Shown piece by piece: positions 1 through 64,000 of a stretch of DNA of 64,000 nucleotides (position 1 is its first letter; every line of letters begins with the position of its first letter). A model generated the notes under the pieces. The model was not told the DNA's origin and did not search any database. It saw nothing but the letters and a program-made list of their open reading frames with translations. This DNA is from Candidatus Moraniibacteriota bacterium (GTDB taxonomy: Bacteria; Patescibacteriota; Minisyncoccia; Moranbacterales; UBA2206): assembly GCA_003483065.1 (NCBI GenBank), contig DMWY01000008.1, forward strand, positions 2,177-66,176, read 5' to 3'. Made by a program: the position numbers and the translations under genes.

Positions 1-167
1 GCCAATTGATCCAACAGTTTCTTCGACTAATGGAACGGGGTACTACATCACAAAAAGTGCCAATGGTCGCATAACTGTGTGCGCTCCAAGCGCGGAACAG
101 GGTGCTACAATAACCGTGACTCGATAGCGAAAAAATAGAAGCTTAAGTTGCAGGCGCTAACCTGTAT

Positions 168-1529
168 ATGAAAAACAAAAAACAAAAAATAAATAAGGAG
201 GAAAGCAAAAAGGCTGATGATTCATCAGCCTCTTTTGGCTTTAATGATTCGATAAAAAAAATAAAAAGGAGCCACGCTAAGACAATAAAAACAGAAAAAG
301 AATTTTTCTTGCAGAATGAAATTATAGAAAATATGCCAGAGGGAATCTATTTCGTTCGTTTGAAAGATGGGATTATTGTTTATGCAAACGCTAAATTTGA
401 AAAAATATTTGGTTATAACGCGGGTGAAATGATTGGAAAGCACGCATCAATTGTCAACGCCCCAACTACTAAAAAGCCAAAAGAAACAGCTCGCGAAATA
501 ATGAATATCATGAAAAAAACTGGCGAGTGGCTTGGAGAAATAAATAACATCAAAAAAGACGGCACTTCCTTTTGGTGTTATGCGAGTTGTTTTTTGTTTG
601 ATCATCCGGAGCACGGCAAGATTATTGTGGCAATGCATACTGATATTACCAAGAGAAAGCAAGCAGAAGAATCCCTCAAGATTAAGAATTTTATCTTCGA
701 CCATTCTTTTTCCGCTAACAGTATTTCAAATGCCAATGCTATTGTCACTGAAGTAAATCAAAGTTTTTTGGATAATTGGGGTTTTTTGGATAAAAAAGAA
801 ATTGTAGGAAAATCTTTCTCTGTATGTTTTAATGATCCCAAAGAAGCTATGATTGCGCATAATGCATTGGATAAGAATGGAAAATGGAGCGGAGAGTTTG
901 TCGCCAAAAGAAAAGACGGCTCAACTTTCATTGCCTATGGGCCGGCAACAAAATTAATTGATGAAAAAGGCAAACTAATTGGCTATCAATCTACTTTGTT
1001 TGATATTACTGAAAGAAAAAAAGCTAAAGAGACAATTATCTTGGATGAAGAAAAATTTGAAGAAATATTTAACTATTCTCCCATTGCTATTGAACTCTAT
1101 AATGCCAAAGGAGAGTTGGAAAAAGTCAACAAAGCAACGCTTCAAATGTTTGGTGTGAAAAATGAAAAAGAGATAGTGGACTTCAAACTTTTTGATGATC
1201 CAAATGTTCCAGATAGCGCTAAGAAAGTTCTAAAAAATGGAAATTTGGTGGAATATGAAAATGTTTTTGATTTTGAAAAGGTGCAAAAATTTAACTTATA
1301 TAATACGATAAAAAGTGGGATTATCCACCTAAGTACAGTAATAACTCCTCTTAAAAAAGGATCATCGGGGTATTTGGCGATGATCGAAGATGCCACTGAC
1401 AGTAAAAATTCGCAAATTAAACTACGAGAAAAATTGGACGAAATGGAAAAAATGAACAAGCTAATGGTGGGCAGAGAGTTAAAAATGATTGAGTTAAAGG
1501 ATAAAATAGATAAATTAACAAAAAAATGA
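168..1529 (+). CDS. Cytoplasmic sensor protein with three PAS domains and a C-terminal coiled coil; no output domain
   Basis: Three PAS-like blocks (e.g. GIYFVRLKDGIIVYANAKFEKIFGYNAGEMIGKH; DITKRK/DITERK PAC-like ends). The C-terminus is a coiled coil, ELEKMNKLMVGRELKMIELKDKIDKL. No HisKA or HATPase motifs. Confidence 0.7.
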   Translation: MKNKKQKINKEESKKADDSSASFGFNDSIKKIKRSHAKTIKTEKEFFLQNEIIENMPEGIYFVRLKDGIIVYANAKFEKIFGYNAGEMIGKHASIVNAPTTKKPKETAREIMNIMKKTGEWLGEINNIKKDGTSFWCYASCFLFDHPEHGKIIVAMHTDITKRKQAEESLKIKNFIFDHSFSANSISNANAIVTEVNQSFLDNWGFLDKKEIVGKSFSVCFNDPKEAMIAHNALDKNGKWSGEFVAKRKDGSTFIAYGPATKLIDEKGKLIGYQSTLFDITERKKAKETIILDEEKFEEIFNYSPIAIELYNAKGELEKVNKATLQMFGVKNEKEIVDFKLFDDPNVPDSAKKVLKNGNLVEYENVFDFEKVQKFNLYNTIKSGIIHLSTVITPLKKGSSGYLAMIEDATDSKNSQIKLREKLDEMEKMNKLMVGRELKMIELKDKIDKLTKK

Positions 1530-2818
1530 TGAGAATGGGGTTGAAAAATAAAATATTAGTGAGTTTATTTCTAGTAGTTTTTCTTTGTGGCATTATTGCT
1601 TCTTATTTTATCTACACTCAATCTAAAAAGAATTTAAGTGAATATAAAAAAGATAGCTTGGAAACATTGATTTTGGAACGAAAAAATCGAGTAGCGGATT
1701 TTTTTGGAAATTCTCTTTCTTTGGCAGAAAAAATTTCCAAAAGACAAGAGATTATAAATTATATTGAAAACGAAGGGGAAATTCAAGAGGCAAGCATTCT
1801 TTTGATTCTTCAAAATTATAATATTGGAGAAAAATATTCGGCTATGTATATCATGAATAAAAATGGTCAAACTATGGTTTCGACCGATGAATCATTCATC
1901 GGGAAAGATTATAGTTTTAGAGAATATTTCCAAAGAGCGGTTTCAGGAGAACCTTGGGCGGATATGGCGATCGGTTCAACTAGCAATATTCCCGGATACT
2001 ATGTTTCTTATCCAATCAAAAATAGAGAAAAGGTCATTGGCGTGACAGTGCTTAAAATTATTCCAGAACATCTCAATAAGATATTCACCAAAGAAAGTAT
2101 TGGAGGTAACAACGACACTGATTTTATTTTTGTTGATGTTAATGGCGTAGTGATTTATTCCAGCGATGAGAAAAAAAATTATCATAGTCTGGGTAATTTG
2201 ACAGAAGAAAAGAAAAGAGAGATTTTTGAGAGTAAAAAATTTGCTTCAAAGGAGATATTACCCTTAGATTATGATGAAATTCAAAAAGAAATAGACAAAA
2301 TCTCAACTATCCCATCAAGCTATAGCTTAAATGATGAAGCTGATGGCGCTCAAGAATTATTAATGGCAATTAAGGTGGAAAATTTTCCATTTTTTGTTAT
2401 AGCAGAAGCGAATTTAGACAAGATGCTTGCTTCCATTAGGGATATCTCATTATGGTTAGTGGCTTTATTTTTGATGGTTATTGTAATTGGCGGATTTACT
2501 GCTTCTTTTTTTATCACTAGATTTTTGCGTCCACTTAGAGAGTTGAAAAATATTGCAGATGATGTTTCTAGAGGAAAGTATGAAAAATTGAAAATCATAA
2601 AAACAAATGATGAAATTGAAGAATTGAGTTGGGGGCTAAAAAAAATGGCCGATAGCCTAATTAAGCTGAAGAAGGGGGCTGAAGAAAAGGTAGTAGAACG
2701 TTCTAGGGAGTTGGAAAAAATGAACAGCTATATGACTGGTAGAGAGATAAAAATGATTGAGCTTAAAAAGAAAATAGAGGAATTAGAAAAAAGTAAAAAT
2801 ATAAAAAATGATAAATAA
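1526..2818 (+). CDS. Membrane sensor with a periplasmic Cache-like domain and HAMP; no kinase domain
   Basis: N-terminal TM, an extracytoplasmic domain of about 270 aa, a second TM, then a HAMP-like segment (RPLRELKNIADDVSRGKYEKLK...). The C-terminal helix ELEKMNSYMTGREIKMIELKKKIEEL matches the end of the upstream PAS protein. Its start overlaps the upstream stop. Confidence 0.6.
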   Translation: MMRMGLKNKILVSLFLVVFLCGIIASYFIYTQSKKNLSEYKKDSLETLILERKNRVADFFGNSLSLAEKISKRQEIINYIENEGEIQEASILLILQNYNIGEKYSAMYIMNKNGQTMVSTDESFIGKDYSFREYFQRAVSGEPWADMAIGSTSNIPGYYVSYPIKNREKVIGVTVLKIIPEHLNKIFTKESIGGNNDTDFIFVDVNGVVIYSSDEKKNYHSLGNLTEEKKREIFESKKFASKEILPLDYDEIQKEIDKISTIPSSYSLNDEADGAQELLMAIKVENFPFFVIAEANLDKMLASIRDISLWLVALFLMVIVIGGFTASFFITRFLRPLRELKNIADDVSRGKYEKLKIIKTNDEIEELSWGLKKMADSLIKLKKGAEEKVVERSRELEKMNSYMTGREIKMIELKKKIEELEKSKNIKNDK

Positions 2819-5800
2819 TCTCTACATAATTATCTATGTGATGACGGTATTAGTCTGTTTGGCTATGCTATATTTTCTTTTGAAGCAAGCCAAGAAAACA
2901 GCTTCTTCAAGAGCGTTAGTTTGGTTAATTTTCATTACTACTATTTGGACTGTGGTGGAAATTTTAGCCTCAATAGGATTTATTGTTAACGAAATAATCC
3001 ATCTGTATCTTTGGCGATCTGCTTTTTTTCTTGGTGGCATAACAACCTATTCTCTTTTGTGTTTCATTTTGACATTTTTTGAAATATGCAAGAAAATAAA
3101 TTTTAAAATAAAATTAATTACTGGCCTTGTCTTAGGTATCCTTTCTTTTTATTTGACGATAATATCCTCCGGAACGGTTAAGAATATTTTGACGAATCGG
3201 GCAATCTGGGAAATTGGATACGAAACAGGTCAGCTATTTCCGCTCACGGTTATGGTCGTTGGCTTTCCGATGTTGGCATCTCTTTTATTCACACTTTGGA
3301 AATATTTTACTGCAAAAAATGAAAAAAATAAAAAACAGTATGGGCTTATGACGATGGGTATTTTTTCTCCAGCCATCGGAGGAGTGTTAACAAATCTAAT
3401 TTTACCGCTACTGGGTATTGTCCATTTTCCTCGCTTGGCTAATTTTTCTTCAGTTATTTTGATTGGGGTATTGTTCTATGTGATATATGAGTTGAATGCT
3501 TTCAAGGGAGAGATAAAAAGATATTCCATTCGTTTTAGATTGGTTATTATGGTGGTCGCCATAACTTTTTTTGGAAGTCTAATTGGATTTTTTGTTTATT
3601 ATTCGAACTCAATGAATGTTTTGAATCAAGAGGTATATAGGAATTTTGATTCAATCACTCAAATAAAATCATATGAGTTGCAAAACTTTCTAAACTTTCA
3701 AAAATCTAAATTGGATCTGACGATAAAAAGCTCAATCGTAATTGGTGAATTATTCAATAAGGTGGAGCAGGATGAAGAATATTTTGCCATAATGGAAAAA
3801 GTAAAAAATAAATTAAACTTGATTTCTGATAAAGAAATTAGAGAAATCATTCTTTTGGACAAGAATGGACGAATTGTGGCTGTTTCGAAAAATAGTTCAG
3901 AAGAAGGGAAGGATTATAGTCAAAAAGAAGAATATAAGAATGCACTGAATAGGGATTTTATCAGTGATATTAGAAAAGAAGAAAATTTGGAAAAATATTA
4001 TTTCACCATTTCCGTCCCATATTTTGAGTCTCAAAGTAATAAATTTCAAGGAATGATTATTGGAAAAATTGATGCCCAAGTTATTGAAAATTTGCTGGCA
4101 GAAAAAATAGATTTGGGGGATACGGGTGAAATATTTTTACTCAACAGGGAAAAAAAGCTTATTACTGCTACAAAATATTTAGGACGGGAGGAAATACTCA
4201 ACAAAAAAATTGAAACCATAAGCTCAACAGAATGTTTTACTGAAAAAAATAAAGAATATTCTGATCATAAAGCGGTGAATAAATTTTTAGACTATCGTAA
4301 TATTGAAGTTATCGGAACGCATGCCTATATCGCGCAAATGAATTGGTGTCTGGTTTCCAAAATTGATCAAAAAGAAATTACAGATAAATATGAAAAAGGT
4401 TTGTCAATTATTTTCTTCCTTTCTTTGATAATAATAATAATTGTATCTTCTTTAGTGGCATATTTTTATTCTCTCACTATTTCTCGACCAATTGCTGATT
4501 TGCAAGATGGAGCACAAGAATTATCCCGAGGAAACTTGGATTATAAGGTAGAAATTGATTCAAGAGATGAATTTGGACAATTAGCCGGAGTGTTTAATTT
4601 TATGGGGCAAAAACTCAAGGAAACATACTCTTCACTAGAAAAAAAGGTTAAAGAAAGAACAAGAGAATTGGAAAAATCAATCACAGAAATGGATAATTCT
4701 CGAAAGGCCATGCTTAATATTTTGGAAGATGTGGATGAAGAGAAAAATAAAACTCAAGAAGAAAAAGAAAAGATTAGTGCAATCTTGCATAGTATTGGGG
4801 ATGGAGTTTTTGTGGTAGATGATCAGGCTAAAATAATTATGATTAATCAAGTGACTTCAGATATTTCAGGTTTCAGTCAAGAGGAGTTAATTGGAAAGAG
4901 ATATGATAAAATTTTGCATTTTGTTCAAGATTCTCAAACAGAAAAGATAATTTATGATTTCGTTGGTGAAGCCATAGCAAGTGGAAAAACTAGAGAAATG
5001 CCGATTCATACTATGCTTGTGCGTAAGGATGGTGAAAAAATTCCCGTATCTGATAGTGCCGCTCCTTTGAAAAATGAAAAAAACAAAGTTGTTGGTTGTG
5101 TAGTAGTTTTTCGTGATATAGCCAAGGAATATCAAGTAGACAAGGCGAAAACAGAATTTGTTTCCTTAGCATCTCATCAATTACGCACTCCACTTTCAGC
5201 GATTAATTGGTATACAGAGATGCTTTTAGCAGGGGATGCTGGTGAGCTCAATAAGGAACAAAGAAGTTTTATGGATGAAATATACAATGGCAATCAAAGG
5301 ATGGTGGAGTTAGTAAACTCACTGCTGAATGTTTCCAGAATCGAGCTTGGCACTTTGGCGATTGAACCAAGGCCGACTGATTTCGCAAAAATTTCAAATA
5401 ATGTAGTAAAAGAATTGATTAATGAGATAAAAATCAAACAATTAAAAGTTAAAGAAAATTATGCCAAAAACATACCACTCATCAATGCTGATCCAAATTT
5501 AACTCGAATTATCTTTCAAAATATCATAACCAACGCAGTTAAATATACACCAGAAAAAGGAAAAATTGATATTATTCTTGAAAAAGAAAGCAAAAATTTA
5601 CTCATCAAGATTTCCGATACTGGTTATGGAATCCCAGATAATCAAAAAGATAGAATTTTCCAAAAACTTTTCCGCGCGGACAATGTTCGAGAAAAAGATA
5701 CGAATGGTAGCGGATTGGGGCTATATTTAGTAAAATCAATTGTGGAGCAGTCAGAAGGAGAGATTTGGTTTGAATCAAAAGAAAACAAGGGCACAACTTT

Positions 5801-5861
5801 TTTTGTACGCATTCCACTTTCTGGAATGAAGAAAAAAGAAGGCTCTAAAACATTAAATTAA
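2808..5861 (+). CDS. Large multidomain sensor histidine kinase (polytopic N-terminus, Cache-like, HAMP, PAS, HisKA, HATPase_c)
   Basis: About 7 N-terminal TM helices. H-box SLASHQLRTPLSAINWYTEML. HATPase G-boxes DTGYGIP and GSGLGLYLVKSIVE. Signalling helix ERTRELEKSITEMDNSRKAMLNILED lies between HAMP and PAS. Confidence 0.85.
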   Translation: MINNLYIIIYVMTVLVCLAMLYFLLKQAKKTASSRALVWLIFITTIWTVVEILASIGFIVNEIIHLYLWRSAFFLGGITTYSLLCFILTFFEICKKINFKIKLITGLVLGILSFYLTIISSGTVKNILTNRAIWEIGYETGQLFPLTVMVVGFPMLASLLFTLWKYFTAKNEKNKKQYGLMTMGIFSPAIGGVLTNLILPLLGIVHFPRLANFSSVILIGVLFYVIYELNAFKGEIKRYSIRFRLVIMVVAITFFGSLIGFFVYYSNSMNVLNQEVYRNFDSITQIKSYELQNFLNFQKSKLDLTIKSSIVIGELFNKVEQDEEYFAIMEKVKNKLNLISDKEIREIILLDKNGRIVAVSKNSSEEGKDYSQKEEYKNALNRDFISDIRKEENLEKYYFTISVPYFESQSNKFQGMIIGKIDAQVIENLLAEKIDLGDTGEIFLLNREKKLITATKYLGREEILNKKIETISSTECFTEKNKEYSDHKAVNKFLDYRNIEVIGTHAYIAQMNWCLVSKIDQKEITDKYEKGLSIIFFLSLIIIIIVSSLVAYFYSLTISRPIADLQDGAQELSRGNLDYKVEIDSRDEFGQLAGVFNFMGQKLKETYSSLEKKVKERTRELEKSITEMDNSRKAMLNILEDVDEEKNKTQEEKEKISAILHSIGDGVFVVDDQAKIIMINQVTSDISGFSQEELIGKRYDKILHFVQDSQTEKIIYDFVGEAIASGKTREMPIHTMLVRKDGEKIPVSDSAAPLKNEKNKVVGCVVVFRDIAKEYQVDKAKTEFVSLASHQLRTPLSAINWYTEMLLAGDAGELNKEQRSFMDEIYNGNQRMVELVNSLLNVSRIELGTLAIEPRPTDFAKISNNVVKELINEIKIKQLKVKENYAKNIPLINADPNLTRIIFQNIITNAVKYTPEKGKIDIILEKESKNLLIKISDTGYGIPDNQKDRIFQKLFRADNVREKDTNGSGLGLYLVKSIVEQSEGEIWFESKENKGTTFFVRIPLSGMKKKEGSKTLN

Positions 5862-5866
5862 AAAAA

Positions 5867-6256
5867 ATGAATAAAAAAAATCCAGTCGTATTAGTAGTTG
5901 AAGATGAAAAACCACTTCAGGAGGCGATAAAAATTAAATTGGAGTTAAATGGCTTCGATACTGTGACAGCTAGATCAGTAGAACAAGCAATTAATTTTTT
6001 GAGAGACATTAAAAATGTGGATGCTATTTGGTTGGATCACTATCTTTTAGGTAAAGAAAATGGGCTGGATTTTGTGGCTAAGTTAAAGGAGAAAAAAGAG
6101 TGGAAAAAAATTCCGATTTTTATAGTTTCTAATACTGCTAGTCAAGAAAAGGTAAAATCCTATATGAGCCTCGGAGTAGAAAAATATTATGTGAAAGCCA
6201 ATTATAGGTTGGATGATATTATAAAAGACATAAAGAGTAGTTTAAAATTAAAATAA
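5867..6256 (+). CDS. Single-domain response regulator (CheY-like receiver)
   Basis: Receiver motifs VVLVVEDE, WLDHYL (phospho-accepting Asp), IFIVS and K near the C-terminus. No output domain. Confidence 0.8.
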   Translation: MNKKNPVVLVVEDEKPLQEAIKIKLELNGFDTVTARSVEQAINFLRDIKNVDAIWLDHYLLGKENGLDFVAKLKEKKEWKKIPIFIVSNTASQEKVKSYMSLGVEKYYVKANYRLDDIIKDIKSSLKLK

Positions 6257-6260
6257 TTTT

Positions 6261-6629
6261 ATGAACAAAAAAATTATTATCATTGAGGACGAATTATCTT
6301 TGCGAAGTGTTTTGGCAGAAAAATTAAAATCTGATGGTTTTGAAGTTTTGGAAGCTAAGAATGGCCAAGAGGGCTTGGAAATTTCAATCAGCCAAAAACC
6401 TGATTTAATTCTTTTGGATATAGTGATGCCTAAAATGGATGGCCTAACAATGCTAGAAAAACTTAGAGAGGATAGTTGGGGAAAGAAAGTGCCAGTCATT
6501 ATTCTTACTAATCTAAGTTCCGGGGCGGAAATGTCAAGATCGGCCGAAGGCGGAGTTTCTGGCTATCTAGTCAAGACAGACTGGAAATTGGATGATGTAG
6601 TCAAAAAGATAAAAGAGACACTAAAATAA
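6261..6629 (+). CDS. Single-domain response regulator (CheY-like receiver)
   Basis: KIIIIEDE, LILLDIVMPKMDG, VPVIILTN and GYLVK motifs. Paralogous to the receiver at 33812. Confidence 0.85.
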   Translation: MNKKIIIIEDELSLRSVLAEKLKSDGFEVLEAKNGQEGLEISISQKPDLILLDIVMPKMDGLTMLEKLREDSWGKKVPVIILTNLSSGAEMSRSAEGGVSGYLVKTDWKLDDVVKKIKETLK

Positions 6630-6679
6630 TCTTTTTGCAATTTTTTGCCTATTTCTCTGTATTATAGTACGATTGGAGT

Positions 6680-8536
6680 ATGAATAACGATATAGAGGAG
6701 ATAAAATCAAAGCTCAATATAGTGGATATTTTGGGCGAATATATTCGTTTGGACAAGGCAGGGGCGAACTGGCGAGCTCTCTGTCCTTTTCATAACGAGA
6801 AATCACCATCTTTTATGGTGAATGAAGAAAAACAATTTTGGCATTGTTTTGGTTGTCAAAAATCAGGTGATATCTTTGCTTTTGTGATGGAAATGGAAGG
6901 CGTGGAATTTCGAGAAGCGCTGAATTCACTTGCAGAAAAAGCGGGAGTAAAATTGCAATCCTATAGTCCAGAAAAATCCCAGGAAAAAAATCGGACATTG
7001 GAAATTTTGGAATTAGCCACGAAATTTTATGAAGTGCAACTCTGGAAGGGGGAGGGTAAGGAAAAAATTATAAACTATCTTCATGAAAGAGGACTCAAAG
7101 ATGAAACAATTAAGGAATTTCGGTTGGGTTACGTACCGTCTGGTTGGCGAAATGTTCTAGATTTTTTAGTTAAAAGGGGATATAAAATTGAAGAAATAAA
7201 TAAGACAGGGCTTTTGGTGCAGAAAAACAATGCGCAACCTTCTGACCTCACCCCCAGCCCCTCTCCTTATCAAGGAGAGGGGGGTAATCGATTTTATGAT
7301 CGCTTTCGTGATCGAATTATTTTTCCAATCAGTGATTATTCAGGAAAAGTGTTGGGCTATACAGCGCGGGTGACTCCCGGAAGTGATGAATCGCAAGCTA
7401 AATATGTCAATTCTCCAGAAACCGAAATGTATCACAAAAGCCGAATTCTTTATGGTTTAGACAGAGCTAAATCAGAGATAAAAAAGCAGGACTTTGTTCT
7501 CCTGGTGGAAGGTCAAATGGATGTAATCGCTTCGCATCAAGCGGGAATAAAAAACACTGTTGCAGTGAGTGGTACAGCGCTTACGCTCGAGCAAATTGCC
7601 ATAATAAAAAGATACACCAAAAACATTCAAATGTTTTTTGATATGGATAGCGCTGGTGAAAATGCCACCAAAAAAAGTGTGAAATTATGTCTAGCCAGTG
7701 GCATGGCGGTGCGCATTGTGAGTTTGGAACGAGGGAAAGACGCAGCTGATATGGCTAAGGAAAACCCAGAAGAGCTTGCGAAAAGCGTGGCGCAATCTTT
7801 ACCAGCGGTGGAATATTTTTTCCAAAAGACATTTGGAAAGTTTGATAGAAATAAGGTGGAGGATAAGAAAAAAATAACCTCAGAACTACTGGATATTATT
7901 TTGGATCTAGAGAATGAAGTGGAAAAAAATTATTGGATAAAAAAATTAGCCGAAGGATTAGGTGTTTCAGAATCAGCATTGACGGATGAGCTCAAAAAGA
8001 CTAGTCTTAAAGATAAGAATACTAAAGATAGTGGCCAGAAAGAAGACATAAAAAAAATCGGACCAACCACAAAAAAAGAAATGCTTATTTGGGAAATGAT
8101 TGGCCTAATGTTGGTTTCAAGTTTTGTTTGGAAAAAAGCGTGTGAAGAGGAAAAAACAAGAAAAATTTTCTTGTCGGACAATCTTTTGCAACTAATGCTG
8201 GAAAAAGGAGAACAAGTTAATTTTAATTTCGATACTTTTTTGAATGAAATTGTGGATGATCGAGAGCTTAGCGAAAAAGCGCGAAAATTATTTATTCAAA
8301 AAAAATATCAACTCGATTTAAATAATAATCAAGAAGAGATAATAATCGAAGACCCATGGAAAGAATTTCAAGCTTGTGAGAGGGAAATGGAAAGAGAAGA
8401 AAAAAAAGAAGAATTAAATCGCATAGGCAATGATTTGAAACTGGCCGAAGAAAGAAAGGATGAAACAGCAAAGAAATTTTTGCGAGAGCAGTCGGACAAA
8501 ATTTCCAAAGAATTAGCAAAGTTAATGGAGTTATAA
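6680..8536 (+). CDS. dnaG: DNA primase DnaG
   Basis: Zinc-ribbon CPFHNEKSPSF...WHCFGCQKSGD. TOPRIM motif LLVEGQMDV...DSAG. Contains a low-complexity insert, LTPSPSPYQGEGGN. Confidence 0.9.
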   Translation: MNNDIEEIKSKLNIVDILGEYIRLDKAGANWRALCPFHNEKSPSFMVNEEKQFWHCFGCQKSGDIFAFVMEMEGVEFREALNSLAEKAGVKLQSYSPEKSQEKNRTLEILELATKFYEVQLWKGEGKEKIINYLHERGLKDETIKEFRLGYVPSGWRNVLDFLVKRGYKIEEINKTGLLVQKNNAQPSDLTPSPSPYQGEGGNRFYDRFRDRIIFPISDYSGKVLGYTARVTPGSDESQAKYVNSPETEMYHKSRILYGLDRAKSEIKKQDFVLLVEGQMDVIASHQAGIKNTVAVSGTALTLEQIAIIKRYTKNIQMFFDMDSAGENATKKSVKLCLASGMAVRIVSLERGKDAADMAKENPEELAKSVAQSLPAVEYFFQKTFGKFDRNKVEDKKKITSELLDIILDLENEVEKNYWIKKLAEGLGVSESALTDELKKTSLKDKNTKDSGQKEDIKKIGPTTKKEMLIWEMIGLMLVSSFVWKKACEEEKTRKIFLSDNLLQLMLEKGEQVNFNFDTFLNEIVDDRELSEKARKLFIQKKYQLDLNNNQEEIIIEDPWKEFQACEREMEREEKKEELNRIGNDLKLAEERKDETAKKFLREQSDKISKELAKLMEL

Positions 8537-8548
8537 TAATATTATTAT

Positions 8549-8689
8549 GACTTCCGCATTTCCCTTCGAATCTATTGTTCGCTGAAATTACTTTAAAATT
8601 CAATTAAGATTATAGATAGAAATTATTGTTTATAAATCCTGCCATTGCACTGGCTACATAAATAGATTCTCAGAAAAATGCGTAAGTCC
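8549..8689 (+). repeat. MITE-like intergenic element copy 1 (141 bp) immediately upstream of rpoD
   Basis: Termini GACTTCCGCATTT ... AAATGCGTAAGTCC are inverted repeats. Internal 9-bp inverted repeat GAATCTATT/AATAGATTC. About 88% identical to the copy at 33650-33790. Confidence 0.6.
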
Positions 8690-8708
8690 TAATTATATCT
8701 AAACATTT

Positions 8709-10046
8709 ATGGTCAAAGTTAAAAAAAATAAGAAAAAAATCTTGAAAAATAAAAAAACGCCGAAAAAAATCAAAGCTGTTCAAAAAAAGAGCAACAAAAA
8801 GATTGTTTCTAAGAAGAAAATTGTGCCTAAAAAGCCTAAAAATAAGGCTAAAATAGCGCCAAAAAAGAAGATTGAGAAAAAGAAACCAATCAAGAAAAAA
8901 GTCGTCAAGCAGATTTCCAAAAGAATGGAGGAAAAAAATTCTCAAAGACGCGGAGATATTGATGAACTGGTCTATCGTGGAAAGCAAAGAGGTTTCATCA
9001 CAGAGGATGAAATTTTGCATGTCATTCCGGATGCGGAAAAGGATATTGAAAAATTGGAAGAACTTTATGAAAAACTCGAAAAGAAAAATATTCGGGTGGT
9101 AAATTCTGATGAAATGATTCGCATGGAAACAGACAAGGTTTCTGAGGATTTTGACAAACAAAAAACTGGCAAGAAAAAAACCAGAAAAGAAACAATGGAC
9201 GTGGGTCCGGAAGAAGCTTCTTCCGATTTGGTTCAGATGTATTTACGAGAAATTGGTCGCGTGGATCTTCTCAGCACCGAAGAAGAAATAAACCTGGCGA
9301 AAAGAATTGAAAAAGGAGATACGATGGCCAAACAAAGACTCACCGAAGCTAATCTTCGACTTGTGGTGAGTATCGCCAAAAAATATGTGGGTCGCTCACA
9401 TAACCTTTCTCTTTTAGATTTGATTCAAGAAGGCAACATCGGACTTTTCCGCGCCGTGGAAAAATTTGACTATCGAAAAGGCTACAAATTTTCCACATAT
9501 GCTACTTGGTGGATTCGCCAAGCTGTGACACGCGCGCTAGCTGACCAATCAAGAACGATTCGTATTCCGGTGCATATGGTAGAAACGATTAATAAATATA
9601 CGCAAATTACCCGAAGACTCGTGCAAGATCTTGGACGCGAACCACTTCCAGAAGAAATTGCGGTGGAAATGGGAATTGAGGTGGACAAAATTCGCCACAT
9701 CCAAAAAATTTCCCAAGAAACAGTTTCTTTGGAAACTTCAGTGGGGGACTCAGATGACGACAGCGTGCTTGGAGATTTCATTGAGGATACTGAAACTGTG
9801 ATGCCAAATCAAATTGCTAGCCGAAAAATGCTCAAGGAACATGTGACGGAAATTTTGAAGGATCTCACTCCACGCGAACAAAAAATTCTGAAAATTCGTT
9901 TCGGTTTGGAAGACGGCGTGACGCATACCTTGGAAGAAGTGGGACAGGAATTTGGCGTCACTCGCGAACGAATTCGACAGATTGAAGCCAAGGCTTTGGA
10001 AAAAATTCGCGATCATAAAACTATCAAGAAACTTCGAGATTACTAA
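8709..10046 (+). CDS. rpoD: Primary RNA polymerase sigma factor (sigma-70/RpoD) with a lysine-rich N-terminal extension
   Basis: Region 1.2/2 [16 protein letters not shown] and [37 protein letters not shown]. Region 4 near the C-terminus. The first ~70 aa are about 50% Lys. Follows dnaG as in the macromolecular-synthesis operon. Confidence 0.95.
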
Positions 10047-10173
10047 AAATGATGCTAATCTACGAATACCTGCCTGCCGGCAGGCAGGAATGCTAATCTG
10101 CTAATTGCGAATAATACGAAGTTATCCACAGCCTTGGATTTGACAAAAAAAATAGATGTGCTAAATTAAATTC

Positions 10174-10272
10174 ATGAAAAACATGCAAACTAAAATATCA
10201 TTTATATTGTCTGTGATTATTTTGTTGGTCTTTGAGACCGGCCTTGGTTTGCGTGAAATGAAAAAAGCATAA
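10174..10272 (+). CDS. Small ORF (32 aa, hydrophobic single-helix peptide) inside a promoter-terminator sRNA-like module; may be non-coding
   Basis: TTGACA (10140-10145), 16-nt spacer, TAAATT. ORF MKNMQTKISFILSVIILLVFETGLGLREMKKA. Followed by a stem and T-run at 10300-10329. Paralogous module at 11038-11235. Confidence 0.3.
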   Translation: MKNMQTKISFILSVIILLVFETGLGLREMKKA

Positions 10273-10440
10273 GGAAGAAAATCATTTCAAATAAATCAAG
10301 ACCGATCTCTTCAAAAAGACCGGTTTTTTAGTTCTTTAAAACAAAGCTAGCAGTCAAAACAATGATTTTGCGGGAACTCGAAATTATTGATTTGACTGTT
10401 AGATGAATATTTAATTAATCTCAACGCAACGGAGGTATGC

Positions 10441-10866
10441 ATGAGAATAAATACACAGATATCCATTATCGCTTTAAGGAAAGATGGAAAAATAATAGTC
10501 CCGCCGGGGGATTATAATTTAATAGGTGCTTTTCTAGAGCCTGATATGATAGATGGATTTTTATTTCTGGATCAAGAAATATTTATCGGAAACTTACTAT
10601 TTGATTTGCTAAAAAAAAGTAAATTAATTAAAACATTGGATGAACAGGAGGTAATGATGGGTAAAAAAGGCATCAATAATAAGAGAAGAAAAAAAACGGA
10701 TAACTTGGCACCCATTATTCTCTCGCAGAGAATCCTTGAAGGGGCAAAAGTCGTTGGAATTGCGGGGCTGTTAGGAGGGATGGATATTCATGAGAAATAT
10801 TTCAGTGAAAATATCCGCGGAGTAGTCAATATGGCTGGTAGAATAGGAGGAAAGCCGTTTTTCTAA
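10441..10866 (+). CDS. Hypothetical protein
   Basis: 141-aa ORF downstream of the small-ORF module; no recognisable motif. Confidence 0.4.
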   Translation: MRINTQISIIALRKDGKIIVPPGDYNLIGAFLEPDMIDGFLFLDQEIFIGNLLFDLLKKSKLIKTLDEQEVMMGKKGINNKRRKKTDNLAPIILSQRILEGAKVVGIAGLLGGMDIHEKYFSENIRGVVNMAGRIGGKPFF

Positions 10867-11080
10867 AAAAAATAAAACGAAAGATACCCTCTCAAAAAAA
10901 ATATGGGGAGCATAAGTGCTCACAAGGCGCTTAAGCTTAAGAAGGACTTAACCATAGTCCCTCCCGATAAAACAGGAGAAGGGTGTAACCGCACCTTTCT
11001 CCTGAATCTAAAAAATAAAGTCAGTTTTTTTATATAGTTGACAAAAAAATAGGAAGTTGCTAAGATGAAAAAGTAAAAAT

Positions 11081-11176
11081 ATGTCAAAACAACCTAGTCA
11101 AAAATTTTATAGCTTTTCTTACTTTTATTTCTGGTTTAGCCAGATCGGTTTTGTTTTGCATAAAATGAAAGCATAA
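11081..11176 (+). CDS. Small ORF (31 aa, aromatic/hydrophobic peptide), paralogous module to 10174; may be non-coding
   Basis: TTGACA (11038-11043), 17-nt spacer, TAAGAT. ORF MSKQPSQKFYSFSYFYFWFSQIGFVLHKMKA. Followed by an imperfect hairpin CCGATCTCACGCGAGACCGG and T7 at 11203-11236. Confidence 0.3.
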   Translation: MSKQPSQKFYSFSYFYFWFSQIGFVLHKMKA

Positions 11177-11379
11177 AAGACATATTCATTTTAAACAGAC
11201 CAAAGCCGATCTCACGCGAGACCGGTTTTTTTGTTCTTTAAAACTGTTTTTTGGAGTTTTGATGGTTAAAATAAGAAGTTCATTTTGTCATTGCGAGCAT
11301 ATCGAAGCAATCTAGAATTTTTATTTTAACTATCAACACTAACCAATAAACAAAAAACAAGCAAGAAAGGAGTTGTAAG

Positions 11380-11775
11380 ATGAAAAGCTTAAGTAACCGA
11401 AAAGGTCTTCCTGTTGATTTTTCCACAATGAGTATAAGTGACCTCACTCTCATTATTCAGATTATTGAGGCACTTATATTAAAAGCCGAAAAAAAAGACG
11501 GGAAGCTTGTGGGGAGTGATGAAGACATTGCAAGGATTACTGTCCCACTCAGACGTCTGGCTGAAGTTTTCCATATTGATTATTTCATAAATATCAGGAT
11601 GGAAGTAATTAATAAAACCGTTAATGAAATTAAAAGATCTCTCGGAGCTCTTTCTGCTTTGGAAGCTGATTTCTTTTTACTGATAAAAGAAAAAAATAAA
11701 GATTCCCAAAAAGAAAAAAAGAACCTGCCTGGCCTGAGAGTGGCAACCTCTAGCGGTGTTTACAAAACCGCCTAG
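11380..11775 (+). CDS. Hypothetical protein
   Basis: 131-aa ORF; no recognisable motif. Confidence 0.4.
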   Translation: MKSLSNRKGLPVDFSTMSISDLTLIIQIIEALILKAEKKDGKLVGSDEDIARITVPLRRLAEVFHIDYFINIRMEVINKTVNEIKRSLGALSALEADFFLLIKEKNKDSQKEKKNLPGLRVATSSGVYKTA

Positions 11776-11876
11776 TAAACTCCGAAAAAAGCAATGGTGG
11801 ACGACGCTTCGTCCACCATTGCCCCAAACTATTAAAATTGGTAAACTTTAAATATTACTAAAAATAAATCAAACTT

Positions 11877-12452
11877 ATGTCTCAAAAAATCAAAATCGGC
11901 GTTTCGGGTAATCGAGGAAGTTTTTCGGAAGAAGCCGCTAACTATTATTGCGGAAAAAATAGCATAACTGAATATGAGCTTTCCTATCTAACTAGCGTGG
12001 AAAATGTTCTCTCGGCGCTGGATGAAGGAAAAATTAACAAAGGAGTTTTCCCAATTGAAAATTCCAATGGTGGAATTGTGATTGAAGCGGTCAATGCTAT
12101 GTCAAAACATATTTTCAATATTGAGAAAATGTTTGAAATTGACATTCGAATGAATTTGATGGCGAAAAAAGGCACAAAATTAGAGGATATAAAGAAGATA
12201 ACTTCTCATCAACAAGCCCTTCGGCAATGTCGAATGTATCTCAAGCGAAAGTGGCCAGAAGCAGAACTTTCGGAATATTGCGACACGGCTAGCGCAGCCA
12301 AAGATTTGAGCGAGGGAGTTTTGCCAGAAAATTCGGCGGTTATCGCTCCGAGAATTTGCGCCGAGTTATATAATCTCGATCTATTAGAAGAGAGTATACA
12401 GGATTTGAAGTTTAATTTTACAACTTTTATTGTGGCTGTTAAAGTTAAATAA
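11877..12452 (+). CDS. pheA: Prephenate dehydratase catalytic (PDT) domain protein; no ACT regulatory domain
   Basis: IENSNGGIV and C-terminal FNFTTFIV (TRF-like) motifs of the PDT domain. At 191 aa it is shorter than typical PheA. Confidence 0.7.
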   Translation: MSQKIKIGVSGNRGSFSEEAANYYCGKNSITEYELSYLTSVENVLSALDEGKINKGVFPIENSNGGIVIEAVNAMSKHIFNIEKMFEIDIRMNLMAKKGTKLEDIKKITSHQQALRQCRMYLKRKWPEAELSEYCDTASAAKDLSEGVLPENSAVIAPRICAELYNLDLLEESIQDLKFNFTTFIVAVKVK

Positions 12453-12477
12453 AAGATTAAAAAATTTAATACTTATA

Positions 12478-12626
12478 GGACTTACGCATTTGCTTACGTC
12501 AAGATATGCTTGTCGCAAAAGCAACTATAAAATGCAACAATTCGCCAGTAATTAAAAACTGTTTAGGAAAAATATTTTTCTGGCGACTGCGTTAATATCT
12601 TTTCCGCAATCAAACGCGTAAATCCT
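12478..12626 (+). repeat. MITE-like element copy 2 (149 bp; shares only the termini) immediately upstream of tyrA
   Basis: GGACTTACGCATTT at the left end and AAACGCGTAAATCC at the right end. Interior unrelated to copies 1 and 3. Confidence 0.45.
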
Positions 12627-12639
12627 GAATTATATTTTT

Positions 12640-13665
12640 ATGAAATCAAAGAAGAAAATTTGCATAGTTGGTTTAGGGCGTTTTGGAACGCTCATTGCTT
12701 CAATTTTGAAAAAAGATTTTGAAGTTTCTGTGATGGTCAGTGACGCAAAAAAATATTTTGAAAAAGCAGAAAAGTTAGGAATAAAGATCATAGACAAAGA
12801 AGATTTGAAAATTTTTGATATCGTTATTCTTTGCCCACCAATTTCAAAAACTGAGCAAATAATCAAAGAAATCGGACCATTTCTAAAGGAAAAATCATTG
12901 CTGGTTGATACTTGTTCGGTAAAAACTTTGCCTTGCCAGTGGATGAAAAAACATGCGCCAAAAAATGTTGAAATTTTAGGAACTCATCCAATGTTTGGGC
13001 CGGTGACGACAAAATTTAATCTTGAAAAACAAACCTGGAAACTAGATGGGCTTCAAATTGTTCTTTGCCCCTTGAGAATAAATCAAAAAAAATTAGAAAA
13101 GATAAGGAAATTTTTGAAAAAACTAAAACTAAAAGTAATTGAAACGACCCCGCAGGAGCATGATCGGCAAAACGCCAAAACTTTGGCTCTAGTTCATTTC
13201 CTAGGCCGAGCCTTAGTAACCTCGGGTGTTAAGGAGCAAGAAATTTTCACTCCCGGATACGCTGATCTTTTGAAAATTATCCCTCACACTGCTAGCGACA
13301 ATTGGCAATTGTTTTTTGACATGAATAATTTCAATCCATTTTCCGAGAAGATTAGAAAAGATTTTTTGAGAAGTTGTCATAATTTGGATTTCAAGATTGC
13401 ATTTTCAAAAGGAAAGGATGATTTGGAGTCATCTAGAAATATAATTGATTCAGTTGATGAGAAGGTATTTGAGCTTCTTAAGATTCGTTTTGGAGAAGTT
13501 AGAAAAATTGGGAAAACAAAAAAGAAAATCGGAAAAAATGTTCGAGACACAAAAAGAGAAGAGAGAATTATTGAAAATAAAGTTAGAAAATTTAAAATGG
13601 ATAAAGAATTGGTAGAAAATATCTACAAGGCTATTTTTAATCATTCATATAAAATTCAAAAATGA
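12640..13665 (+). CDS. tyrA: Prephenate/arogenate dehydrogenase (TyrA) with a C-terminal chorismate-mutase-like helical segment
   Basis: N-terminal Rossmann motif KICIVGLGRFG. C-terminal about 80 aa (VDEKVFELLKIRFGEVRKIGKTKK...ERIIENKVRKF...LVENIYKAIF) resembles AroQ chorismate-mutase helices. Confidence 0.7.
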   Translation: MKSKKKICIVGLGRFGTLIASILKKDFEVSVMVSDAKKYFEKAEKLGIKIIDKEDLKIFDIVILCPPISKTEQIIKEIGPFLKEKSLLVDTCSVKTLPCQWMKKHAPKNVEILGTHPMFGPVTTKFNLEKQTWKLDGLQIVLCPLRINQKKLEKIRKFLKKLKLKVIETTPQEHDRQNAKTLALVHFLGRALVTSGVKEQEIFTPGYADLLKIIPHTASDNWQLFFDMNNFNPFSEKIRKDFLRSCHNLDFKIAFSKGKDDLESSRNIIDSVDEKVFELLKIRFGEVRKIGKTKKKIGKNVRDTKREERIIENKVRKFKMDKELVENIYKAIFNHSYKIQK

Positions 13666-14765
13666 TACTCTCAAAAAGAATTCAAAAAATTGAAAGCTCG
13701 GGCATCCGGAAGGTTTTTGATTTAGCTGCCAAAAATAAAGGAAAATATGTGAATTTTTCTATTGGTCAACCACATTTTGATGCGCCGAAAAAACTCAAGA
13801 TTTCAGCGCAAAAAGCTATTTCGGATAATTGCAATTCATATACTCCAACCAAAGGAATTTTGAAACTGCGAGAGGAAATTTCCAAAAATCTTAGAGAAAC
13901 TAGGAAAATAAAAACTAACCCAGATAATATTATTGTCACTGCCGGAACTTCCGGGGCAATTTTTTTGCTTTTTTCTTCAATTTTTGATCCAGGAGAAGAA
14001 GTGATTTTGCCAGATCCATATTTCGTGATGTATCAGCAAGTGTTGAATTTTTTGGGAGTGAAGATAAAATATTTGGACACCTATCCGGATTTTCATATCA
14101 ATCCAGAAAAATTGGAAAAACTAATCACTCAAAAAACCAAGGCGATAATTCTCAATTCTCCCAACAATCCGACGGGGGCAGTTTATGCCAAAAAAGAAAT
14201 AGAAGTAGTGGTTAGAATTGCCAAGAAAAACAATCTATTGATTGTCTCTGATGAAATTTATGACGCATATGATTATGATCAGAATTTTTTCTCGCCCGCA
14301 TCAATTTATGAAAAAACAATTCTGCTTAGTGGTTTTTCCAAAAGTCATTCCATCACTGGTTGGCGAATTGGCTATGCTTATGGACCAAATGAAATTATCG
14401 AAGCGATGAATAAGTTGCAACAATATACTTTCGTCTGCGCGCCTTCCTTTGCGCAATTTGCAATGCTGGGTAATATTGATTCAATTCCAAAAAACGAAAT
14501 TGCAAATTACAAGAAGAAAAGAGATTTTGTTTATGAAAATCTCAAAGATTTATATGAGCTTAACATTCCTGAAGGCGCTTTCTATGCTTTCATAAAAATT
14601 CCAAAAGATCAGAAAAATTTCATCGAAAAACTTTTGAAAAATAATCTGCTGGTTGTGCCAGGAGAAGTGTTTTCTCAGAAAAAAGGCTATTTCAGAATTT
14701 CTTTTGCCGTGCCGGATGATGAGTTGAAAAAAGGGATAGAAATTCTTAAAAAAGCAATCGCCTAA
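13662..14765 (+). CDS. PLP-dependent class I/II aminotransferase (aromatic/aspartate type)
   Basis: PLP-lysine region SGFSKSHSITGWRIGYAYGP. NSPNNPTG motif. Operon with pheA and tyrA. Confidence 0.85.
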   Translation: MILSKRIQKIESSGIRKVFDLAAKNKGKYVNFSIGQPHFDAPKKLKISAQKAISDNCNSYTPTKGILKLREEISKNLRETRKIKTNPDNIIVTAGTSGAIFLLFSSIFDPGEEVILPDPYFVMYQQVLNFLGVKIKYLDTYPDFHINPEKLEKLITQKTKAIILNSPNNPTGAVYAKKEIEVVVRIAKKNNLLIVSDEIYDAYDYDQNFFSPASIYEKTILLSGFSKSHSITGWRIGYAYGPNEIIEAMNKLQQYTFVCAPSFAQFAMLGNIDSIPKNEIANYKKKRDFVYENLKDLYELNIPEGAFYAFIKIPKDQKNFIEKLLKNNLLVVPGEVFSQKKGYFRISFAVPDDELKKGIEILKKAIA

Positions 14766-14837
14766 TCTTTGTTGAAATTTACACACTTAAAAATATTAAA
14801 CGTTAAAATAAAACCTTCTTGTTGGAGGTTTTATTTT

Positions 14838-14962
14838 TTAAAAATTGTCATTCTGAGCGAAGCTGAAGAATCTACTAAATAATAATTCTAGTAATAATAA
14901 ACAGCAGATCCTTCGACTACATTCTGACGTTAAAACGCCATCACTCCGCTCAGGATGACAAT
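14838..14962. repeat. About 125-bp element bounded by 15-bp inverted repeats (TTGTCATTCTGAGCG / CGCTCAGGATGACAA)
   Basis: Terminal inverted repeats with one mismatch. The left end resembles the motifs at 11284 and 24458 (TGTCAT-hairpin-ATCTA). Confidence 0.45.
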
Positions 14963-14980
14963 TATGGGAGATTGAAATAT

Positions 14981-15027
14981 TTGACAACTTTTGCAAGTAG
15001 TATATGATGTACCTAGGGGGGAGGTAC
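14981..15027 (+). promoter_or_regulatory. Promoter of the csoR-copper operon with a candidate CsoR operator
   Basis: TTGACA (14981-14986), 16 nt, TATGAT (15003-15008), followed directly by the inverted repeat GTACCTAGGGGGGAGGTAC (15009-15027). The GTA-C...G-run...G-TAC shape matches what I recall of CsoR operators from other species. Confidence 0.55.
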
Positions 15028-15093
15028 TTAAAAGTAGAAAGTAGTAAGTATAAAGTAGTAAAAAAGTTTAAATAATAATTAAAAAATAAATCT

Positions 15094-15360
15094 ATGGAAG
15101 AGAATAAAAACACAATAACAGCCTTGAAAAAGGCGCATAGTCATTTGGGTAATGTGATTAAAATGGCGGAAAACAAAGAGTATTGCATTGATATTTTGCA
15201 ACAGAATTTGGCAGTGATTGGACTTTTGAAATCAGCTAACTCCAAAATTTTGGAAGGACATTTGAATAGCTGTTTTCAAAATGCTATGCGGGGGACTAAT
15301 GAAAAAAGAAAAAAAGAAATGATTCATGAAATATTGATGATTAATAAACTTTCAAAATAA
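15094..15360 (+). CDS. csoR: CsoR/RcnR-family metal-sensing transcriptional repressor
   Basis: 88-aa helical protein with the CsoR Cys/His ligand pattern (EYCIDIL ... EGHLNSC), directly upstream of copper-handling genes. Confidence 0.75.
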   Translation: MEENKNTITALKKAHSHLGNVIKMAENKEYCIDILQQNLAVIGLLKSANSKILEGHLNSCFQNAMRGTNEKRKKEMIHEILMINKLSK

Positions 15361-15361
15361 A

Positions 15362-16720
15362 ATGAAAAAGAAAATATACATCAAGGGCATGCATTGTGTA
15401 GCTTGTGAAAAAATTCTGGAGGATGAGCTTATGCATGTCCCTTTCGTGAAAGAAGTGAAGGCCGACAGAAAAAAGGGCGAAGTGGAAATTCGTTATGGTG
15501 ACAAAGAGCCTAACACTCTGGCCATCAAAGAAATAGTGAAAAAAATTGGTTATGAGGCTTTTGAAGAGAAACCAGGGGAAGATAACAGCAGGGAAGAAAA
15601 AACAACTTTTATGCAGTGGCTAAAAGCCATTATAATTGTGGCAATAATCTTAGTTGTATTTAGAATTTTTCAGGATGCTGGGATAGTGGACAACATAAAC
15701 ATCAAGGGCGTGGAAGTCTCGCTCGGAATTTCTTTTCTAGTGGGAATAGTAGCTTCACTCTCATCGTGTCTCATTATCGTTGGGGGAGTGATAATCGCTT
15801 TTGGAGAAAAATATAAAGGCGAAGGAAAAGATTTTTTTTCTCGAGCAGTTAAGCCAAATCTAATATTTCACCTTGGAAGACTTACGACTTTTTTTGTACT
15901 GGGTGGATTCCTAGGACTTTTGGGCGGACAGATAAATATCAGTGGGAATTTTGTCGCTGTTTTTTCGATAGCAATCGCACTTATTATGGGATGGCTGGGA
16001 CTAAATATCTTGGGTATAGTTCCTTCAATTTCTAATTTAGGTTTAGGATTACCTAAAAGCCTTACTAGACATTGGGATTTCTTGAAAAGTTCGGAGCATA
16101 AGGCCGCTCCATTTTTACTTGGAGTCTCAAGTTTCTTTTTGCCTTGTGGCTTTACTCAAAGCATGCAAATTTTCGCTCTAACTTCGGGTAGTTTTTGGAC
16201 AGGGGGATTGAGTCTGCTTCTTTTTGCCCTAGGTACTGTGCCATCGCTTTTGATTTTAGGTATCACAGCTTCTTGGTCAAGCAGTAGAAAAATGGTGGTG
16301 TTTCAAAAAGTAGCTGGGATATTAGTTGTGTTATTCGCTTTTTTTACTTTGCAATCCGGTTTGGCCTTGAGGGGAGTAACGACAAATGTCATTAGCACTA
16401 ATGATACAAAACAAACAACTCCTTCATCTTCTACTGAGAAAAAAATTGATGATAAAAATGTGCAAATTGTAGAAATGCGTGTGACGAGCTCAGGTTTTCA
16501 ACCAGCCGTGCTTAAAATCAAAAAAGATATTCCGGTTAAGTGGATTGTGAAAGGCGATCAACTTAGCGGTTGTACTAATAAAATAATTGTTCCAAGTCTG
16601 GAAATTTCCAAGGCATTGGTGTCAGGAGATAATATAATAAATTTCACACCTAAAACTACCGGAACGATTCCTTTTAGTTGTTGGATGGGAATGGTGAAAG
16701 GAAAGTTTATCGTTGAATAA
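15362..16720 (+). CDS. Fusion protein: N-terminal HMA metal-binding domain, polytopic membrane domain and C-terminal cupredoxin-like domain
   Basis: GMHCVAC (MxCxxC) HMA motif. About 8 TM helices (TauE/SafE-like topology). C-terminal beta-rich domain with Cys/Met ligand candidates (SGCTNK...PFSCWMGM). Confidence 0.6.
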   Translation: MKKKIYIKGMHCVACEKILEDELMHVPFVKEVKADRKKGEVEIRYGDKEPNTLAIKEIVKKIGYEAFEEKPGEDNSREEKTTFMQWLKAIIIVAIILVVFRIFQDAGIVDNINIKGVEVSLGISFLVGIVASLSSCLIIVGGVIIAFGEKYKGEGKDFFSRAVKPNLIFHLGRLTTFFVLGGFLGLLGGQINISGNFVAVFSIAIALIMGWLGLNILGIVPSISNLGLGLPKSLTRHWDFLKSSEHKAAPFLLGVSSFFLPCGFTQSMQIFALTSGSFWTGGLSLLLFALGTVPSLLILGITASWSSSRKMVVFQKVAGILVVLFAFFTLQSGLALRGVTTNVISTNDTKQTTPSSSTEKKIDDKNVQIVEMRVTSSGFQPAVLKIKKDIPVKWIVKGDQLSGCTNKIIVPSLEISKALVSGDNIINFTPKTTGTIPFSCWMGMVKGKFIVE

Positions 16721-16761
16721 AAGTATGCGAATAGCGCTGACTCGGGCTATGCCCTCGTCAA

Positions 16762-18963
16762 ATGCGAATGCGCACACGCGAATATAAAATTATGAGTAGA
16801 AAAAAAATAATCCTAAAAATCTCCGGCATGACCTGTGCAAGCTGTGCGCTGAGCAATGAAAAAGAATTGATCAAATCTAAAGGAATAATTTCTGCTTCAG
16901 TTAATTTTGCTTCAAAAAATGCGCAAGTGGAATATGAACCGGAAATCATTGACGAAAGCCAAGTCAAAAAAATCATCAAAGATAATGGCTATAATATTGA
17001 AGAGCATGGCGAGCATCATCATGAGATGGAAAGTATAACTAAAAATTGGAACAGTTTTATATGGTCAGCAGTTTTAAGTGCGCCGTTAATTTTGGAAATG
17101 TTTTATAAGTTTAGATTAGATCGAAATATTTTCAATATTGATTTAGTTATGTGGGCCCATCTTCTCTTAGCGACAATTGTTGTTTTTGTTTTTGGTTGGC
17201 GTTTTCATCGCACAATGCTTCTTAAACTAAAAAAGTTTGAAGCTAATATGGACACCTTAGTTTCAATTGGAACTCTAGTGGCCTATTTTTATAGCTTATG
17301 GGCATTTTTTGTCGGTCAGGATGGTTATTTGGAATCAGCGGTAGCCATTATCACACTGATTCTTCTGGGTAAATATTTTGAAAGTCTAAGCATGGGACGA
17401 GCAGGAGAAGCGATGAGGAAACTCATGGAGTTTGGGGTAAAATATGCTCGGGTGATCGATGCAAAAAACAAAGAAGAAATGATTGAAATTGACAAGGTAA
17501 AAATTGGCGACATACTTCTGGTAAAGCCGAGTGAAAAAATTCCACTCGACGGAGAAATAATTTTGGGTGTTTCTAGTGTGGACGAATCAATGCTCACAGG
17601 TGAATCCTTGCCAGTAGAAAAAAAGATAGGTGCAAAAGTGTATGGTGCGACAATCAATCAGGATGGAGTGATAAGAATTAAGGTGAGTCAGATTGGCGAT
17701 GGTACAGTGCTTGCGCAAATAATCAAGACTGTGGAAGAGGCGCAAATGTCCAAGGCGCCCATTCAAAAATTAGCTGACAAGATATCAGGAATTTTTGTTC
17801 CAATTATCATAATAATAGCTTTCGGAACTTTCTTCCTTTGGAATTTATTTTCGGGTAATCTTTCTCTTTCTATCATCAACGCGGTGGCAGTTTTAGTTAT
17901 CGCGTGTCCGTGCGCTCTTGGACTGGCTACGCCGACGGCCATTATGGTAGGAACAGGACGCGCTTCAAAGAGGGGTATACTTTTCAAAACGGGGGAAAGT
18001 TTTGAAAGAGCCGAGAAAATTTCCACCGTAGTTTTTGACAAAACTGGTACACTCACGCAGGGGAAGCCGGAAGTCAAAAAAATCATAATAAACCCGCAGG
18101 ATAATTTTTCGAGCGAGTCAGTTTTGAAAATTGCCGCGTCTCTTTCGAATAATTCCGAGCATCCAATTTCCAGCGCGATTAACAACTATGCCAAAGATAA
18201 AAATATTATTCTAGCGCATTTGGAAGAAATTAAAGAAGAAAAAGGCAAGGGGATCTCGGCAATTTGCGAGGAGCACAAAACCAAACTTCTCTTGGGGAAT
18301 AAGAAACTACTAGAAGATTATGGCGTGGATTTGGCTTGGGTGGAAAGTATTTTAAATGAAGAAAATCAAACGGGTGGTTCATATCTTTTTGTTGCTCACG
18401 GTGAAAAAGTAATCGGTGCAATTTTAGTGGCAGACAAAGCTAGGGTCGAAGCAAGGAAGGTTATTGAAAAAATCAAGAAAATGAAAATTACCGTGGCGAT
18501 GATAACCGGGGATAATAAAAAAACAGCGGAAATAATTGGGAAGGAATTAGGCATAGAAAAAATAATTGCCGAAGTTTTGCCGGAGGGAAAAGCTAGGGAG
18601 ATAAAAAAACTTCAAGAAAATGGCGAAGGAGTGATTTTTGTGGGAGACGGAATAAATGATGCGCCAAGTCTTGTTCAAGCTAATTTGGGAATCGCGATGG
18701 GGAGCGGTACTGATATTGCCAAAGAAGCCGGGCAAATAATTCTGCTGGAAAACAATTTAGAAAAAGTGGTGGAAGCGATTGAAATTTCCAAAATTACTTT
18801 TCGCACCATCAAGCAAAATTTATTTTGGGCTTTTTTCTATAACATTGTGGCTATTCCGCTAGCTGCTTTCGGATTCTTATCTCCCGCCATCGCCGCCGGC
18901 GCGATGTCGCTTAGCTCAGTGTCGGTCGTGCTAAATAGTCTTCGAATTTATAGGAAAAAGTAG
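16762..18963 (+). CDS. copA: Copper-translocating P1B-type ATPase (CopA-like)
   Basis: HMA motif GMTCASC, CPC motif [18 protein letters not shown] phosphorylation site, GDGINDAP hinge. The true start may be the ATG at 16792 (MSRKK...). Confidence 0.9.
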
Positions 18964-18991
18964 AATATTATAATTTTCATAAATAAAAAAA

Positions 18992-19019
18992 TACTCCAGT
19001 ATTCTAGAATACTGGAGTA
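18992..19019. terminator. Bidirectional terminator between copA (+) and the convergent minus-strand gene
   Basis: TACTCCAGTATTC TAGAATACTGGAGTA is a perfect palindrome flanked by A/T runs. Confidence 0.65.
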
Positions 19020-19041
19020 AAATATTTATAAAAGTTTTTGT

Positions 19042-19644
19042 TTATTGGTAAACCTTATTATAATAAATTCCAACATCGGCGATCCATTTGTCAACGCTTT
19101 CTGAACTGTGCCCTGCGCAGTTCCAACCACATTTCCAAACAATCATTTCTTCTGGGGTGGATAGATTAGAATCATTAATAAGAGTGCTTATTCTTTTGCC
19201 GACAATATCGACTGCTTGTTTTGGACTGTCAAAACAAGTGTAGCCACTAGGTGTCACATTTTCACCTTGTCCGCGGTAGCCCCAATAATTGAAACAATCT
19301 TTTCCATTAAGCTTGGGAGAATATTTTCCCCAATTACTTTCTTTTTTGGCAATACCAATTAGAAAGGCGGCGGTTCTTTTTTCTTTGGCAGAAATATAGG
19401 GTGCCATTTTTTCCATTGGATAACCAGCCACTAAACTATTGATATTTTTTTCTAGCGGAGTTGTGATTTTTGTTTTGATTGTATTTTCAGCAACAGGAAG
19501 TGATTTGGCATATCCTAAAATCAGTATGTCATAAAAGAGAGCCAACGCGACCATAAAAAGAAGAATGGCTTTTTTGTTCAAAACTTCCTCTGGTGAGGGG
19601 ATAACGAACTTTTTAGAGAGTAATTTTTTGATGTATTTTTTCAT
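19042..19644 (-). CDS. Membrane-anchored putative cell-wall hydrolase (glucosaminidase/GH73-like)
   Basis: N-terminal TM anchor. IAKKESNWG resembles the ESGWG catalytic motif of the glucosaminidase family. Confidence 0.45.
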   Translation of the reverse strand: MKKYIKKLLSKKFVIPSPEEVLNKKAILLFMVALALFYDILILGYAKSLPVAENTIKTKITTPLEKNINSLVAGYPMEKMAPYISAKEKRTAAFLIGIAKKESNWGKYSPKLNGKDCFNYWGYRGQGENVTPSGYTCFDSPKQAVDIVGKRISTLINDSNLSTPEEMIVWKCGWNCAGHSSESVDKWIADVGIYYNKVYQ

Positions 19645-19741
19645 TGTAGTGGCTTATTAAAAGCAAAAAACGGGACTTCACCCGTTTTTATATTTTCCTA
19701 CTCACAACTTCATTATAGCACAGTTTAGGCTAAAATGCAAG

Positions 19742-20683
19742 CTAAAAATTACACTGTGTTCCACCACCGGTGCAACCGGAAACATTAAGCTGGTTTTGGT
19801 CGCGGATGATATCTTTTTGGGTGCTGATCTTGTAGCGGTAGGTAGCAGAAGGATAATTCACATTGGAATTATTAGTGGTGGAATTATTATTAGAAGTATT
19901 TTGATTATTAGGGGGGATTATGTTGGCATTGTTCGATGAAACAACTTGATTGTTAGTTATTGTCAAAATGGAAGTTCCATTTTGGGCTTCATAGGTGAAA
20001 CTTGAGCCGTCCTCAGAAAAGGAAAAACTAATCACATCGTCATAGCCTTGGCTTTTTTGACCATTGACGACTACATAGATTTTATCATTTTCTTTGATCA
20101 CATAAGCAAGCTTGCTTCCGTCATCGCTCATGATAATGGCGGAAGAATTGCCATCACCATCTTTAGCGATAGCAATTTCTTTGAAGGATTTACTTTCTTT
20201 TAGAGTGGCAGTGATATTTAGAATTTCAGCGCTAATCACAGCATATTCGTTGTCTCCTTTGGTGGCAACAAAGGCAATGGTCTTGCCGTTTTTGCTAAAA
20301 GTGATGTAGTTGGATTTTTGGTAAGCATTGATTTCTTGAGAGTTGTTGACCACTACATAGGCTTGTCCACCGATTTCTGCGTTATAGGCAATTTGACTGC
20401 CGTCGGCGCTGAAGACTGGGTTGGAAACAAAGTCATATGTTTTTCCTTCGTTACCATTCCAAATCACTGACCATTGGTCACCCTTTTTTATTTTGTAAAC
20501 TGTATTTTTACCATTGGAAGCGAAAAAGATATCCGGATTTTCTTGCGCTGGTTTAGTAGCCACCACGGGCGCAGTATTTTCTGCCGGCTTGTCTTTCCTT
20601 AGCCAGACTACAGAGAGAATAATGAGAACTGAAAAAAGGACAACAAGAAGAATGGGTAATATTTTTTGTTTTTCGTTTGGCAT
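19742..20683 (-). CDS. Membrane-anchored repeat protein (beta-propeller-like repeats)
   Basis: N-terminal TM. Repeated about 40-aa units with G-x-YD / FSFS-DGS / AY patterns. Asn-rich C-terminus ending CTGGGTQC. Confidence 0.4.
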   Translation of the reverse strand: MPNEKQKILPILLVVLFSVLIILSVVWLRKDKPAENTAPVVATKPAQENPDIFFASNGKNTVYKIKKGDQWSVIWNGNEGKTYDFVSNPVFSADGSQIAYNAEIGGQAYVVVNNSQEINAYQKSNYITFSKNGKTIAFVATKGDNEYAVISAEILNITATLKESKSFKEIAIAKDGDGNSSAIIMSDDGSKLAYVIKENDKIYVVVNGQKSQGYDDVISFSFSEDGSSFTYEAQNGTSILTITNNQVVSSNNANIIPPNNQNTSNNNSTTNNSNVNYPSATYRYKISTQKDIIRDQNQLNVSGCTGGGTQCNF

Positions 20684-20794
20684 TTTGTTTTTTTAATAAT
20701 TAAAGCTACGAAAGAATTAAAAATTTTTAATTCCACGGTAGCTTAATAATCAATATGGTTATGATAGCACAAAAAAAAGGTTAAATAAATTAGC

Positions 20795-21544
20795 TTAAGC
20801 TTCGATTTTGGAAAAAAGATAACTGCCGAGGAGAATGAAAAAGAGAGCGGTGGACAAAAGTACGGAGATATTGAGAAGCATTCCAAAATGGGAAGTGTTG
20901 ATCAAAAAAGATCGCATCGCGTCAATGCCATAGGAGAGGGGATTGAAACGCGCAATAGTGACAAGCACCTTAGGAGATTCATTGTTCAAAGGAAAGATTG
21001 CGCCAGAAAGAAAAAAGACTGGCATAATGAGAAAATTTACGATTAGTTGAAAGCCTTGCATATCTTCTAGTTGAGTGGCGATAGCGGTGCCGATGGCGGT
21101 GAAAAGCAGTGCAATGAGAAACATCACGAGAATTGCAGGAAAAATTAGAAAAAAATTCGTAGGGCGAAAGCCAGCAATGAGAGAAATTAGAAAAACTATG
21201 ATGCCTTGAAAAGTAGCAACAGTAGCGCCGCCAATAGTGCGTCCTAGCATAATATTGAAACGGGATACTGGCGCAACCATAGTTTCTTTCAAAAAACCAA
21301 ATTGACGATCCCAAATTAGTTCTATACCAGAAAAAACAGAAGTGAAAATTATACTCATGCCAATTATTCCTGGCGCCAAAAATTGCAGATAGTTACCTTC
21401 GCCAGCTTTTTGGAAAACTGGTCCAAGTCCATAGCCAAGAGCAATAAGAAAAAGAATTGGTTGACCAAGTGCGCCAAAAATTCTTGATTTAGATCTTAGG
21501 TATCTTTTTATTTGGCGAAGCCAAAGGATATAAATAGTCTTCAT
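20795..21544 (-). CDS. ABC-2 type transporter permease
   Basis: Six TM helices with ABC-2 family topology, adjacent to an ABC ATPase. Confidence 0.75.
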   Translation of the reverse strand: MKTIYILWLRQIKRYLRSKSRIFGALGQPILFLIALGYGLGPVFQKAGEGNYLQFLAPGIIGMSIIFTSVFSGIELIWDRQFGFLKETMVAPVSRFNIMLGRTIGGATVATFQGIIVFLISLIAGFRPTNFFLIFPAILVMFLIALLFTAIGTAIATQLEDMQGFQLIVNFLIMPVFFLSGAIFPLNNESPKVLVTIARFNPLSYGIDAMRSFLINTSHFGMLLNISVLLSTALFFILLGSYLFSKIEA

Positions 21545-21557
21545 ATATTTATTAGAA

Positions 21558-22352
21558 TTATTTTTTGCCCCACATTTTTCTCATCGATCGCAGATTATCA
21601 ATTCCTGAGCCAGATTCTTCGCGTATAGTTTTTCCGGTAAGCGCGAGGAAAGCATCTTCGAGCGAATTAGTCTGAGTTTGGTTTTTTAGCTCTTGCGAAG
21701 TTCCTGCTGCAACAATTTTTCCGTGATCAATTATCACAATGCGCTTAGCGATGCGGTCAGCTTCTTCCATATAGTGCGTGGTCAAGAAAATAGTAGTGCC
21801 TTCTTTTTTGTTGAGTTCTTGGAGGTAATTCCACATATGATTTCTCGTTTGTGGGTCGAGACCGATAGTTGGTTCGTCAAGAAACAAAACTTTCGGGTGA
21901 TGAAGCAGTCCGCGCGCGATTTCCAATCTTCTTTTCATCCCGCCGGAAAATTCCTTGACTAAACTATTTTTTCGATCGGACAATTCAACAAATTTCAAAA
22001 GTTCAGCAATTCTTTCTCGGCGAATTTTTTTAGGCAAATCATAAAGGATGCCATGAAATTCCATATTCTCATAGGCAGTGAGTTCATCATCAAGACTAGG
22101 ATCTTGAAAAACAATGCCGAAGGAACAACGCACAGCGTCTGAATCCAAGAGGGTGTTGTGATCATTAAGCATAATTTCTCCAGAGTCTTGGCGAAGTAGC
22201 GTAGTGAGCATTTTTATGGTAGTTGATTTTCCAGCGCCATTTGGCCCGAGAAAAGCAAAAATTTCTCCTTTTTTCACTTCAAAAGAGATGTTGTCCACGG
22301 CGGTAAAATCGTCAAATTTTTTGGTGAGATTTTTTACTTGAATGATATTCAT
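21558..22352 (-). CDS. ABC transporter ATP-binding protein
   Basis: Walker A GPNGAGKST, signature LSGGMKRRLEIA, Walker B LFLDEPTIGLD. Confidence 0.9.
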   Translation of the reverse strand: MNIIQVKNLTKKFDDFTAVDNISFEVKKGEIFAFLGPNGAGKSTTIKMLTTLLRQDSGEIMLNDHNTLLDSDAVRCSFGIVFQDPSLDDELTAYENMEFHGILYDLPKKIRRERIAELLKFVELSDRKNSLVKEFSGGMKRRLEIARGLLHHPKVLFLDEPTIGLDPQTRNHMWNYLQELNKKEGTTIFLTTHYMEEADRIAKRIVIIDHGKIVAAGTSQELKNQTQTNSLEDAFLALTGKTIREESGSGIDNLRSMRKMWGKK

Positions 22353-22356
22353 AAAA

Positions 22357-23544
22357 TTATTGGAGTGTTATTACTACAATCTCCGGCGTGTTTCCAACTC
22401 GCATAGTCGGCCCCCAAGTGCCAGCGCCGTTAGAAGTATGAAGGGTATAGTCGTCCATTTCAAATAGACCATAATCATAACCGCGGTAAACTAGTTTGGT
22501 GATTAGATTAAAAGGAAAAAACTGACCTTTATGTGTATGCCCGCAAAGTTCCAGATTGATGCCTTGATTTTTTATTTCTGAAATATTGGTTGGTGTGTGG
22601 TAGAGTAAAATATTTGGTTTTCCAAGATAATCTTTTTTGAGTGATTCTAAGATCGCAACAACATCCTTTTTTTTATTGCGCTCAGGATAACTAATGCCGA
22701 TTAGTTTTAGTCCCTTGGCATCAATTACTTCATCGCGGATAATTTTTAGTTGGCTGTTTTTCAATGTTGTGAAAGTATTTTCCAAGCCCAGATAAGTCTC
22801 ATGGTTGCCAGTGACGAAAAACACGCCTTGTTTAGTTTGGATGTCTTCCAAGGGTTTTATTATAGGAGCTAAATTGCCGTCCATTCCGTCAAAAAGATCG
22901 CCCGTGATAAGGACCATTTCCGGTTTTTCGTTGTTTAATTTTTCCACGATCCTTTTTATATATTTTTCTCGATAGATGTGGCCAAGATGAACGTCGGAAA
23001 GCTGGATGATTTTTTTGCCTTTCCAAACTTCGGGTAAATTAGGAATTGAAACGGAAATATTTTTTATCTCAGGATTGAGTGCATTCCAAACGCCATAGAT
23101 GGAAAGAAAAAAAGCGATGACAAAAATGGGGGAGGCGAGGATTGCTGGATTTAAATTTAAATTGAAAAATCTTTCGATGAGAATAATGAGCCAAATTAGA
23201 ATGGCAGCTAAAACAAAATTATTGAGAATTCCAAGCCAAACGCCAGAAAGAAAATAGTAGGCGCGAGTGAAAACATTGTCGTTCCAGTGAGACAAAATAG
23301 AAGAAAGGATAAAACTTATTCCCAAAAAAATCAAAAAGCCGATGAGAATTTTTTGCGAGCTTCCGCTGAGGCTGAAAAAATTGATAAAGGAAAAATATAA
23401 AAACCAATGCGCGCCCAAAAGAATAGTGATAAGCAGAGAAAGGAAAAAAATTGGAAGTAGGATATTCATAATACTAATGATAGTACAAAAAAAGGGAAAA
23501 GAGAAGTTTAATTTTTTAGATAATAAAAAGCGGGCAATCCACAA
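22357..23544 (-). CDS. Membrane-anchored calcineurin-like metallophosphoesterase
   Basis: N-terminal TM helices followed by MPP motifs DVHLGH, GDLFDG, GNHE and CGHTHKG. Confidence 0.8.
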   Translation of the reverse strand: MWIARFLLSKKLNFSFPFFCTIISIMNILLPIFFLSLLITILLGAHWFLYFSFINFFSLSGSSQKILIGFLIFLGISFILSSILSHWNDNVFTRAYYFLSGVWLGILNNFVLAAILIWLIILIERFFNLNLNPAILASPIFVIAFFLSIYGVWNALNPEIKNISVSIPNLPEVWKGKKIIQLSDVHLGHIYREKYIKRIVEKLNNEKPEMVLITGDLFDGMDGNLAPIIKPLEDIQTKQGVFFVTGNHETYLGLENTFTTLKNSQLKIIRDEVIDAKGLKLIGISYPERNKKKDVVAILESLKKDYLGKPNILLYHTPTNISEIKNQGINLELCGHTHKGQFFPFNLITKLVYRGYDYGLFEMDDYTLHTSNGAGTWGPTMRVGNTPEIVVITLQ

Positions 23545-23573
23545 GAGGATTGCCCGTGTTGCTCTGTCAGATA

Positions 23574-24320
23574 TTAGAAGGAATATTTTACACCAAAAGA
23601 ATAGGTGTGTTCATTTTTTCTTCCATCCGTTGTTTTGGTTAATTTCCAAAGGGGCGTTATCCCTCCGAAAAGAGCTAGATCAGACAGCGCCTTGTATTCC
23701 GCCCCATAGTATTGTCTCAGAAAAATCCCATGGGGATCATCAGCGCCAAAACCATCATCCCACACAATCAAGTTGTTAAATAATAGCGCCAATCTTTCGA
23801 AACCGAAAGGTTCCTTATAGATATAAGGCAGATTTATCGTTAAAACTGTAGCGCCATCGCGAAAGTGGCTAATGGGTGACATCCATTCAGCCCAGAGTTC
23901 GCATTTCAAACTGGGATTAATTTCTTTCCCAAATTTTGTGGTCAGAATCCACGGATTTGAATCCCAATTGTTGAAATGAATGTTATACAAAGTTGCAGAC
24001 AATTCAGCGTAGAATTTATCAAGTGGTTTTTTCCAACCGATTGTAGGCTCAAATTCATTTCCGCGTTCGCTATCAAAACTTCCGCGGAAACTTTCGCTCC
24101 ACCAAAAATTAGTGAACAATCCACTTGACTGGTGATTAAGGTTAAGATTTCCCCAGAGCATAGGGAAATCGTAAACATTTTTGGAAGTTTTTATCGCAAT
24201 ATATCTTTGCTGATACATCATGGAAAAACTTCCGCCCCATTCTTTTTTTGTTTCGGCCTGTACCTGAACCGAATTACAAAAAAGAATCAGCCAGGTAAAT
24301 ATTATCAGTGCGGTTTTCAT
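23574..24320 (-). CDS. Secreted protein with outer-membrane beta-barrel-like features (signal peptide, aromatic-rich, C-terminal Phe)
   Basis: Signal peptide MKTALIIFTWLILFCNSVQVQA. C-terminus FGVKYSF. GGGAGG SD upstream. Function unknown. Confidence 0.4.
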   Translation of the reverse strand: MKTALIIFTWLILFCNSVQVQAETKKEWGGSFSMMYQQRYIAIKTSKNVYDFPMLWGNLNLNHQSSGLFTNFWWSESFRGSFDSERGNEFEPTIGWKKPLDKFYAELSATLYNIHFNNWDSNPWILTTKFGKEINPSLKCELWAEWMSPISHFRDGATVLTINLPYIYKEPFGFERLALLFNNLIVWDDGFGADDPHGIFLRQYYGAEYKALSDLALFGGITPLWKLTKTTDGRKNEHTYSFGVKYSF

Positions 24321-24495
24321 TGCAGAACCTCCCTATTCTTATTTTGTTATAATTTTTTAAACAACTTTGCCAAACGCCAATCATTTGACAATTAATGGAA
24401 TATACTATAATATCCAATATATGTAAATATGTTGTCGTCATCTGACAACTGGCTACTGTCATCCCCGCGAAGGCGGGGATCTAGTCGATAAACTC

Positions 24496-25281
24496 ATGGA
24501 CATTATCAAGCTTCTCGAAAAGATTAATTGCACGGACTTTGAAGCTAGAACATTTCTGGCGCTTTTAGAAGAGTCAAAGGGTGTGAGTGTTTTAAGTTTG
24601 AGCAAAAAACTTAACTTGCCCCGTCCGACAATCTATGGCCACATAGAATCATTGATTGAAAAGGGGTTGGCAAAAAAAGGCGTGGGAGAAACCGGGGCGG
24701 TTTTTTATGCAGAAGATAGGGAAAATATTTTGAGTATTTATAGTGAAAAAATTGAAGAAATGAAAAAGGCGCGAGAAAGTTTTTCTGAGGCACTTAACAA
24801 TAAAAAGTTCGAAGCCACTTATCAGCCAAAATTTATCCACTATTCAACTAAAGACGCGGCTAAATCAATTCTTCGCGATGTTTTGCGTTCTCGAGAAAAT
24901 CAAACCTATTGGTTTTGGCCGATCAGAGAAATGGTAAAAATTATTCCAGAATTAGTTTTGCAAAACTTTAATGAAGAAAGAGTAAGAAGAAATATTTGGA
25001 TAAATGTTCTTTGGCCATCGAAAAGAAAAATAGATACTAAAAAATATCCCTTGCTCGGTCCATGGGATGAGGAAAAATCTTTGCGCAGGATAAAAATTTT
25101 GCCGGAAAATATCGACCAAACTTTGGGTTATGCAATTTATGGCGACAAAGTAGCTTTCATTTCTTCTGATAGGGAAAACTATGGCATGATTATTGATAGT
25201 CGAGAATTGGCTCAAACACTGAAAGCCCAGTTTGATTATTTTTGGAAAATTTCTAAAGTTATGAAGCAAAAAAATAATTAA
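24496..25281 (+). CDS. TrmB-family transcriptional regulator
   Basis: N-terminal wHTH (ARTFLALLEESKGVSVLSLSKKLNLPRPTIYGHIESLIEKGL) plus a C-terminal effector domain. Divergent from the secreted-protein gene. Confidence 0.65.
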   Translation: MDIIKLLEKINCTDFEARTFLALLEESKGVSVLSLSKKLNLPRPTIYGHIESLIEKGLAKKGVGETGAVFYAEDRENILSIYSEKIEEMKKARESFSEALNNKKFEATYQPKFIHYSTKDAAKSILRDVLRSRENQTYWFWPIREMVKIIPELVLQNFNEERVRRNIWINVLWPSKRKIDTKKYPLLGPWDEEKSLRRIKILPENIDQTLGYAIYGDKVAFISSDRENYGMIIDSRELAQTLKAQFDYFWKISKVMKQKNN

Positions 25282-25319
25282 ATTTATAGTTGACTTTGTG
25301 CGCTAAAGAATGATAGATT

Positions 25320-26000
25320 GTGAGGATGGATAGGAAAAATTTCAAATATTTTGATGTGATAATGGCTGTCTTTGTGGCAGTGCTTTTGATTTCCAACATT
25401 GCTTCGACAAAAATTTTGGTCTTTTGGAAATTTACCTTTGACGGCGGGACGCTACTTTTTCCTTTGAGCTATATTTTCGGAGATATTCTCACGGAAGTGT
25501 ATGGCTATAAACGGTCAAGAAAAGTTATTTGGACCGGATTTTTTTGTGCGGGGCTGATGTCTTTGGTTCTTTTTGTTGTGAACATTTTGCCACCAGCCAG
25601 TGACTGGCCATATCAAGAAGCGTTTAACAATATTTTGGGACTAGCGCCACGAATTGTCTTGGCCAGCCTCATTGCCTATTTTGCTGGCGAGTTTTCCAAT
25701 TCATATATCTTGGCGAAGATAAAAATATGGATGGCGGGAAAAAAATTGTGGATTCGGACAATTCTTTCAACTTTGGTGGGGGAGTTGGTGGACACTTCAT
25801 TTTTCATCCTCATTGCTTTCTATGGTACTTTGCCAAATGAACTTTTGCTCACAATTTTTGTTTCAAATTATGTTTTCAAATGCGGTGTAGAAATATTATT
25901 CACACCGATCACATATAGGGCGGTTAATTTTTTGAAGAAAAATGAAAACGAAGATTTTTATGATTATGACACTAATTTTAACCCATTTTCGCTGAAATAG
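25320..26000 (+). CDS. Queuosine-precursor transporter family membrane protein (YhhQ/DUF165)
   Basis: Family hallmark LLFPLSYIFGDILTEVYGYKRSR, with about 6 TM helices. Confidence 0.7.
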   Translation: MRMDRKNFKYFDVIMAVFVAVLLISNIASTKILVFWKFTFDGGTLLFPLSYIFGDILTEVYGYKRSRKVIWTGFFCAGLMSLVLFVVNILPPASDWPYQEAFNNILGLAPRIVLASLIAYFAGEFSNSYILAKIKIWMAGKKLWIRTILSTLVGELVDTSFFILIAFYGTLPNELLLTIFVSNYVFKCGVEILFTPITYRAVNFLKKNENEDFYDYDTNFNPFSLK

Positions 26001-26185
26001 TCCACAATCTTGACAAAAAGTATGTTTTAGCGTATAGTTCAATGTTATGCAATAGTTCCTTAAAAATTTACTTTAGTTCTTTTATTTCCTTCGCATCTTG
26101 AATATGGAAACTTTTCTTGATTCAAGTGGCGAAAGAAAAATTCTTTTTTTAAAAAACAATAAAACATCTTAAGGAGAAAATTACG

Positions 26186-26650
26186 ATGAGTAAAATAACC
26201 CTGATGTTGGCTTTTGTGTTGTTGATAGCTTCTCATGCTCACGCTACTCGGTGGGTGGATGTTGAAAAAAATGTTGAAGAAAATATTCAAAATATCCAAT
26301 GTGACTGCGCAAAAGCGCAGGAAATAAAAAAAGGATTTACTAAAAAAGAAGATAAGGAGATCGACAAAGTAATGAAAAATGGCTCAGAGAAAGATCTGAG
26401 TGATTTAATTGGAAAATACAATAAAAAATCCTCAGAAAATTATACCGGTGGGAATATTTTTGGAGGTTTATTTTTTGAAAGTATTTCTATGATATTACAA
26501 AAAACTTGCATTTCAAGATTTCCAGGTAAGTTTTTTGAGGATATCTCCTTAAGCCCGAAGTTTATTTTTTTGGAGGAAAAGATTCAAGTAAAATTGGATC
26601 TATTGAGGAAGCTCGAGGAACAATGCTGTTCCGAAACTTCCGAAAAATAA
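26186..26650 (+). CDS. Hypothetical secreted protein
   Basis: Signal peptide. AAGGAG SD 8 nt upstream. Rho-independent terminator at 26672-26712. Confidence 0.4.
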   Translation: MSKITLMLAFVLLIASHAHATRWVDVEKNVEENIQNIQCDCAKAQEIKKGFTKKEDKEIDKVMKNGSEKDLSDLIGKYNKKSSENYTGGNIFGGLFFESISMILQKTCISRFPGKFFEDISLSPKFIFLEEKIQVKLDLLRKLEEQCCSETSEK

Positions 26651-26671
26651 CTTCTAACCTTTTACCGAAAG

Positions 26672-26712
26672 ACCGTCCAGCGCATGCAACGCGCGCTTGG
26701 ACGGTTTTTTTT
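26672..26712 (+). terminator. Rho-independent terminator
   Basis: ACCGTCCAGCGC atgcaac GCGCGCTTGGACGGT followed by T8. Confidence 0.7.
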
Positions 26713-26842
26713 ATTTTGCTTTCCTTAGTGGTTTTTGATAGTATGGTATATAGAATTTATGCACTTGTCTCAAGGCTACTAAAGCATAATTTTCACATAT
26801 AAATTAGGCGACATATTTTTGAAAAAAGGGTATAATTAGAAT

Positions 26843-27802
26843 ATGAAATTTATAGATTTATTTGCTGGTATAGGCGGAATAAAAATAGGCTTTGAAAACG
26901 CTGGTTTTCAGTGTGTCTTTTCTAATGATTTTGATGAAAATGCAAAAATAACTTTTGATCTTAATTTTTCTGAAATATTTGAAACAGAAAAACAAATGGT
27001 ATTGGGCGATATTCACAATATTACTGCTTCTAAAATTCCTGATTTCGATATCTTGTGTGGGGGTTTTCCATGTCAGCCTTTTTCTATTGCAGGATATAAA
27101 CAAGGATTTAAAGATGAAAACGGCAGAGGAAATTTATTTTTTGATATTGTACGAATTCTAAAAGCCAAAAAACCAACGGCTTTTCTGCTTGAAAATGTAA
27201 AAAACATTAAGACGCACGATAAGGGCAACACAATAAAAGTTATTCTTGAAAAATTAGAAAAAGAACTTGGCTATTTTGTTAAAGTAAAAGTTTTAAATAC
27301 CATGGAATATGGCAATCTCCCACAAAATAGAGAAAGAATTTATATTGTCGGTTTTTTGGATAAAAAAGCACATGATAAATTTTATTTTCCTGAAAAAGTA
27401 AAACTAACCAAAACAATTCACGACTGTCTTGAAAAAAAGGAGGTTGATGATAAATATTATTACAACAGTAAGCCACTTTACGAAGCATTGAAAAAGGAAG
27501 TTAAAAAACGAGATACTATTTATCAATGGCGAAGAAAATATGTAAGAGAAAATAAAAATAACGTTTGTCCAACTCTAACTGCAAATATGGGAATGGGTGG
27601 TCATAATGTCCCATTGGTTTTAAACGGAAAAGGTATCAGAAAATTAACACCCAGAGAATGTGCTAATTTTCAAGGATTTCCAAAGAATTATAAACTTCCC
27701 AATATTGCCGATTCTCATTTATACAAACAATTTGGAAATTCTGTTTCAATACCAGTTATTCAAAAAATTGCCCAAAATATGAATAAAGCTTTAAATAAAT
27801 AA
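26843..27802 (+). CDS. DNA (cytosine-5)-methyltransferase
   Basis: Motif I FAGIGG, motif IV GFPCQPFS, motif VI ENV and motif VIII QNRER in the canonical order. Confidence 0.9.
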   Translation: MKFIDLFAGIGGIKIGFENAGFQCVFSNDFDENAKITFDLNFSEIFETEKQMVLGDIHNITASKIPDFDILCGGFPCQPFSIAGYKQGFKDENGRGNLFFDIVRILKAKKPTAFLLENVKNIKTHDKGNTIKVILEKLEKELGYFVKVKVLNTMEYGNLPQNRERIYIVGFLDKKAHDKFYFPEKVKLTKTIHDCLEKKEVDDKYYYNSKPLYEALKKEVKKRDTIYQWRRKYVRENKNNVCPTLTANMGMGGHNVPLVLNGKGIRKLTPRECANFQGFPKNYKLPNIADSHLYKQFGNSVSIPVIQKIAQNMNKALNK

Positions 27803-27805
27803 ATT

Positions 27806-28930
27806 ATGTTTTTTCAAACTCAAAAACCCGAATTAAAAAAAGAATACGAGCATTTTCTAAGAATTGTCGGTTGCCTTTCTAATCTTTTTTCTGAATCAGA
27901 TATTCCCTACTTATATTATCGAGTCGCAGAAAAAGTTTTTTGTCGTGCCTTTGAAGCAGAAGATTTATCAAGAAGTGATGTTTCAGCTGATGCTAAAAAA
28001 GACGCTTTAGGCATCGGATTAAAAACTTTTCTCGCAAACAACAATAAAACTTTTCAAAAAATTGCTGAATTTAATAATGACAGAAGACTTTATGAAAATT
28101 TATCTCCTGAAAATTTAATCAGAAAAGTTTCAGAACTAAGAAATGCCAGAATTGAATTTACAGAGAACGCCCACGCTCTTGAAAATTCAATTTATCACTG
28201 CGTAATAAGAAATAAGGGAAAGTTTTTAATTTTCGAGGAAGCAATGGATAAAGTTGATATTTCTAATATCAAAAACATAAAAGAAAGAAAAGGCTCAATC
28301 GCTTTTAATGATGGCAAACACGAGTATTCATTTTTAGTTTCTAAAAGTACACTTACGAAAAGATTTATAACTGAACCGATTGCTTATGAGTTCAATGTTG
28401 ATATCTTGAAAGATCCACTTTTAGAATTGAAAAAATTGCTTGAAAAAACAGATTTGCATTTTGAAAAAGCATCAAAAATAAAACAAACAATTTATTTGCC
28501 GTTGTATGGAAAAAATCAAACAGTTTTTGAAAAAAGCGGTTTAAATCAATGGAATGCAGGCGGAAGAGATCGCCATCCTAATGAGGTTTATATTCCAATT
28601 CCAGCAGAAATTCACAAAAATTTTCCAAATTTTTTCCCCGGTCGAGAAACACCCTTTGGTTTAAGGCTGCCAAATGGGAATATAATGCAATCAAAAGTTT
28701 GCCAAGATGGCGGAAAAGCGCTTATGTCATATTCAAATCGTGAGCTAGGGCAATGGATATTAAGAGATGTTTTGAAGCTAAAAGAAGGAGAACTTTTGAC
28801 CTATGAAAGATTGCAAATTCTGGGAATCGATTCAGTAAGAATTGATAGAATGGATAATTCTGATTTTGTAATAAACTTTGCCAGAATTGGAAGTTATGAG
28901 CAGTTTAAAAATATGGATGAGAAAGAATAA
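27806..28930 (+). CDS. Putative type II restriction endonuclease (cognate of the adjacent C5-methyltransferase)
   Basis: Begins 4 nt after the methyltransferase stop. No recognisable housekeeping domain. Assignment is by context only. Confidence 0.4.
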   Translation: MFFQTQKPELKKEYEHFLRIVGCLSNLFSESDIPYLYYRVAEKVFCRAFEAEDLSRSDVSADAKKDALGIGLKTFLANNNKTFQKIAEFNNDRRLYENLSPENLIRKVSELRNARIEFTENAHALENSIYHCVIRNKGKFLIFEEAMDKVDISNIKNIKERKGSIAFNDGKHEYSFLVSKSTLTKRFITEPIAYEFNVDILKDPLLELKKLLEKTDLHFEKASKIKQTIYLPLYGKNQTVFEKSGLNQWNAGGRDRHPNEVYIPIPAEIHKNFPNFFPGRETPFGLRLPNGNIMQSKVCQDGGKALMSYSNRELGQWILRDVLKLKEGELLTYERLQILGIDSVRIDRMDNSDFVINFARIGSYEQFKNMDEKE

Positions 28931-29006
28931 GTAGTTTTGAAAAATTTAATTCATTCCTAGTCCTCTTTTGTGTGAATCCTAATATAAAAAATATAAAAAA
29001 AATCTT

Positions 29007-29771
29007 ATGCCGAATTTTTTTCAAGTGATAATTTTAGGAATAGTGGAGGGGATAACGGAATTCTTGCCGATTTCGTCGACGGCGCATTTGATTTTGACGG
29101 CGGATATTTTGAAACTAACGCAAACAGAATTTTTGAAAAGTTTTGAAATCATCATTCAATTTGGCGCGATTTTGGCGGTGGTAGTTCTATATTGGAAAAC
29201 GCTTTGGAAAATGGAAGTGATCAAAAAACTCGTGGTCGCTTTTATCCCGACGGGAATTTTGGGATTGGTTTTTTATAAAATAATTAAAACTTATCTTTTA
29301 GGAAGTGTGAGTGTAGTTCTTTGGACAATGTTTTTGGGTGGAATATTTCTGATTATTTTTGAAAAATGGCACACAGAAAAAGAAAGTGCACTAGAAGACA
29401 TTTCCAATATTTCCTATAAACAATGTTTGTATATCGGACTTTTTCAATCAATCGCGATGATTCCCGGGGTTTCGCGTAGCGCCGCCACAATTCTTGGGGG
29501 ACTAGCGCTTGGACTCAAAAGAAAAATAATCGTGGAATTTTCTTTTCTCTTGGCCGTGCCAACAATGCTCGCTGCCACTGGTTTGGATTTGATGAAAAAT
29601 TATAAAAGTTTTTCACTATCTGAAAGTCACCTCTTGGCTGTTGGCTTTTTAGTTTCTTTTGTGATGGCAATTTTGGGAATAAAATTTCTTCTTTCTTATA
29701 TCCAAAAAAGAACATTTACGGCTTTTGGATTCTACCGCATCTTAGTATCGATTTTGTTTTGGTTGAAATGA
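29007..29771 (+). CDS. uppP: Undecaprenyl-diphosphatase (UppP/BacA)
   Basis: N-terminal signature GIVEGITEFLPISSTAHLIL and an 8-TM profile. Confidence 0.85.
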   Translation: MPNFFQVIILGIVEGITEFLPISSTAHLILTADILKLTQTEFLKSFEIIIQFGAILAVVVLYWKTLWKMEVIKKLVVAFIPTGILGLVFYKIIKTYLLGSVSVVLWTMFLGGIFLIIFEKWHTEKESALEDISNISYKQCLYIGLFQSIAMIPGVSRSAATILGGLALGLKRKIIVEFSFLLAVPTMLAATGLDLMKNYKSFSLSESHLLAVGFLVSFVMAILGIKFLLSYIQKRTFTAFGFYRILVSILFWLK

Positions 29772-29830
29772 AAAAGCAGACATCTTAATAAGCCTGTCTG
29801 CTCCTCGTTTTTTTGTGAAACTTCATTTTT

Positions 29831-30828
29831 TTAAAGAAGGCTGGGGTCGATTGCCCTGTTCGCAATGTCCGTCCTATTAAACAGGTTGGTACATCGGATC
29901 CTGCCAACAGCCCGATAGGCGTTATTTTTGGCATTAAGAGTATCAATGCCCAAAGCCGTCACACCCAAGACTCTTCCCCCATCCGTAATCAACTCACCGC
30001 TATCATCAAATTTGGTTCCGGCATGGAAAACGACGGTATTGATATTTTCTGTTCCATAGGTAATTGCGATAGGGAATCCTTTCGCATACTTATCCGGATA
30101 TCCCTTGGACGCCATAACCACGCACACCGCTGGTCGGGGATCCCATTTGATTTTTTGCTGATCAAGCGTTCCGTTAATGGCTGATTCAATGATTTCCATC
30201 AAATCGGTTTCCAACCGCATAACAATGGGTTGGATTTCCGGATCGCCAAACCTGGCATTGAATTCCAGGACGTACGGATCTCCTTTTTTGTCTATCATCA
30301 ACCCGACATAAATGACCCCGGCAGAGAGCATTGATTCTGCTCTTAATGCCTCAATCAACGGATTAATTATCCTTTCTGTGATTTTTTTCTCAACTTCAGT
30401 GGATATGATGGGTGCCGGTGAATAGGCACCCATTCCACCAGTGTTGGGTCCTTCATCCTTATCAAAAACTGCTTTATGATCCTGCGCTGTGGCCATAGGA
30501 AGGACGGAACCATTTTTATCAGTGATATAAATGCAGGACGCCTCTTCGCCAAAAATACAATTCTCCATGACGATTCGACTGGCGGCTTCTTCAAATTTAC
30601 CGCTGTCAATTACACCAAGGAAATCCTCCACTTCTTGACGATTTTTGCAAACCCGCACGCCTTTGCCAGCGGCTAGTCCGTCTACTTTCAGAACAATCGG
30701 GAAATAGTTATCTTCGAATTCATGGAAGTTCATGTTTTTGCGTATTTCGTCTGTACTGTCGAAAATAATAAATGGCGCAGTTGGGATGTCGTATCTTTCC
30801 ATTAATTCCTTGGCAAAGACCTTCGACC

Positions 30829-30844
<16 letters not shown>
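29831..30844 (-). pseudogene. purD: Phosphoribosylamine-glycine ligase (purD) C-terminal fragment (ATP-grasp and C domains), separated from its N-terminal part by an IS insertion
   Basis: AQFEGSKVFAKELM aligns to the PurD segment following the N domain. GGMGAYSPAP and downstream PurD motifs are present. The N-terminal domain is encoded separately at 32083-32496. Confidence 0.8.
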
Positions 30845-32511
<1,667 letters not shown>

Positions 32512-32668
32512 TTATAAAAAAGGGTCCATCTAACGACCCTAAGGTTTTTAAAGGAACAGATTCTCCTTATAAGTAAGGGTATAGGATAGACGCTAAAAGT
32601 CAAGCAATTTTCCCTAGCGGGAAGTTCTTTTTTCTGATATAATAATAGAAGGAAATAAAAACAAAAAA

Positions 32669-33643
32669 ATGGAATTTTGCAAAAACAAACTAAAATTAAA
32701 AATAGAGCTTATAAATGATTTTGATCTTAGAAAACAAGCGAAGGACTTGGGAGTCAAGATTTGGCAAACGCCCAGTTTTCTTTTTATAATTTTCGGAGTT
32801 GCAGCAACAATTATCATGGCTGCCACTTATTTTATTTCGAAAAATTATGAAAATCCGGCCGTCTTGGTAATTTCAGAATGCTTGGTCGTAGTTGTTATCT
32901 TTGTTTTGGAAATGTTAGTGACTAGATTTGTTGAGCAAATGACTAGACTCAACAGAATGAAAAGTGAATTTGTCTCCATTGCTTCACATCAACTCAGAAC
33001 TCCACTTTCTGCAATTAAATGGGAAACAGAATTGATGCTAAAAAAATTCAAGAAAGGCTTGAATAAAAAGCAGGTTAAAAATATAGAAAATATCTATGCG
33101 ATAAATCAACGAATGATTCATTTAGTAAATGATCTTTTAAATGTGGCAAGAATTGATCAAAATCGGTTAATTCTCAAAAAACAAAAATTTGATTTTGTTG
33201 AAATGGTCAAAGAAGTAGTTGCGGAAATTATTCCTAAGGCTAAGCCGAGAAACATCAAAATTGATATAAACGCAAAAAAAGAAGTGCCCTTTGTTTTGGG
33301 GGACGCTGAAAAGATAAGATTGGTTATGGATAATCTTTTGGATAATGCGGTTAAGTATACCAACAGTGGCGGGAAAATAAAGATAAGTATTTTTAAGTCA
33401 GGGAATTTTTTGATTTTTGAAATAAGGGATAATGGCGTGGGCATTCCCGAAGAACAAACGGGTCGTGTTTTTGAAAAATTTTTCCGCTCTGACAATGCTT
33501 CGAAATATCAAACAGATGGCACTGGTCTAGGACTATATATCGCCAAAAATATCGTGGAACAATTAGGGGGGGAAATTTGGTTTCAGTCCATTGAAAATGT
33601 TGGATCGGTTTTTAGTTTTTCTTTACCGATTAGCAGATTGTAA
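32669..33643 (+). CDS. Sensor histidine kinase (TM, HisKA, HATPase_c)
   Basis: H-box FVSIASHQLRTPLSAIKWETE. N-box LLDNAVKYT. G-boxes DNGVGIP and GTGLGLYIAKNIVE. Confidence 0.85.
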   Translation: MEFCKNKLKLKIELINDFDLRKQAKDLGVKIWQTPSFLFIIFGVAATIIMAATYFISKNYENPAVLVISECLVVVVIFVLEMLVTRFVEQMTRLNRMKSEFVSIASHQLRTPLSAIKWETELMLKKFKKGLNKKQVKNIENIYAINQRMIHLVNDLLNVARIDQNRLILKKQKFDFVEMVKEVVAEIIPKAKPRNIKIDINAKKEVPFVLGDAEKIRLVMDNLLDNAVKYTNSGGKIKISIFKSGNFLIFEIRDNGVGIPEEQTGRVFEKFFRSDNASKYQTDGTGLGLYIAKNIVEQLGGEIWFQSIENVGSVFSFSLPISRL

Positions 33644-33649
33644 ATGATA

Positions 33650-33790
33650 GAACTTCCCCATTTCCCTTCGAATCTATTGTTCACTGAAATTACAAAAAAA
33701 TAAAACTAAGATTATAGATAGAAAATATTGATTGTAATCCTGCTATTGTCCTGGCTACATAAATAGATTCTCATTGAAATGCGTAAGTTC
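33650..33790 (+). repeat. MITE-like element copy 3 (141 bp) immediately upstream of the response regulator at 33812
   Basis: GAACTTCCCCATTT ... AAATGCGTAAGTTC. Collinear with and near-identical to copy 1. Confidence 0.6.
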
Positions 33791-33811
33791 TAATAATTAA
33801 TTTTTTAAAAT

Positions 33812-34183
33812 ATGGCTAACAAAAAAATACTCATAATTGAAGATGAAGAGACATTGCAAAGAGCGCTCACGCAATATTTGGAAGAAGAAAATTTTGAAGT
33901 TTTTGGGGCAATGGATGGAGAGAAGGGAGTTGAAATGGTCAAAAAAGAAAAGCCTGACCTGGTTCTTTTGGACATAATTTTGCCAAAAAAAGACGGCTTT
34001 AAGGTGTTAGAAGAGATAAAACAAGATGAAACTACGAAAAATATTCCCGTGATACTTTTGACAAATCTGGAAAGCATAGATGATATTCAAAAAGCTTTCG
34101 ACAAAGGCGCTACGACATATCTAGTTAAATCAGAGTATAAATTGGAAGACGTGGTTAAAAAAATTAATGAAACGCTCAAATAA
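33812..34183 (+). CDS. Single-domain response regulator (CheY-like receiver) adjacent to the type IV pilus genes
   Basis: KILIIEDEE, LVLLDIILPKKDG, IPVILLTN and TYLVK motifs. Its stop overlaps the pilB start. Confidence 0.85.
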   Translation: MANKKILIIEDEETLQRALTQYLEEENFEVFGAMDGEKGVEMVKKEKPDLVLLDIILPKKDGFKVLEEIKQDETTKNIPVILLTNLESIDDIQKAFDKGATTYLVKSEYKLEDVVKKINETLK

Positions 34184-35934
34184 TGCGCATAGAAAATGAA
34201 CAACTTAAGGAATTTATAAAAGATGCTGGAATGGTTGAAGATGGAGAACTGGAAGCATCTTTTAAGGAAGCTCAGGATGGCAAGAAAAAATTGGGTGAAA
34301 TTCTTTTGGCCAAAAAACTCATTGATGAGTTGAAACTCAGAAAACTTTATGCCTATATTTTAGGTGTGCCTTTTGTGGATATTTCCAAGGAAATGATTCC
34401 GCCGGAAATTTTGCAAATAGTTCCTGAACCAATCGCCAAGAAATATAAAATTGTTGCCTTTGAAAAAAATGGCCAAGAGCTGAAAGTGGCCATGATCAAT
34501 CCAGAAGATATGCAGACGATTGATTTTATCCGAAAAAAAACTGGGCTTAAAATTGTTTCTTGTCTCACAACTGAAGAAAGTATCGAAGCAGTCTTGAAAC
34601 AATATAGTCAAAGTTTGAAAGCAGAGTTCGGGGATATTATTGATAAGAATGCTTCAATGATATCGGAGGAAAAAGGAGAAGAAGATGATTTGGAAAAAAT
34701 TGCTCAAGGACTGCCGATTATCCGGATTGTAGATACTTTGATCAAACATGCAATTTTGCAAGAAGCTAGTGATATCCACATTGAACCGGATGAAAAAGAA
34801 GTGCGCATTAGATATCGAATTGACGGAATTTTGCATGAGGCGATGACATTGCCCAAGCAAGTTAGAGACGGAATTATTGCTAGGATAAAAGTCTTGTCTA
34901 ATCTGAAATTAGATGAACATCGCGTTCCGCAGGACGGCCGATTTAAAATGGAAAAAGATGGAGCCAAAATTTCTTTCCGGGTAAGTATCTTGCCAATTTT
35001 TGACGGAGAAAAAATTGTGATGCGACTTCTCAATGAAACATCCAAAGGATTGACGCTAGAAGCGATGGGTCTGATGGGACAAGCTTTGGAAGTTATTCAC
35101 AAAGAAATCAAGCGTCCTAATGGAATGATTTTAGTGACGGGGCCAACTGGATCCGGAAAAACCACTACGCTGTATACGATCATGGATATTCTAAATACTC
35201 CTGAAGTAAATATCAGCACCGTGGAAGATCCAGTGGAATACCGTATGATACGGATAAACCAAACGCAAATCCATCCTAAGGTTGGTCTTACTTTTGCGGC
35301 GGGACTGCGCTCGCTTTTGCGTCAAGATCCGGATATTATAATGGTAGGGGAAATTAGAGATAAGGAAACGATGGAAATGGCAGTGCAAGCTGCGATGACA
35401 GGGCATCTTGTTCTTTCAACTTTGCATACTAACAGTGCCGCGGGAACTTTGCCACGACTTATTGATATGGGAGCCGAACCGTTTTTGGTGGCATCCACCG
35501 CTAATGTGATCATCGCACAAAGACTTATCCGAAAATTATGCAATGAATGTAAGGAAGAATATATCCTAGAAAAAAAAGAATTAGAAACTTTGAGGAGTAA
35601 TTATGAGATGGATAGCATCTTGGAAGTTTTGAAAAAAAATGCAGCCACTAAGGATAAGATAAACTCTGAAGATAAATGGGAGAATATAAAATTCTATAAG
35701 CCTAAGGGTTGCAGTCAATGCGGCAAGGAAGGTTATCATGGACGGAACGGCATCTTTGAAGTTTTGGAAATAGATGAAGAAATCAGAAAAATGATTTCGC
35801 AGAATTCACCAGCGGAAGAGTTGGAGAGAAAGGCCAAAGAAAAAGGTATGCTCTCGATGATTGAAGATGGTTTCTCCAAAGCCATTTTGGGCATAACTTC
35901 AATTGAAGAAATATTGAGGGTAACAAAGGAATAG
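34183..35934 (+). CDS. pilB: Type IV pilus assembly ATPase PilB (GspE family)
   Basis: T2SSE N-domain. Walker A GPTGSGKTTT. Asp/His boxes. Tetracysteine C-terminal motif CNEC...CSQCG. Confidence 0.9.
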   Translation: MRIENEQLKEFIKDAGMVEDGELEASFKEAQDGKKKLGEILLAKKLIDELKLRKLYAYILGVPFVDISKEMIPPEILQIVPEPIAKKYKIVAFEKNGQELKVAMINPEDMQTIDFIRKKTGLKIVSCLTTEESIEAVLKQYSQSLKAEFGDIIDKNASMISEEKGEEDDLEKIAQGLPIIRIVDTLIKHAILQEASDIHIEPDEKEVRIRYRIDGILHEAMTLPKQVRDGIIARIKVLSNLKLDEHRVPQDGRFKMEKDGAKISFRVSILPIFDGEKIVMRLLNETSKGLTLEAMGLMGQALEVIHKEIKRPNGMILVTGPTGSGKTTTLYTIMDILNTPEVNISTVEDPVEYRMIRINQTQIHPKVGLTFAAGLRSLLRQDPDIIMVGEIRDKETMEMAVQAAMTGHLVLSTLHTNSAAGTLPRLIDMGAEPFLVASTANVIIAQRLIRKLCNECKEEYILEKKELETLRSNYEMDSILEVLKKNAATKDKINSEDKWENIKFYKPKGCSQCGKEGYHGRNGIFEVLEIDEEIRKMISQNSPAEELERKAKEKGMLSMIEDGFSKAILGITSIEEILRVTKE

Positions 35935-36092
35935 GAATGTCCCGCACAAAATTCCAAAAAAGATTCAGATAATTTAAAGTTTTATGTGCGTGGCTCGCCT
36001 GACGGCTAGTTTAGAAATAATTTAAAATTTTTAGAGTGAATTTTTACGGGATGCTCATTTTTGTAGCTTCTCGCTATCATTCAAAGACAAAA

Positions 36093-37316
36093 ATGGCAAA
36101 AATATTTTACAGTGCAAAAAATTATAATGGCGAAACAAAGCAGGGAGAGTTGGATGTGAAAAATGAACGAGAATTAGCCACGGAGCTTAGAGCGGATGGA
36201 TTTATTTTGACTTCTTTCAAAGAAATTATAGTCAGCGAAAGAGAAAAAGCCCAAGTTAATTTTTTGAATCGTTTTATCCGAATTTCCCTTACGGACAAAT
36301 TGATGTTTGCTAGAAATTTGAGTGTGATGATTGCTTCAGGCCTTCCTCTTTCTCGAGCGATAAAAAACATTTCTCTGCAAACTGAAAAAAAGAAATTTGC
36401 TCAAATTCTAATGGAGATTTATGAAGAAATTCAAGCCGGAAATGCTTTCGCGGATGCGCTGGCAAAATACCCTGGAATTTTTGACGACCTATTTGTGAAT
36501 ATGATTAGAGTGGGGGAAGTCAGTGGAAACTTGGAAGAAGTTTTGAATATCTTAGCGCTTCAATTGGAAAAAGAACATGAGTTGATGAGCAAAGTCAAAG
36601 GCGCTCTGACATATCCGGCCGTTATTTTGGTGGTGATGATTGGAATTGGAATTGTGATGCTCACTTATGTTTTGCCAAAATTGATGGGTGTTTTTAGGGA
36701 TATGGATGTGGTGCTCCCAGCTTCTACTAGATTTATTATCGCGCTTAGCGATATTTTCCAGAAACATGGAATCTTAGTGGCTCTGTTTTTTATTTCTATC
36801 ATTGTATTTTTGAGATTTTTTATGATGATGGAAGCTGGCAAAAAAACACTAGGATTTTTATTGATTAATATGCCGGCAATTAAAAATATTGTGATCAAAG
36901 TGAATTGTTCTCGTTTTGCCAGAATTTATAGCTCACTTTTGAAAAGTGGAGTTTCTTCGGTGGAGTCATTGAAAATTCTTTCTGAAACACTCACAAATTA
37001 TTACTATCAAAATGCCATGAAGGATTGCGTAGTTAAGATTCAGAAAGGTATTGCGCTAAGCGCAATTGTCAGCAAATATCCAAAAATATTCCCAGTGTTG
37101 GTTTGTCAAATGATTCAAGTGGGCGAAGAGACTGGAAAAACTGAAACGGTACTTTTGAAACTAGCTGAATTCTATGAAGATGAAGTATCACAAATTACAA
37201 AAAATATGTCATCTATCATCGAACCAATTCTAATGGTTTTTATCGGTGCGGCAGTGGGATTTTTTGCAATCTCGATGCTCCAGCCGATGTATTCGATAAT
37301 GGACAACATAAAGTAA
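36093..37316 (+). CDS. pilC: Type IV pilus platform protein PilC (GspF family)
   Basis: Two T2SSF repeats and three TM segments. The start at MAKIFYSAKNY (36093) fits the family N-terminus better than the upstream GTG at 36036. Confidence 0.85.
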   Translation: MAKIFYSAKNYNGETKQGELDVKNERELATELRADGFILTSFKEIIVSEREKAQVNFLNRFIRISLTDKLMFARNLSVMIASGLPLSRAIKNISLQTEKKKFAQILMEIYEEIQAGNAFADALAKYPGIFDDLFVNMIRVGEVSGNLEEVLNILALQLEKEHELMSKVKGALTYPAVILVVMIGIGIVMLTYVLPKLMGVFRDMDVVLPASTRFIIALSDIFQKHGILVALFFISIIVFLRFFMMMEAGKKTLGFLLINMPAIKNIVIKVNCSRFARIYSSLLKSGVSSVESLKILSETLTNYYYQNAMKDCVVKIQKGIALSAIVSKYPKIFPVLVCQMIQVGEETGKTETVLLKLAEFYEDEVSQITKNMSSIIEPILMVFIGAAVGFFAISMLQPMYSIMDNIK

Positions 37317-37328
37317 TTCGTAAAGAAT

Positions 37329-38693
37329 ATGAAAAAAACAAAAAACAATTTAGGCTTTACGCTCATCGAAGCGTTGGTTTTGTTGTTTATTTTTTCTTTG
37401 ATAACCATTACTTTCTATCAAGTCATCAGCGTCGGAACAAGATATATTATTTTTTCCAAAAATCGTTTAGGGGCAATTGCTTTGGCTAATGAAAAAATGG
37501 AAACTGCTAGAAATCTGAAATATGATGATGTGGGAATTCAAAATGGTGCTTGTATGGGAAACATACCGCAAGACGAGGATGTGGCAGAAAATGGCAGAAG
37601 CTATCACGTGCATACCTTAGCTGCTTATATAGACGATCCATTTGATGGAACTTTGGGTGGTAGTCCTAATGATACGGCTTATAAGGATTATAAAATAGTA
37701 AAAATTACTGTTTCTTGGGGTGGTAGCGGTATTGATGCTGGGAGTATATTTTTGCTTTCTCGTTTTGTCCCACCAGGACTCGAGGCAGCGACTTCGGGCG
37801 ATGGAATATTATCGATAAATATTTTCAGCGATCAAGCTGGAGGTGCAGGGGTTTCAGGAGCGACAGTTAAAATTACTAATTCTGATTTAGGTTTTAGTGA
37901 AACTCGACAAACAGATAGCATGGGTAATGTGATGATAGTTGGTGCAAAAGAATCAATTCAAAAATATGAAATAGAAGTTTCCAAATCAGGGTATGAAACA
38001 GTGGAAACTTATCCTGTTTATCCAGATAGTACTTATAATCCAGTCGATACCCATGCTTCAGTCGTCGCCGGATCAATGAATGTCACTAATATTGCCCTAA
38101 ATAAAACGGTGGATTTGAAAATAATTACTCAAAATTATTTTGGTAGCGCTATTTCTGATATTAATTTTGTCTTGGAAGGCGGAAGAAAACTTGGAACAGA
38201 AGTGGCTAATCCATATACGCCCGTCTATGCGATAGATGAAACTAGTCAAACCAATTCTTCTGGAGAAAAAGAATATAATTCAATTAGTCCTGGGCAATAT
38301 ACTTTTGAATTTACTAATCCAATAGCGGATTATGTGCAAATCGGAACAGATCCAGCGCCTCCGCTCGTACTTTCTTCGGAAAATAATTTAGATTTCAAGG
38401 TGGTATTGGCTTCGAAAAATGTGACATCAATTCTGGTAAAAATAAATGCAACAGGGAGTACCAACCCATTTGCTGGCGCGACAGTTGAGTTGAGTAATAC
38501 TACGGGATATAACGAAAATACAATAACAGATGGAAACGGGACAGCTTTTTTTCCAAAGACGGAAAGTGTACCACTGGAAGAGGGTGCATACAATTTGAAA
38601 GTTACAGCCGAGGGCTATCAAGAAATTTCTAAAGAGATCAATATAGACGAGAATAATCTTAGCTTGGAATCAATTGAATTGGTGGCTAATTAA
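37329..38693 (+). CDS. Large pilin-like protein with prepilin N-terminal methylation motif and C-terminal Ig-like/carboxypeptidase-regulatory-like repeats
   Basis: Class III signal GFTLIEALVLLFIFSLITITF. Repeated beta-sandwich-like units (SGATVKITNSD...; AGATVELSNTTGY...). Confidence 0.7.
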   Translation: MKKTKNNLGFTLIEALVLLFIFSLITITFYQVISVGTRYIIFSKNRLGAIALANEKMETARNLKYDDVGIQNGACMGNIPQDEDVAENGRSYHVHTLAAYIDDPFDGTLGGSPNDTAYKDYKIVKITVSWGGSGIDAGSIFLLSRFVPPGLEAATSGDGILSINIFSDQAGGAGVSGATVKITNSDLGFSETRQTDSMGNVMIVGAKESIQKYEIEVSKSGYETVETYPVYPDSTYNPVDTHASVVAGSMNVTNIALNKTVDLKIITQNYFGSAISDINFVLEGGRKLGTEVANPYTPVYAIDETSQTNSSGEKEYNSISPGQYTFEFTNPIADYVQIGTDPAPPLVLSSENNLDFKVVLASKNVTSILVKINATGSTNPFAGATVELSNTTGYNENTITDGNGTAFFPKTESVPLEEGAYNLKVTAEGYQEISKEINIDENNLSLESIELVAN

Positions 38694-38704
38694 TTTGCGA
38701 TTAA

Positions 38705-39349
38705 ATGAAAAAAAATATACGAAAAAAAATGAATGGACTCACGCTAATCGAAATGATGATGTCAATCACTATTTTTTCTATGGGCATTGCTGGTTTTACT
38801 ATGTTATTTTCCAAAACTTGGAAAACTAATTCCTATGTTCTAGAAATGGGTCAATCTTCAATGAATGCCTCACAAGGAGTGAATAAAATTGTAGATTATA
38901 TCAGAAGAGTCAAGCAAGCTGATGATGGAGCTTATCCAGTGAAATCAGCTGATAGCAATGACTTGGTACTTTTTTCTGATTATGATAAGGATGGCGCTAC
39001 AGAAAGATTGCATTTTTATAAATCCGGTTCGAATATTCTAATGGGAGTTACTAATCCAACAACTACATTACCAAAAACTTATCCGACCAATGATCAAGAA
39101 ATAATCACCTTAGTTTCCAATGTCGTCAATGAGATAGACGAACCAATTTTTTATTATTACAACAAAGATTATCCGGGGGATACAACCAATAATCCACTGA
39201 CTATGCCAGTGACGAATCATCTAGCAGATATTCGTCTTATGAAAATATTTTTACAAGTAAATACGAATCCAAATAAATTTCCAAGTAATATAAAAATACA
39301 ATCATTTGTGGAAATGAGGAATTTGAATGATTATGATCGGGTACAATAA
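38705..39349 (+). CDS. Pilin-like protein (prepilin-type N-terminal cleavage/methylation domain)
   Basis: GLTLIEMMMSITIFSMGIAGF class III signal. Confidence 0.7.
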   Translation: MKKNIRKKMNGLTLIEMMMSITIFSMGIAGFTMLFSKTWKTNSYVLEMGQSSMNASQGVNKIVDYIRRVKQADDGAYPVKSADSNDLVLFSDYDKDGATERLHFYKSGSNILMGVTNPTTTLPKTYPTNDQEIITLVSNVVNEIDEPIFYYYNKDYPGDTTNNPLTMPVTNHLADIRLMKIFLQVNTNPNKFPSNIKIQSFVEMRNLNDYDRVQ

Positions 39350-39388
39350 AAAAGTAGAAAGTATTAAGTATAGAGTAGAAAGCTAAAT

Positions 39389-40966
39389 ATGGAAATAAAA
39401 AATAAAAAACTAAAAGCTTCGGCTTTGGCTTATGCGCTTATAATCATGGCAATCGTGATGATTATTTTGACTTCAATGCTTGGCTACATCACTAGTCAAA
39501 TTAAGTTTAGTGCTAACAGGGCCCAAAAAGAAGAAGCTTTTCAAATCGCTGAAGCGGGAATATATTTTTATCGTTGGTACCTTGCTCATCAAACAGCTGG
39601 AAAAACTGCACGGGAAGTGGATGATTTTTGGCAGGGTAGTAGTCCCTTGGGTGTTGATTCCCCCTATCAAAAAACTTTTAGTGATCCCGAAGGTGGAGTG
39701 ATTGGATCATATTCCATTGAAGCGGAGCGCCCAATGTCTGGTTCAACTATTGTAGTGGTTAAATCAACTGGATGGACAAATAAGGAGCCAAATCTTAAAA
39801 GAACAGTGCGAGTGAGATTCCGTCGTCCCTCTTGGAGTGAGTACGCAGTATTAGCTAATGATTTTATGCGTTTTGGTCAAGGCACGGAAGTTTTTGGTAA
39901 GATTCATTCTAATAAAGGAATTCGTTTTGACGGACTGGCTCATAATATCGTTTCAAGTCTGATGACGACATTTGATGACCCCGATCATAGTGGGGGCAAT
40001 GAATTTGGAGTACATACTCATGTGAATACTCCACCAACTACAGGAGTGAATAATAATTATCGACCACTTGAAGCACCTCCCAATCCAGTTCAAACTCGAA
40101 GTGATGTTTTTGCAATTGGTCGGGAATTTCCAGTGTCAGAAGTTAGTTTCGCTGGAGTTTCTTCAGACTTAGCTTTTATGAGAACTCAAGCACAAAGTGG
40201 CAGTGGGAGATATTTTAACAATTCTGGTTGTGGGAGAACAATAAGCTTAACTAATGGAACATTCAATATTTGCACGGTGAATTCTTATAACTCTGATTCT
40301 TATTCTATATCTGATTATCAAGGGATAGTTACTGGAGCGACAGGAGGTTATAGTGGAAGTAATGGTACAAGTTGCACAACCTCCGCCTGTTGTTTATATA
40401 GTGATTGTGGATGGATTAGTTCAAGTCGTCATAGTAGGGGTAAGTGTGTGAGTATGGCTAATTATGATATTCCTAATAATGGGATTATTTTTGTGGATGA
40501 TAATGCTTGGGTGGAGGGAACAATTAATGATAAAAAAGTTACCATAGTAGCAACGTATAATTCAGTTATTGGGGATAATTCTTGCAGTACTAATACTTCT
40601 CGTGATATCTATATCGGTATGAATAATTTACTTTATACTAATTTTGATGGTCGAGATGTGATTGGGCTTATTGCTCAAAATAATATTAGTGTAGTTGCCA
40701 ATAGCTTAAATAACCTAACAATTGACGGTGCACTTTTAGCCCAATCAGGTAGGGTGGGAAGAAATCACTACAGTTCTTCTTATGACAAAAGCACCATTAC
40801 AGTCAATGGTTCAATGGCCACTAATATTCGTTATGGCTTTGCTTATACTGATGGAACAGGTTATGATAATCGAATTTTAAATTTTGATAATAATTTGCTC
40901 TATTATCCACCACCATATTTTCCCACAGGTTCGCAATACTCAATTGATTTATGGGAAGAAATATAA
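39389..40966 (+). CDS. Pilus-associated protein with PilX-like hydrophobic N-terminus and Cys-rich C-terminal domain
   Basis: N-terminus KLKASALAYALIIMAIVMIILTSMLGYI (PilX_N-like). C-terminal region rich in Cys/Ser/Gly/Asn. Sits between pilin genes and pilM. Confidence 0.4.
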   Translation: MEIKNKKLKASALAYALIIMAIVMIILTSMLGYITSQIKFSANRAQKEEAFQIAEAGIYFYRWYLAHQTAGKTAREVDDFWQGSSPLGVDSPYQKTFSDPEGGVIGSYSIEAERPMSGSTIVVVKSTGWTNKEPNLKRTVRVRFRRPSWSEYAVLANDFMRFGQGTEVFGKIHSNKGIRFDGLAHNIVSSLMTTFDDPDHSGGNEFGVHTHVNTPPTTGVNNNYRPLEAPPNPVQTRSDVFAIGREFPVSEVSFAGVSSDLAFMRTQAQSGSGRYFNNSGCGRTISLTNGTFNICTVNSYNSDSYSISDYQGIVTGATGGYSGSNGTSCTTSACCLYSDCGWISSSRHSRGKCVSMANYDIPNNGIIFVDDNAWVEGTINDKKVTIVATYNSVIGDNSCSTNTSRDIYIGMNNLLYTNFDGRDVIGLIAQNNISVVANSLNNLTIDGALLAQSGRVGRNHYSSSYDKSTITVNGSMATNIRYGFAYTDGTGYDNRILNFDNNLLYYPPPYFPTGSQYSIDLWEEI

Positions 40967-40999
40967 TAGAATAGAAGATGTAAAACAAAACAAAAAATT

Positions 41000-42076
41000 A
41001 TGGCTTTTTGGAATAAGGAAATAATTAGCTTGAATGAAAAATATTTTAGCTTAGACATCAGTGATCTTTCAGTGAAAGTTTTTCAATTAGAAAAAAAAGG
41101 AGGAAAAGATGAGATTAGAAGTTTTGGAGTGAGTGAAATTCCACTGGGATGTATTGAAAACGGAGAGATAATTAATCGCGAAAAAGTCGTTGAAGTAATC
41201 AAAAAGCTTTTGACCACAGCTGGTCCCAAAAAAATCAACACTAAGAAAGTGATTTGTTCTTTGCCAGAATCGAAAGTATTTTTGCGGGCTGTCACTATTC
41301 CTGAGATGAGCAAGGATGAGGCAGCTGAAGCGATAAAATGGGAAATTGAAGCTAGTACTCCGCTAGCGTTGGAACAGGTTTATTACGACTGGCAATTTTT
41401 GGATAAATTTGAAGGAAAGCAGAATGTTTTAACGGCAGCTGTAGGCAAGGATTTCGTGGATAAGCTTTCAGAAATTCTGACAGATTGTGGCTTGGAAGTT
41501 TGTGGTATGGAAGTAGAATCAGTAGCATCGACTCGAAGTTTGATTGCCAAGGATGCCAAGGCAGAAAATATTTTTCTAATTGTAGATATTGGTTCAAGCA
41601 AAACTAGTTTCACTGTCACCGAAGGAAACATTCCATATTTTACTTCTAGCATTCCTTTTTCTTCTTCTGGCATCACAGAAGAAATTTCCAGTAGGATGAA
41701 TTTCCAAAAAGAGGAAGCGGAAAAAATAAAAATTACCCAAGGGATAGAAAATTCTGCTGGGAACAATTCTGTTTTGAATTCGATTGGTTCTCTTTTGGAA
41801 AATCTGGCGGTAGAAATTGAGAGGACAATGGATTTCTATCAGAATATGTCCAAAAGTCATCCGGAAATAGAAAAAATTATTTTGACTGGCGGTGGCTCCA
41901 ATCTCAAAGGTCTTTTGACTTATTTGAAAACAAAAATTTCCACCGAAATAGTTTTGGGAGATCCTTGGATAAATTTAAATTTAGCTAATAAATTGCCCAA
42001 GATAAGCCAAGAGGATGCAATGCGCTATGTTGTGTCTATTGGATTAGCTATGCGAGAAACTGATTATGGAGATTAA
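41000..42076 (+). CDS. pilM: Type IV pilus assembly protein PilM (actin-like ATPase fold)
   Basis: Length and pattern typical of PilM (FSLDISDLSVKVFQL..., IVDIGSSKTSF, ILTGGGSNLKGL). Confidence 0.8.
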   Translation: MAFWNKEIISLNEKYFSLDISDLSVKVFQLEKKGGKDEIRSFGVSEIPLGCIENGEIINREKVVEVIKKLLTTAGPKKINTKKVICSLPESKVFLRAVTIPEMSKDEAAEAIKWEIEASTPLALEQVYYDWQFLDKFEGKQNVLTAAVGKDFVDKLSEILTDCGLEVCGMEVESVASTRSLIAKDAKAENIFLIVDIGSSKTSFTVTEGNIPYFTSSIPFSSSGITEEISSRMNFQKEEAEKIKITQGIENSAGNNSVLNSIGSLLENLAVEIERTMDFYQNMSKSHPEIEKIILTGGGSNLKGLLTYLKTKISTEIVLGDPWINLNLANKLPKISQEDAMRYVVSIGLAMRETDYGD

Positions 42077-42617
42077 ACTTAACTTAATATCGCCGGAAAA
42101 AAAAGAAGAAATTTCCAAAAAGAATCAATTGACGGCGACTATCCGAATAGAAATCTTTCTGACAGTCATTCTGGCAGTTTTCTTGGGTATGCTTTTGATT
42201 TTTAGCTATATTTTAAATCTAAATTTAAATTCAACCTTAACGGCGGAAAAGAAAAGTGAGAACAGTGGGAAATATGACAAAATTAAGGAACTGGACGCAA
42301 ATTTCAGCCAAGCTAATCGAAATTTAACTGATGTTATTTCCATAAAAAACAGCCAACTGCATTGGTCAAAAATGTTTGTAAAAATAAATAGTTTGGTTTT
42401 TCCGGGGATAAAAATAATCTCAGTAGTCACAAATGACTATTCGGTTAGTCTCGGAGGGATTTCTGATACGCGTGATAATCTGATGTTATTTAAGGATAAG
42501 TTGAACAGTGAAAAATGTTTTACGAATGTCAATTTACCACTGGCTGATTTGGTGGGAAAAAGTGATATTGTTTTTCAAATAGATCTAAGTATTGATAAAA
42601 ATTGTCTAAAAAACTAA
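42066..42617 (+). CDS. pilN: PilN-like bitopic membrane protein
   Basis: Single N-terminal TM after a short cytoplasmic tail, immediately downstream of and overlapping pilM. Confidence 0.5.
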   Translation: MEIKLNLISPEKKEEISKKNQLTATIRIEIFLTVILAVFLGMLLIFSYILNLNLNSTLTAEKKSENSGKYDKIKELDANFSQANRNLTDVISIKNSQLHWSKMFVKINSLVFPGIKIISVVTNDYSVSLGGISDTRDNLMLFKDKLNSEKCFTNVNLPLADLVGKSDIVFQIDLSIDKNCLKN

Positions 42618-43282
42618 TGAAAGAAATTTGGAAGAAAAATAAATTAACGTTCATTATCTTGGGCTACGTGGTGGTTTTTTCAGTCGTGGTATATTTTTTG
42701 GTGCTTCCTTTGATTTCTAAAACTAAATCAATTTCAACTCAAATCCAAGAAAAAATAGTCGATCAAAAAATTGAGGAAACCAAGCTTAGAAATTTGCCTC
42801 AAATGAACAAAGACTGGGAAGATTTCAAAGCGCAAAAAAACTCAGTAGATGTAATTCTTAGTCCTGGTAGTGAGATAAGTTTCATAGAAAGCATTGATTC
42901 GATTGCGCAAAAGTCCGGCAATATAATTGATTTGAAAATTGGTGATCAGGTTGATCCAAAAGAGGTGGAAAAAATAAAAGCTAGCGCCAAGAAAAATAAG
43001 GAACAAAAAGGCGTAATGGATGACATTTCCTATACTAGTTATTTTCCTATGCAAATTAATCTAAAAGGGGATTATCAAAGCTTACTTAATTTTGTTCATA
43101 TGCTGGAGAATGGACATTTCTATGTAAATATAATTTCGATAAATTCCAAAAAACAAACAGTGGAAAATTCATCGTCGAACCAAAGTATGTTTTCTAGCGA
43201 AGAAGAAAAAGAGAAGAATAAAAATAATGCCAAAGAAACTATTGTAAGCGCTATAAACGCTATAGTTTATACGCAAAGATAA
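42602..43282 (+). CDS. pilO: PilO-like bitopic membrane protein
   Basis: N-terminal TM, coiled-coil periplasmic region, position after pilN. Confidence 0.45.
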   Translation: MSKKLMKEIWKKNKLTFIILGYVVVFSVVVYFLVLPLISKTKSISTQIQEKIVDQKIEETKLRNLPQMNKDWEDFKAQKNSVDVILSPGSEISFIESIDSIAQKSGNIIDLKIGDQVDPKEVEKIKASAKKNKEQKGVMDDISYTSYFPMQINLKGDYQSLLNFVHMLENGHFYVNIISINSKKQTVENSSSNQSMFSSEEEKEKNKNNAKETIVSAINAIVYTQR

Positions 43283-43287
43283 AAATT

Positions 43288-43635
43288 ATGAAAATGGATT
43301 TGAAAATTGATTTGAAAGATTTGCAGAAATATTTGAATGTATCAACAATGCGTCGAAGCGCAGGAATTTTCTTTTTCAAAAAAGCGCAATTTTTTCTACT
43401 TTTGATTCTATTTTTCTCTGCAATTTACCTAGTTTTTATTTGGTACACCTATATATTTAATTCGCAGTGGAATGATGTGCGCGTCAAAGAATATATGACA
43501 GCGAAACAAAGCAAAAGCGAAACTGTTTTTAATCGGGAAAATTTTCAAAAAGTCATCGATGAATCAAATGCCAGAAGCGCCGAATTTGAAAAGCCCTTGG
43601 AGAATGTGGAGGATATTTTTCGGTTGAATAAATAA
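43288..43635 (+). CDS. Hypothetical bitopic membrane protein, last gene of the pilus operon
   Basis: Single TM (FFLLLILFFSAIYLVFIWYTYIF). Followed by a terminator at 43652-43677. Confidence 0.3.
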   Translation: MKMDLKIDLKDLQKYLNVSTMRRSAGIFFFKKAQFFLLLILFFSAIYLVFIWYTYIFNSQWNDVRVKEYMTAKQSKSETVFNRENFQKVIDESNARSAEFEKPLENVEDIFRLNK

Positions 43636-43651
43636 AAGAATTAGAAAACAA

Positions 43652-43677
43652 AAACACTGCGATGAGCAGTGTTTTTT
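43652..43677. terminator. Bidirectional Rho-independent terminator between the pilus operon (+) and the tRNA operon (-)
   Basis: AAAACACTGC gatgag GCAGTGTTTT perfect 10-bp stem with A/T runs on both sides. Confidence 0.7.
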
Positions 43678-43683
43678 ATTTTG

Positions 43684-43756
43684 TGCGCCGGGCAGGAATC
43701 GAACCTGCGACCAATAGCTTAGAAGGCTACTGCTCTATCCACTGAGCTACCGGCGC
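43684..43756 (-). tRNA. tRNA-Arg (anticodon TCT)
   Basis: Reverse complement GCGCCGGTAGCTCAGTGGATAGAGCAGTAGCCTTCTAAGCTATTGGTCGCAGGTTCGATTCCTGCCCGGCGCA folds as a cloverleaf with anticodon loop CTTCTAA. CCA not encoded. Confidence 0.85.
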
Positions 43757-43837
43757 ATCTTTGTTTTATTGTTGAGTAATGGGGGAGAAGGGGAGATAGA
43801 ATTTTATTCTGCCTCACGCCTTCTCCATTTTTTCTCC

Positions 43838-44071
43838 CTATATCCAGTTCCATAGGGGAAAAGGGATTTTCCCAAGCCAGTTTTCCCACCAGCTTAAGTT
43901 TCTTTCTATTTTTATTCTCCCCTCCCTTTTTTTCCAGGTGAAAATAACTTCTTCATACCCACAATTTGGACATTTAAAACAAAATATCCCTGGCTCTTGT
44001 TCCACGAACATCCATACTGCTTCCCAGACTGCCGTACATTTTGGCGCCGGGCAAGGTTTTTTTTGTGCCAT
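43838..44071 (-). CDS. Small zinc-ribbon protein (CxxxxC...CxxC) encoded inside the tRNA operon; C-terminal extent uncertain
   Basis: Strong SD (AAAGGAGGTG, 4-nt spacer) before ATG at 44071. MAQKKPCPAPKCTAVWEAV...CFKCPNCG. The 3' half reads through a purine/pyrimidine-tract region and may not be real coding sequence. Confidence 0.45.
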   Translation of the reverse strand: MAQKKPCPAPKCTAVWEAVWMFVEQEPGIFCFKCPNCGYEEVIFTWKKREGRIKIERNLSWWENWLGKIPFPLWNWI

Positions 44072-44113
44072 TTGGCACCTCCTTTTTTTAAATCGTTTTT
44101 ATTATTTCTCCTG

Positions 44114-44185
44114 GGCGGTCACTGGGAATCGAACCCAAATTCTCGGTACCACAAACCGATGTCTTAGCCACTAGACGATGACCGC
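44114..44185 (-). tRNA. tRNA-His (anticodon GTG) with encoded G-1
   Basis: Reverse complement gGCGGTCATCGTCTAGTGGCTAAGACATCGGTTTGTGGTACCGAGAATTTGGGTTCGATTCCCAGTGACCGCC c. Anticodon loop TTGTGGT. Extra 5' G pairs with the discriminator C, as in bacterial tRNA-His. Confidence 0.8.
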
Positions 44186-44201
44186 CATATATTATTTTTT
44201 T

Positions 44202-44274
44202 GTGCACCCACCGGGACTCGAACCTGGGACCATATCCTTAAGAGGGATCTGCTCTACCAACTGAGCTATGGGTG
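44202..44274 (-). tRNA. tRNA-Lys (anticodon CTT)
   Basis: Reverse complement GCACCCATAGCTCAGTTGGTAGAGCAGATCCCTCTTAAGGATATGGTCCCAGGTTCGAGTCCCGGTGGGTGCA. Anticodon loop CTCTTAA. Confidence 0.85.
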
Positions 44275-44290
44275 CGTCGTCGCTATTTCT

Positions 44291-44363
44291 TGAAATTTTG
44301 TGCGCCCGGCAGGAATCGGACCTACAACCCCTTGGTTCGAAGCCAAGTACTCTATCCATTGAG
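44291..44363 (-). tRNA. tRNA-Arg (anticodon TCG)
   Basis: Reverse complement GCGCCCGTAGCTCAATGGATAGAGTACTTGGCTTCGAACCAAGGGGTTGTAGGTCCGATTCCTGCCGGGCGCA. Anticodon loop CTTCGAA. Confidence 0.85.
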
Positions 44364-44407
44364 CTACGGGCGCGTCGTCGTTATCAATCCTCTTTACAAC
44401 ATATAAA

Positions 44408-44436
44408 ATACTAGCTTAAATAAATGGCCTAGTCAA
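44408..44436 (-). promoter_or_regulatory. Sigma-70-type promoter of the minus-strand tRNA operon
   Basis: On the minus strand TTGACT, 17 nt, TAGTAT, about 40 nt upstream of tRNA-Arg(TCG). Confidence 0.6.
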
Positions 44437-44442
44437 CTGATT

Positions 44443-45780
44443 CTACATGTTGTGTTCACTTTTGTACCTTCTCCATTCTTTGTCTGACCAATCCTTTGGT
44501 TTTTCAGTGAGGGTATTTTCGGCGCCTGGGTGAGGATATTTATTGGGAGAATCATAGGCGCTATTAAAAACATCCTCCCGAATAAGTTTCTCATTTTTAT
44601 CAAAAACTTGCTGAGTGAAAGTGGTTTTTAGCGAGCCGTCGGGTTTTTTTTCTAAAACAGTCGGGCCGATAACATTCGTTTTTCTTCCGTCATTTGTTCC
44701 GTAGAAATTGAAAATTAATTCTTTGCCTTCGATTTTTGTTTCGATAAGAATGTGTCCAGGAGTGTTGTTTTTAAAACGCAAATCTGGAAGAGGAACGTAA
44801 ACAGTAGCATCCATTCCTTGCGGATTATAATAACTCACTGGATAAGCGTGGTTTCTTCTGGCAGTTATTTCAAGCCCGGAATTTATCGCAGCACGAAAAG
44901 CGGTGGTAGAAACTTGGCAAATTCCTCCGCCAAATTCTGGTTCAGTCTTATCATGTTTAATGACTAGTTCTGGAAGATAACCATGCTCGCCGTCTACTTC
45001 TCCGAGAATTTTCACGAAAGAAAATTCTTCTTCAGACTTAATGAGAACTCCATTGAATCTTTTGGTGGCTACATTGATATTGAATATCCTATTTTTTGGC
45101 GAACCGGCAAAATTTGATTTTCCAGTTCCAATGAGACTGGTAATGCCTAAATTATTTTGTGAATCGGAAGAAATTTCCGGTTGGATTTTTTGTGTTGGCA
45201 GATCAAGCGAAGCTGAAAAATTTTGTGCTAATAGAAAGTCCCTAAGAATTTGGACGCTTTTTTCTTCATCAAGCTTTATCCCTGGGCTGGAAAGAGCAAA
45301 AACAGAAACCCTTCCGTCAGTTATTTCAAATTTTGCATCCAAGGGATCCTTGTTGGTTTTTCTAGCTAAGTCTCTGGTAAAATTTTCAATTGCATCGGTA
45401 TTAATACTAAGGGTATATTTTTTCTTGATATGTTTTTGATTTTCATAGGGAAAGGAAAGTCGACATTCGAGAGATTTTTCATATTGGCAAAAATTGATAT
45501 TTTCTATTTCAGAAAAATATTTAGAGTCAAAAGCAAGGTAATTTTTTTCTTTTAACCAAGTGGAAATTTCTGACTTCGTCAAGGAGTAGGGGGCGCCATT
45601 TACAATTAAATTTAAATCAGTCGGAATTTTTTCTAATATTTCAGCTGGCAAAATCTGGGCAGAAATATTCCCTGGCCAAAAAGCCAGAGTGAAAAAATAG
45701 GCGATTAAGATGTATTTTCTAGTTTGCATAGCTTTAATATACCATAAATAGAAAGAAAAACACAGAATCATCTGTGTCAT
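44443..45780 (-). CDS. VanW-domain protein (membrane-anchored)
   Basis: VanW signature FGGGICQVSTTAFRAAINSGLEITARRNHAYPVSYY. N-terminal TM. The likely true start is the internal Met (MQTRKY, about 45729). Confidence 0.7.
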   Translation of the reverse strand: MTQMILCFSFYLWYIKAMQTRKYILIAYFFTLAFWPGNISAQILPAEILEKIPTDLNLIVNGAPYSLTKSEISTWLKEKNYLAFDSKYFSEIENINFCQYEKSLECRLSFPYENQKHIKKKYTLSINTDAIENFTRDLARKTNKDPLDAKFEITDGRVSVFALSSPGIKLDEEKSVQILRDFLLAQNFSASLDLPTQKIQPEISSDSQNNLGITSLIGTGKSNFAGSPKNRIFNINVATKRFNGVLIKSEEEFSFVKILGEVDGEHGYLPELVIKHDKTEPEFGGGICQVSTTAFRAAINSGLEITARRNHAYPVSYYNPQGMDATVYVPLPDLRFKNNTPGHILIETKIEGKELIFNFYGTNDGRKTNVIGPTVLEKKPDGSLKTTFTQQVFDKNEKLIREDVFNSAYDSPNKYPHPGAENTLTEKPKDWSDKEWRRYKSEHNM

Positions 45781-45811
45781 TCTGTTGAGTCTGGCGTGTC
45801 TGATTTTTTAT

Positions 45812-46351
45812 TTAGAATCCTCTAACTTGAATTTTTTTGGTTTTAGTATTGTCGGCCTTTGGCAGACGAATTGTCAAAATTCCATTTTTCATGGATGCTT
45901 CTATTTTATCAGCCAACACATCTACTGGCAGAATAACAGAACGGGAAAAGCTCCCCCAATAACATTCTTGGTAATAATAATTTTCTTCGGAAACTTCTTC
46001 GTCTTTTCTTCTTTCACCACGGATGGTGATCATATCATTGTTGATGCTCACATCCAAATCTTCCGGTTTCACACCAGCGATAGTGGAGCGAATCACCACA
46101 TCATTGTCAGTTTGGTAAACATCGATAGTGAGTTGTCCTTCACCGTCTTCTTGAATAGGGGCTGAGTGCATTTCTTCTCGTTCCATCATACGAGGAGATG
46201 AATTGATGATCATTTCTGCTTCAGCAGTGTCTTCGGAGTAGATATTAGAGATATTCATCGGACGTTCTCTTTCAAAAGATCCGCCTTCACTACTGTCAAT
46301 TGATCGGGAACCGGTTAATTTTTCAAAAAAAGATTTTTTTACTTTAGTCAT
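45812..46351 (-). CDS. Hsp20/alpha-crystallin family small heat-shock protein
   Basis: Alpha-crystallin domain (LTIDVYQTDNDVVIRSTIAGVKPEDLDVSINNDMITIRGERR ... GSFSRSVILP ... NGILTIRLPK). Confidence 0.9.
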   Translation of the reverse strand: MTKVKKSFFEKLTGSRSIDSSEGGSFERERPMNISNIYSEDTAEAEMIINSSPRMMEREEMHSAPIQEDGEGQLTIDVYQTDNDVVIRSTIAGVKPEDLDVSINNDMITIRGERRKDEEVSEENYYYQECYWGSFSRSVILPVDVLADKIEASMKNGILTIRLPKADNTKTKKIQVRGF

Positions 46352-46416
46352 ATTTGTGTATTATTTATTTATCCTTATTTAATTCTAATTTAATTCTGGT
46401 TTTTTGGCAAGAAAAG

Positions 46417-46956
46417 TTATTTCTTGCTATTTTTACTCACAAAAAAAGCTAGAAAAATGAGGATACCTAATCCACCATTAAGTGTGAGATAGCCGATTGA
46501 AATAAGAATAAAAAAATTGAAAAGAAAATGCAAGAAATAGCCAAGGGCAAAAATAGCCAAAGTGCTCCAAATCGCCAGGTTTTCTTTTCTAGCCAGATAG
46601 AGACCGTAGATTGAGGAAGTGAAAATATGAATCAAAAATAACCCAAGGTAAGAGAAGAATAATTCAAGATTGAAAGGGTTGTTATTTAGAACATTGAGAA
46701 ATATTTCCGCAGTAGCAAATCCGCTACCCAAAATAATCGAAGACCAAAAAATATTTTTTACACTTTTTGAAATTTTCCATAAAAGGCCGAGCTTGATAAA
46801 TTCTTCAATGAAAATTGCCAAAAGCATGAAATAGCCAATCTTTTCCGAAACGGCAGAATTTTCTAAGGCAGGGAAGATGATTGTTAGAATTGTCTGAATA
46901 ATCAAAGCACTAAGGGCGGCCGCTATTCCAAAAGAGAAAATTAGAATTTTATTCAT
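46417..46956 (-). CDS. PrsW-like intramembrane metalloprotease family membrane protein
   Basis: EExxK (IEEFIKL), FxxxE (FATAE) and HxxxN (HFLFN) motifs in successive TM helices. Confidence 0.5.
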   Translation of the reverse strand: MNKILIFSFGIAAALSALIIQTILTIIFPALENSAVSEKIGYFMLLAIFIEEFIKLGLLWKISKSVKNIFWSSIILGSGFATAEIFLNVLNNNPFNLELFFSYLGLFLIHIFTSSIYGLYLARKENLAIWSTLAIFALGYFLHFLFNFFILISIGYLTLNGGLGILIFLAFFVSKNSKK

Positions 46957-46957
46957 A

Positions 46958-48061
46958 TTAGTTTAATTTTAAATTAGCGTTTGTTTCTAAATTTTTCCAA
47001 TTATTTTTCAATTTATGAGTGCCTTTTTTGAACTTATAACGGAAAGAGGCAGCGATAGCAATCATTGCGGCATTGTCTATGCTATATTTAGTCTCTGGTA
47101 TGCGATAAGCAGTATCCGGCAAATCTTTTTTGATCGCTTCACCAAGTTGTCGGCGCAGTTCAGAATTTGCAGACACGCCACCGGCTAGCATAATAGTTTT
47201 GGGATTATATTTCTTTGCTGCGCGTATGGTTTTGGAAATCAAGACATCGCAAACAGCTTGTTGGAATTCCTGGCAAACTGCACTTACAAAATCTTTATTC
47301 TTCAATAATTTTTCATTTTTTTTGGCTAAATATAAAACAGCAGTTTTGAGTCCAGAAAAAGAAAAATTAAAATTGTCGCTCTTGATCATTGGACGAGGGA
47401 GGGGAGCTTCTAGTTTATATTTTTTAACTCCTGTTGCTTCCTTCGCTACTGCCGGTCCACCAGGATAACCAAGCCCCAAAATTCTTGCGACCTTGTCAAA
47501 AGCTTCGCCCACAGCATCATCTTGAGTTTCGCCGATAATTTCATAAGTCAGATGTTTTTTCATAATAACGAGTTGAGTGTGCCCGCCGGAGACTACCAAA
47601 CAAAGAATAGGAAAACAATGATCAGTGAACAATGAACAAGAATTTATTTTTTCTTGATTCTTGATTCTTGACTCCTGTTCACTGTTAATAAAGTTAGCAT
47701 AGATATGTCCTTCAATATGATGAATTCCAATCAAGGGTTTTTTCCAAAGGTAGGATAATGTTTTGGCGGTTTCCACTCCGATAAGCAGTGCCGGTATTAG
47801 TCCTGGGCCATTAGTGACAGCGATGAGATCAACATCCTTCGAAGTCAAGCGGGCTTTTTTCAAGGCTTCGTCGATAACGGGCATAATATTTTTCAAATGT
47901 TCTCTGGCCGCCAAATTTGGGACTACTCCACCCCAAGTGGCATGAAGAGCTATTTGTGAAGAGACAATATTGGCTAAAACCGAAAAATCACCATTTTTTT
48001 CTTCCAAAATAGCGCAGGCAGTTTCATCGCAAGATGTTTCAAGGCTCAATATTATTTGCAT
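46958..48061 (-). CDS. tsaD: tRNA N6-adenosine threonylcarbamoyltransferase TsaD (Kae1/Gcp family)
   Basis: N-terminus LSLETSCDETACAIL, HHIEGH metal site, VSGGHTQL, GGVSAN. Carries an about 20-aa low-complexity insert encoded by a 7-bp tandem repeat. Confidence 0.9.
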   Translation of the reverse strand: MQIILSLETSCDETACAILEEKNGDFSVLANIVSSQIALHATWGGVVPNLAAREHLKNIMPVIDEALKKARLTSKDVDLIAVTNGPGLIPALLIGVETAKTLSYLWKKPLIGIHHIEGHIYANFINSEQESRIKNQEKINSCSLFTDHCFPILCLVVSGGHTQLVIMKKHLTYEIIGETQDDAVGEAFDKVARILGLGYPGGPAVAKEATGVKKYKLEAPLPRPMIKSDNFNFSFSGLKTAVLYLAKKNEKLLKNKDFVSAVCQEFQQAVCDVLISKTIRAAKKYNPKTIMLAGGVSANSELRRQLGEAIKKDLPDTAYRIPETKYSIDNAAMIAIAASFRYKFKKGTHKLKNNWKNLETNANLKLN

Positions 48062-48147
48062 AAGTCGTTTTTTTGTGCTATAATTAATATATTACAGTAT
48101 TTTAGCATAGTTTTCAAATAGTACTAATAATTAATAAAATAAAAAAT

Positions 48148-48765
48148 ATGAACAGTGCAGAAGAAAATAAACCCGAGCCACAACAAGAGGATGAAAATAT
48201 AATAGAAGCTTCAGTAGTAGAAGAAGGGACTGAGGGTTCAGAAAGAAAAAGTCTTCAAGAGATAGGTAATGAAAGAAAATCTGCTTTATTCAATAAGGGA
48301 AAAGAAGTATTTGGAAAAACAAAAAATGGAATACTTGAGGGATTGAGTTGGCTTAAGAAAAAAGCTGGCGCAACCGTGGACTATGCTTTTGCTGCTCCAG
48401 AAGCAATCCAAAGAGGAGCAGAAGCAACAAAAGAGGGTGCTGTAAAAGGAATTAACGCAACAGTAGACGCTGGAAAATTTGTTGGTGGTAAAATGAAAGA
48501 GGGTGTGGAGCATACAACGAGAATTGCTACAGAAAAATTTGATGCCCTAATGGCAAGAGGGAAACAAACTGGTGAAAATTTGAAATCAAGGGGCAGAGAA
48601 GCTAAAAGTAAGTTTGATAATTGGCGCAACGAAAGGAGTTTGGGAAAATTGCGACAACAAGAAGGTTCTCTTTGGGAACAAATTAATCCGTTAGTTCAGG
48701 AATACCAAAAAATCAGGGAAATGAGAATTAACATGGAAAGAAAAATGGCTGGCCAAGCTATTTAA
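48148..48765 (+). CDS. Hypothetical protein (helical, Lys/Glu-rich)
   Basis: No recognisable catalytic motif. Confidence 0.35.
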   Translation: MNSAEENKPEPQQEDENIIEASVVEEGTEGSERKSLQEIGNERKSALFNKGKEVFGKTKNGILEGLSWLKKKAGATVDYAFAAPEAIQRGAEATKEGAVKGINATVDAGKFVGGKMKEGVEHTTRIATEKFDALMARGKQTGENLKSRGREAKSKFDNWRNERSLGKLRQQEGSLWEQINPLVQEYQKIREMRINMERKMAGQAI

Positions 48766-48796
48766 TTAGGATTTAATAAAAATAAAAAATAAAATT

Positions 48797-49171
48797 ATGA
48801 CTAAAGAAGAATTAATAAAATATATAAACGAAAATACTTTTCTGGAAAGTAATTCGAAAAATAAATATCTATCCATGCTAAATGAGGAAGAAATAGATGA
48901 TTCAAAAATATTAGACGTGCTTAATTTAATAGAAGATGAAATTCAAGGAAAAATTGATGCTAAATTCAAAGAAGCTGGTGTTGAACTGGATGAAAATGAT
49001 CCTGAATATAAAGCAAAGCACGCAGAAATGATGAATGAAATGCAAGCGGCTGAAGATGAATTCAATGTGGAAATGGGAAAAATTGACAAGGAAGTTTCCG
49101 AGGTGCAAAAAGAAGCTTCGCAGCAATTAGATGATATAAAGGCGCAAGCGGTGAGATCATCTATGGAATAA
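48797..49171 (+). CDS. Hypothetical acidic coiled-coil protein
   Basis: Terminator at 49190-49219 (ATACCGGC tataat GCCGGTAT then T8). Confidence 0.35.
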   Translation: MTKEELIKYINENTFLESNSKNKYLSMLNEEEIDDSKILDVLNLIEDEIQGKIDAKFKEAGVELDENDPEYKAKHAEMMNEMQAAEDEFNVEMGKIDKEVSEVQKEASQQLDDIKAQAVRSSME

Positions 49172-49302
49172 TTTGGCTATAAAATAGGAATACCGGCTAT
49201 AATGCCGGTATTTTTTTTGTGATGAAAGCTCATATGCTAAATAGCAGTAGTGTAGTATAATTATTATTGCGAAATATAAAGTAAAAAATTCAAGTATTAT
49301 AA

Positions 49303-49905
49303 ATGCTAGAAGATAAGTCAAAAAATGAATTAACTGACAGCGAGCTGGTGGAAATTGTGCGAAACTCGGATCAGGAAAGATATGGCGAAATCATTGAAAG
49401 ATATCAAGGAAAATTATTCGCCTATCTTTTTCGTTTGATTGGTTCACGGGATGAAGCACAAGATATTTTGCAAGATGTTTTTCTCAAGGCCTATCGAAAT
49501 TTGCAAAGTTATGACACGGCGCGAAAATTTTCTTCCTGGATCTATCGCATCGCGCACAACGAAGCAGTCAACTTTATCAAGAGAAGAGCGCTTAAGAGAT
49601 TTATCCCCTGGGAAGATATCGCCGCGACCAAAGACAAATTGGAAATGATGAGTTTTGAAGAGGGGGCAGACAAGGCGTGGCTTCGAAAGGAAATTGGCAA
49701 AGAGGTAAATGTGGCGCTCGACAAAATGCCATTTAAGTATAAGCAAGTTTTGGTGCTCCGCTATTTTTCTGACAAATCATATGAAGAGATAAGTGAAATT
49801 TTGGGAAAGCCGATGAATACTGTGGGCACACTAATCAGTCGCGCCAAGCAAAAACTTTCCGAAGAATTGAAAGGGCAAGATTTGCCATTTGATAATGATA
49901 AATAA
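49303..49905 (+). CDS. ECF-family RNA polymerase sigma factor
   Basis: Region 2 (DILQDVFLKAYRNL...FSSWIYRIAHNEAVNFIKRR) and region 4 HTH (YEEISEILGKPMNTVGTLISRAKQKL). Confidence 0.85.
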   Translation: MLEDKSKNELTDSELVEIVRNSDQERYGEIIERYQGKLFAYLFRLIGSRDEAQDILQDVFLKAYRNLQSYDTARKFSSWIYRIAHNEAVNFIKRRALKRFIPWEDIAATKDKLEMMSFEEGADKAWLRKEIGKEVNVALDKMPFKYKQVLVLRYFSDKSYEEISEILGKPMNTVGTLISRAKQKLSEELKGQDLPFDNDK

Positions 49906-49919
49906 TTTTTGAAATATTT

Positions 49920-50588
49920 ATGGAAGAAAAAAAAGATATAATAAAAGAAAAGGTAATGCAGGCGATAAAAAGCAAGAAAGTGAAAATGCGCAGTCATTTG
50001 GTTTTTATGGCGGAAAAATTGGGACTGGAAAGCGCGCTGGCTGGCGCGATAATTTTCGGGTCGCTTCTAGTGAGTGTCATTTTCTATTTATTGAAAAAAA
50101 CCGGCGCGCTAAAATTTTTGAGTTTGGGAATACCAGGACTCAAAATTTTTCTTCTGACTTTGCCCTATGACTATATCGCGCTATTTATCTTTTTTGTGAT
50201 CTTGGCAATTTATTTCGCCAATCAAATTGAATTATTTTGTGGAAAATGTACGCGGACAGATTCTTTCGCTGTATATTTTTTTGTGGGATCTCTGATTTTG
50301 GGAACTATTTTTGGCATCATTGGAGTGGGGGATTTTCTTCATAGTTGGTCGGGAAAAAATATTCCTCGGGAGAGTGCGATTTATGGTAAGGTGAAAAGTT
50401 TCTCGCAAGAAGAAGTTTTAATTGAAGATGAGAATGGAAAAATGATCAGAGTTTCCATTGAAAAACCGCAAAATGCGATAATCGACAAATACGAAAAAGA
50501 CAAATTTTTGCGCGCGATCGGTTCACGCGACGCCAAGGATAACAGTCTGTTCCACGCGCAAGTTGTGAGGTGTTGTGATGAGGATTAG
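49920..50588 (+). CDS. Putative membrane anti-sigma factor (by position after the ECF sigma)
   Basis: Short cytoplasmic N-terminus, 3-4 TM helices, C-terminal domain. Context-based call. Confidence 0.4.
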   Translation: MEEKKDIIKEKVMQAIKSKKVKMRSHLVFMAEKLGLESALAGAIIFGSLLVSVIFYLLKKTGALKFLSLGIPGLKIFLLTLPYDYIALFIFFVILAIYFANQIELFCGKCTRTDSFAVYFFVGSLILGTIFGIIGVGDFLHSWSGKNIPRESAIYGKVKSFSQEEVLIEDENGKMIRVSIEKPQNAIIDKYEKDKFLRAIGSRDAKDNSLFHAQVVRCCDED

Positions 50589-50742
50589 AAATAGTTGATT
50601 TATTTTTAAATATATGATAATATCTTTCTATCATTGAAAGGTGCCCTGCTAAGGCATTTTTTATTGAACTATATGCCGCGTTCGTCCCCGCCTCGCGTCG
50701 ACGAGCGGTCGCCTCCGCGAGTCGAGGCGGGTAGCCCAATTT

Positions 50743-51003
50743 ATGAATAACTATTTTATATATTTATTAATAAGTCAGGATAAGCAGAGAACGTATACGG
50801 GATTTACTGATAATATAGAAAATAGGATAAAAAAACATAAAACCAAAGGCGTTAGAACAACAAAAAATTTCGGTGATTTCGGTTATATAATATTAGAAAA
50901 AGTTTTGCCTGACGAAAGACTTGCAAGAGAAGCTGAAAAATATTGGAAGTCTGCCTCTGGTAGGAGAAGGATAAAAGAAATATTAAAAAATAAAGAAGAT
51001 TAA
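50743..51003 (+). CDS. GIY-YIG nuclease family small protein
   Basis: YIYLLISQDKQRTYTGFTDNIENRIKKH matches the GIY...YIG core with a conserved Arg and a C-terminal Glu (EAEKYWK). Confidence 0.8.
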   Translation: MNNYFIYLLISQDKQRTYTGFTDNIENRIKKHKTKGVRTTKNFGDFGYIILEKVLPDERLAREAEKYWKSASGRRRIKEILKNKED

Positions 51004-51007
51004 TTAT

Positions 51008-51085
51008 GCCGCGTTCGTCTAGCCCGGTCAGGACGCCAGGTTTTCATCCTGGAAATCATGGGTTCGAATCCCATACGCGGTACCA
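51008..51085 (+). tRNA. tRNA-Glu (anticodon TTC)
   Basis: GCCGCGTTCGTCTAGCCCGGTCAGGACGCCAGGTTTTCATCCTGGAAATCATGGGTTCGAATCCCATACGCGGTACCA. Cloverleaf with anticodon loop TTTTCAT. CCA encoded. Terminator hairpin at 51092-51117. Confidence 0.8.
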
Positions 51086-51114
51086 AACTTGAAAACAGCC
51101 CTTGATGGCTGTTT

Positions 51115-51143
51115 TTGATTTATCGGAGGAAGGGGGGTAGAAT
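51115..51143 (+). promoter_or_regulatory. Conserved island promoter module, copy 1 (TTGATT, 17 nt, TAGAAT)
   Basis: TTGATT tatcggaggaagggggg TAGAAT GGAAGTGTTCAGT. The G-rich spacer and the first transcribed nucleotides are conserved in copies at 53095 and 53498. A second promoter (TTGCCT, 17 nt, TATAAT at 51195-51223) follows in the same leader. Confidence 0.6.
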
Positions 51144-51249
51144 GGAAGTGTTCAGTGAGGATTGGAAAAAATAAAGTTATCCACAGCTCAAAAGTTGCCT
51201 AAAATATCACAGAGTGATATAATATCATCATAACAAACTAAATAAAGTT

Positions 51250-51582
51250 ATGAAAAACAAATATAGTTCACTCGTCATTTTTGAAGATTTTAGGATTCGT
51301 CGTCACTACGACGAAAAAACGGAAACCTGGTATTTCTCGGTAATTGATATTGTTGCCGCTTTGATAGAGCAAACAGAATATAATAAGGCAAAAACATATT
51401 GGACTACTCTCAAGAATCGTTTGAAAAACGAAAAAAGTGAAGTGGTCACAAAATGTGACCAGTTGAAAATGCTGGCTAAAGATGGAAAAATGAGAGATCG
51501 GGATAATGAAATGTCTCAATCGTTTCCATTTTGGGAACAGTTGAATTTGTCAGCAAAAGAAAAAAGATATCAAAAAATTTAA
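51250..51582 (+). CDS. Bro-N domain protein (phage antirepressor-like N-terminal domain)
   Basis: VIFEDFRIRRHYDEKTETWYFSVIDIVAAL follows the Bro-N pattern (F-x-F...iR...g..wF.a.Dva..L). Confidence 0.55.
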   Translation: MKNKYSSLVIFEDFRIRRHYDEKTETWYFSVIDIVAALIEQTEYNKAKTYWTTLKNRLKNEKSEVVTKCDQLKMLAKDGKMRDRDNEMSQSFPFWEQLNLSAKEKRYQKI

Positions 51583-51590
51583 ATTAAATT

Positions 51591-52412
51591 ATGAAAAAAA
51601 TAAACACACAAGGGCTACAAATATATACTTTTCAAAAGAATGAGGGTGACTATATCTCGCTTACTGATATGGCTAAATATAAAGATCCTGAAAGGACAGA
51701 CTATATCATTCAAAACTGGATGAGAAATTATTCTACGATAGAATTTTTAGGTATTTGGGAGAGAATAAATAACCCTAATTTTAACCCCATCGAATTCGAC
51801 GGGTTTAAAAATAAAGCAGGTTCTAATAGTTTTTCGTTGACACCGACCAGATGGATCAGCGCTGTAAATGCAATTGGAATGATAACAAAATCAGGACGCT
51901 ATGGCGGAGGCACTTTTGCCCATAAAGATATTGCTTTTGAATTCGCAACTTGGATATCAGCCGAGTTTAAACTATATTTAATCAAGGAATTCCAAAGATT
52001 AAAAATAGAGGAAACCGAAAGACTAACTCTTGGTTGGGATGCAAAAAGAGCTTTGACCAAAATCAATTATCGCATACACACCGATTCTATCAAGGAAAAC
52101 ATCGTATTGCCACAGCAACTTTCAAAAAAAGATGCAGACATCACCTATGCCAATGAAGCGGATATTTTAAACAAGGCATTGTTTGGGATGACTGCATTGG
52201 AATGGAGAATAAAAAATAAAGGTAAAGAAGGAAACATTCGAGATTACTCCGATGTATATCAACTTATTTGTCTGGCTAATCTTGAAACATTAAATTCGGA
52301 ATTTATAAAAATGGGAATGAGTCAGAAAGAGAGACTGCTCAAATTAAATGAAATAGCTATTGTTCAAATGAGGTCACTTTTGAACAATCCAACTGTGAAA
52401 AAATTGAATTAA
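51591..52412 (+). CDS. KilA-N domain protein
   Basis: N-terminal YISLTDMAKYKDPERTDYIIQNWMRNYSTIEFLGIWE resembles the KilA-N DNA-binding domain; about 150-aa C-terminal domain unknown. Confidence 0.55.
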   Translation: MKKINTQGLQIYTFQKNEGDYISLTDMAKYKDPERTDYIIQNWMRNYSTIEFLGIWERINNPNFNPIEFDGFKNKAGSNSFSLTPTRWISAVNAIGMITKSGRYGGGTFAHKDIAFEFATWISAEFKLYLIKEFQRLKIEETERLTLGWDAKRALTKINYRIHTDSIKENIVLPQQLSKKDADITYANEADILNKALFGMTALEWRIKNKGKEGNIRDYSDVYQLICLANLETLNSEFIKMGMSQKERLLKLNEIAIVQMRSLLNNPTVKKLN

Positions 52413-52416
52413 ATTT

Positions 52417-52926
52417 ATGGAAAAAGAAAATAATCTTGCCTTTATTGATGGACAAAATCTTTATATGGGAACAAGAAAAATAAAAGAACGACCATGGAAA
52501 GTTAATTTGAAGAAATTTAGAATTTTTTTGAAGGATAAATATCATATTCAGACAGCCTACTATTTTCTTGGATTTGTGAATGAGAAGAATCAAGATCTCT
52601 ATACTGAGATACAAGAAGCGGGATTTGTTTTGATTTTTAGAGAACATAATGCTGCTATGATTGGAAAGAAAAAGGGGAACGTAGATTCTGATATTGTTTT
52701 TTCTATTATGAAAAAACTATATAAAAAAGAGGTTTTTGAAAAGGTAGTATTGGTATCTGGCGATGGGGACTATAAGCAATTAGTCGATTTTCTTATCGAG
52801 GAAAAAAGATTTAAAAAAGCTTTATTTCCAAATAGAAAATTCGCTTCGTCATTATATAAAAAACTTGGGTCAGAGTTCTTTGATTTTTTAGATAGTGAGG
52901 CTATAAAAGCGAAGATTATGAAATAA
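52417..52926 (+). CDS. NYN-domain (PIN-like) putative RNase
   Basis: AFIDGQNLY ... DSDIVFSIM ... VVLVSGDGDYKQLVDFL: the three acidic clusters typical of NYN/LabA nucleases. Confidence 0.7.
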   Translation: MEKENNLAFIDGQNLYMGTRKIKERPWKVNLKKFRIFLKDKYHIQTAYYFLGFVNEKNQDLYTEIQEAGFVLIFREHNAAMIGKKKGNVDSDIVFSIMKKLYKKEVFEKVVLVSGDGDYKQLVDFLIEEKRFKKALFPNRKFASSLYKKLGSEFFDFLDSEAIKAKIMK

Positions 52927-53094
52927 AAAAAGGCTCCTTAGGCACCAACACCTTTCGGATCCTTTTCGTCTTTATGCATAAAATATACACCCAAATCAGC
53001 GAAATGTCAACAGTGCTTGAATAAACAATATTTAAACCTATTCATAATACACTTATTTAGACCAAATATTCCACAAAATTTATGAACATATTTG

Positions 53095-53123
53095 TTGGCT
53101 TATTGGGGGAAAGGGGGTAGAAT
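53095..53123 (+). promoter_or_regulatory. Conserved island promoter module, copy 2
   Basis: TTGGCT tattgggggaaaggggg TAGAAT AGAAGTGTTGA. Confidence 0.55.
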
Positions 53124-53200
53124 AGAAGTGTTGAATAATATCGAGAAAACAGAGAGTTTGCACCATTAATTGCGTAGCATAATTAATTTAAAATAAATTT

Positions 53201-53464
53201 ATGGAAAGCATGGAAAATCAAAATAAAATTTGGAAAGGTACGAATTTTTGGAAGGAAGAGATAAAAAAGGCGGGAGTTCTTGACAAGCTTAAATTTTTTA
53301 GCGACGTTATTACTGAAAATAGAGCGCCTCTTAGTTATGGCGATCCGGTTATCACGGATGTTGTGCTTGATGGAGTTGTATGTGATATATATCACACTGA
53401 CAAAAAACCAAATGACACAGGTTGCAGAATATTTATTCACAAAAAAGAGAGTACTGAAAATTAG
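53201..53464 (+). CDS. Hypothetical small protein
   Basis: 87 aa, own promoter and terminator (53475-53497). Confidence 0.35.
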   Translation: MESMENQNKIWKGTNFWKEEIKKAGVLDKLKFFSDVITENRAPLSYGDPVITDVVLDGVVCDIYHTDKKPNDTGCRIFIHKKESTEN

Positions 53465-53497
53465 AAAAATTCACAAAACCGCTATCACTGGCGGTTT

Positions 53498-53526
53498 TTG
53501 ATTTATTGGAGGAAAGGGGGTAGAAT
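53498..53526 (+). promoter_or_regulatory. Conserved island promoter module, copy 3
   Basis: TTGATT tattggaggaaaggggg TAGAAT GGAAGTGTTCAGT. The -35 is fused to the T-run of the upstream terminator, as in copy 1. Confidence 0.6.
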
Positions 53527-53564
53527 GGAAGTGTTCAGTAATTAGTTAAGTAACATACAAAAAT

Positions 53565-54083
53565 ATGAAAATTGGAATTATTTCTGACGTCCATGACAAT
53601 GGACTAAATCTTCTAAAAGCGATAGATATTTTCAAGAAAAAAGAAGTTGAGATTATAATTCATTGTGGTGATTGGGGTTCGCCTGGAGCAGCTTGGCTTT
53701 TCATGAATAATTGTGACATCAGAACAATTTCGGTTTTTGGTAATAATGACAAGGATATGTATCGTTTTTTTACTTATAAAGAAAAGTATAATTGGGATAA
53801 GTTAGAATATCATGGTGAATTTGCAAATTTAGAATTGGAAGGAAAAAAGATTGCGGTTTATCATGGAAATGTTGGCGAGATAACAGAGGCATTGATGCTT
53901 TCTGGAAAGTGGGAAACAGTAATTTCAGGCCATGATCATGTGTCAAAGATAGAATCTGTAAATGGCGTCTTACATATTAATCCAGGAACAATTAATTGTT
54001 TGAAAGCTGGGAAAATCGAGAATAATTTTACGGTTGCGATTTATGATTTAGGAGAAAATAAGGCAGAGATTATTAAGTTGTAA
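53565..54083 (+). CDS. Small metallophosphoesterase (YfcE/MJ0936-like)
   Basis: MKIGIISDVHDN, GDWGSPG, GNND, VYHGN and GHDHV motifs. Confidence 0.8.
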   Translation: MKIGIISDVHDNGLNLLKAIDIFKKKEVEIIIHCGDWGSPGAAWLFMNNCDIRTISVFGNNDKDMYRFFTYKEKYNWDKLEYHGEFANLELEGKKIAVYHGNVGEITEALMLSGKWETVISGHDHVSKIESVNGVLHINPGTINCLKAGKIENNFTVAIYDLGENKAEIIKL

Positions 54084-54189
54084 AAAAGATAGCGATAGTG
54101 ATTAAAATAAATATAAAAATATGACAACAAGAAAAAGTGAAGAAAAAAATACTTGCCCTGTTAAATAATTTTAAATTTTTTAATAGTCT

Positions 54190-54444
54190 ATGTATTACAC
54201 ATATATTTTAAGGAGTGAAAAGGATAATAAAAATTATGTAGGTTATACTAAAAATTTAAAATTAAGATTTGAGGAGCATCAAAAAGGAAAAGTTGAATCA
54301 ACTAAAGATAGAAGGCCATTGAAATTGATATATTATGAAGCATATCTAAATCAGCAGGATGCGACACATAGAGAAAAATATTTAAAAACATATCATGGTA
54401 AGATGTTTCTAAAAAATCGCCTCAAATCTTATTTAACAGGGTGA
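54190..54444 (+). CDS. GIY-YIG nuclease family small protein (second copy)
   Basis: YYTYILRSEKDNKNYVGYTKNLKLRFEEHQKGK ... the GIY-YIG core with conserved R and E. Confidence 0.8.
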   Translation: MYYTYILRSEKDNKNYVGYTKNLKLRFEEHQKGKVESTKDRRPLKLIYYEAYLNQQDATHREKYLKTYHGKMFLKNRLKSYLTG

Positions 54445-54590
54445 ATAAAATCACGAGAGTAGGAAAAACCAGCTTAGCTGTCACTATTCCAATTGAGATG
54501 TATAAAGAATTAGGCTGGAAAGAAAAACAGAAGGTGGTTGTGAAAAGAGTTAGGGGTGGGGTTGAGATTAAGGATTGGAAAAAGATATAA
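54441..54590 (+). CDS. AbrB/MazE/SpoVT-like small DNA-binding protein (49 aa, GTG start overlapping the upstream stop)
   Basis: VNKITRVGKTSLAVTIPIEMYKELGWKEKQKVVVKRVRGGVEIKDWKKI matches the swapped-hairpin AbrB pattern (vrkiGnSlgvtIP.e....l....g..v). Not in the ORF track because it is under 60 aa. Confidence 0.5.
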   Translation: MNKITRVGKTSLAVTIPIEMYKELGWKEKQKVVVKRVRGGVEIKDWKKI

Positions 54591-55375
54591 GGTTATTTAA
54601 AATGGACTTATCTTTCAATATAAAATTAGCTGACAATTATACTAGCTCATCTCAAAAGATAAGAGTTTTGACTGAGGATTGGGTTGATAGGCAAGTTTAT
54701 TGTCCAAACTGCGGGAAGTTAAGTATCGACAGATATGGAAATAATAAACCAGTTGCAGATTTTTATTGTGAAAATTGTAAGGAAGAATATGAATTGAAAA
54801 GCAAGAAGGATAGTATGGGCAAGAAAATTGTTGATGGCGCGTATAGTAAAATGATTGAAAGGCTGGATAGTGTTAATAATCCGAATTTTTTCTTTTTGAA
54901 TTATAGTTTACAAAGTTACAAGGTAGAAAATTTTGTAGTTATTCCGAAACATTTTTTTGTTCCTGAAATTATTGAAAAAAGAAAACCTCTCTCGGAAGAC
55001 GCAAGACGAGCAGGTTGGGTTGGATGCAATATTTTACTTCAAAATATTCCGCAAAGTGGAAAAATATTTTATGTAAAAGACGGAAATTTTGAAAATAAAG
55101 AAGATGTTTTGAAAAATTGGCAGAGAACACTTTTCTTGAGAGAAGAAAAAGAAATTAGTGCGAAAGGTTGGCTTTTGGATGTTATGAGTTGTATTGAGAG
55201 AATAAAAAAACAAAATTTTTCCCTAGATGAAGTTTATGCTTTTGAAAAAGAATTAAAAATAAAACATCCAGACAATAATTTTATTAAGGATAAGATGCGA
55301 CAAAAATTACAGGTTTTAAGAGATAATAATTACATTGAATTTATTAGTCCTGGTAAGTATAAATTAGTCATTTGA
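54575..55375 (+). CDS. DpnI-like methyl-directed (type IIM) restriction endonuclease
   Basis: Collinear with my recollection of the DpnI family: N-terminal catalytic domain with SSQKIRVLTEDWVDRQVYCPNCG ... PVADFYCENCKEEYELKSKK ... NPNFFFLNY ... RKPLSEDARRAGWVGCNI, and a C-terminal winged-helix-like end LQVLRDNNYIEFISPGKYKL. Needs a database search to confirm. Confidence 0.5.
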   Translation: MEKDIRLFKMDLSFNIKLADNYTSSSQKIRVLTEDWVDRQVYCPNCGKLSIDRYGNNKPVADFYCENCKEEYELKSKKDSMGKKIVDGAYSKMIERLDSVNNPNFFFLNYSLQSYKVENFVVIPKHFFVPEIIEKRKPLSEDARRAGWVGCNILLQNIPQSGKIFYVKDGNFENKEDVLKNWQRTLFLREEKEISAKGWLLDVMSCIERIKKQNFSLDEVYAFEKELKIKHPDNNFIKDKMRQKLQVLRDNNYIEFISPGKYKLVI

Positions 55376-55436
55376 CAATTATCGTGAATCGATCAAAAAT
55401 TGATCAGAAATAAAAATTAATTTTCTGTTCAATTAT

Positions 55437-55871
55437 ATGAAAATTTCAAGAGAGTTGGCGATAAGAATATTAAAATATTTAGATGAGCATAAGAATTTTT
55501 ATTTTCCATTTCTAGTTATGTGCAAAGAGCACGCTGAAGGGGATGATGATTTTATAGAAATTGAACCTGAAGAATGGGAAATGATTCAGGAAGATGATAA
55601 GTATCAAACTTTTGAGTTGTGGGAAAATCTGCAAAATTTAGATGAAGAAACGCTTAAACTTTTGGCGAAAGGATTTTTAGAGAAAATTACCAGTGAATCT
55701 TTGGAGAAAAAAATAGAAAAATTAGCGAAAAAATACAGAAAAGAATGGAAAGTGGAATTGTGGGAAAGTGAAGATATTGAAGAGTTTGGGTATAATGAAT
55801 TTATAGGCGGAAAAGCAGAAGGGTGTGAGGAATGCTTGGAGTCGATAAAAAAATATGGAAAAATAGAGTAA
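55437..55871 (+). CDS. Hypothetical acidic protein
   Basis: 144 aa, Glu/Asp-rich, no motif. Sits between the DpnI-like and KAP NTPase genes. Confidence 0.35.
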   Translation: MKISRELAIRILKYLDEHKNFYFPFLVMCKEHAEGDDDFIEIEPEEWEMIQEDDKYQTFELWENLQNLDEETLKLLAKGFLEKITSESLEKKIEKLAKKYRKEWKVELWESEDIEEFGYNEFIGGKAEGCEECLESIKKYGKIE

Positions 55872-55888
55872 ATTAAAAACGATTTAGT

Positions 55889-57163
55889 ATGGCAGATGGA
55901 TTTGTAAAAAATTATAAATTATTAGAAGAAAACAGCAAGGCTGATGATCTTTTGAATATTGGTGATTTTTGCGAAAAATTTACTAAAAAACTCAATTCAT
56001 TACCTAACTCATCGATTATTGCTTTGGTTGGAAAATTTGGTAGTGGTAAAAGTACAATGTTGCATAAAATAGCAACTAATTATTTGGCCACTTACGTATG
56101 GTTTGAATTTGATGCATGGAAATATCCGGACAGAGAAAATCTCTGGGAGGGATTTATTTTGGATTGTGTTGAAAAGATCAATCCAAATCATTTTTTAAGT
56201 GCGAAAAAAGAGATTGAAGGGAAGTCTAATGATGATAAAAAAACTTTGATTAATGTCTTATCTAAAATACCGGGGTTAGCAGTATTAGAAGGGTTTAATC
56301 ACTTTCTTGAAACATCTCCAGCAAAGCGTGTAAATGATGTACAGAGGATATTTAGAGAACAGCTCGATAATATAAAAAAAGATATTTTCGTTATCATTGA
56401 AGATATAGACAGGTCAGGCGATTCAGGCGCATTCTTTTTAGAGACGCTTAAACAATTTTTAAAATCATCTAATCTCTTAAATAAAGTTGTAATAATCGTT
56501 CCAATAGCTAATGAAAATTATTACAAAAATATCGATTCATATCTAAAGTGTATTGATTATTTTGATTTTTTTGAGCAAAAAAATATAAAATTAGATAAGT
56601 TTGTGGGCGAAGTTATAGATAACTCATTGCTCAGTGGGCAATTAAATAGAAAAGGCGATAATAAATTGATTTGGAGTGGACCAAGTAGAAAAGGGCAAAC
56701 GATTAGTTTTTTAGAAAAGCTTTTTGATGAAATGCCAGAGATGAATATGCGGTTACTTAAGTTAATATTGAGAAAAGCAAATCTGGCCTATAAAAATCAG
56801 ACTTCAGATGGACACGACCCAGATTTTCGGGTTACTTTATGCATAGAAGCATCGAAATATTTCAAAATTAATGGAAAGGAGGAATTGAGTTATTTTGATG
56901 ATTTTAGAGAAAGGGGTGTTATAATCAGAGGTAACATATTTTCCTCATTCTTAATTGCAATGTTAAATAATAAAGATTCTATTGTAGGTATTGATTATAC
57001 CAACGGAAGAGAAATCAAGAGATTATTGACATCGCCCTATGATTTTAAATTTATAAAAAGGGAGGACAATGACAAAATCCAATGGCCATCATATCCCTGG
57101 AGTTATGGCAGATTTAGTGGCGACTCTGGTTTTGGTGTGGCAAGTTTTTATTGCGAATATTAA
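55889..57163 (+). CDS. KAP-family P-loop NTPase
   Basis: IALVGKFGSGKST Walker A immediately followed by FEFDAWKYPD (the KAP F-x-x-W-x-Y motif). Walker B IFVIIEDIDRS. Confidence 0.6.
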   Translation: MADGFVKNYKLLEENSKADDLLNIGDFCEKFTKKLNSLPNSSIIALVGKFGSGKSTMLHKIATNYLATYVWFEFDAWKYPDRENLWEGFILDCVEKINPNHFLSAKKEIEGKSNDDKKTLINVLSKIPGLAVLEGFNHFLETSPAKRVNDVQRIFREQLDNIKKDIFVIIEDIDRSGDSGAFFLETLKQFLKSSNLLNKVVIIVPIANENYYKNIDSYLKCIDYFDFFEQKNIKLDKFVGEVIDNSLLSGQLNRKGDNKLIWSGPSRKGQTISFLEKLFDEMPEMNMRLLKLILRKANLAYKNQTSDGHDPDFRVTLCIEASKYFKINGKEELSYFDDFRERGVIIRGNIFSSFLIAMLNNKDSIVGIDYTNGREIKRLLTSPYDFKFIKREDNDKIQWPSYPWSYGRFSGDSGFGVASFYCEY

Positions 57164-57599
57164 TTTTCTATTGAAGAAATAAAATGTATTAATCTATGGC
57201 ATATAAAGTTATGGAAAAATTTCTAAAGCAAGGATTTAAATTGAAAGAAGATATAATAAAAAAACAACATAACTGCCAAGCAACTGGATTTTGGGTGAAT
57301 CGATCTAAGGAAAGTAATTTTCTTTTGATTATGCACGAACATCTTTTTGTGTTTCAGAAATAATTCAATACATATTCTAATACGTATTAAAATACTTACC
57401 TAAATTAGTTACTTACTTTAAGTGTAAGATTAGCGCCGGAGCGCTGTAGTATCTGTATAAATAAGTGGGTGAAGTTATGAACAAACTAACCGCCGAAGAA
57501 AAAAGAGTTATTTTGGAAAAGGTAATTTAAAATTAACAAGAAAAATATGTTTATAAAACTCTATCTCATTGCCTTGCCGGTTTTTTGCTTCAGTTTTAA

Positions 57600-58130
57600 T
57601 TGTTACATAATACAATGAAAAAAATTGAAGTTGTCGTTAATGACAAAATGCAAAAAAACTATGCTTATACTATCACAGAAAAATCTGGGGAAAATTTTGC
57701 ACCCGAATTTAAGCCGGAGTTGACCCCCAAAGAAATGCTTAAGCTTGGAATTTTTGGAGGGAGATATATACGAGATTGCAAAAAAGAATTTCCCAAAGAT
57801 TGGTTTTCAAAGGCTAAACTTTTTCCGGATGGTCTCTCTGGGCATGACAAAAATTTAAATTATTTCAAAGTAGATGCATCTCAACCCCTTTCGGTTTGGA
57901 GAAAAAAAGGATGGATTCACTCCGATGATCCAAGAGGCTGGTTTCAATGGTATTGTCGATATTATATAGGCAGAAGGCATGAGGATGATGCTCGTCAAAT
58001 TCGTCGCTGGAAAGCTTTTAGGCGTCACGTTACCCAAATTCAAAAAAATTGTTGGCAAGGAGATTTGAATTGTCGCTCAAGACAGCACCAAGCTGTGCTC
58101 CACTGGGCCTATGATAGTAGAAAATTGTAA
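57600..58130 (+). CDS. Hypothetical protein with Arg/His/Trp-rich C-terminus
   Basis: GIFGGRYIRD segment. Two Rx6H arrangements (RYYIGRRH, RWKAFRRH). No confident family assignment. Confidence 0.35.
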   Translation: MLHNTMKKIEVVVNDKMQKNYAYTITEKSGENFAPEFKPELTPKEMLKLGIFGGRYIRDCKKEFPKDWFSKAKLFPDGLSGHDKNLNYFKVDASQPLSVWRKKGWIHSDDPRGWFQWYCRYYIGRRHEDDARQIRRWKAFRRHVTQIQKNCWQGDLNCRSRQHQAVLHWAYDSRKL

Positions 58131-58278
58131 ATATAATTTTTGTTCAGTAACCCGCCTCTCATCGGCGGAAAGGCATACTAAGTAACACCAACAGCCTTCA
58201 GGGGCTGTTTTTCTGTGGGGGATTGACGAGTGAAATAGAGATGATATAATATCACCATAACAAATAAATATTAAAAAT

Positions 58279-59068
58279 ATGAACAATAATGTTTTTGAAG
58301 AAATAAAAAGAATTAATGAATATCAAAGTGAATATTGGTCGTCTCGTGATTTGGCTAAAGTGTTGGGTTATTCCAGCTACGATAAATTCCTAAATGTTAT
58401 TAATAAAGCCAAAGAAGCATGTGAAAATAGTGGTCAAGTTATCCACAACCATTTTTCCCATATGGACGAAATGGTTGAAATAGGTTCAGGCGCAAAAAGA
58501 GCAATTGATACAGTATATTTATCTCGTTATGCGTGTTATTTGATTATCCAAAATTCCGATCCATCCAAAGAAGTGGTTGCTTTGGGTCAAACATATTTCG
58601 CGATTCAAACTCGAAGACAAGAAAAATCAGATCAGTTAATAGAGGATAATAAAAGATTACATTTGCGTAGTGAAATAAAAACTCACAACACATCCTTAGC
58701 TGAAGCCGCGGAAAATGCGGGAGTTAGCAATTATGGAAAATTTCAAAATTATGGATATAGGGGATTGTATGGGGGGGCTGGACGCAAATGATATTCACAA
58801 AAAGAAAGGTTTAAAAAAATCTCAAAAAATACTTGATCATATGGGGAGCGAAGAATTGGCAGCTAACTTATTTCGCGCCACTCAAGCTGATGCAAAATTA
58901 CGCAGAGAAAAAATCCAAGGCGAAATTAACGCAAATTTGACGCATTTTCATGTCGGGCAAAAAGTTCGGCGTACAATTGAAGAATTGGGCGGAACAATGC
59001 CTGAAGAACTACCATCAGCAGATGGAATATCTGAGGCGAGGACTAGAATAAAAAAGATTAAAAATTAA
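58279..59068 (+). pseudogene. dinD: DinD-like (DNA-damage-inducible protein D / Bro-N family) gene disrupted by a frameshift at a G7 tract
   Basis: N-terminal frame (58279-58791) FEEIKRINEYQSEYWSSRDLAKVLGY ... GDPSKEVVALGQTYFAIQTR and C-terminal frame (58715-59068) ...GSEELAANLFRATQADAKLRREKIQGE... are two halves of one DinD-like protein. Deleting one G in GGGGGGG (58771-58777) joins them. Confidence 0.65.
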
Positions 59069-59114
59069 AAATTCTAAACCCATCAAATTCGACGGGTTTA
59101 ATAAAAATAATTTT

Positions 59115-59726
59115 TCATTCCTCCCACTCCAGCATTTTTCCAATTCTTGATTCCATGCGGTCGGCTTTTTGGAGATACATTATTTGCTTGCGATTCAAAA
59201 TAGGGGAGTGCTTAACGTCGGCCAGATATTCGGGGATATAGAAGATTTCTTCCTCGGTGGTCATCCAATCAAGATGATCAAAACGTTTCAAATTTATCGG
59301 AGCGGAAAAACTGCGCAGACTTTTTCGACCAGTAGTGTCAAAATATTCATGGAAATAGCTCATGGCCAATTCGCGAATGGAAGAATAGACCGGTTCGCGA
59401 TAGCGTAGAAAAACATGATTAGTTTTGGAAATGGCACCCCATTTGCCATATTTTTTGAAAACCGCCACGACATGATCAAAATCAGTTTTACTGGCCATAA
59501 GATCCAAAAGTAGGGGAGGTTGGCCATTGATGCGAAGAGCCAGCGCGGCCAGTGTGGCGCCTTCGATGCAGTGACAAACTTTTTTGTCGAGAACTGTCAT
59601 CGGCGAAAAACAAGTGTCGCCAGATTTTTCTAAATTCATTGGCATTGAATTCAAAAAAAGCTGAATCTTTTTGGGATCATCGAGGGCTTTCAAGATTTTC
59701 AATTTTTCTTTAGGAATGCCAAACAT
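59115..59726 (-). CDS. Hypothetical protein with possible Cys/His/Asp catalytic residues
   Basis: CHCIEGATLAALALR ... FDHVVAV pattern; family unassigned. Confidence 0.3.
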   Translation of the reverse strand: MFGIPKEKLKILKALDDPKKIQLFLNSMPMNLEKSGDTCFSPMTVLDKKVCHCIEGATLAALALRINGQPPLLLDLMASKTDFDHVVAVFKKYGKWGAISKTNHVFLRYREPVYSSIRELAMSYFHEYFDTTGRKSLRSFSAPINLKRFDHLDWMTTEEEIFYIPEYLADVKHSPILNRKQIMYLQKADRMESRIGKMLEWEE

Positions 59727-59728
59727 TT

Positions 59729-60685
59729 TTATTTAGCTAAAATAAAATTAAAAAGATAGCCAGTGAAAATTATTCCTGTGCCAACGACAGAGGCAAAAAT
59801 TAAAATTAATTTTATTTTCATTACTTTTCTAAGAATCATAAACTCAGGAAATGACAATCCGGTGACAGCCATCATAAAAGCCAGGCTCGTGCCAATGCTC
59901 ACACCTTTTTCGCTGAGTACGCCAACTAGTGGAATCACGCCAGCCGCGTTGGAATAGAGGGGAATTCCTAAAAGTACAGCCAAAGGCACGGCGTACCACT
60001 GGTTAGCGCCGGCGTATTGCGCGAGAAAATCCGTGGGCACATAGCCATGAATGATGGCTCCAATCCCAACGCCGATAATTATATAAACCCAAATGTTTTT
60101 TATAATCCCAAAAGTATAATTTTTGGCATAAACGGTTCTTTGTTTCCAAGAAAGCTCTGATAATTTTATCTGATTGGCAGTTTTATTTTTCTCCCCAAAA
60201 TTTTTCAATAAATTTTCTACTTTTAGTTTGCCAATAATAATTCCGGAAAAAATTGCAATGAGAAGTCCGCTTGTGACATAAAGCAGAGCAATTTTCCAAC
60301 CAAACATCCCGAGAAGCATTATCAGTGCCACTTCATTTATCATGGGTGAGGCGACTAAAAAAGAAAAAGTGGTGCCCAGTGGCACGCCGGCTTCCAAAAA
60401 ACCAAGGAACAGCGGAATGGCTGAACAAGTGCAAAAAGGAGTAATGATGCCAAAAAGTGATGCCAAGATATTGCCAAAATATTTTTTCTCTTGCGAGAGA
60501 ATCTTTCTGATTTTTTCCGGCGGGAGATATGAGCGCAGAAGAGACACGAAAAAAATAATGACGATTAATAACAAAAATATTTTAATTGTGTCATAAATGA
60601 AAAAATTAACCGCTTCAGCAAGAAGTGTTTCCGGGGTAATCTTAAAGATTGAATAAGTGAGCCAATCAGCAAAAATTTTTAGCAT
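59729..60685 (-). CDS. Putative permease of the DUF318/YraQ-like family
   Basis: Polytopic membrane protein with the conserved ITPFCTCSAIPLFLGF motif typical of this family. Confidence 0.6.
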   Translation of the reverse strand: MLKIFADWLTYSIFKITPETLLAEAVNFFIYDTIKIFLLLIVIIFFVSLLRSYLPPEKIRKILSQEKKYFGNILASLFGIITPFCTCSAIPLFLGFLEAGVPLGTTFSFLVASPMINEVALIMLLGMFGWKIALLYVTSGLLIAIFSGIIIGKLKVENLLKNFGEKNKTANQIKLSELSWKQRTVYAKNYTFGIIKNIWVYIIIGVGIGAIIHGYVPTDFLAQYAGANQWYAVPLAVLLGIPLYSNAAGVIPLVGVLSEKGVSIGTSLAFMMAVTGLSFPEFMILRKVMKIKLILIFASVVGTGIIFTGYLFNFILAK

Positions 60686-60689
60686 AAAA

Positions 60690-61967
60690 TTATTTTAATA
60701 ATTCAGCGAAATTATTTTTAGTTTCTTCAAAAAGTTTAATTTGCTCTCCGACGATTGGTTCGCCTTTAGGCAAGTCGAGTTTTAGGGGATTAACAGGGGA
60801 GCCATTGAGTTTTACTCCATAATCCAGATGCGGTCCAGTCGACCAACCGGTCGAACCAACATAGCCAATGATTTGCCCGCGACTAACATGCATACCTGAA
60901 CGCAAACCCTTGGCATAGGCGCTCAAATGTCCATAGTGGGAAGTATAGCCATTGTCGTGAATCAAGCGAATGATATTGCCCCAGCCATTTTCCCATCCAG
61001 CGCTGGCGACTGTGCCGTTGGCGGAGGCGACCACAGGTGTACCAGTCGGCGCGGCGTAGTCAATTTGATAGTGGGCGGAAACTTTTCGGGTGATTGGATG
61101 CATGCGCGCTCCCGTAAAGCCGGAAGAGATATGGCGATAGCTCAGTGGAGCTTTCAGAAATTGTCGCTCAAGTAGCCGACCTTCGGCGTCATAGTATCCA
61201 CCTTTGCCACCATTATCAAAATAGTAGGCGAAATAGCTAGTGCCGGAGTTAATAAATTTTGCGCCCAAAACTTTTCCGTCGGGCGCAACATCCCCGTCTC
61301 TCAATCGTTTCTCATAAACAATTACAAACTCATCATCTTTTTGAATTTCAGTGGTAAAGTCAATGTCGAAAGAAAAAATATCACCTACTTCCAAAACAGT
61401 GGCTTCTTGCAATCCCGCCTCCATGGCGTCGACATAAAAAAAGTTTTCAATTTTTCCTCGCGCAATACTTTGAGAAATTTCATAGGAAATTTTTTCTTCA
61501 CGCGCGCTAAACTCATCGTCTTTTCGTTCCACAATAATTAGTGCTTCATTATTTCTGTCATATTCAATGCGCTTAGTTTTTTCCTCCTCACCAAAATAGA
61601 AACGCAGTTTTTGGCCAATCTTAATATTGGTGAAATTATAAACATCTTTAGAGGCATCTAAAAGTGACACCACATCATTGGCATCCAGCTTTCCGTTTGA
61701 CTGGAAAACTTCAGCTGGAATGTCGCCAGTCGAGACTGTATATTCCACCACGCGATCAGTGTTTTTTTTCGTCTCAGCCTGCGTGGGTATCTCAGTTTGT
61801 GTAGAAATTTCTTTAGCCGATTCTTTTTCAACGAAGATGATGTTTTTTAGCCAGACGGTTCCTTTGAAAAGCACAAAAATAATAAGCAAAAAAAACAAGC
61901 CCACAAAAAGTTTTCTTCGGGTGCTATATTTTTTTACTCGCAAGTTTTGTCGCTCTCGTATTTCCAT
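60690..61967 (-). CDS. Membrane-anchored M23-family peptidoglycan endopeptidase
   Basis: M23/LytM motifs HYQIDYAAPTGTPV ... GWGNIIRLIH ... SHYGHLS ... GYVGSTGWSTGPHLDY. N-terminal TM. Confidence 0.85.
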   Translation of the reverse strand: MEIRERQNLRVKKYSTRRKLFVGLFFLLIIFVLFKGTVWLKNIIFVEKESAKEISTQTEIPTQAETKKNTDRVVEYTVSTGDIPAEVFQSNGKLDANDVVSLLDASKDVYNFTNIKIGQKLRFYFGEEEKTKRIEYDRNNEALIIVERKDDEFSAREEKISYEISQSIARGKIENFFYVDAMEAGLQEATVLEVGDIFSFDIDFTTEIQKDDEFVIVYEKRLRDGDVAPDGKVLGAKFINSGTSYFAYYFDNGGKGGYYDAEGRLLERQFLKAPLSYRHISSGFTGARMHPITRKVSAHYQIDYAAPTGTPVVASANGTVASAGWENGWGNIIRLIHDNGYTSHYGHLSAYAKGLRSGMHVSRGQIIGYVGSTGWSTGPHLDYGVKLNGSPVNPLKLDLPKGEPIVGEQIKLFEETKNNFAELLK

Positions 61968-62038
61968 AAATCTAATTATATCATAGCCACAAAAAAACCG
62001 CCCCTTGCAGGGCGGTTTAGTTTAAATACTAAAAAGTA

Positions 62039-62239
62039 TTAGATCTTTGATACGTTGACAGCGCATGGTCCTTTTGGGCTTTCGCTTACTTCGAACTGTA
62101 CCTTGTCACCTTCTCGCAGTTCTTCAAAGGTTACACCTTGAAGTTCTTTTGAATGAAAGAAAAGATCTTTGTCATTTCCTTCTCGGGAAATGAATCCAAA
62201 TCCTCGATCAGTCAATTTTTTGATTGTTCCTTGTTCCAT
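62039..62239 (-). CDS. cspA: Cold-shock protein (CspA family)
   Basis: RNP-1 KGFGFI (here RGFGFIS) and RNP-2-like FFHSKEL motifs; 66 aa. Terminator at 61995-62018 on the minus strand. Confidence 0.9.
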   Translation of the reverse strand: MEQGTIKKLTDRGFGFISREGNDKDLFFHSKELQGVTFEELREGDKVQFEVSESPKGPCAVNVSKI

Positions 62240-62362
62240 TGTGATAGAGATATAGGTTATTTAAATTGTTCCACTAGAGGCTTTGCAAAAAAGTTCGACG
62301 ATTCTTCTAACTGCAGGCTTATTGGGACTTGTAGACTAGTATACGCCTCTTTTTTGATTTTG

Positions 62363-63622
62363 TCAATGGCTGTGGGAACTGGATTTTCCAGCTGAATATC
62401 CCGTAGTCCAAGCGATTTGGAGGTTGTATCCGCCGGTTGGTCCGTCGAGATCCAATACTTCTCCAGCGATAAATAAATTAGAAATAATTTTTGAGCGCAT
62501 AGTTTTGTTTTCTACTTCCTTGAGGCTCACTCCGCCGGAAGTTATCATGGCTGATTCAAAATCCAAAAGTGAATCGACACTCAGACGAATGTTTTTCAAA
62601 AGCTTAGCTAAGTTATTGCGATGAGTTTTGCCAAGAGAATAAATTTTTCGGTCGGTTTCAAGCTTAGAAAGTTCTAAAATTGTGAGAGCTAATTTTTGCG
62701 AAAAATATTCAGCCAGATAATTTTTCAAATCTTTTTTCTTATATTCTTCAAAATCTATTTTCAATTTTTCTTCTAGTACATTTTGTGTGAAAGTGGGGAA
62801 GAGGTCAAGTTCCAAAAAGATTTCACCTTTGGAAATATTTTGACTAACATATTTGCTGGCGTTAATAACGGCTGGTCCGGAAAGGCCAAAATGAGTGAAA
62901 AGAATTTCTCCAGTTATTTCGAATATTTTTTTGTCTTGTTGTAATATTTTTATCCCGACATTTGGAAGGCTCACTCCCGGCAACTCCTTGACCCAGCGTT
63001 CTTTTATTTTTATAGGCGTTAGTGCCGGAGCAGGAGAAATGATAGTGTGTCCCATTTTTTCAAGCCATGCATATCCATCGCCAATCGAACCAGTGGTGGG
63101 AAAAGATTTTCCGCCAGTAGAAAGAATGAAATTTTTGGCATAGATTTTTCGCTCAGCTGTTTTGACGTAGACTATTTTTGCATTCTCAAGTTCAAAATCC
63201 AAAACATTTTGATTGAGTTTCACTACCACTCCATTTTTTTTCAAACTTTTTTTCAAGGCATCTAGCACATCTTGCGCTTTGTCGCTCTCGGGGAAAACTC
63301 GGCCGTCTTTTTCAGTTTTTAGTTTGAGCTCCAATCTCGCAAAAAATTCTTGCGTTTCGCGCGGACCAAAAATAGCCAAACCAGAAAAAAGAAACTTACC
63401 ACTTTTGCCAAGTTTTTCCACAAACTCTCGATTGGAAAAATTAGCCTGCGTGAGGTTGCACCGGCCATTGCCAGTCAAAAGCAATTTTTTCCCTATCGTA
63501 GAATTCTTCTCAATGATGGCTACTTTTTCGCCATTTTCGCTCGCCAGAATCCCCGCCATCATCCCAGACGCTCCACCTCCAATAATTACAACATCAAATT
63601 TTTCTTCTTTTAGATTATTCAT
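62363..63622 (-). CDS. FAD-dependent flavoprotein of the HI0933/BaiN-like family
   Basis: N-terminal dinucleotide fold FDVVIIGGGASGMMAGILA. Family-typical length and C-terminal GGYNLQIAWTTGYSAG. Confidence 0.8.
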   Translation of the reverse strand: MNNLKEEKFDVVIIGGGASGMMAGILASENGEKVAIIEKNSTIGKKLLLTGNGRCNLTQANFSNREFVEKLGKSGKFLFSGLAIFGPRETQEFFARLELKLKTEKDGRVFPESDKAQDVLDALKKSLKKNGVVVKLNQNVLDFELENAKIVYVKTAERKIYAKNFILSTGGKSFPTTGSIGDGYAWLEKMGHTIISPAPALTPIKIKERWVKELPGVSLPNVGIKILQQDKKIFEITGEILFTHFGLSGPAVINASKYVSQNISKGEIFLELDLFPTFTQNVLEEKLKIDFEEYKKKDLKNYLAEYFSQKLALTILELSKLETDRKIYSLGKTHRNNLAKLLKNIRLSVDSLLDFESAMITSGGVSLKEVENKTMRSKIISNLFIAGEVLDLDGPTGGYNLQIAWTTGYSAGKSSSHSH

Positions 63623-63696
63623 AATAATTTCATCCTAGCATTGTTTGGAATTTTTTCCTATGCTTTTGATTTATTGAGAAAAAAAGAATGCTGAAT

Positions 63697-64000
63697 TCAA
63701 GCTACTAACGCAAATTTCTGATTATTAATTAGTTCGTAAAATTTTTCAGCAGGCGTATAATACCCCAAAGTTTTTCTAGGCCTAGCATTTAGTTTGTTTT
63801 CAACTTCTTTAATTCTTTTAACACTTACTTCTTTGAAATCAGTTCCTTTAGGAAAATATTGACGAATTAATCCGTTAGTATTTTCATTGGTGCCTCTCTG
63901 CCAAGGACTATGCGGATCAGCAAAGAAAACTTTGATTTTAGTTTCTTTGGTAAAAAGTTTATGCTGAGACATTTCACTACCACGATCATAAGTTAAGCTT
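63697..64000 (-). mobile_element. Partial IS30-family transposase gene (C-terminal portion; continues beyond the window edge)
   Basis: ADPHSPWQRGTNENTNGLIRQYFPKGTDF is the IS30 DDE-domain C-terminal signature. The ORF runs off the right end of the window. Confidence 0.7.

Follow-up and report, generated by a model that had tools for sequence, protein, structure and literature searches.

The window analyzed here, a 64-kb stretch of DNA, carries a compact row of genes and gene remnants on its forward strand, with a DpnI-type restriction endonuclease gene among them (Table 1). The preliminary description had proposed a candidate defence locus of four open reading frames, namely for an AbrB-like protein, a DpnI-like endonuclease, an acidic protein and a KAP-family NTPase. 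All four were found where described and on the forward strand, and the family assignments of AbrB, DpnI and KAP hold, with Pfam scores above the cutoffs for AbrB and KAP. The span given for them, 54441-57163, stops short of two relevant features, a GIY-YIG gene on the upstream side and, downstream, the stump of a methylase gene (57196-57363). The comparisons identify the locus as a predicted restriction cassette of the DpnI type (Type IIM), the genome being Patescibacteria/Parcubacteria-like, and its status as a defence locus is supported.

Table 1. Genes, gene remnants and promoter-region elements of the DpnI-type locus, with positions in the 64-kb window.
Feature	Position	Strand	Basis or remark
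Small stand-alone GIY-YIG nuclease-family gene, 84 aa	54190..54444	+	Pfam GIY-YIG 2.4e-15
AbrB/MazE (SpoVT-AbrB fold) protein, 49 aa	54441..54590	+	Pfam PF04014 match
DpnI-family Type IIM (Gm6ATC-directed) restriction endonuclease, 257 aa	54602..55375	+	PDB, Pfam and PADLOC matches; reading frame open from TTG 54575
Promoter-like element for the acidic gene	55372..55405	+	Promoter scan match 55372-55400 and conservation across loci
Inverted repeat TTGATCAGAAAT-N8-ATTTTCTGTTCAA	55400..55432	+	Between -10 and start codon of the acidic gene
Acidic protein, 144 aa	55437..55871	+	Conserved, modular DpnI partner; in the position that DpnD has in the pneumococcal cassette
Soluble KAP-family P-loop NTPase, 424 aa	55889..57163	+	PF07693 match
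MT2 pseudogene stump, last 55 codons of a DNA methylase of ~250-330 aa	57196..57363	+	Homology to longer relatives

The DpnI-like nature of the 266-aa open reading frame (54575-55375, the longer TTG reading of the gene) is borne out very strongly by profile searches and by full-length collinearity with the solved DpnI. Residues 1-254 of the 257-aa protein aligned to residues 4-255 of PDB entry 4ESJ in a phmmer search (E = 1.4e-86), Pfam recognized PF06044 (DpnI, 1.9e-83) and, for the C-terminal winged-helix domain, DpnI_C (PF17726, 8.9e-32), and the PADLOC model mREase_II matched at 2.3e-117. The catalytic residues E25, D53, E64 and K66, for which the roles were assigned by mutagenesis (PMC3424567), are identical and at the same positions in S. 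pneumoniae DpnI. The Cys4 zinc site described before as CPNCG...FYCENC is present as two CXXC motifs (C34, C37, C56 and C59) and is likewise identical in the pneumococcal enzyme. The protein is a full-length DpnI orthologue with an N-terminal PD-(D/E)XK catalytic domain and an intact active site. Its start codon is most likely ATG 54602, since position 1 of the Pfam model and residue 1 of the PDB DpnI align to that methionine, and gene callers placed the start at the same codon on identical contigs. As the AbrB gene stops at 54590, 11 nt lie between both genes, and an overlap of 16 nt exists only under the longer TTG reading. The GTGA overlap (54441-54444) that had been attributed to AbrB and DpnI actually joins the stop of the GIY-YIG gene to the GTG start of AbrB, and the translational coupling proposed for AbrB and DpnI rested on this misplacement.

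With regard to the two upstream genes, the GIY-YIG gene is missing from the closest relative (L009), in which homology begins at 54447, and the order GIY-YIG followed by AbrB also precedes an intact Dam gene in L137; the GIY-YIG gene is a lineage-specific insertion. The AbrB protein matched PF04014 (MazE_antitoxin) at 4.5e-7 and 30.1 bits against a cutoff of 24.7. Of 160 loci, 9 contain AbrB-like genes; the gene immediately precedes DpnI in L009 and L012 and an intact Dam gene in L120, and in these three loci as well as in L137 it marks the 5' edge of the operon. A cognate toxin (MazF/PemK, Doc or PIN) was not found beside AbrB, the neighbours of which are the GIY-YIG gene and DpnI, a NCBIfam doc_partner match scored far below its cutoff (18.5 vs. 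55.9), and no operator for an AbrB-type controller was identified in the locus. AbrB is not a general DpnI partner; it is possibly a transcriptional controller and may repress the operon in the manner of a controller protein.

The 144-aa acidic protein (pI 4.63; 38 D+E vs. 22 K+R residues) has 651 homologs, the best 120 of which share 64-88% identity with it. Among 80 loci, each from a different species, 59 have DpnI as the gene immediately before it, and DpnI adjoins the acidic gene in 54-55 of the 68 loci with at least 900 nt of upstream sequence (about 81%); the protein is a conserved partner of DpnI instead of the bystander it had been taken for. These loci span Patescibacteria, Campylobacterota and Gammaproteobacteria, and the two genes are spaced by a median of 56 nt (61 nt in the window). 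Based on these comparisons, the conserved core of the cassette comprises the DpnI orthologue, the predicted acidic protein and the promoter-like element between them. The acidic gene occurs without DpnI in 11-13 of the 68 loci, and therefore its function may not strictly need DpnI. No Pfam family was recognized in the acidic family, and 28 members gave no DpnD_N or DpnD-PcfM match at E<=10, although the same library detects both domains in the pneumococcal-type locus L090; comparison with DpnD by hhalign yielded a probability of 0.2%, that is, no detectable homology. An AF2 model of the protein (pLDDT 80.5) retrieved no informative fold match in a structure search, and the family was not found in the phage, plasmid and viral collections searched.

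The element preceding the acidic gene starts with the -35 hexamer TTGACA (55372-55377), which contains the DpnI stop codon TGA (55373-55375), and is followed after 13 nt by GATC (55391-55394), a -10-like AAAAAT (55395-55400) and a second GATC (55402-55405). The two GATC sites form the palindrome TGATCAA-AAA-TTGATCA; a short spacer variant of 34 nt carries TGATC-AAA-GATCA, which is built from GATC as well despite the different spacing. GATC was present in 41 of 45 spacers, usually twice, with about 5.6 sites expected in total, and the distance from the hexamer to the first GATC was exactly 13 nt in 31 of 32 spacers. The full motif was found in one copy each in 53 of 181 fetched loci, always at this junction, and nowhere else in about 2 Mb examined; the window holds one match, as compared to none in 100 shuffles. 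The motif also lies upstream of other genes that follow DpnI (L026, L073 and L130). The element between DpnI and the acidic gene is promoter-like and of fixed geometry, with two GATC sites that flank or overlap its -10. A GATC overlapping the -10 hexamer makes promoters Dam-sensitive, as in IS10 pIN and the Tn5 transposase promoters, and in the window element GATC similarly overlaps or abuts the -10 hexamer. Unlike those promoters, it has two GATC sites in a palindrome of fixed geometry, its host is presumably devoid of Dam, and the gene it precedes encodes the partner of a predicted Gm6ATC-cutting enzyme. The inverted repeat downstream has 13 predicted pairs across 11 loci, one of them with a compensatory change from A-U to G-C in 3 sequences; it occurs only in the long-spacer variant, is missing from the 34-nt variant, and is a putative 5'-UTR hairpin or second operator.

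The KAP protein matched PF07693 with 33.8 bits (cutoff 20) and has a Walker A (GKFGSGKS) and a Walker B (FVIIEDIDR) motif. No transmembrane helices were detected in it (maximum 19-residue hydropathy 1.15), residues 113-142 being a soluble insert modelled with low confidence; by contrast, many KAP proteins, e.g., tmn, a KAP NTPase defence gene product (bioRxiv 10.1101/2022.08.21.504612), have transmembrane helices inserted in the P-loop domain. L009 has 284 bp where the window has the KAP segment of 1.3 kb, with both flanks 90-94% identical; KAP was swapped in, in a lineage-specific manner, behind the acidic gene and ahead of the methylase stump.

This stump derives from MT2, a circularly permuted N6_N4-type methylase that is the second methylase of Dam-endonuclease-MT2 operons. 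It has 277 relatives, mostly C-terminal fragments; the longer homologs show motif I DPxxGxGTT and motif IV (T/L)HPPY and match PF01555. In its circular permutation and the unusual HPPY of its motif IV, MT2 is unlike DpnA. A full-length Dam gene lies upstream of intact MT2 in 53 of 80 loci, and the nuclease between them is DpnII in 18 loci (PF04556, 1.6e-95) and MutH-like in 10. The intact relatives, with Dam, DpnII or a MutH/Sau3AI-like nuclease, and MT2 on one strand, are DpnII/MboI-type GATC restriction-modification operons with two methylases, the ancestral scaffold of the window locus; MboI shows the same M-R-M logic. Unlike these operons, the window has lost the endonuclease and both methylases save for the 55-codon stump, the surroundings of which (57178-57522) are 94% identical to L009, and no Dam remnant survives upstream of DpnI. 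In six related loci (L042, L044, L047, L069, L072 and L084) a truncated Dam N-terminus abuts DpnI, and in L130 and L131 DpnI occupies the endonuclease slot of a Dam-X-MT2 operon with truncated Dam. Judged from these arrangements, the cassette stands in the remains of a predicted Dam-endonuclease-second methylase operon. Because the stump is MT2 and intact MT2 belongs to Dam-endonuclease-MT2 operons, the cassette probably overwrote a GATC-methylating system. In L169, L170 and L173, DpnI lies beside an apparently intact second methylase, an arrangement in conflict with the simple assumption that MT2 makes Gm6ATC. The earlier expectation that the host is without Dam methylation of GATC fits the data as far as the 64-kb window extends: none of its open reading frames of at least 60 aa has motif IV (D/N/S/H)PP(Y/F/W/H), the methylase stump is dead, and there are 155 GATC sites (observed/expected 0.73).

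In S. pneumoniae, a dpnC/dpnD cassette alternates with a DpnII cassette (PMC4471560). The pneumococcal and window cassettes have in common a DpnI orthologue in which every active-site and zinc residue is conserved, a small two-domain acidic partner of similar size and pI encoded after it (153 aa and pI 4.59 for DpnD), and probably the replacement of a system that methylated GATC. In L090, DpnD_N and DpnD-PcfM come after DpnI, and a Psychrobacter locus (L093) has DpnI with DpnD-PcfM; the window partner differs in having no detectable similarity to DpnD_N (PF23117) or DpnD-PcfM (PF14207), yet a natural hybrid (L066), in which an acidic-type N-domain is fused to a DpnD-PcfM domain (56 bits), links the two types. 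Furthermore, dpnC and dpnD overlap in L090, whereas the window partner has its own GATC-embedded promoter in the 61-nt spacer, and the replaced system is seen as broken methylase genes in the window and as a clean allelic cassette in the pneumococcus. In Neisseria, drg, with GmeATC specificity, is located at the leuS/dam locus (PMC4269198, PMC516771). There, a DpnI-family gene lies where dam was and a dam remnant is left (in L089, a Dam C-terminal (3') remnant directly after drg), and the Neisseria homologue (NmeBII-type) is 46% identical to the window DpnI. In contrast to the window, drg lacks both a partner gene and the GATC promoter element, its GATC pair being inside the coding sequence. 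In Pfam the family goes by the name 'Dam-replacing'.

Following this, we propose that DpnI would cut incoming Gm6ATC DNA, be it of phages and plasmids that come from Dam+ hosts or of self-methylating phages, while the host would be immune to its own DpnI because its GATC methylases were lost. The cassette would have spread by overwriting DpnII-type systems because both are mutually exclusive, the same replacement logic as for the dam-replacing gene of Neisseria and the DpnI/DpnII cassettes of the pneumococcus. In this scheme, the acidic protein would be a DpnD-like accessory factor with transcription responding to methylation of its own promoter. We favour a modulating role for it: probably as an inhibitor or safety factor, it would limit self-cleavage by DpnI while GATC methylation persists, e.g., right after a methylating system has given way to the cassette. 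Taken as a whole, this explanation (DpnI cassette with a DpnD-like partner, methylation-responsive promoter and overwritten restriction-modification operon) appears moderately probable to us. In a Dam-free host the promoter GATC sites would normally be unmethylated, and the methylation sensor would therefore be idle most of the time. Only tentatively, as a possibility that we ourselves doubt, do we extend the idea to the acidic protein together with all its relatives, DpnD among them, as methylation-state-controlled safety factors, with the GATC promoter reading Dam status and setting the level of the DpnI modulator. If true, a DpnI cassette could overwrite a GATC-methylating system without death of the recipient and possibly answer phage- or plasmid-borne Dam, and a Type IIM enzyme would be coupled to an epigenetic sensor, a kind of control not known for methyl-directed restriction.

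Alternatively, a dimeric DNA-binding protein could use the promoter palindrome as its operator, be it the acidic protein, the AbrB-like proteins or the DpnI winged helix. The acidic protein and the GATC palindrome would then form a self-contained regulatory or selfish unit, the acidic protein being, e.g., a transcription factor that regulates its own gene or a DNA mimic helpful in horizontal transfer, and the link to DpnI would reflect shared mobility only. Such an arrangement would account for the true palindromes in both spacer variants, the second long inverted repeat of the long variant, the motif before orphan acidic genes without DpnI (L017, L019, L064, L077, L078 and L088) and the weak winged-helix matches in four family members (SelB-wing_3, best 1.4e-4). 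We nevertheless consider it unlikely, as the palindrome in either variant, despite the difference in spacing, is made specifically of the GATC sequence that DpnI targets and, being fixed 13 nt from the -35 hexamer, overlaps the -10; moreover, a protein of pI 4.6 is an improbable DNA binder, the element precedes other genes when these follow DpnI, and the family is missing from the mobile-element collections.

Rather improbable, in our view, is a mainly selfish, addiction-like cassette, in which DpnI kills descendants that re-acquire a GATC methylase and the acidic partner tunes this effect. Killing of this kind would stabilize the cassette against replacement by a DpnII-type system, and it agrees with the repeated occupation and destruction of Dam/MT2 operons, with the mutual exclusion of DpnI and GATC methylation by enzyme specificity, and with the spread of the cassette over distant phyla. 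It does not exclude defence, however, and pneumococcal DpnI is described (PMC3573125) as restricting methylated phage and plasmid DNA. The proposal that AbrB, DpnI, the acidic protein and KAP act as one system, in which AbrB would take the part of an antitoxin or regulator and KAP that of an effector or sensor, has the co-oriented, tightly packed genes in its favour, all of defence-compatible families, as well as the retention of the block within one strain cluster (L001-L008) and the embedding of KAP homologs in other restriction loci. Against it, KAP was present in 0 and AbrB directly upstream of DpnI in 2 of the 80 species-level loci holding the acidic gene, the KAP segment is exchanged in L009, KAP homologs go with unrelated restriction-modification types, and AbrB has no toxin partner; joint action is thus very improbable. 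The four genes do not make up a conserved system, and GIY-YIG, AbrB and KAP are lineage-specific additions.

DpnI is among the most used enzymes in molecular biology and, to our knowledge, no function has been assigned to its native partner gene dpnD since the cassette was described in 1986. Across distant phyla, DpnI cassettes widely share a small acidic partner as a modular component, and one large partner family, annotated as hypothetical and lacking a Pfam model, had been overlooked. That the gene promoter of this family is made precisely from the target sequence of DpnI provides a testable handle on the control of methyl-directed nucleases, and it bears on how these replace incompatible methylating systems, an establishment problem opposite to that of classical restriction-modification. 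The locus also documents turnover of DpnI/DpnII-type cassettes in Patescibacteria, the defence biology of which is little studied.

As for KAP, the notion that the family recurs in defence contexts was substantiated, since 5 of 6 contexts examined for this subfamily are restriction or defence loci. PADLOC returned a weak partial match to QatA (1.4e-7, residues 106-237) and one to PifA (7e-5), and no QatBCD genes were found nearby, so that membership in QatABCD or PifA systems is not indicated. As a switch ATPase of modular kind, KAP may move along with restriction loci, and it may add a second layer of defence. PrrC (EcoprrI) occupies the slot between hsdS and hsdR, and KAP homologs with 55-60% identity were found in this same PrrC-like slot of Type I operons, which flags the subfamily for attention.

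The four open reading frames named in the preliminary description were all present on the plus strand at the coordinates assigned to them, and its account of the locus was correct for the most part, the DpnI assignment being excellent. The 266-aa frame matched the DpnI family (DpnI PF06044, 1.9e-83; DpnI_C PF17726, 8.9e-32) as well as the PADLOC entry 'Type II methyl-directed restriction enzyme' (2.3e-117), with the shorter start being backed by the Pfam model, the PDB alignment and gene callers on identical contigs. The 49-aa protein carries the proposed SpoVT-AbrB/MazE domain (Pfam PF04014, 30.1 bits vs a cutoff of 24.7), the 424-aa protein scored above the KAP_NTPase cutoff in a profile search, and the 144-aa acidic protein had no match in Pfam, NCBIfam or PADLOC. 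The GTGA overlap thought to couple AbrB to DpnI was misplaced: reading of the DNA revealed that it joins a GIY-YIG gene to AbrB, and the DpnI ATG lies 11 nt downstream of the AbrB stop codon.

Coordinates of features in the window and in fetched comparison loci (L-numbers)
Feature	Location	Remarks
tRNA-Glu	51008-51085	
Variable region	51008 to about 59100	begins at tRNA-Glu
65-nt cassette, three copies	51092-51156, 53072-53136, 53475-53539	65-86% identical
Promoter-like 23-mer (TGATATAATATC...)	51215, 58242	before two Bro-N/KilA-type genes
GIY-YIG gene	54190-54444	84 aa; not mentioned in the preliminary description
GIY-YIG/AbrB overlap	54441-54444	GTGA
AbrB stop	54590	
DpnI start	54602	ATG; 257 aa
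AbrB-DpnI-acidic segment	54447-55856	90% identical to L009
-35 hexamer TTGACA	55372-55377	includes the DpnI stop codon
Acidic gene	55437-55871 (+)	144 aa
Post-KAP segment	57178-57522	94% identical to L009
55-aa ORF	57196-57363	after KAP
Bro-N gene	58279-59068	ORFs 58279-58791 and 58715-59068
KAP homologs between hsdS and hsdR	L175:5001-6284, L178:5001-6272	55-60% identical to window KAP
N-domain + third C-terminal domain	L056:7986-8492, L064:7995-8504, L071:7986-8507, L075:978-1448	'FIFYTTEG(Y/F)TF...VENCQILGWG...'
Double-CxxC zinc-ribbon family, ~70-80 aa	L009:4133-4375, L018, L028, L031:8461-8676, L041, L075	just 3' of acidic gene
~72-aa family	L022, L031:8738-8953, L064, L071, L075	'KP(T/I)(I/V)F.I(S/T)(K/E)EE...LACVEGD..LAKDIR'; just 3' of acidic gene
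Methylase-like fragment, Neisseria gonorrhoeae	L089:4407-4727	…DPFMGSGTT…
Control region between divergent DpnI and permuted methylase	L169:1585-1730, L170:2717-2862, L173:4944-5071	metagenome contigs

Residues 1-254 of the window DpnI align with the solved S. pneumoniae DpnI (4ESJ, E = 1.4e-86), the active site of which (E25, D53, E64, K66) and four zinc cysteines are known from mutagenesis and structure (PMC3424567). All of these residues are identical in the window protein, which bears out the zinc site proposed earlier, and judged by its sequence the protein is considered to be an active Gm6ATC-directed enzyme. GATC occurs 155 times in the window (observed/expected 0.73), and none of the ORFs of at least 60 aa within the 64-kb window contains the methyltransferase motif IV (D/N/S/H)PP(Y/F/W/H); both observations are consistent with a Dam-free host. 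Other palindromic tetramers are rarer than GATC in the window (observed/expected 0.49 for ACGT, 0.57 for GGCC and 0.64 for CATG), a depletion that may reflect former or current pressure exerted by further restriction systems.

The whole gene block of the locus was found again in near-identical contigs. In order to assess conservation beyond the window's own strain cluster, 80 loci from different species with a homolog of the acidic protein (651 homologs, the best 120 of which share 64-88% identity) were sampled and their ORFs were searched with all window proteins. These loci come from numerous lineages of Patescibacteria, from Campylobacterota (Sulfurimonas among others) and from Gammaproteobacteria. 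DpnI was located directly upstream of the acidic gene in 59 of the 80 loci, AbrB adjoined DpnI in two and KAP was found in none. In a stricter recount, six-frame translations were searched with a DpnI profile and loci were counted only if they had 900 nt or more of upstream sequence; DpnI lay upstream in 54/68 of these, besides one case of overlap and two remnants of DpnI. The median gap between the two genes was 56 nt. The conserved unit is therefore DpnI with the acidic protein, and the four-gene AbrB-DpnI-acidic-KAP system proposed in the preliminary description was not upheld. Moreover, the KAP segment is exchanged in the closest relative, L009, where 284 bp with a small zinc-ribbon ORF take the place of the window's 1.3-kb KAP segment between the highly similar flanks; the GIY-YIG gene is absent from L009.

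The contexts of six KAP homologs were read. Two homologs are situated between the hsdS and hsdR genes of Type I operons, the slot occupied by PrrC in EcoprrI. A third neighbours a TaqI-type pair, a fourth comes immediately after a Shedu-type SduA_C gene (L179), and a fifth is found in a resolvase-bearing island next to a Type I system and a ParB-methylase; the sixth has a non-defence context. The idea that KAP recurs in defence loci was thus supported by five of the six contexts, which characterize KAP as a modular companion of restriction/defence loci, outside any DpnI-specific system. AbrB-like genes were present in 9 of 160 loci, often at the operon's 5' margin, preceding DpnI (L009, L012) or an intact Dam (L120) or lying between GIY-YIG and Dam (L137). 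A controller role of AbrB is weakly compatible with these positions. The window AbrB lacks nine N-terminal residues found in that of L009, and the GIY-YIG gene of the window now adjoins it at that end.

The pneumococcal DpnI locus comprises dpnC, encoding the endonuclease, and dpnD, encoding a 'protein of unknown function' (PMC4471560). In L090, a locus found via the pneumococcal DpnI sequence, DpnI is followed by ORFs matching Pfam DpnD_N and DpnD-PcfM, and in Psychrobacter (L093) by a 66-aa DpnD-PcfM protein; no partner gene follows DpnI in S. panodentis. The acidic protein resembles DpnD in position, length and isoelectric point (144 aa, pI 4.63 vs 153 aa, pI 4.59). However, its family has no detectable match to either DpnD model: 28 members gave none at E ≤ 10, and profile comparison of the family with DpnD yielded a probability of 0.2%. 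A natural hybrid exists in L066, with an N-terminal part 58% identical to the window protein (128 aligned residues) and a genuine DpnD-PcfM domain at residues 99-144 (56 bits vs a cutoff of 25). The partner has a modular make-up in the set of 80 loci: the window type, an N-domain with a helical C-domain, forms the majority, alongside the N-domain alone (~88 aa), the C-domain alone (~60-75 aa), the N-domain with DpnD-PcfM and, in four loci, the N-domain with a third, unassigned domain. This acidic partner family has not been described before. Two further small families, neither with a Pfam match, occur just downstream of the acidic gene (see table), and the KAP gene of the window stands where the gene of one of them, the zinc-ribbon family, would be.

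In 12-13 other loci, a homolog of the 55-aa ORF after KAP lies just 3' of the acidic gene; all share a common C-terminus and are cut at differing points on the N-terminal side. Longer homologs contain motif I (DPxxGxGTT) followed by motif IV ((T/L)HPPY) and match Pfam N6_N4_Mtase in circularly permuted order, and a search of 1.84 billion representatives returned 277 relatives, mostly the same kind of fragments; the ORF is therefore the 3' stump of a DNA methylase. In six loci the DpnI start is adjoined by a truncated Dam that covers positions 1-160 of the 253-position PF02086 model. An ancestral Dam-endonuclease-methylase operon was predicted and then checked by scanning metagenomes for the permuted methylase. 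This gave 80 loci, all with a full-length copy, and in 53 of these the methylase is preceded, on the same strand, by a full-length Dam. The slot between Dam and methylase holds the DpnII endonuclease in 18 loci (PF04556, 1.6e-95), MutH/Sau3AI-like nucleases in 10, and otherwise GmrSD, DUF6996/6997 or other nucleases, and in L130, L131 and L166 it is occupied by DpnI itself with a truncated Dam alongside. Methylase stump, truncated Dams and Dam-X-methylase operons taken together, the DpnI cassette probably overwrote a GATC-methylating restriction system. The locus in the window is probably a dam-replacing DpnI cassette of known kind, with the replacement logic of the pneumococcal DpnI/DpnII cassettes and of drg, the dam-replacing gene of Neisseria (PMC4269198, PMC516771). 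In gonococcal L089 a Dam C-terminal remnant lies directly 3' of drg.

The slot between the two methylases (L095-L174) is a hypervariable nuclease bay, with GmrSD in 9 loci, DUF6996/DUF6997 in at least 8, and also a PDDEXK_11-like protein, a DndB-like protein, an unassigned 213-aa family or DpnI. L089 also carries, some 0.6 kb 3' of drg and the Dam remnant, a fragment that looks like the C-terminal portion of a beta-class N6_N4 methylase; Neisseria records of this type are chromosomes that the plasmid collection lists as plasmids. In Gracilibacteria/Peribacteria-type loci (L043, L048, L049, L052, L057, L060, L074), DpnI, acidic gene and methylase appear fragmented under genetic code 11; UGA is a sense codon in these lineages, and the genes may therefore be intact.

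Of note at the DpnI-acidic junction is a promoter-like element made from DpnI's own target site. GATC was present in 41 of 45 spacers, mostly twice, where ~5.6 sites are expected in total. The element consists of TTGAC(A/T), exactly 13 nt, GATC and then AAAAATT-GATC or AA(N)-GATC. Its 13-nt interval was kept in 31/32 spacers, the lone exception being a regex artefact. If the spacer is taken as 17 nt, the first GATC is immediately followed by the -10 hexamer (AAAAAT or AANGAT), in which the critical A (position 2) and T (position 6) are kept, and the second GATC comes after this hexamer or overlaps it. A generic promoter scan of the window flagged the TTGACA site. The full pattern occurred once each in 53 of 181 fetched loci, always at the DpnI-acidic junction and nowhere else in ~2 Mb; the window gave one match vs none in 100 shuffles. 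The GATC element also lies 5' of orphan acidic genes without DpnI and of whichever non-acidic gene follows DpnI (L026, L073, L130), and it was not found in ordinary Dam-DpnII-methylase operons. In the short variant (34-nt spacer vs 61 nt in the window) the ATG follows the second GATC by 4-8 nt, so that a leaderless mRNA is predicted. Both variants are palindromic, and the long one has a second inverted repeat downstream; with only one compensatory pair in this repeat, RNA hairpin and DNA operator are indistinguishable. GATC at the -10 is an established cause of Dam sensitivity in the transposase promoters of IS10 and Tn5, and by analogy the junction promoter may behave likewise.

Methylase wreckage surrounds an intact DpnI gene and its conserved modular partner, whose promoter-like element has GATC sites embedded in it. 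We propose that DpnI restricts Gm6ATC-bearing invaders while the host no longer methylates GATC, and that the acidic partner would be a DpnD-like modulator, its expression set by the methylation state of its own promoter. A DpnI cassette replacing a methylating system would meet DNA that is still methylated, and the role favoured for the partner is to limit self-cleavage by DpnI while methylation persists. Several observations weigh against this reading of the partner: orphan acidic genes occur without DpnI, a methylation sensor would be idle most of the time in a Dam-free host, and the palindrome could be a protein operator. Furthermore, L169, L170 and L173 combine DpnI with an apparently intact permuted methylase and GATC clusters in between, which the simple model fails to explain. 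DpnI beside a live methylase of a GATC system is paradoxical unless the methylase recognises a different site, works on single strands or is kept under tight repression. The methylase in these three loci is about 255-270 aa long with the motifs DPMVGGGTT and THPPY, and their shared control region contains two GATC clusters with a hairpin and a T-run between them.

The region running from tRNA-Glu to position ~59100 is built up as a mosaic of genes of the mobile-element type, including KilA-N, NYN, metallophosphoesterase, Bro-N and two small GIY-YIG genes (31% mutual identity); an att-like repeat of the tRNA end was not found for it. The mosaic varies among close relatives, with AntA instead in L004 and other inserts in L009. 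Three copies of a 65-nt cassette, a terminator-like hairpin followed by promoter-like TTGATT-17 nt-TAGAAT, run through the variable region, and a second promoter-like sequence is repeated (see table). The Bro-N gene is apparently frameshifted, its two ORFs overlapping in different frames, and is split likewise by gene callers in related contigs.
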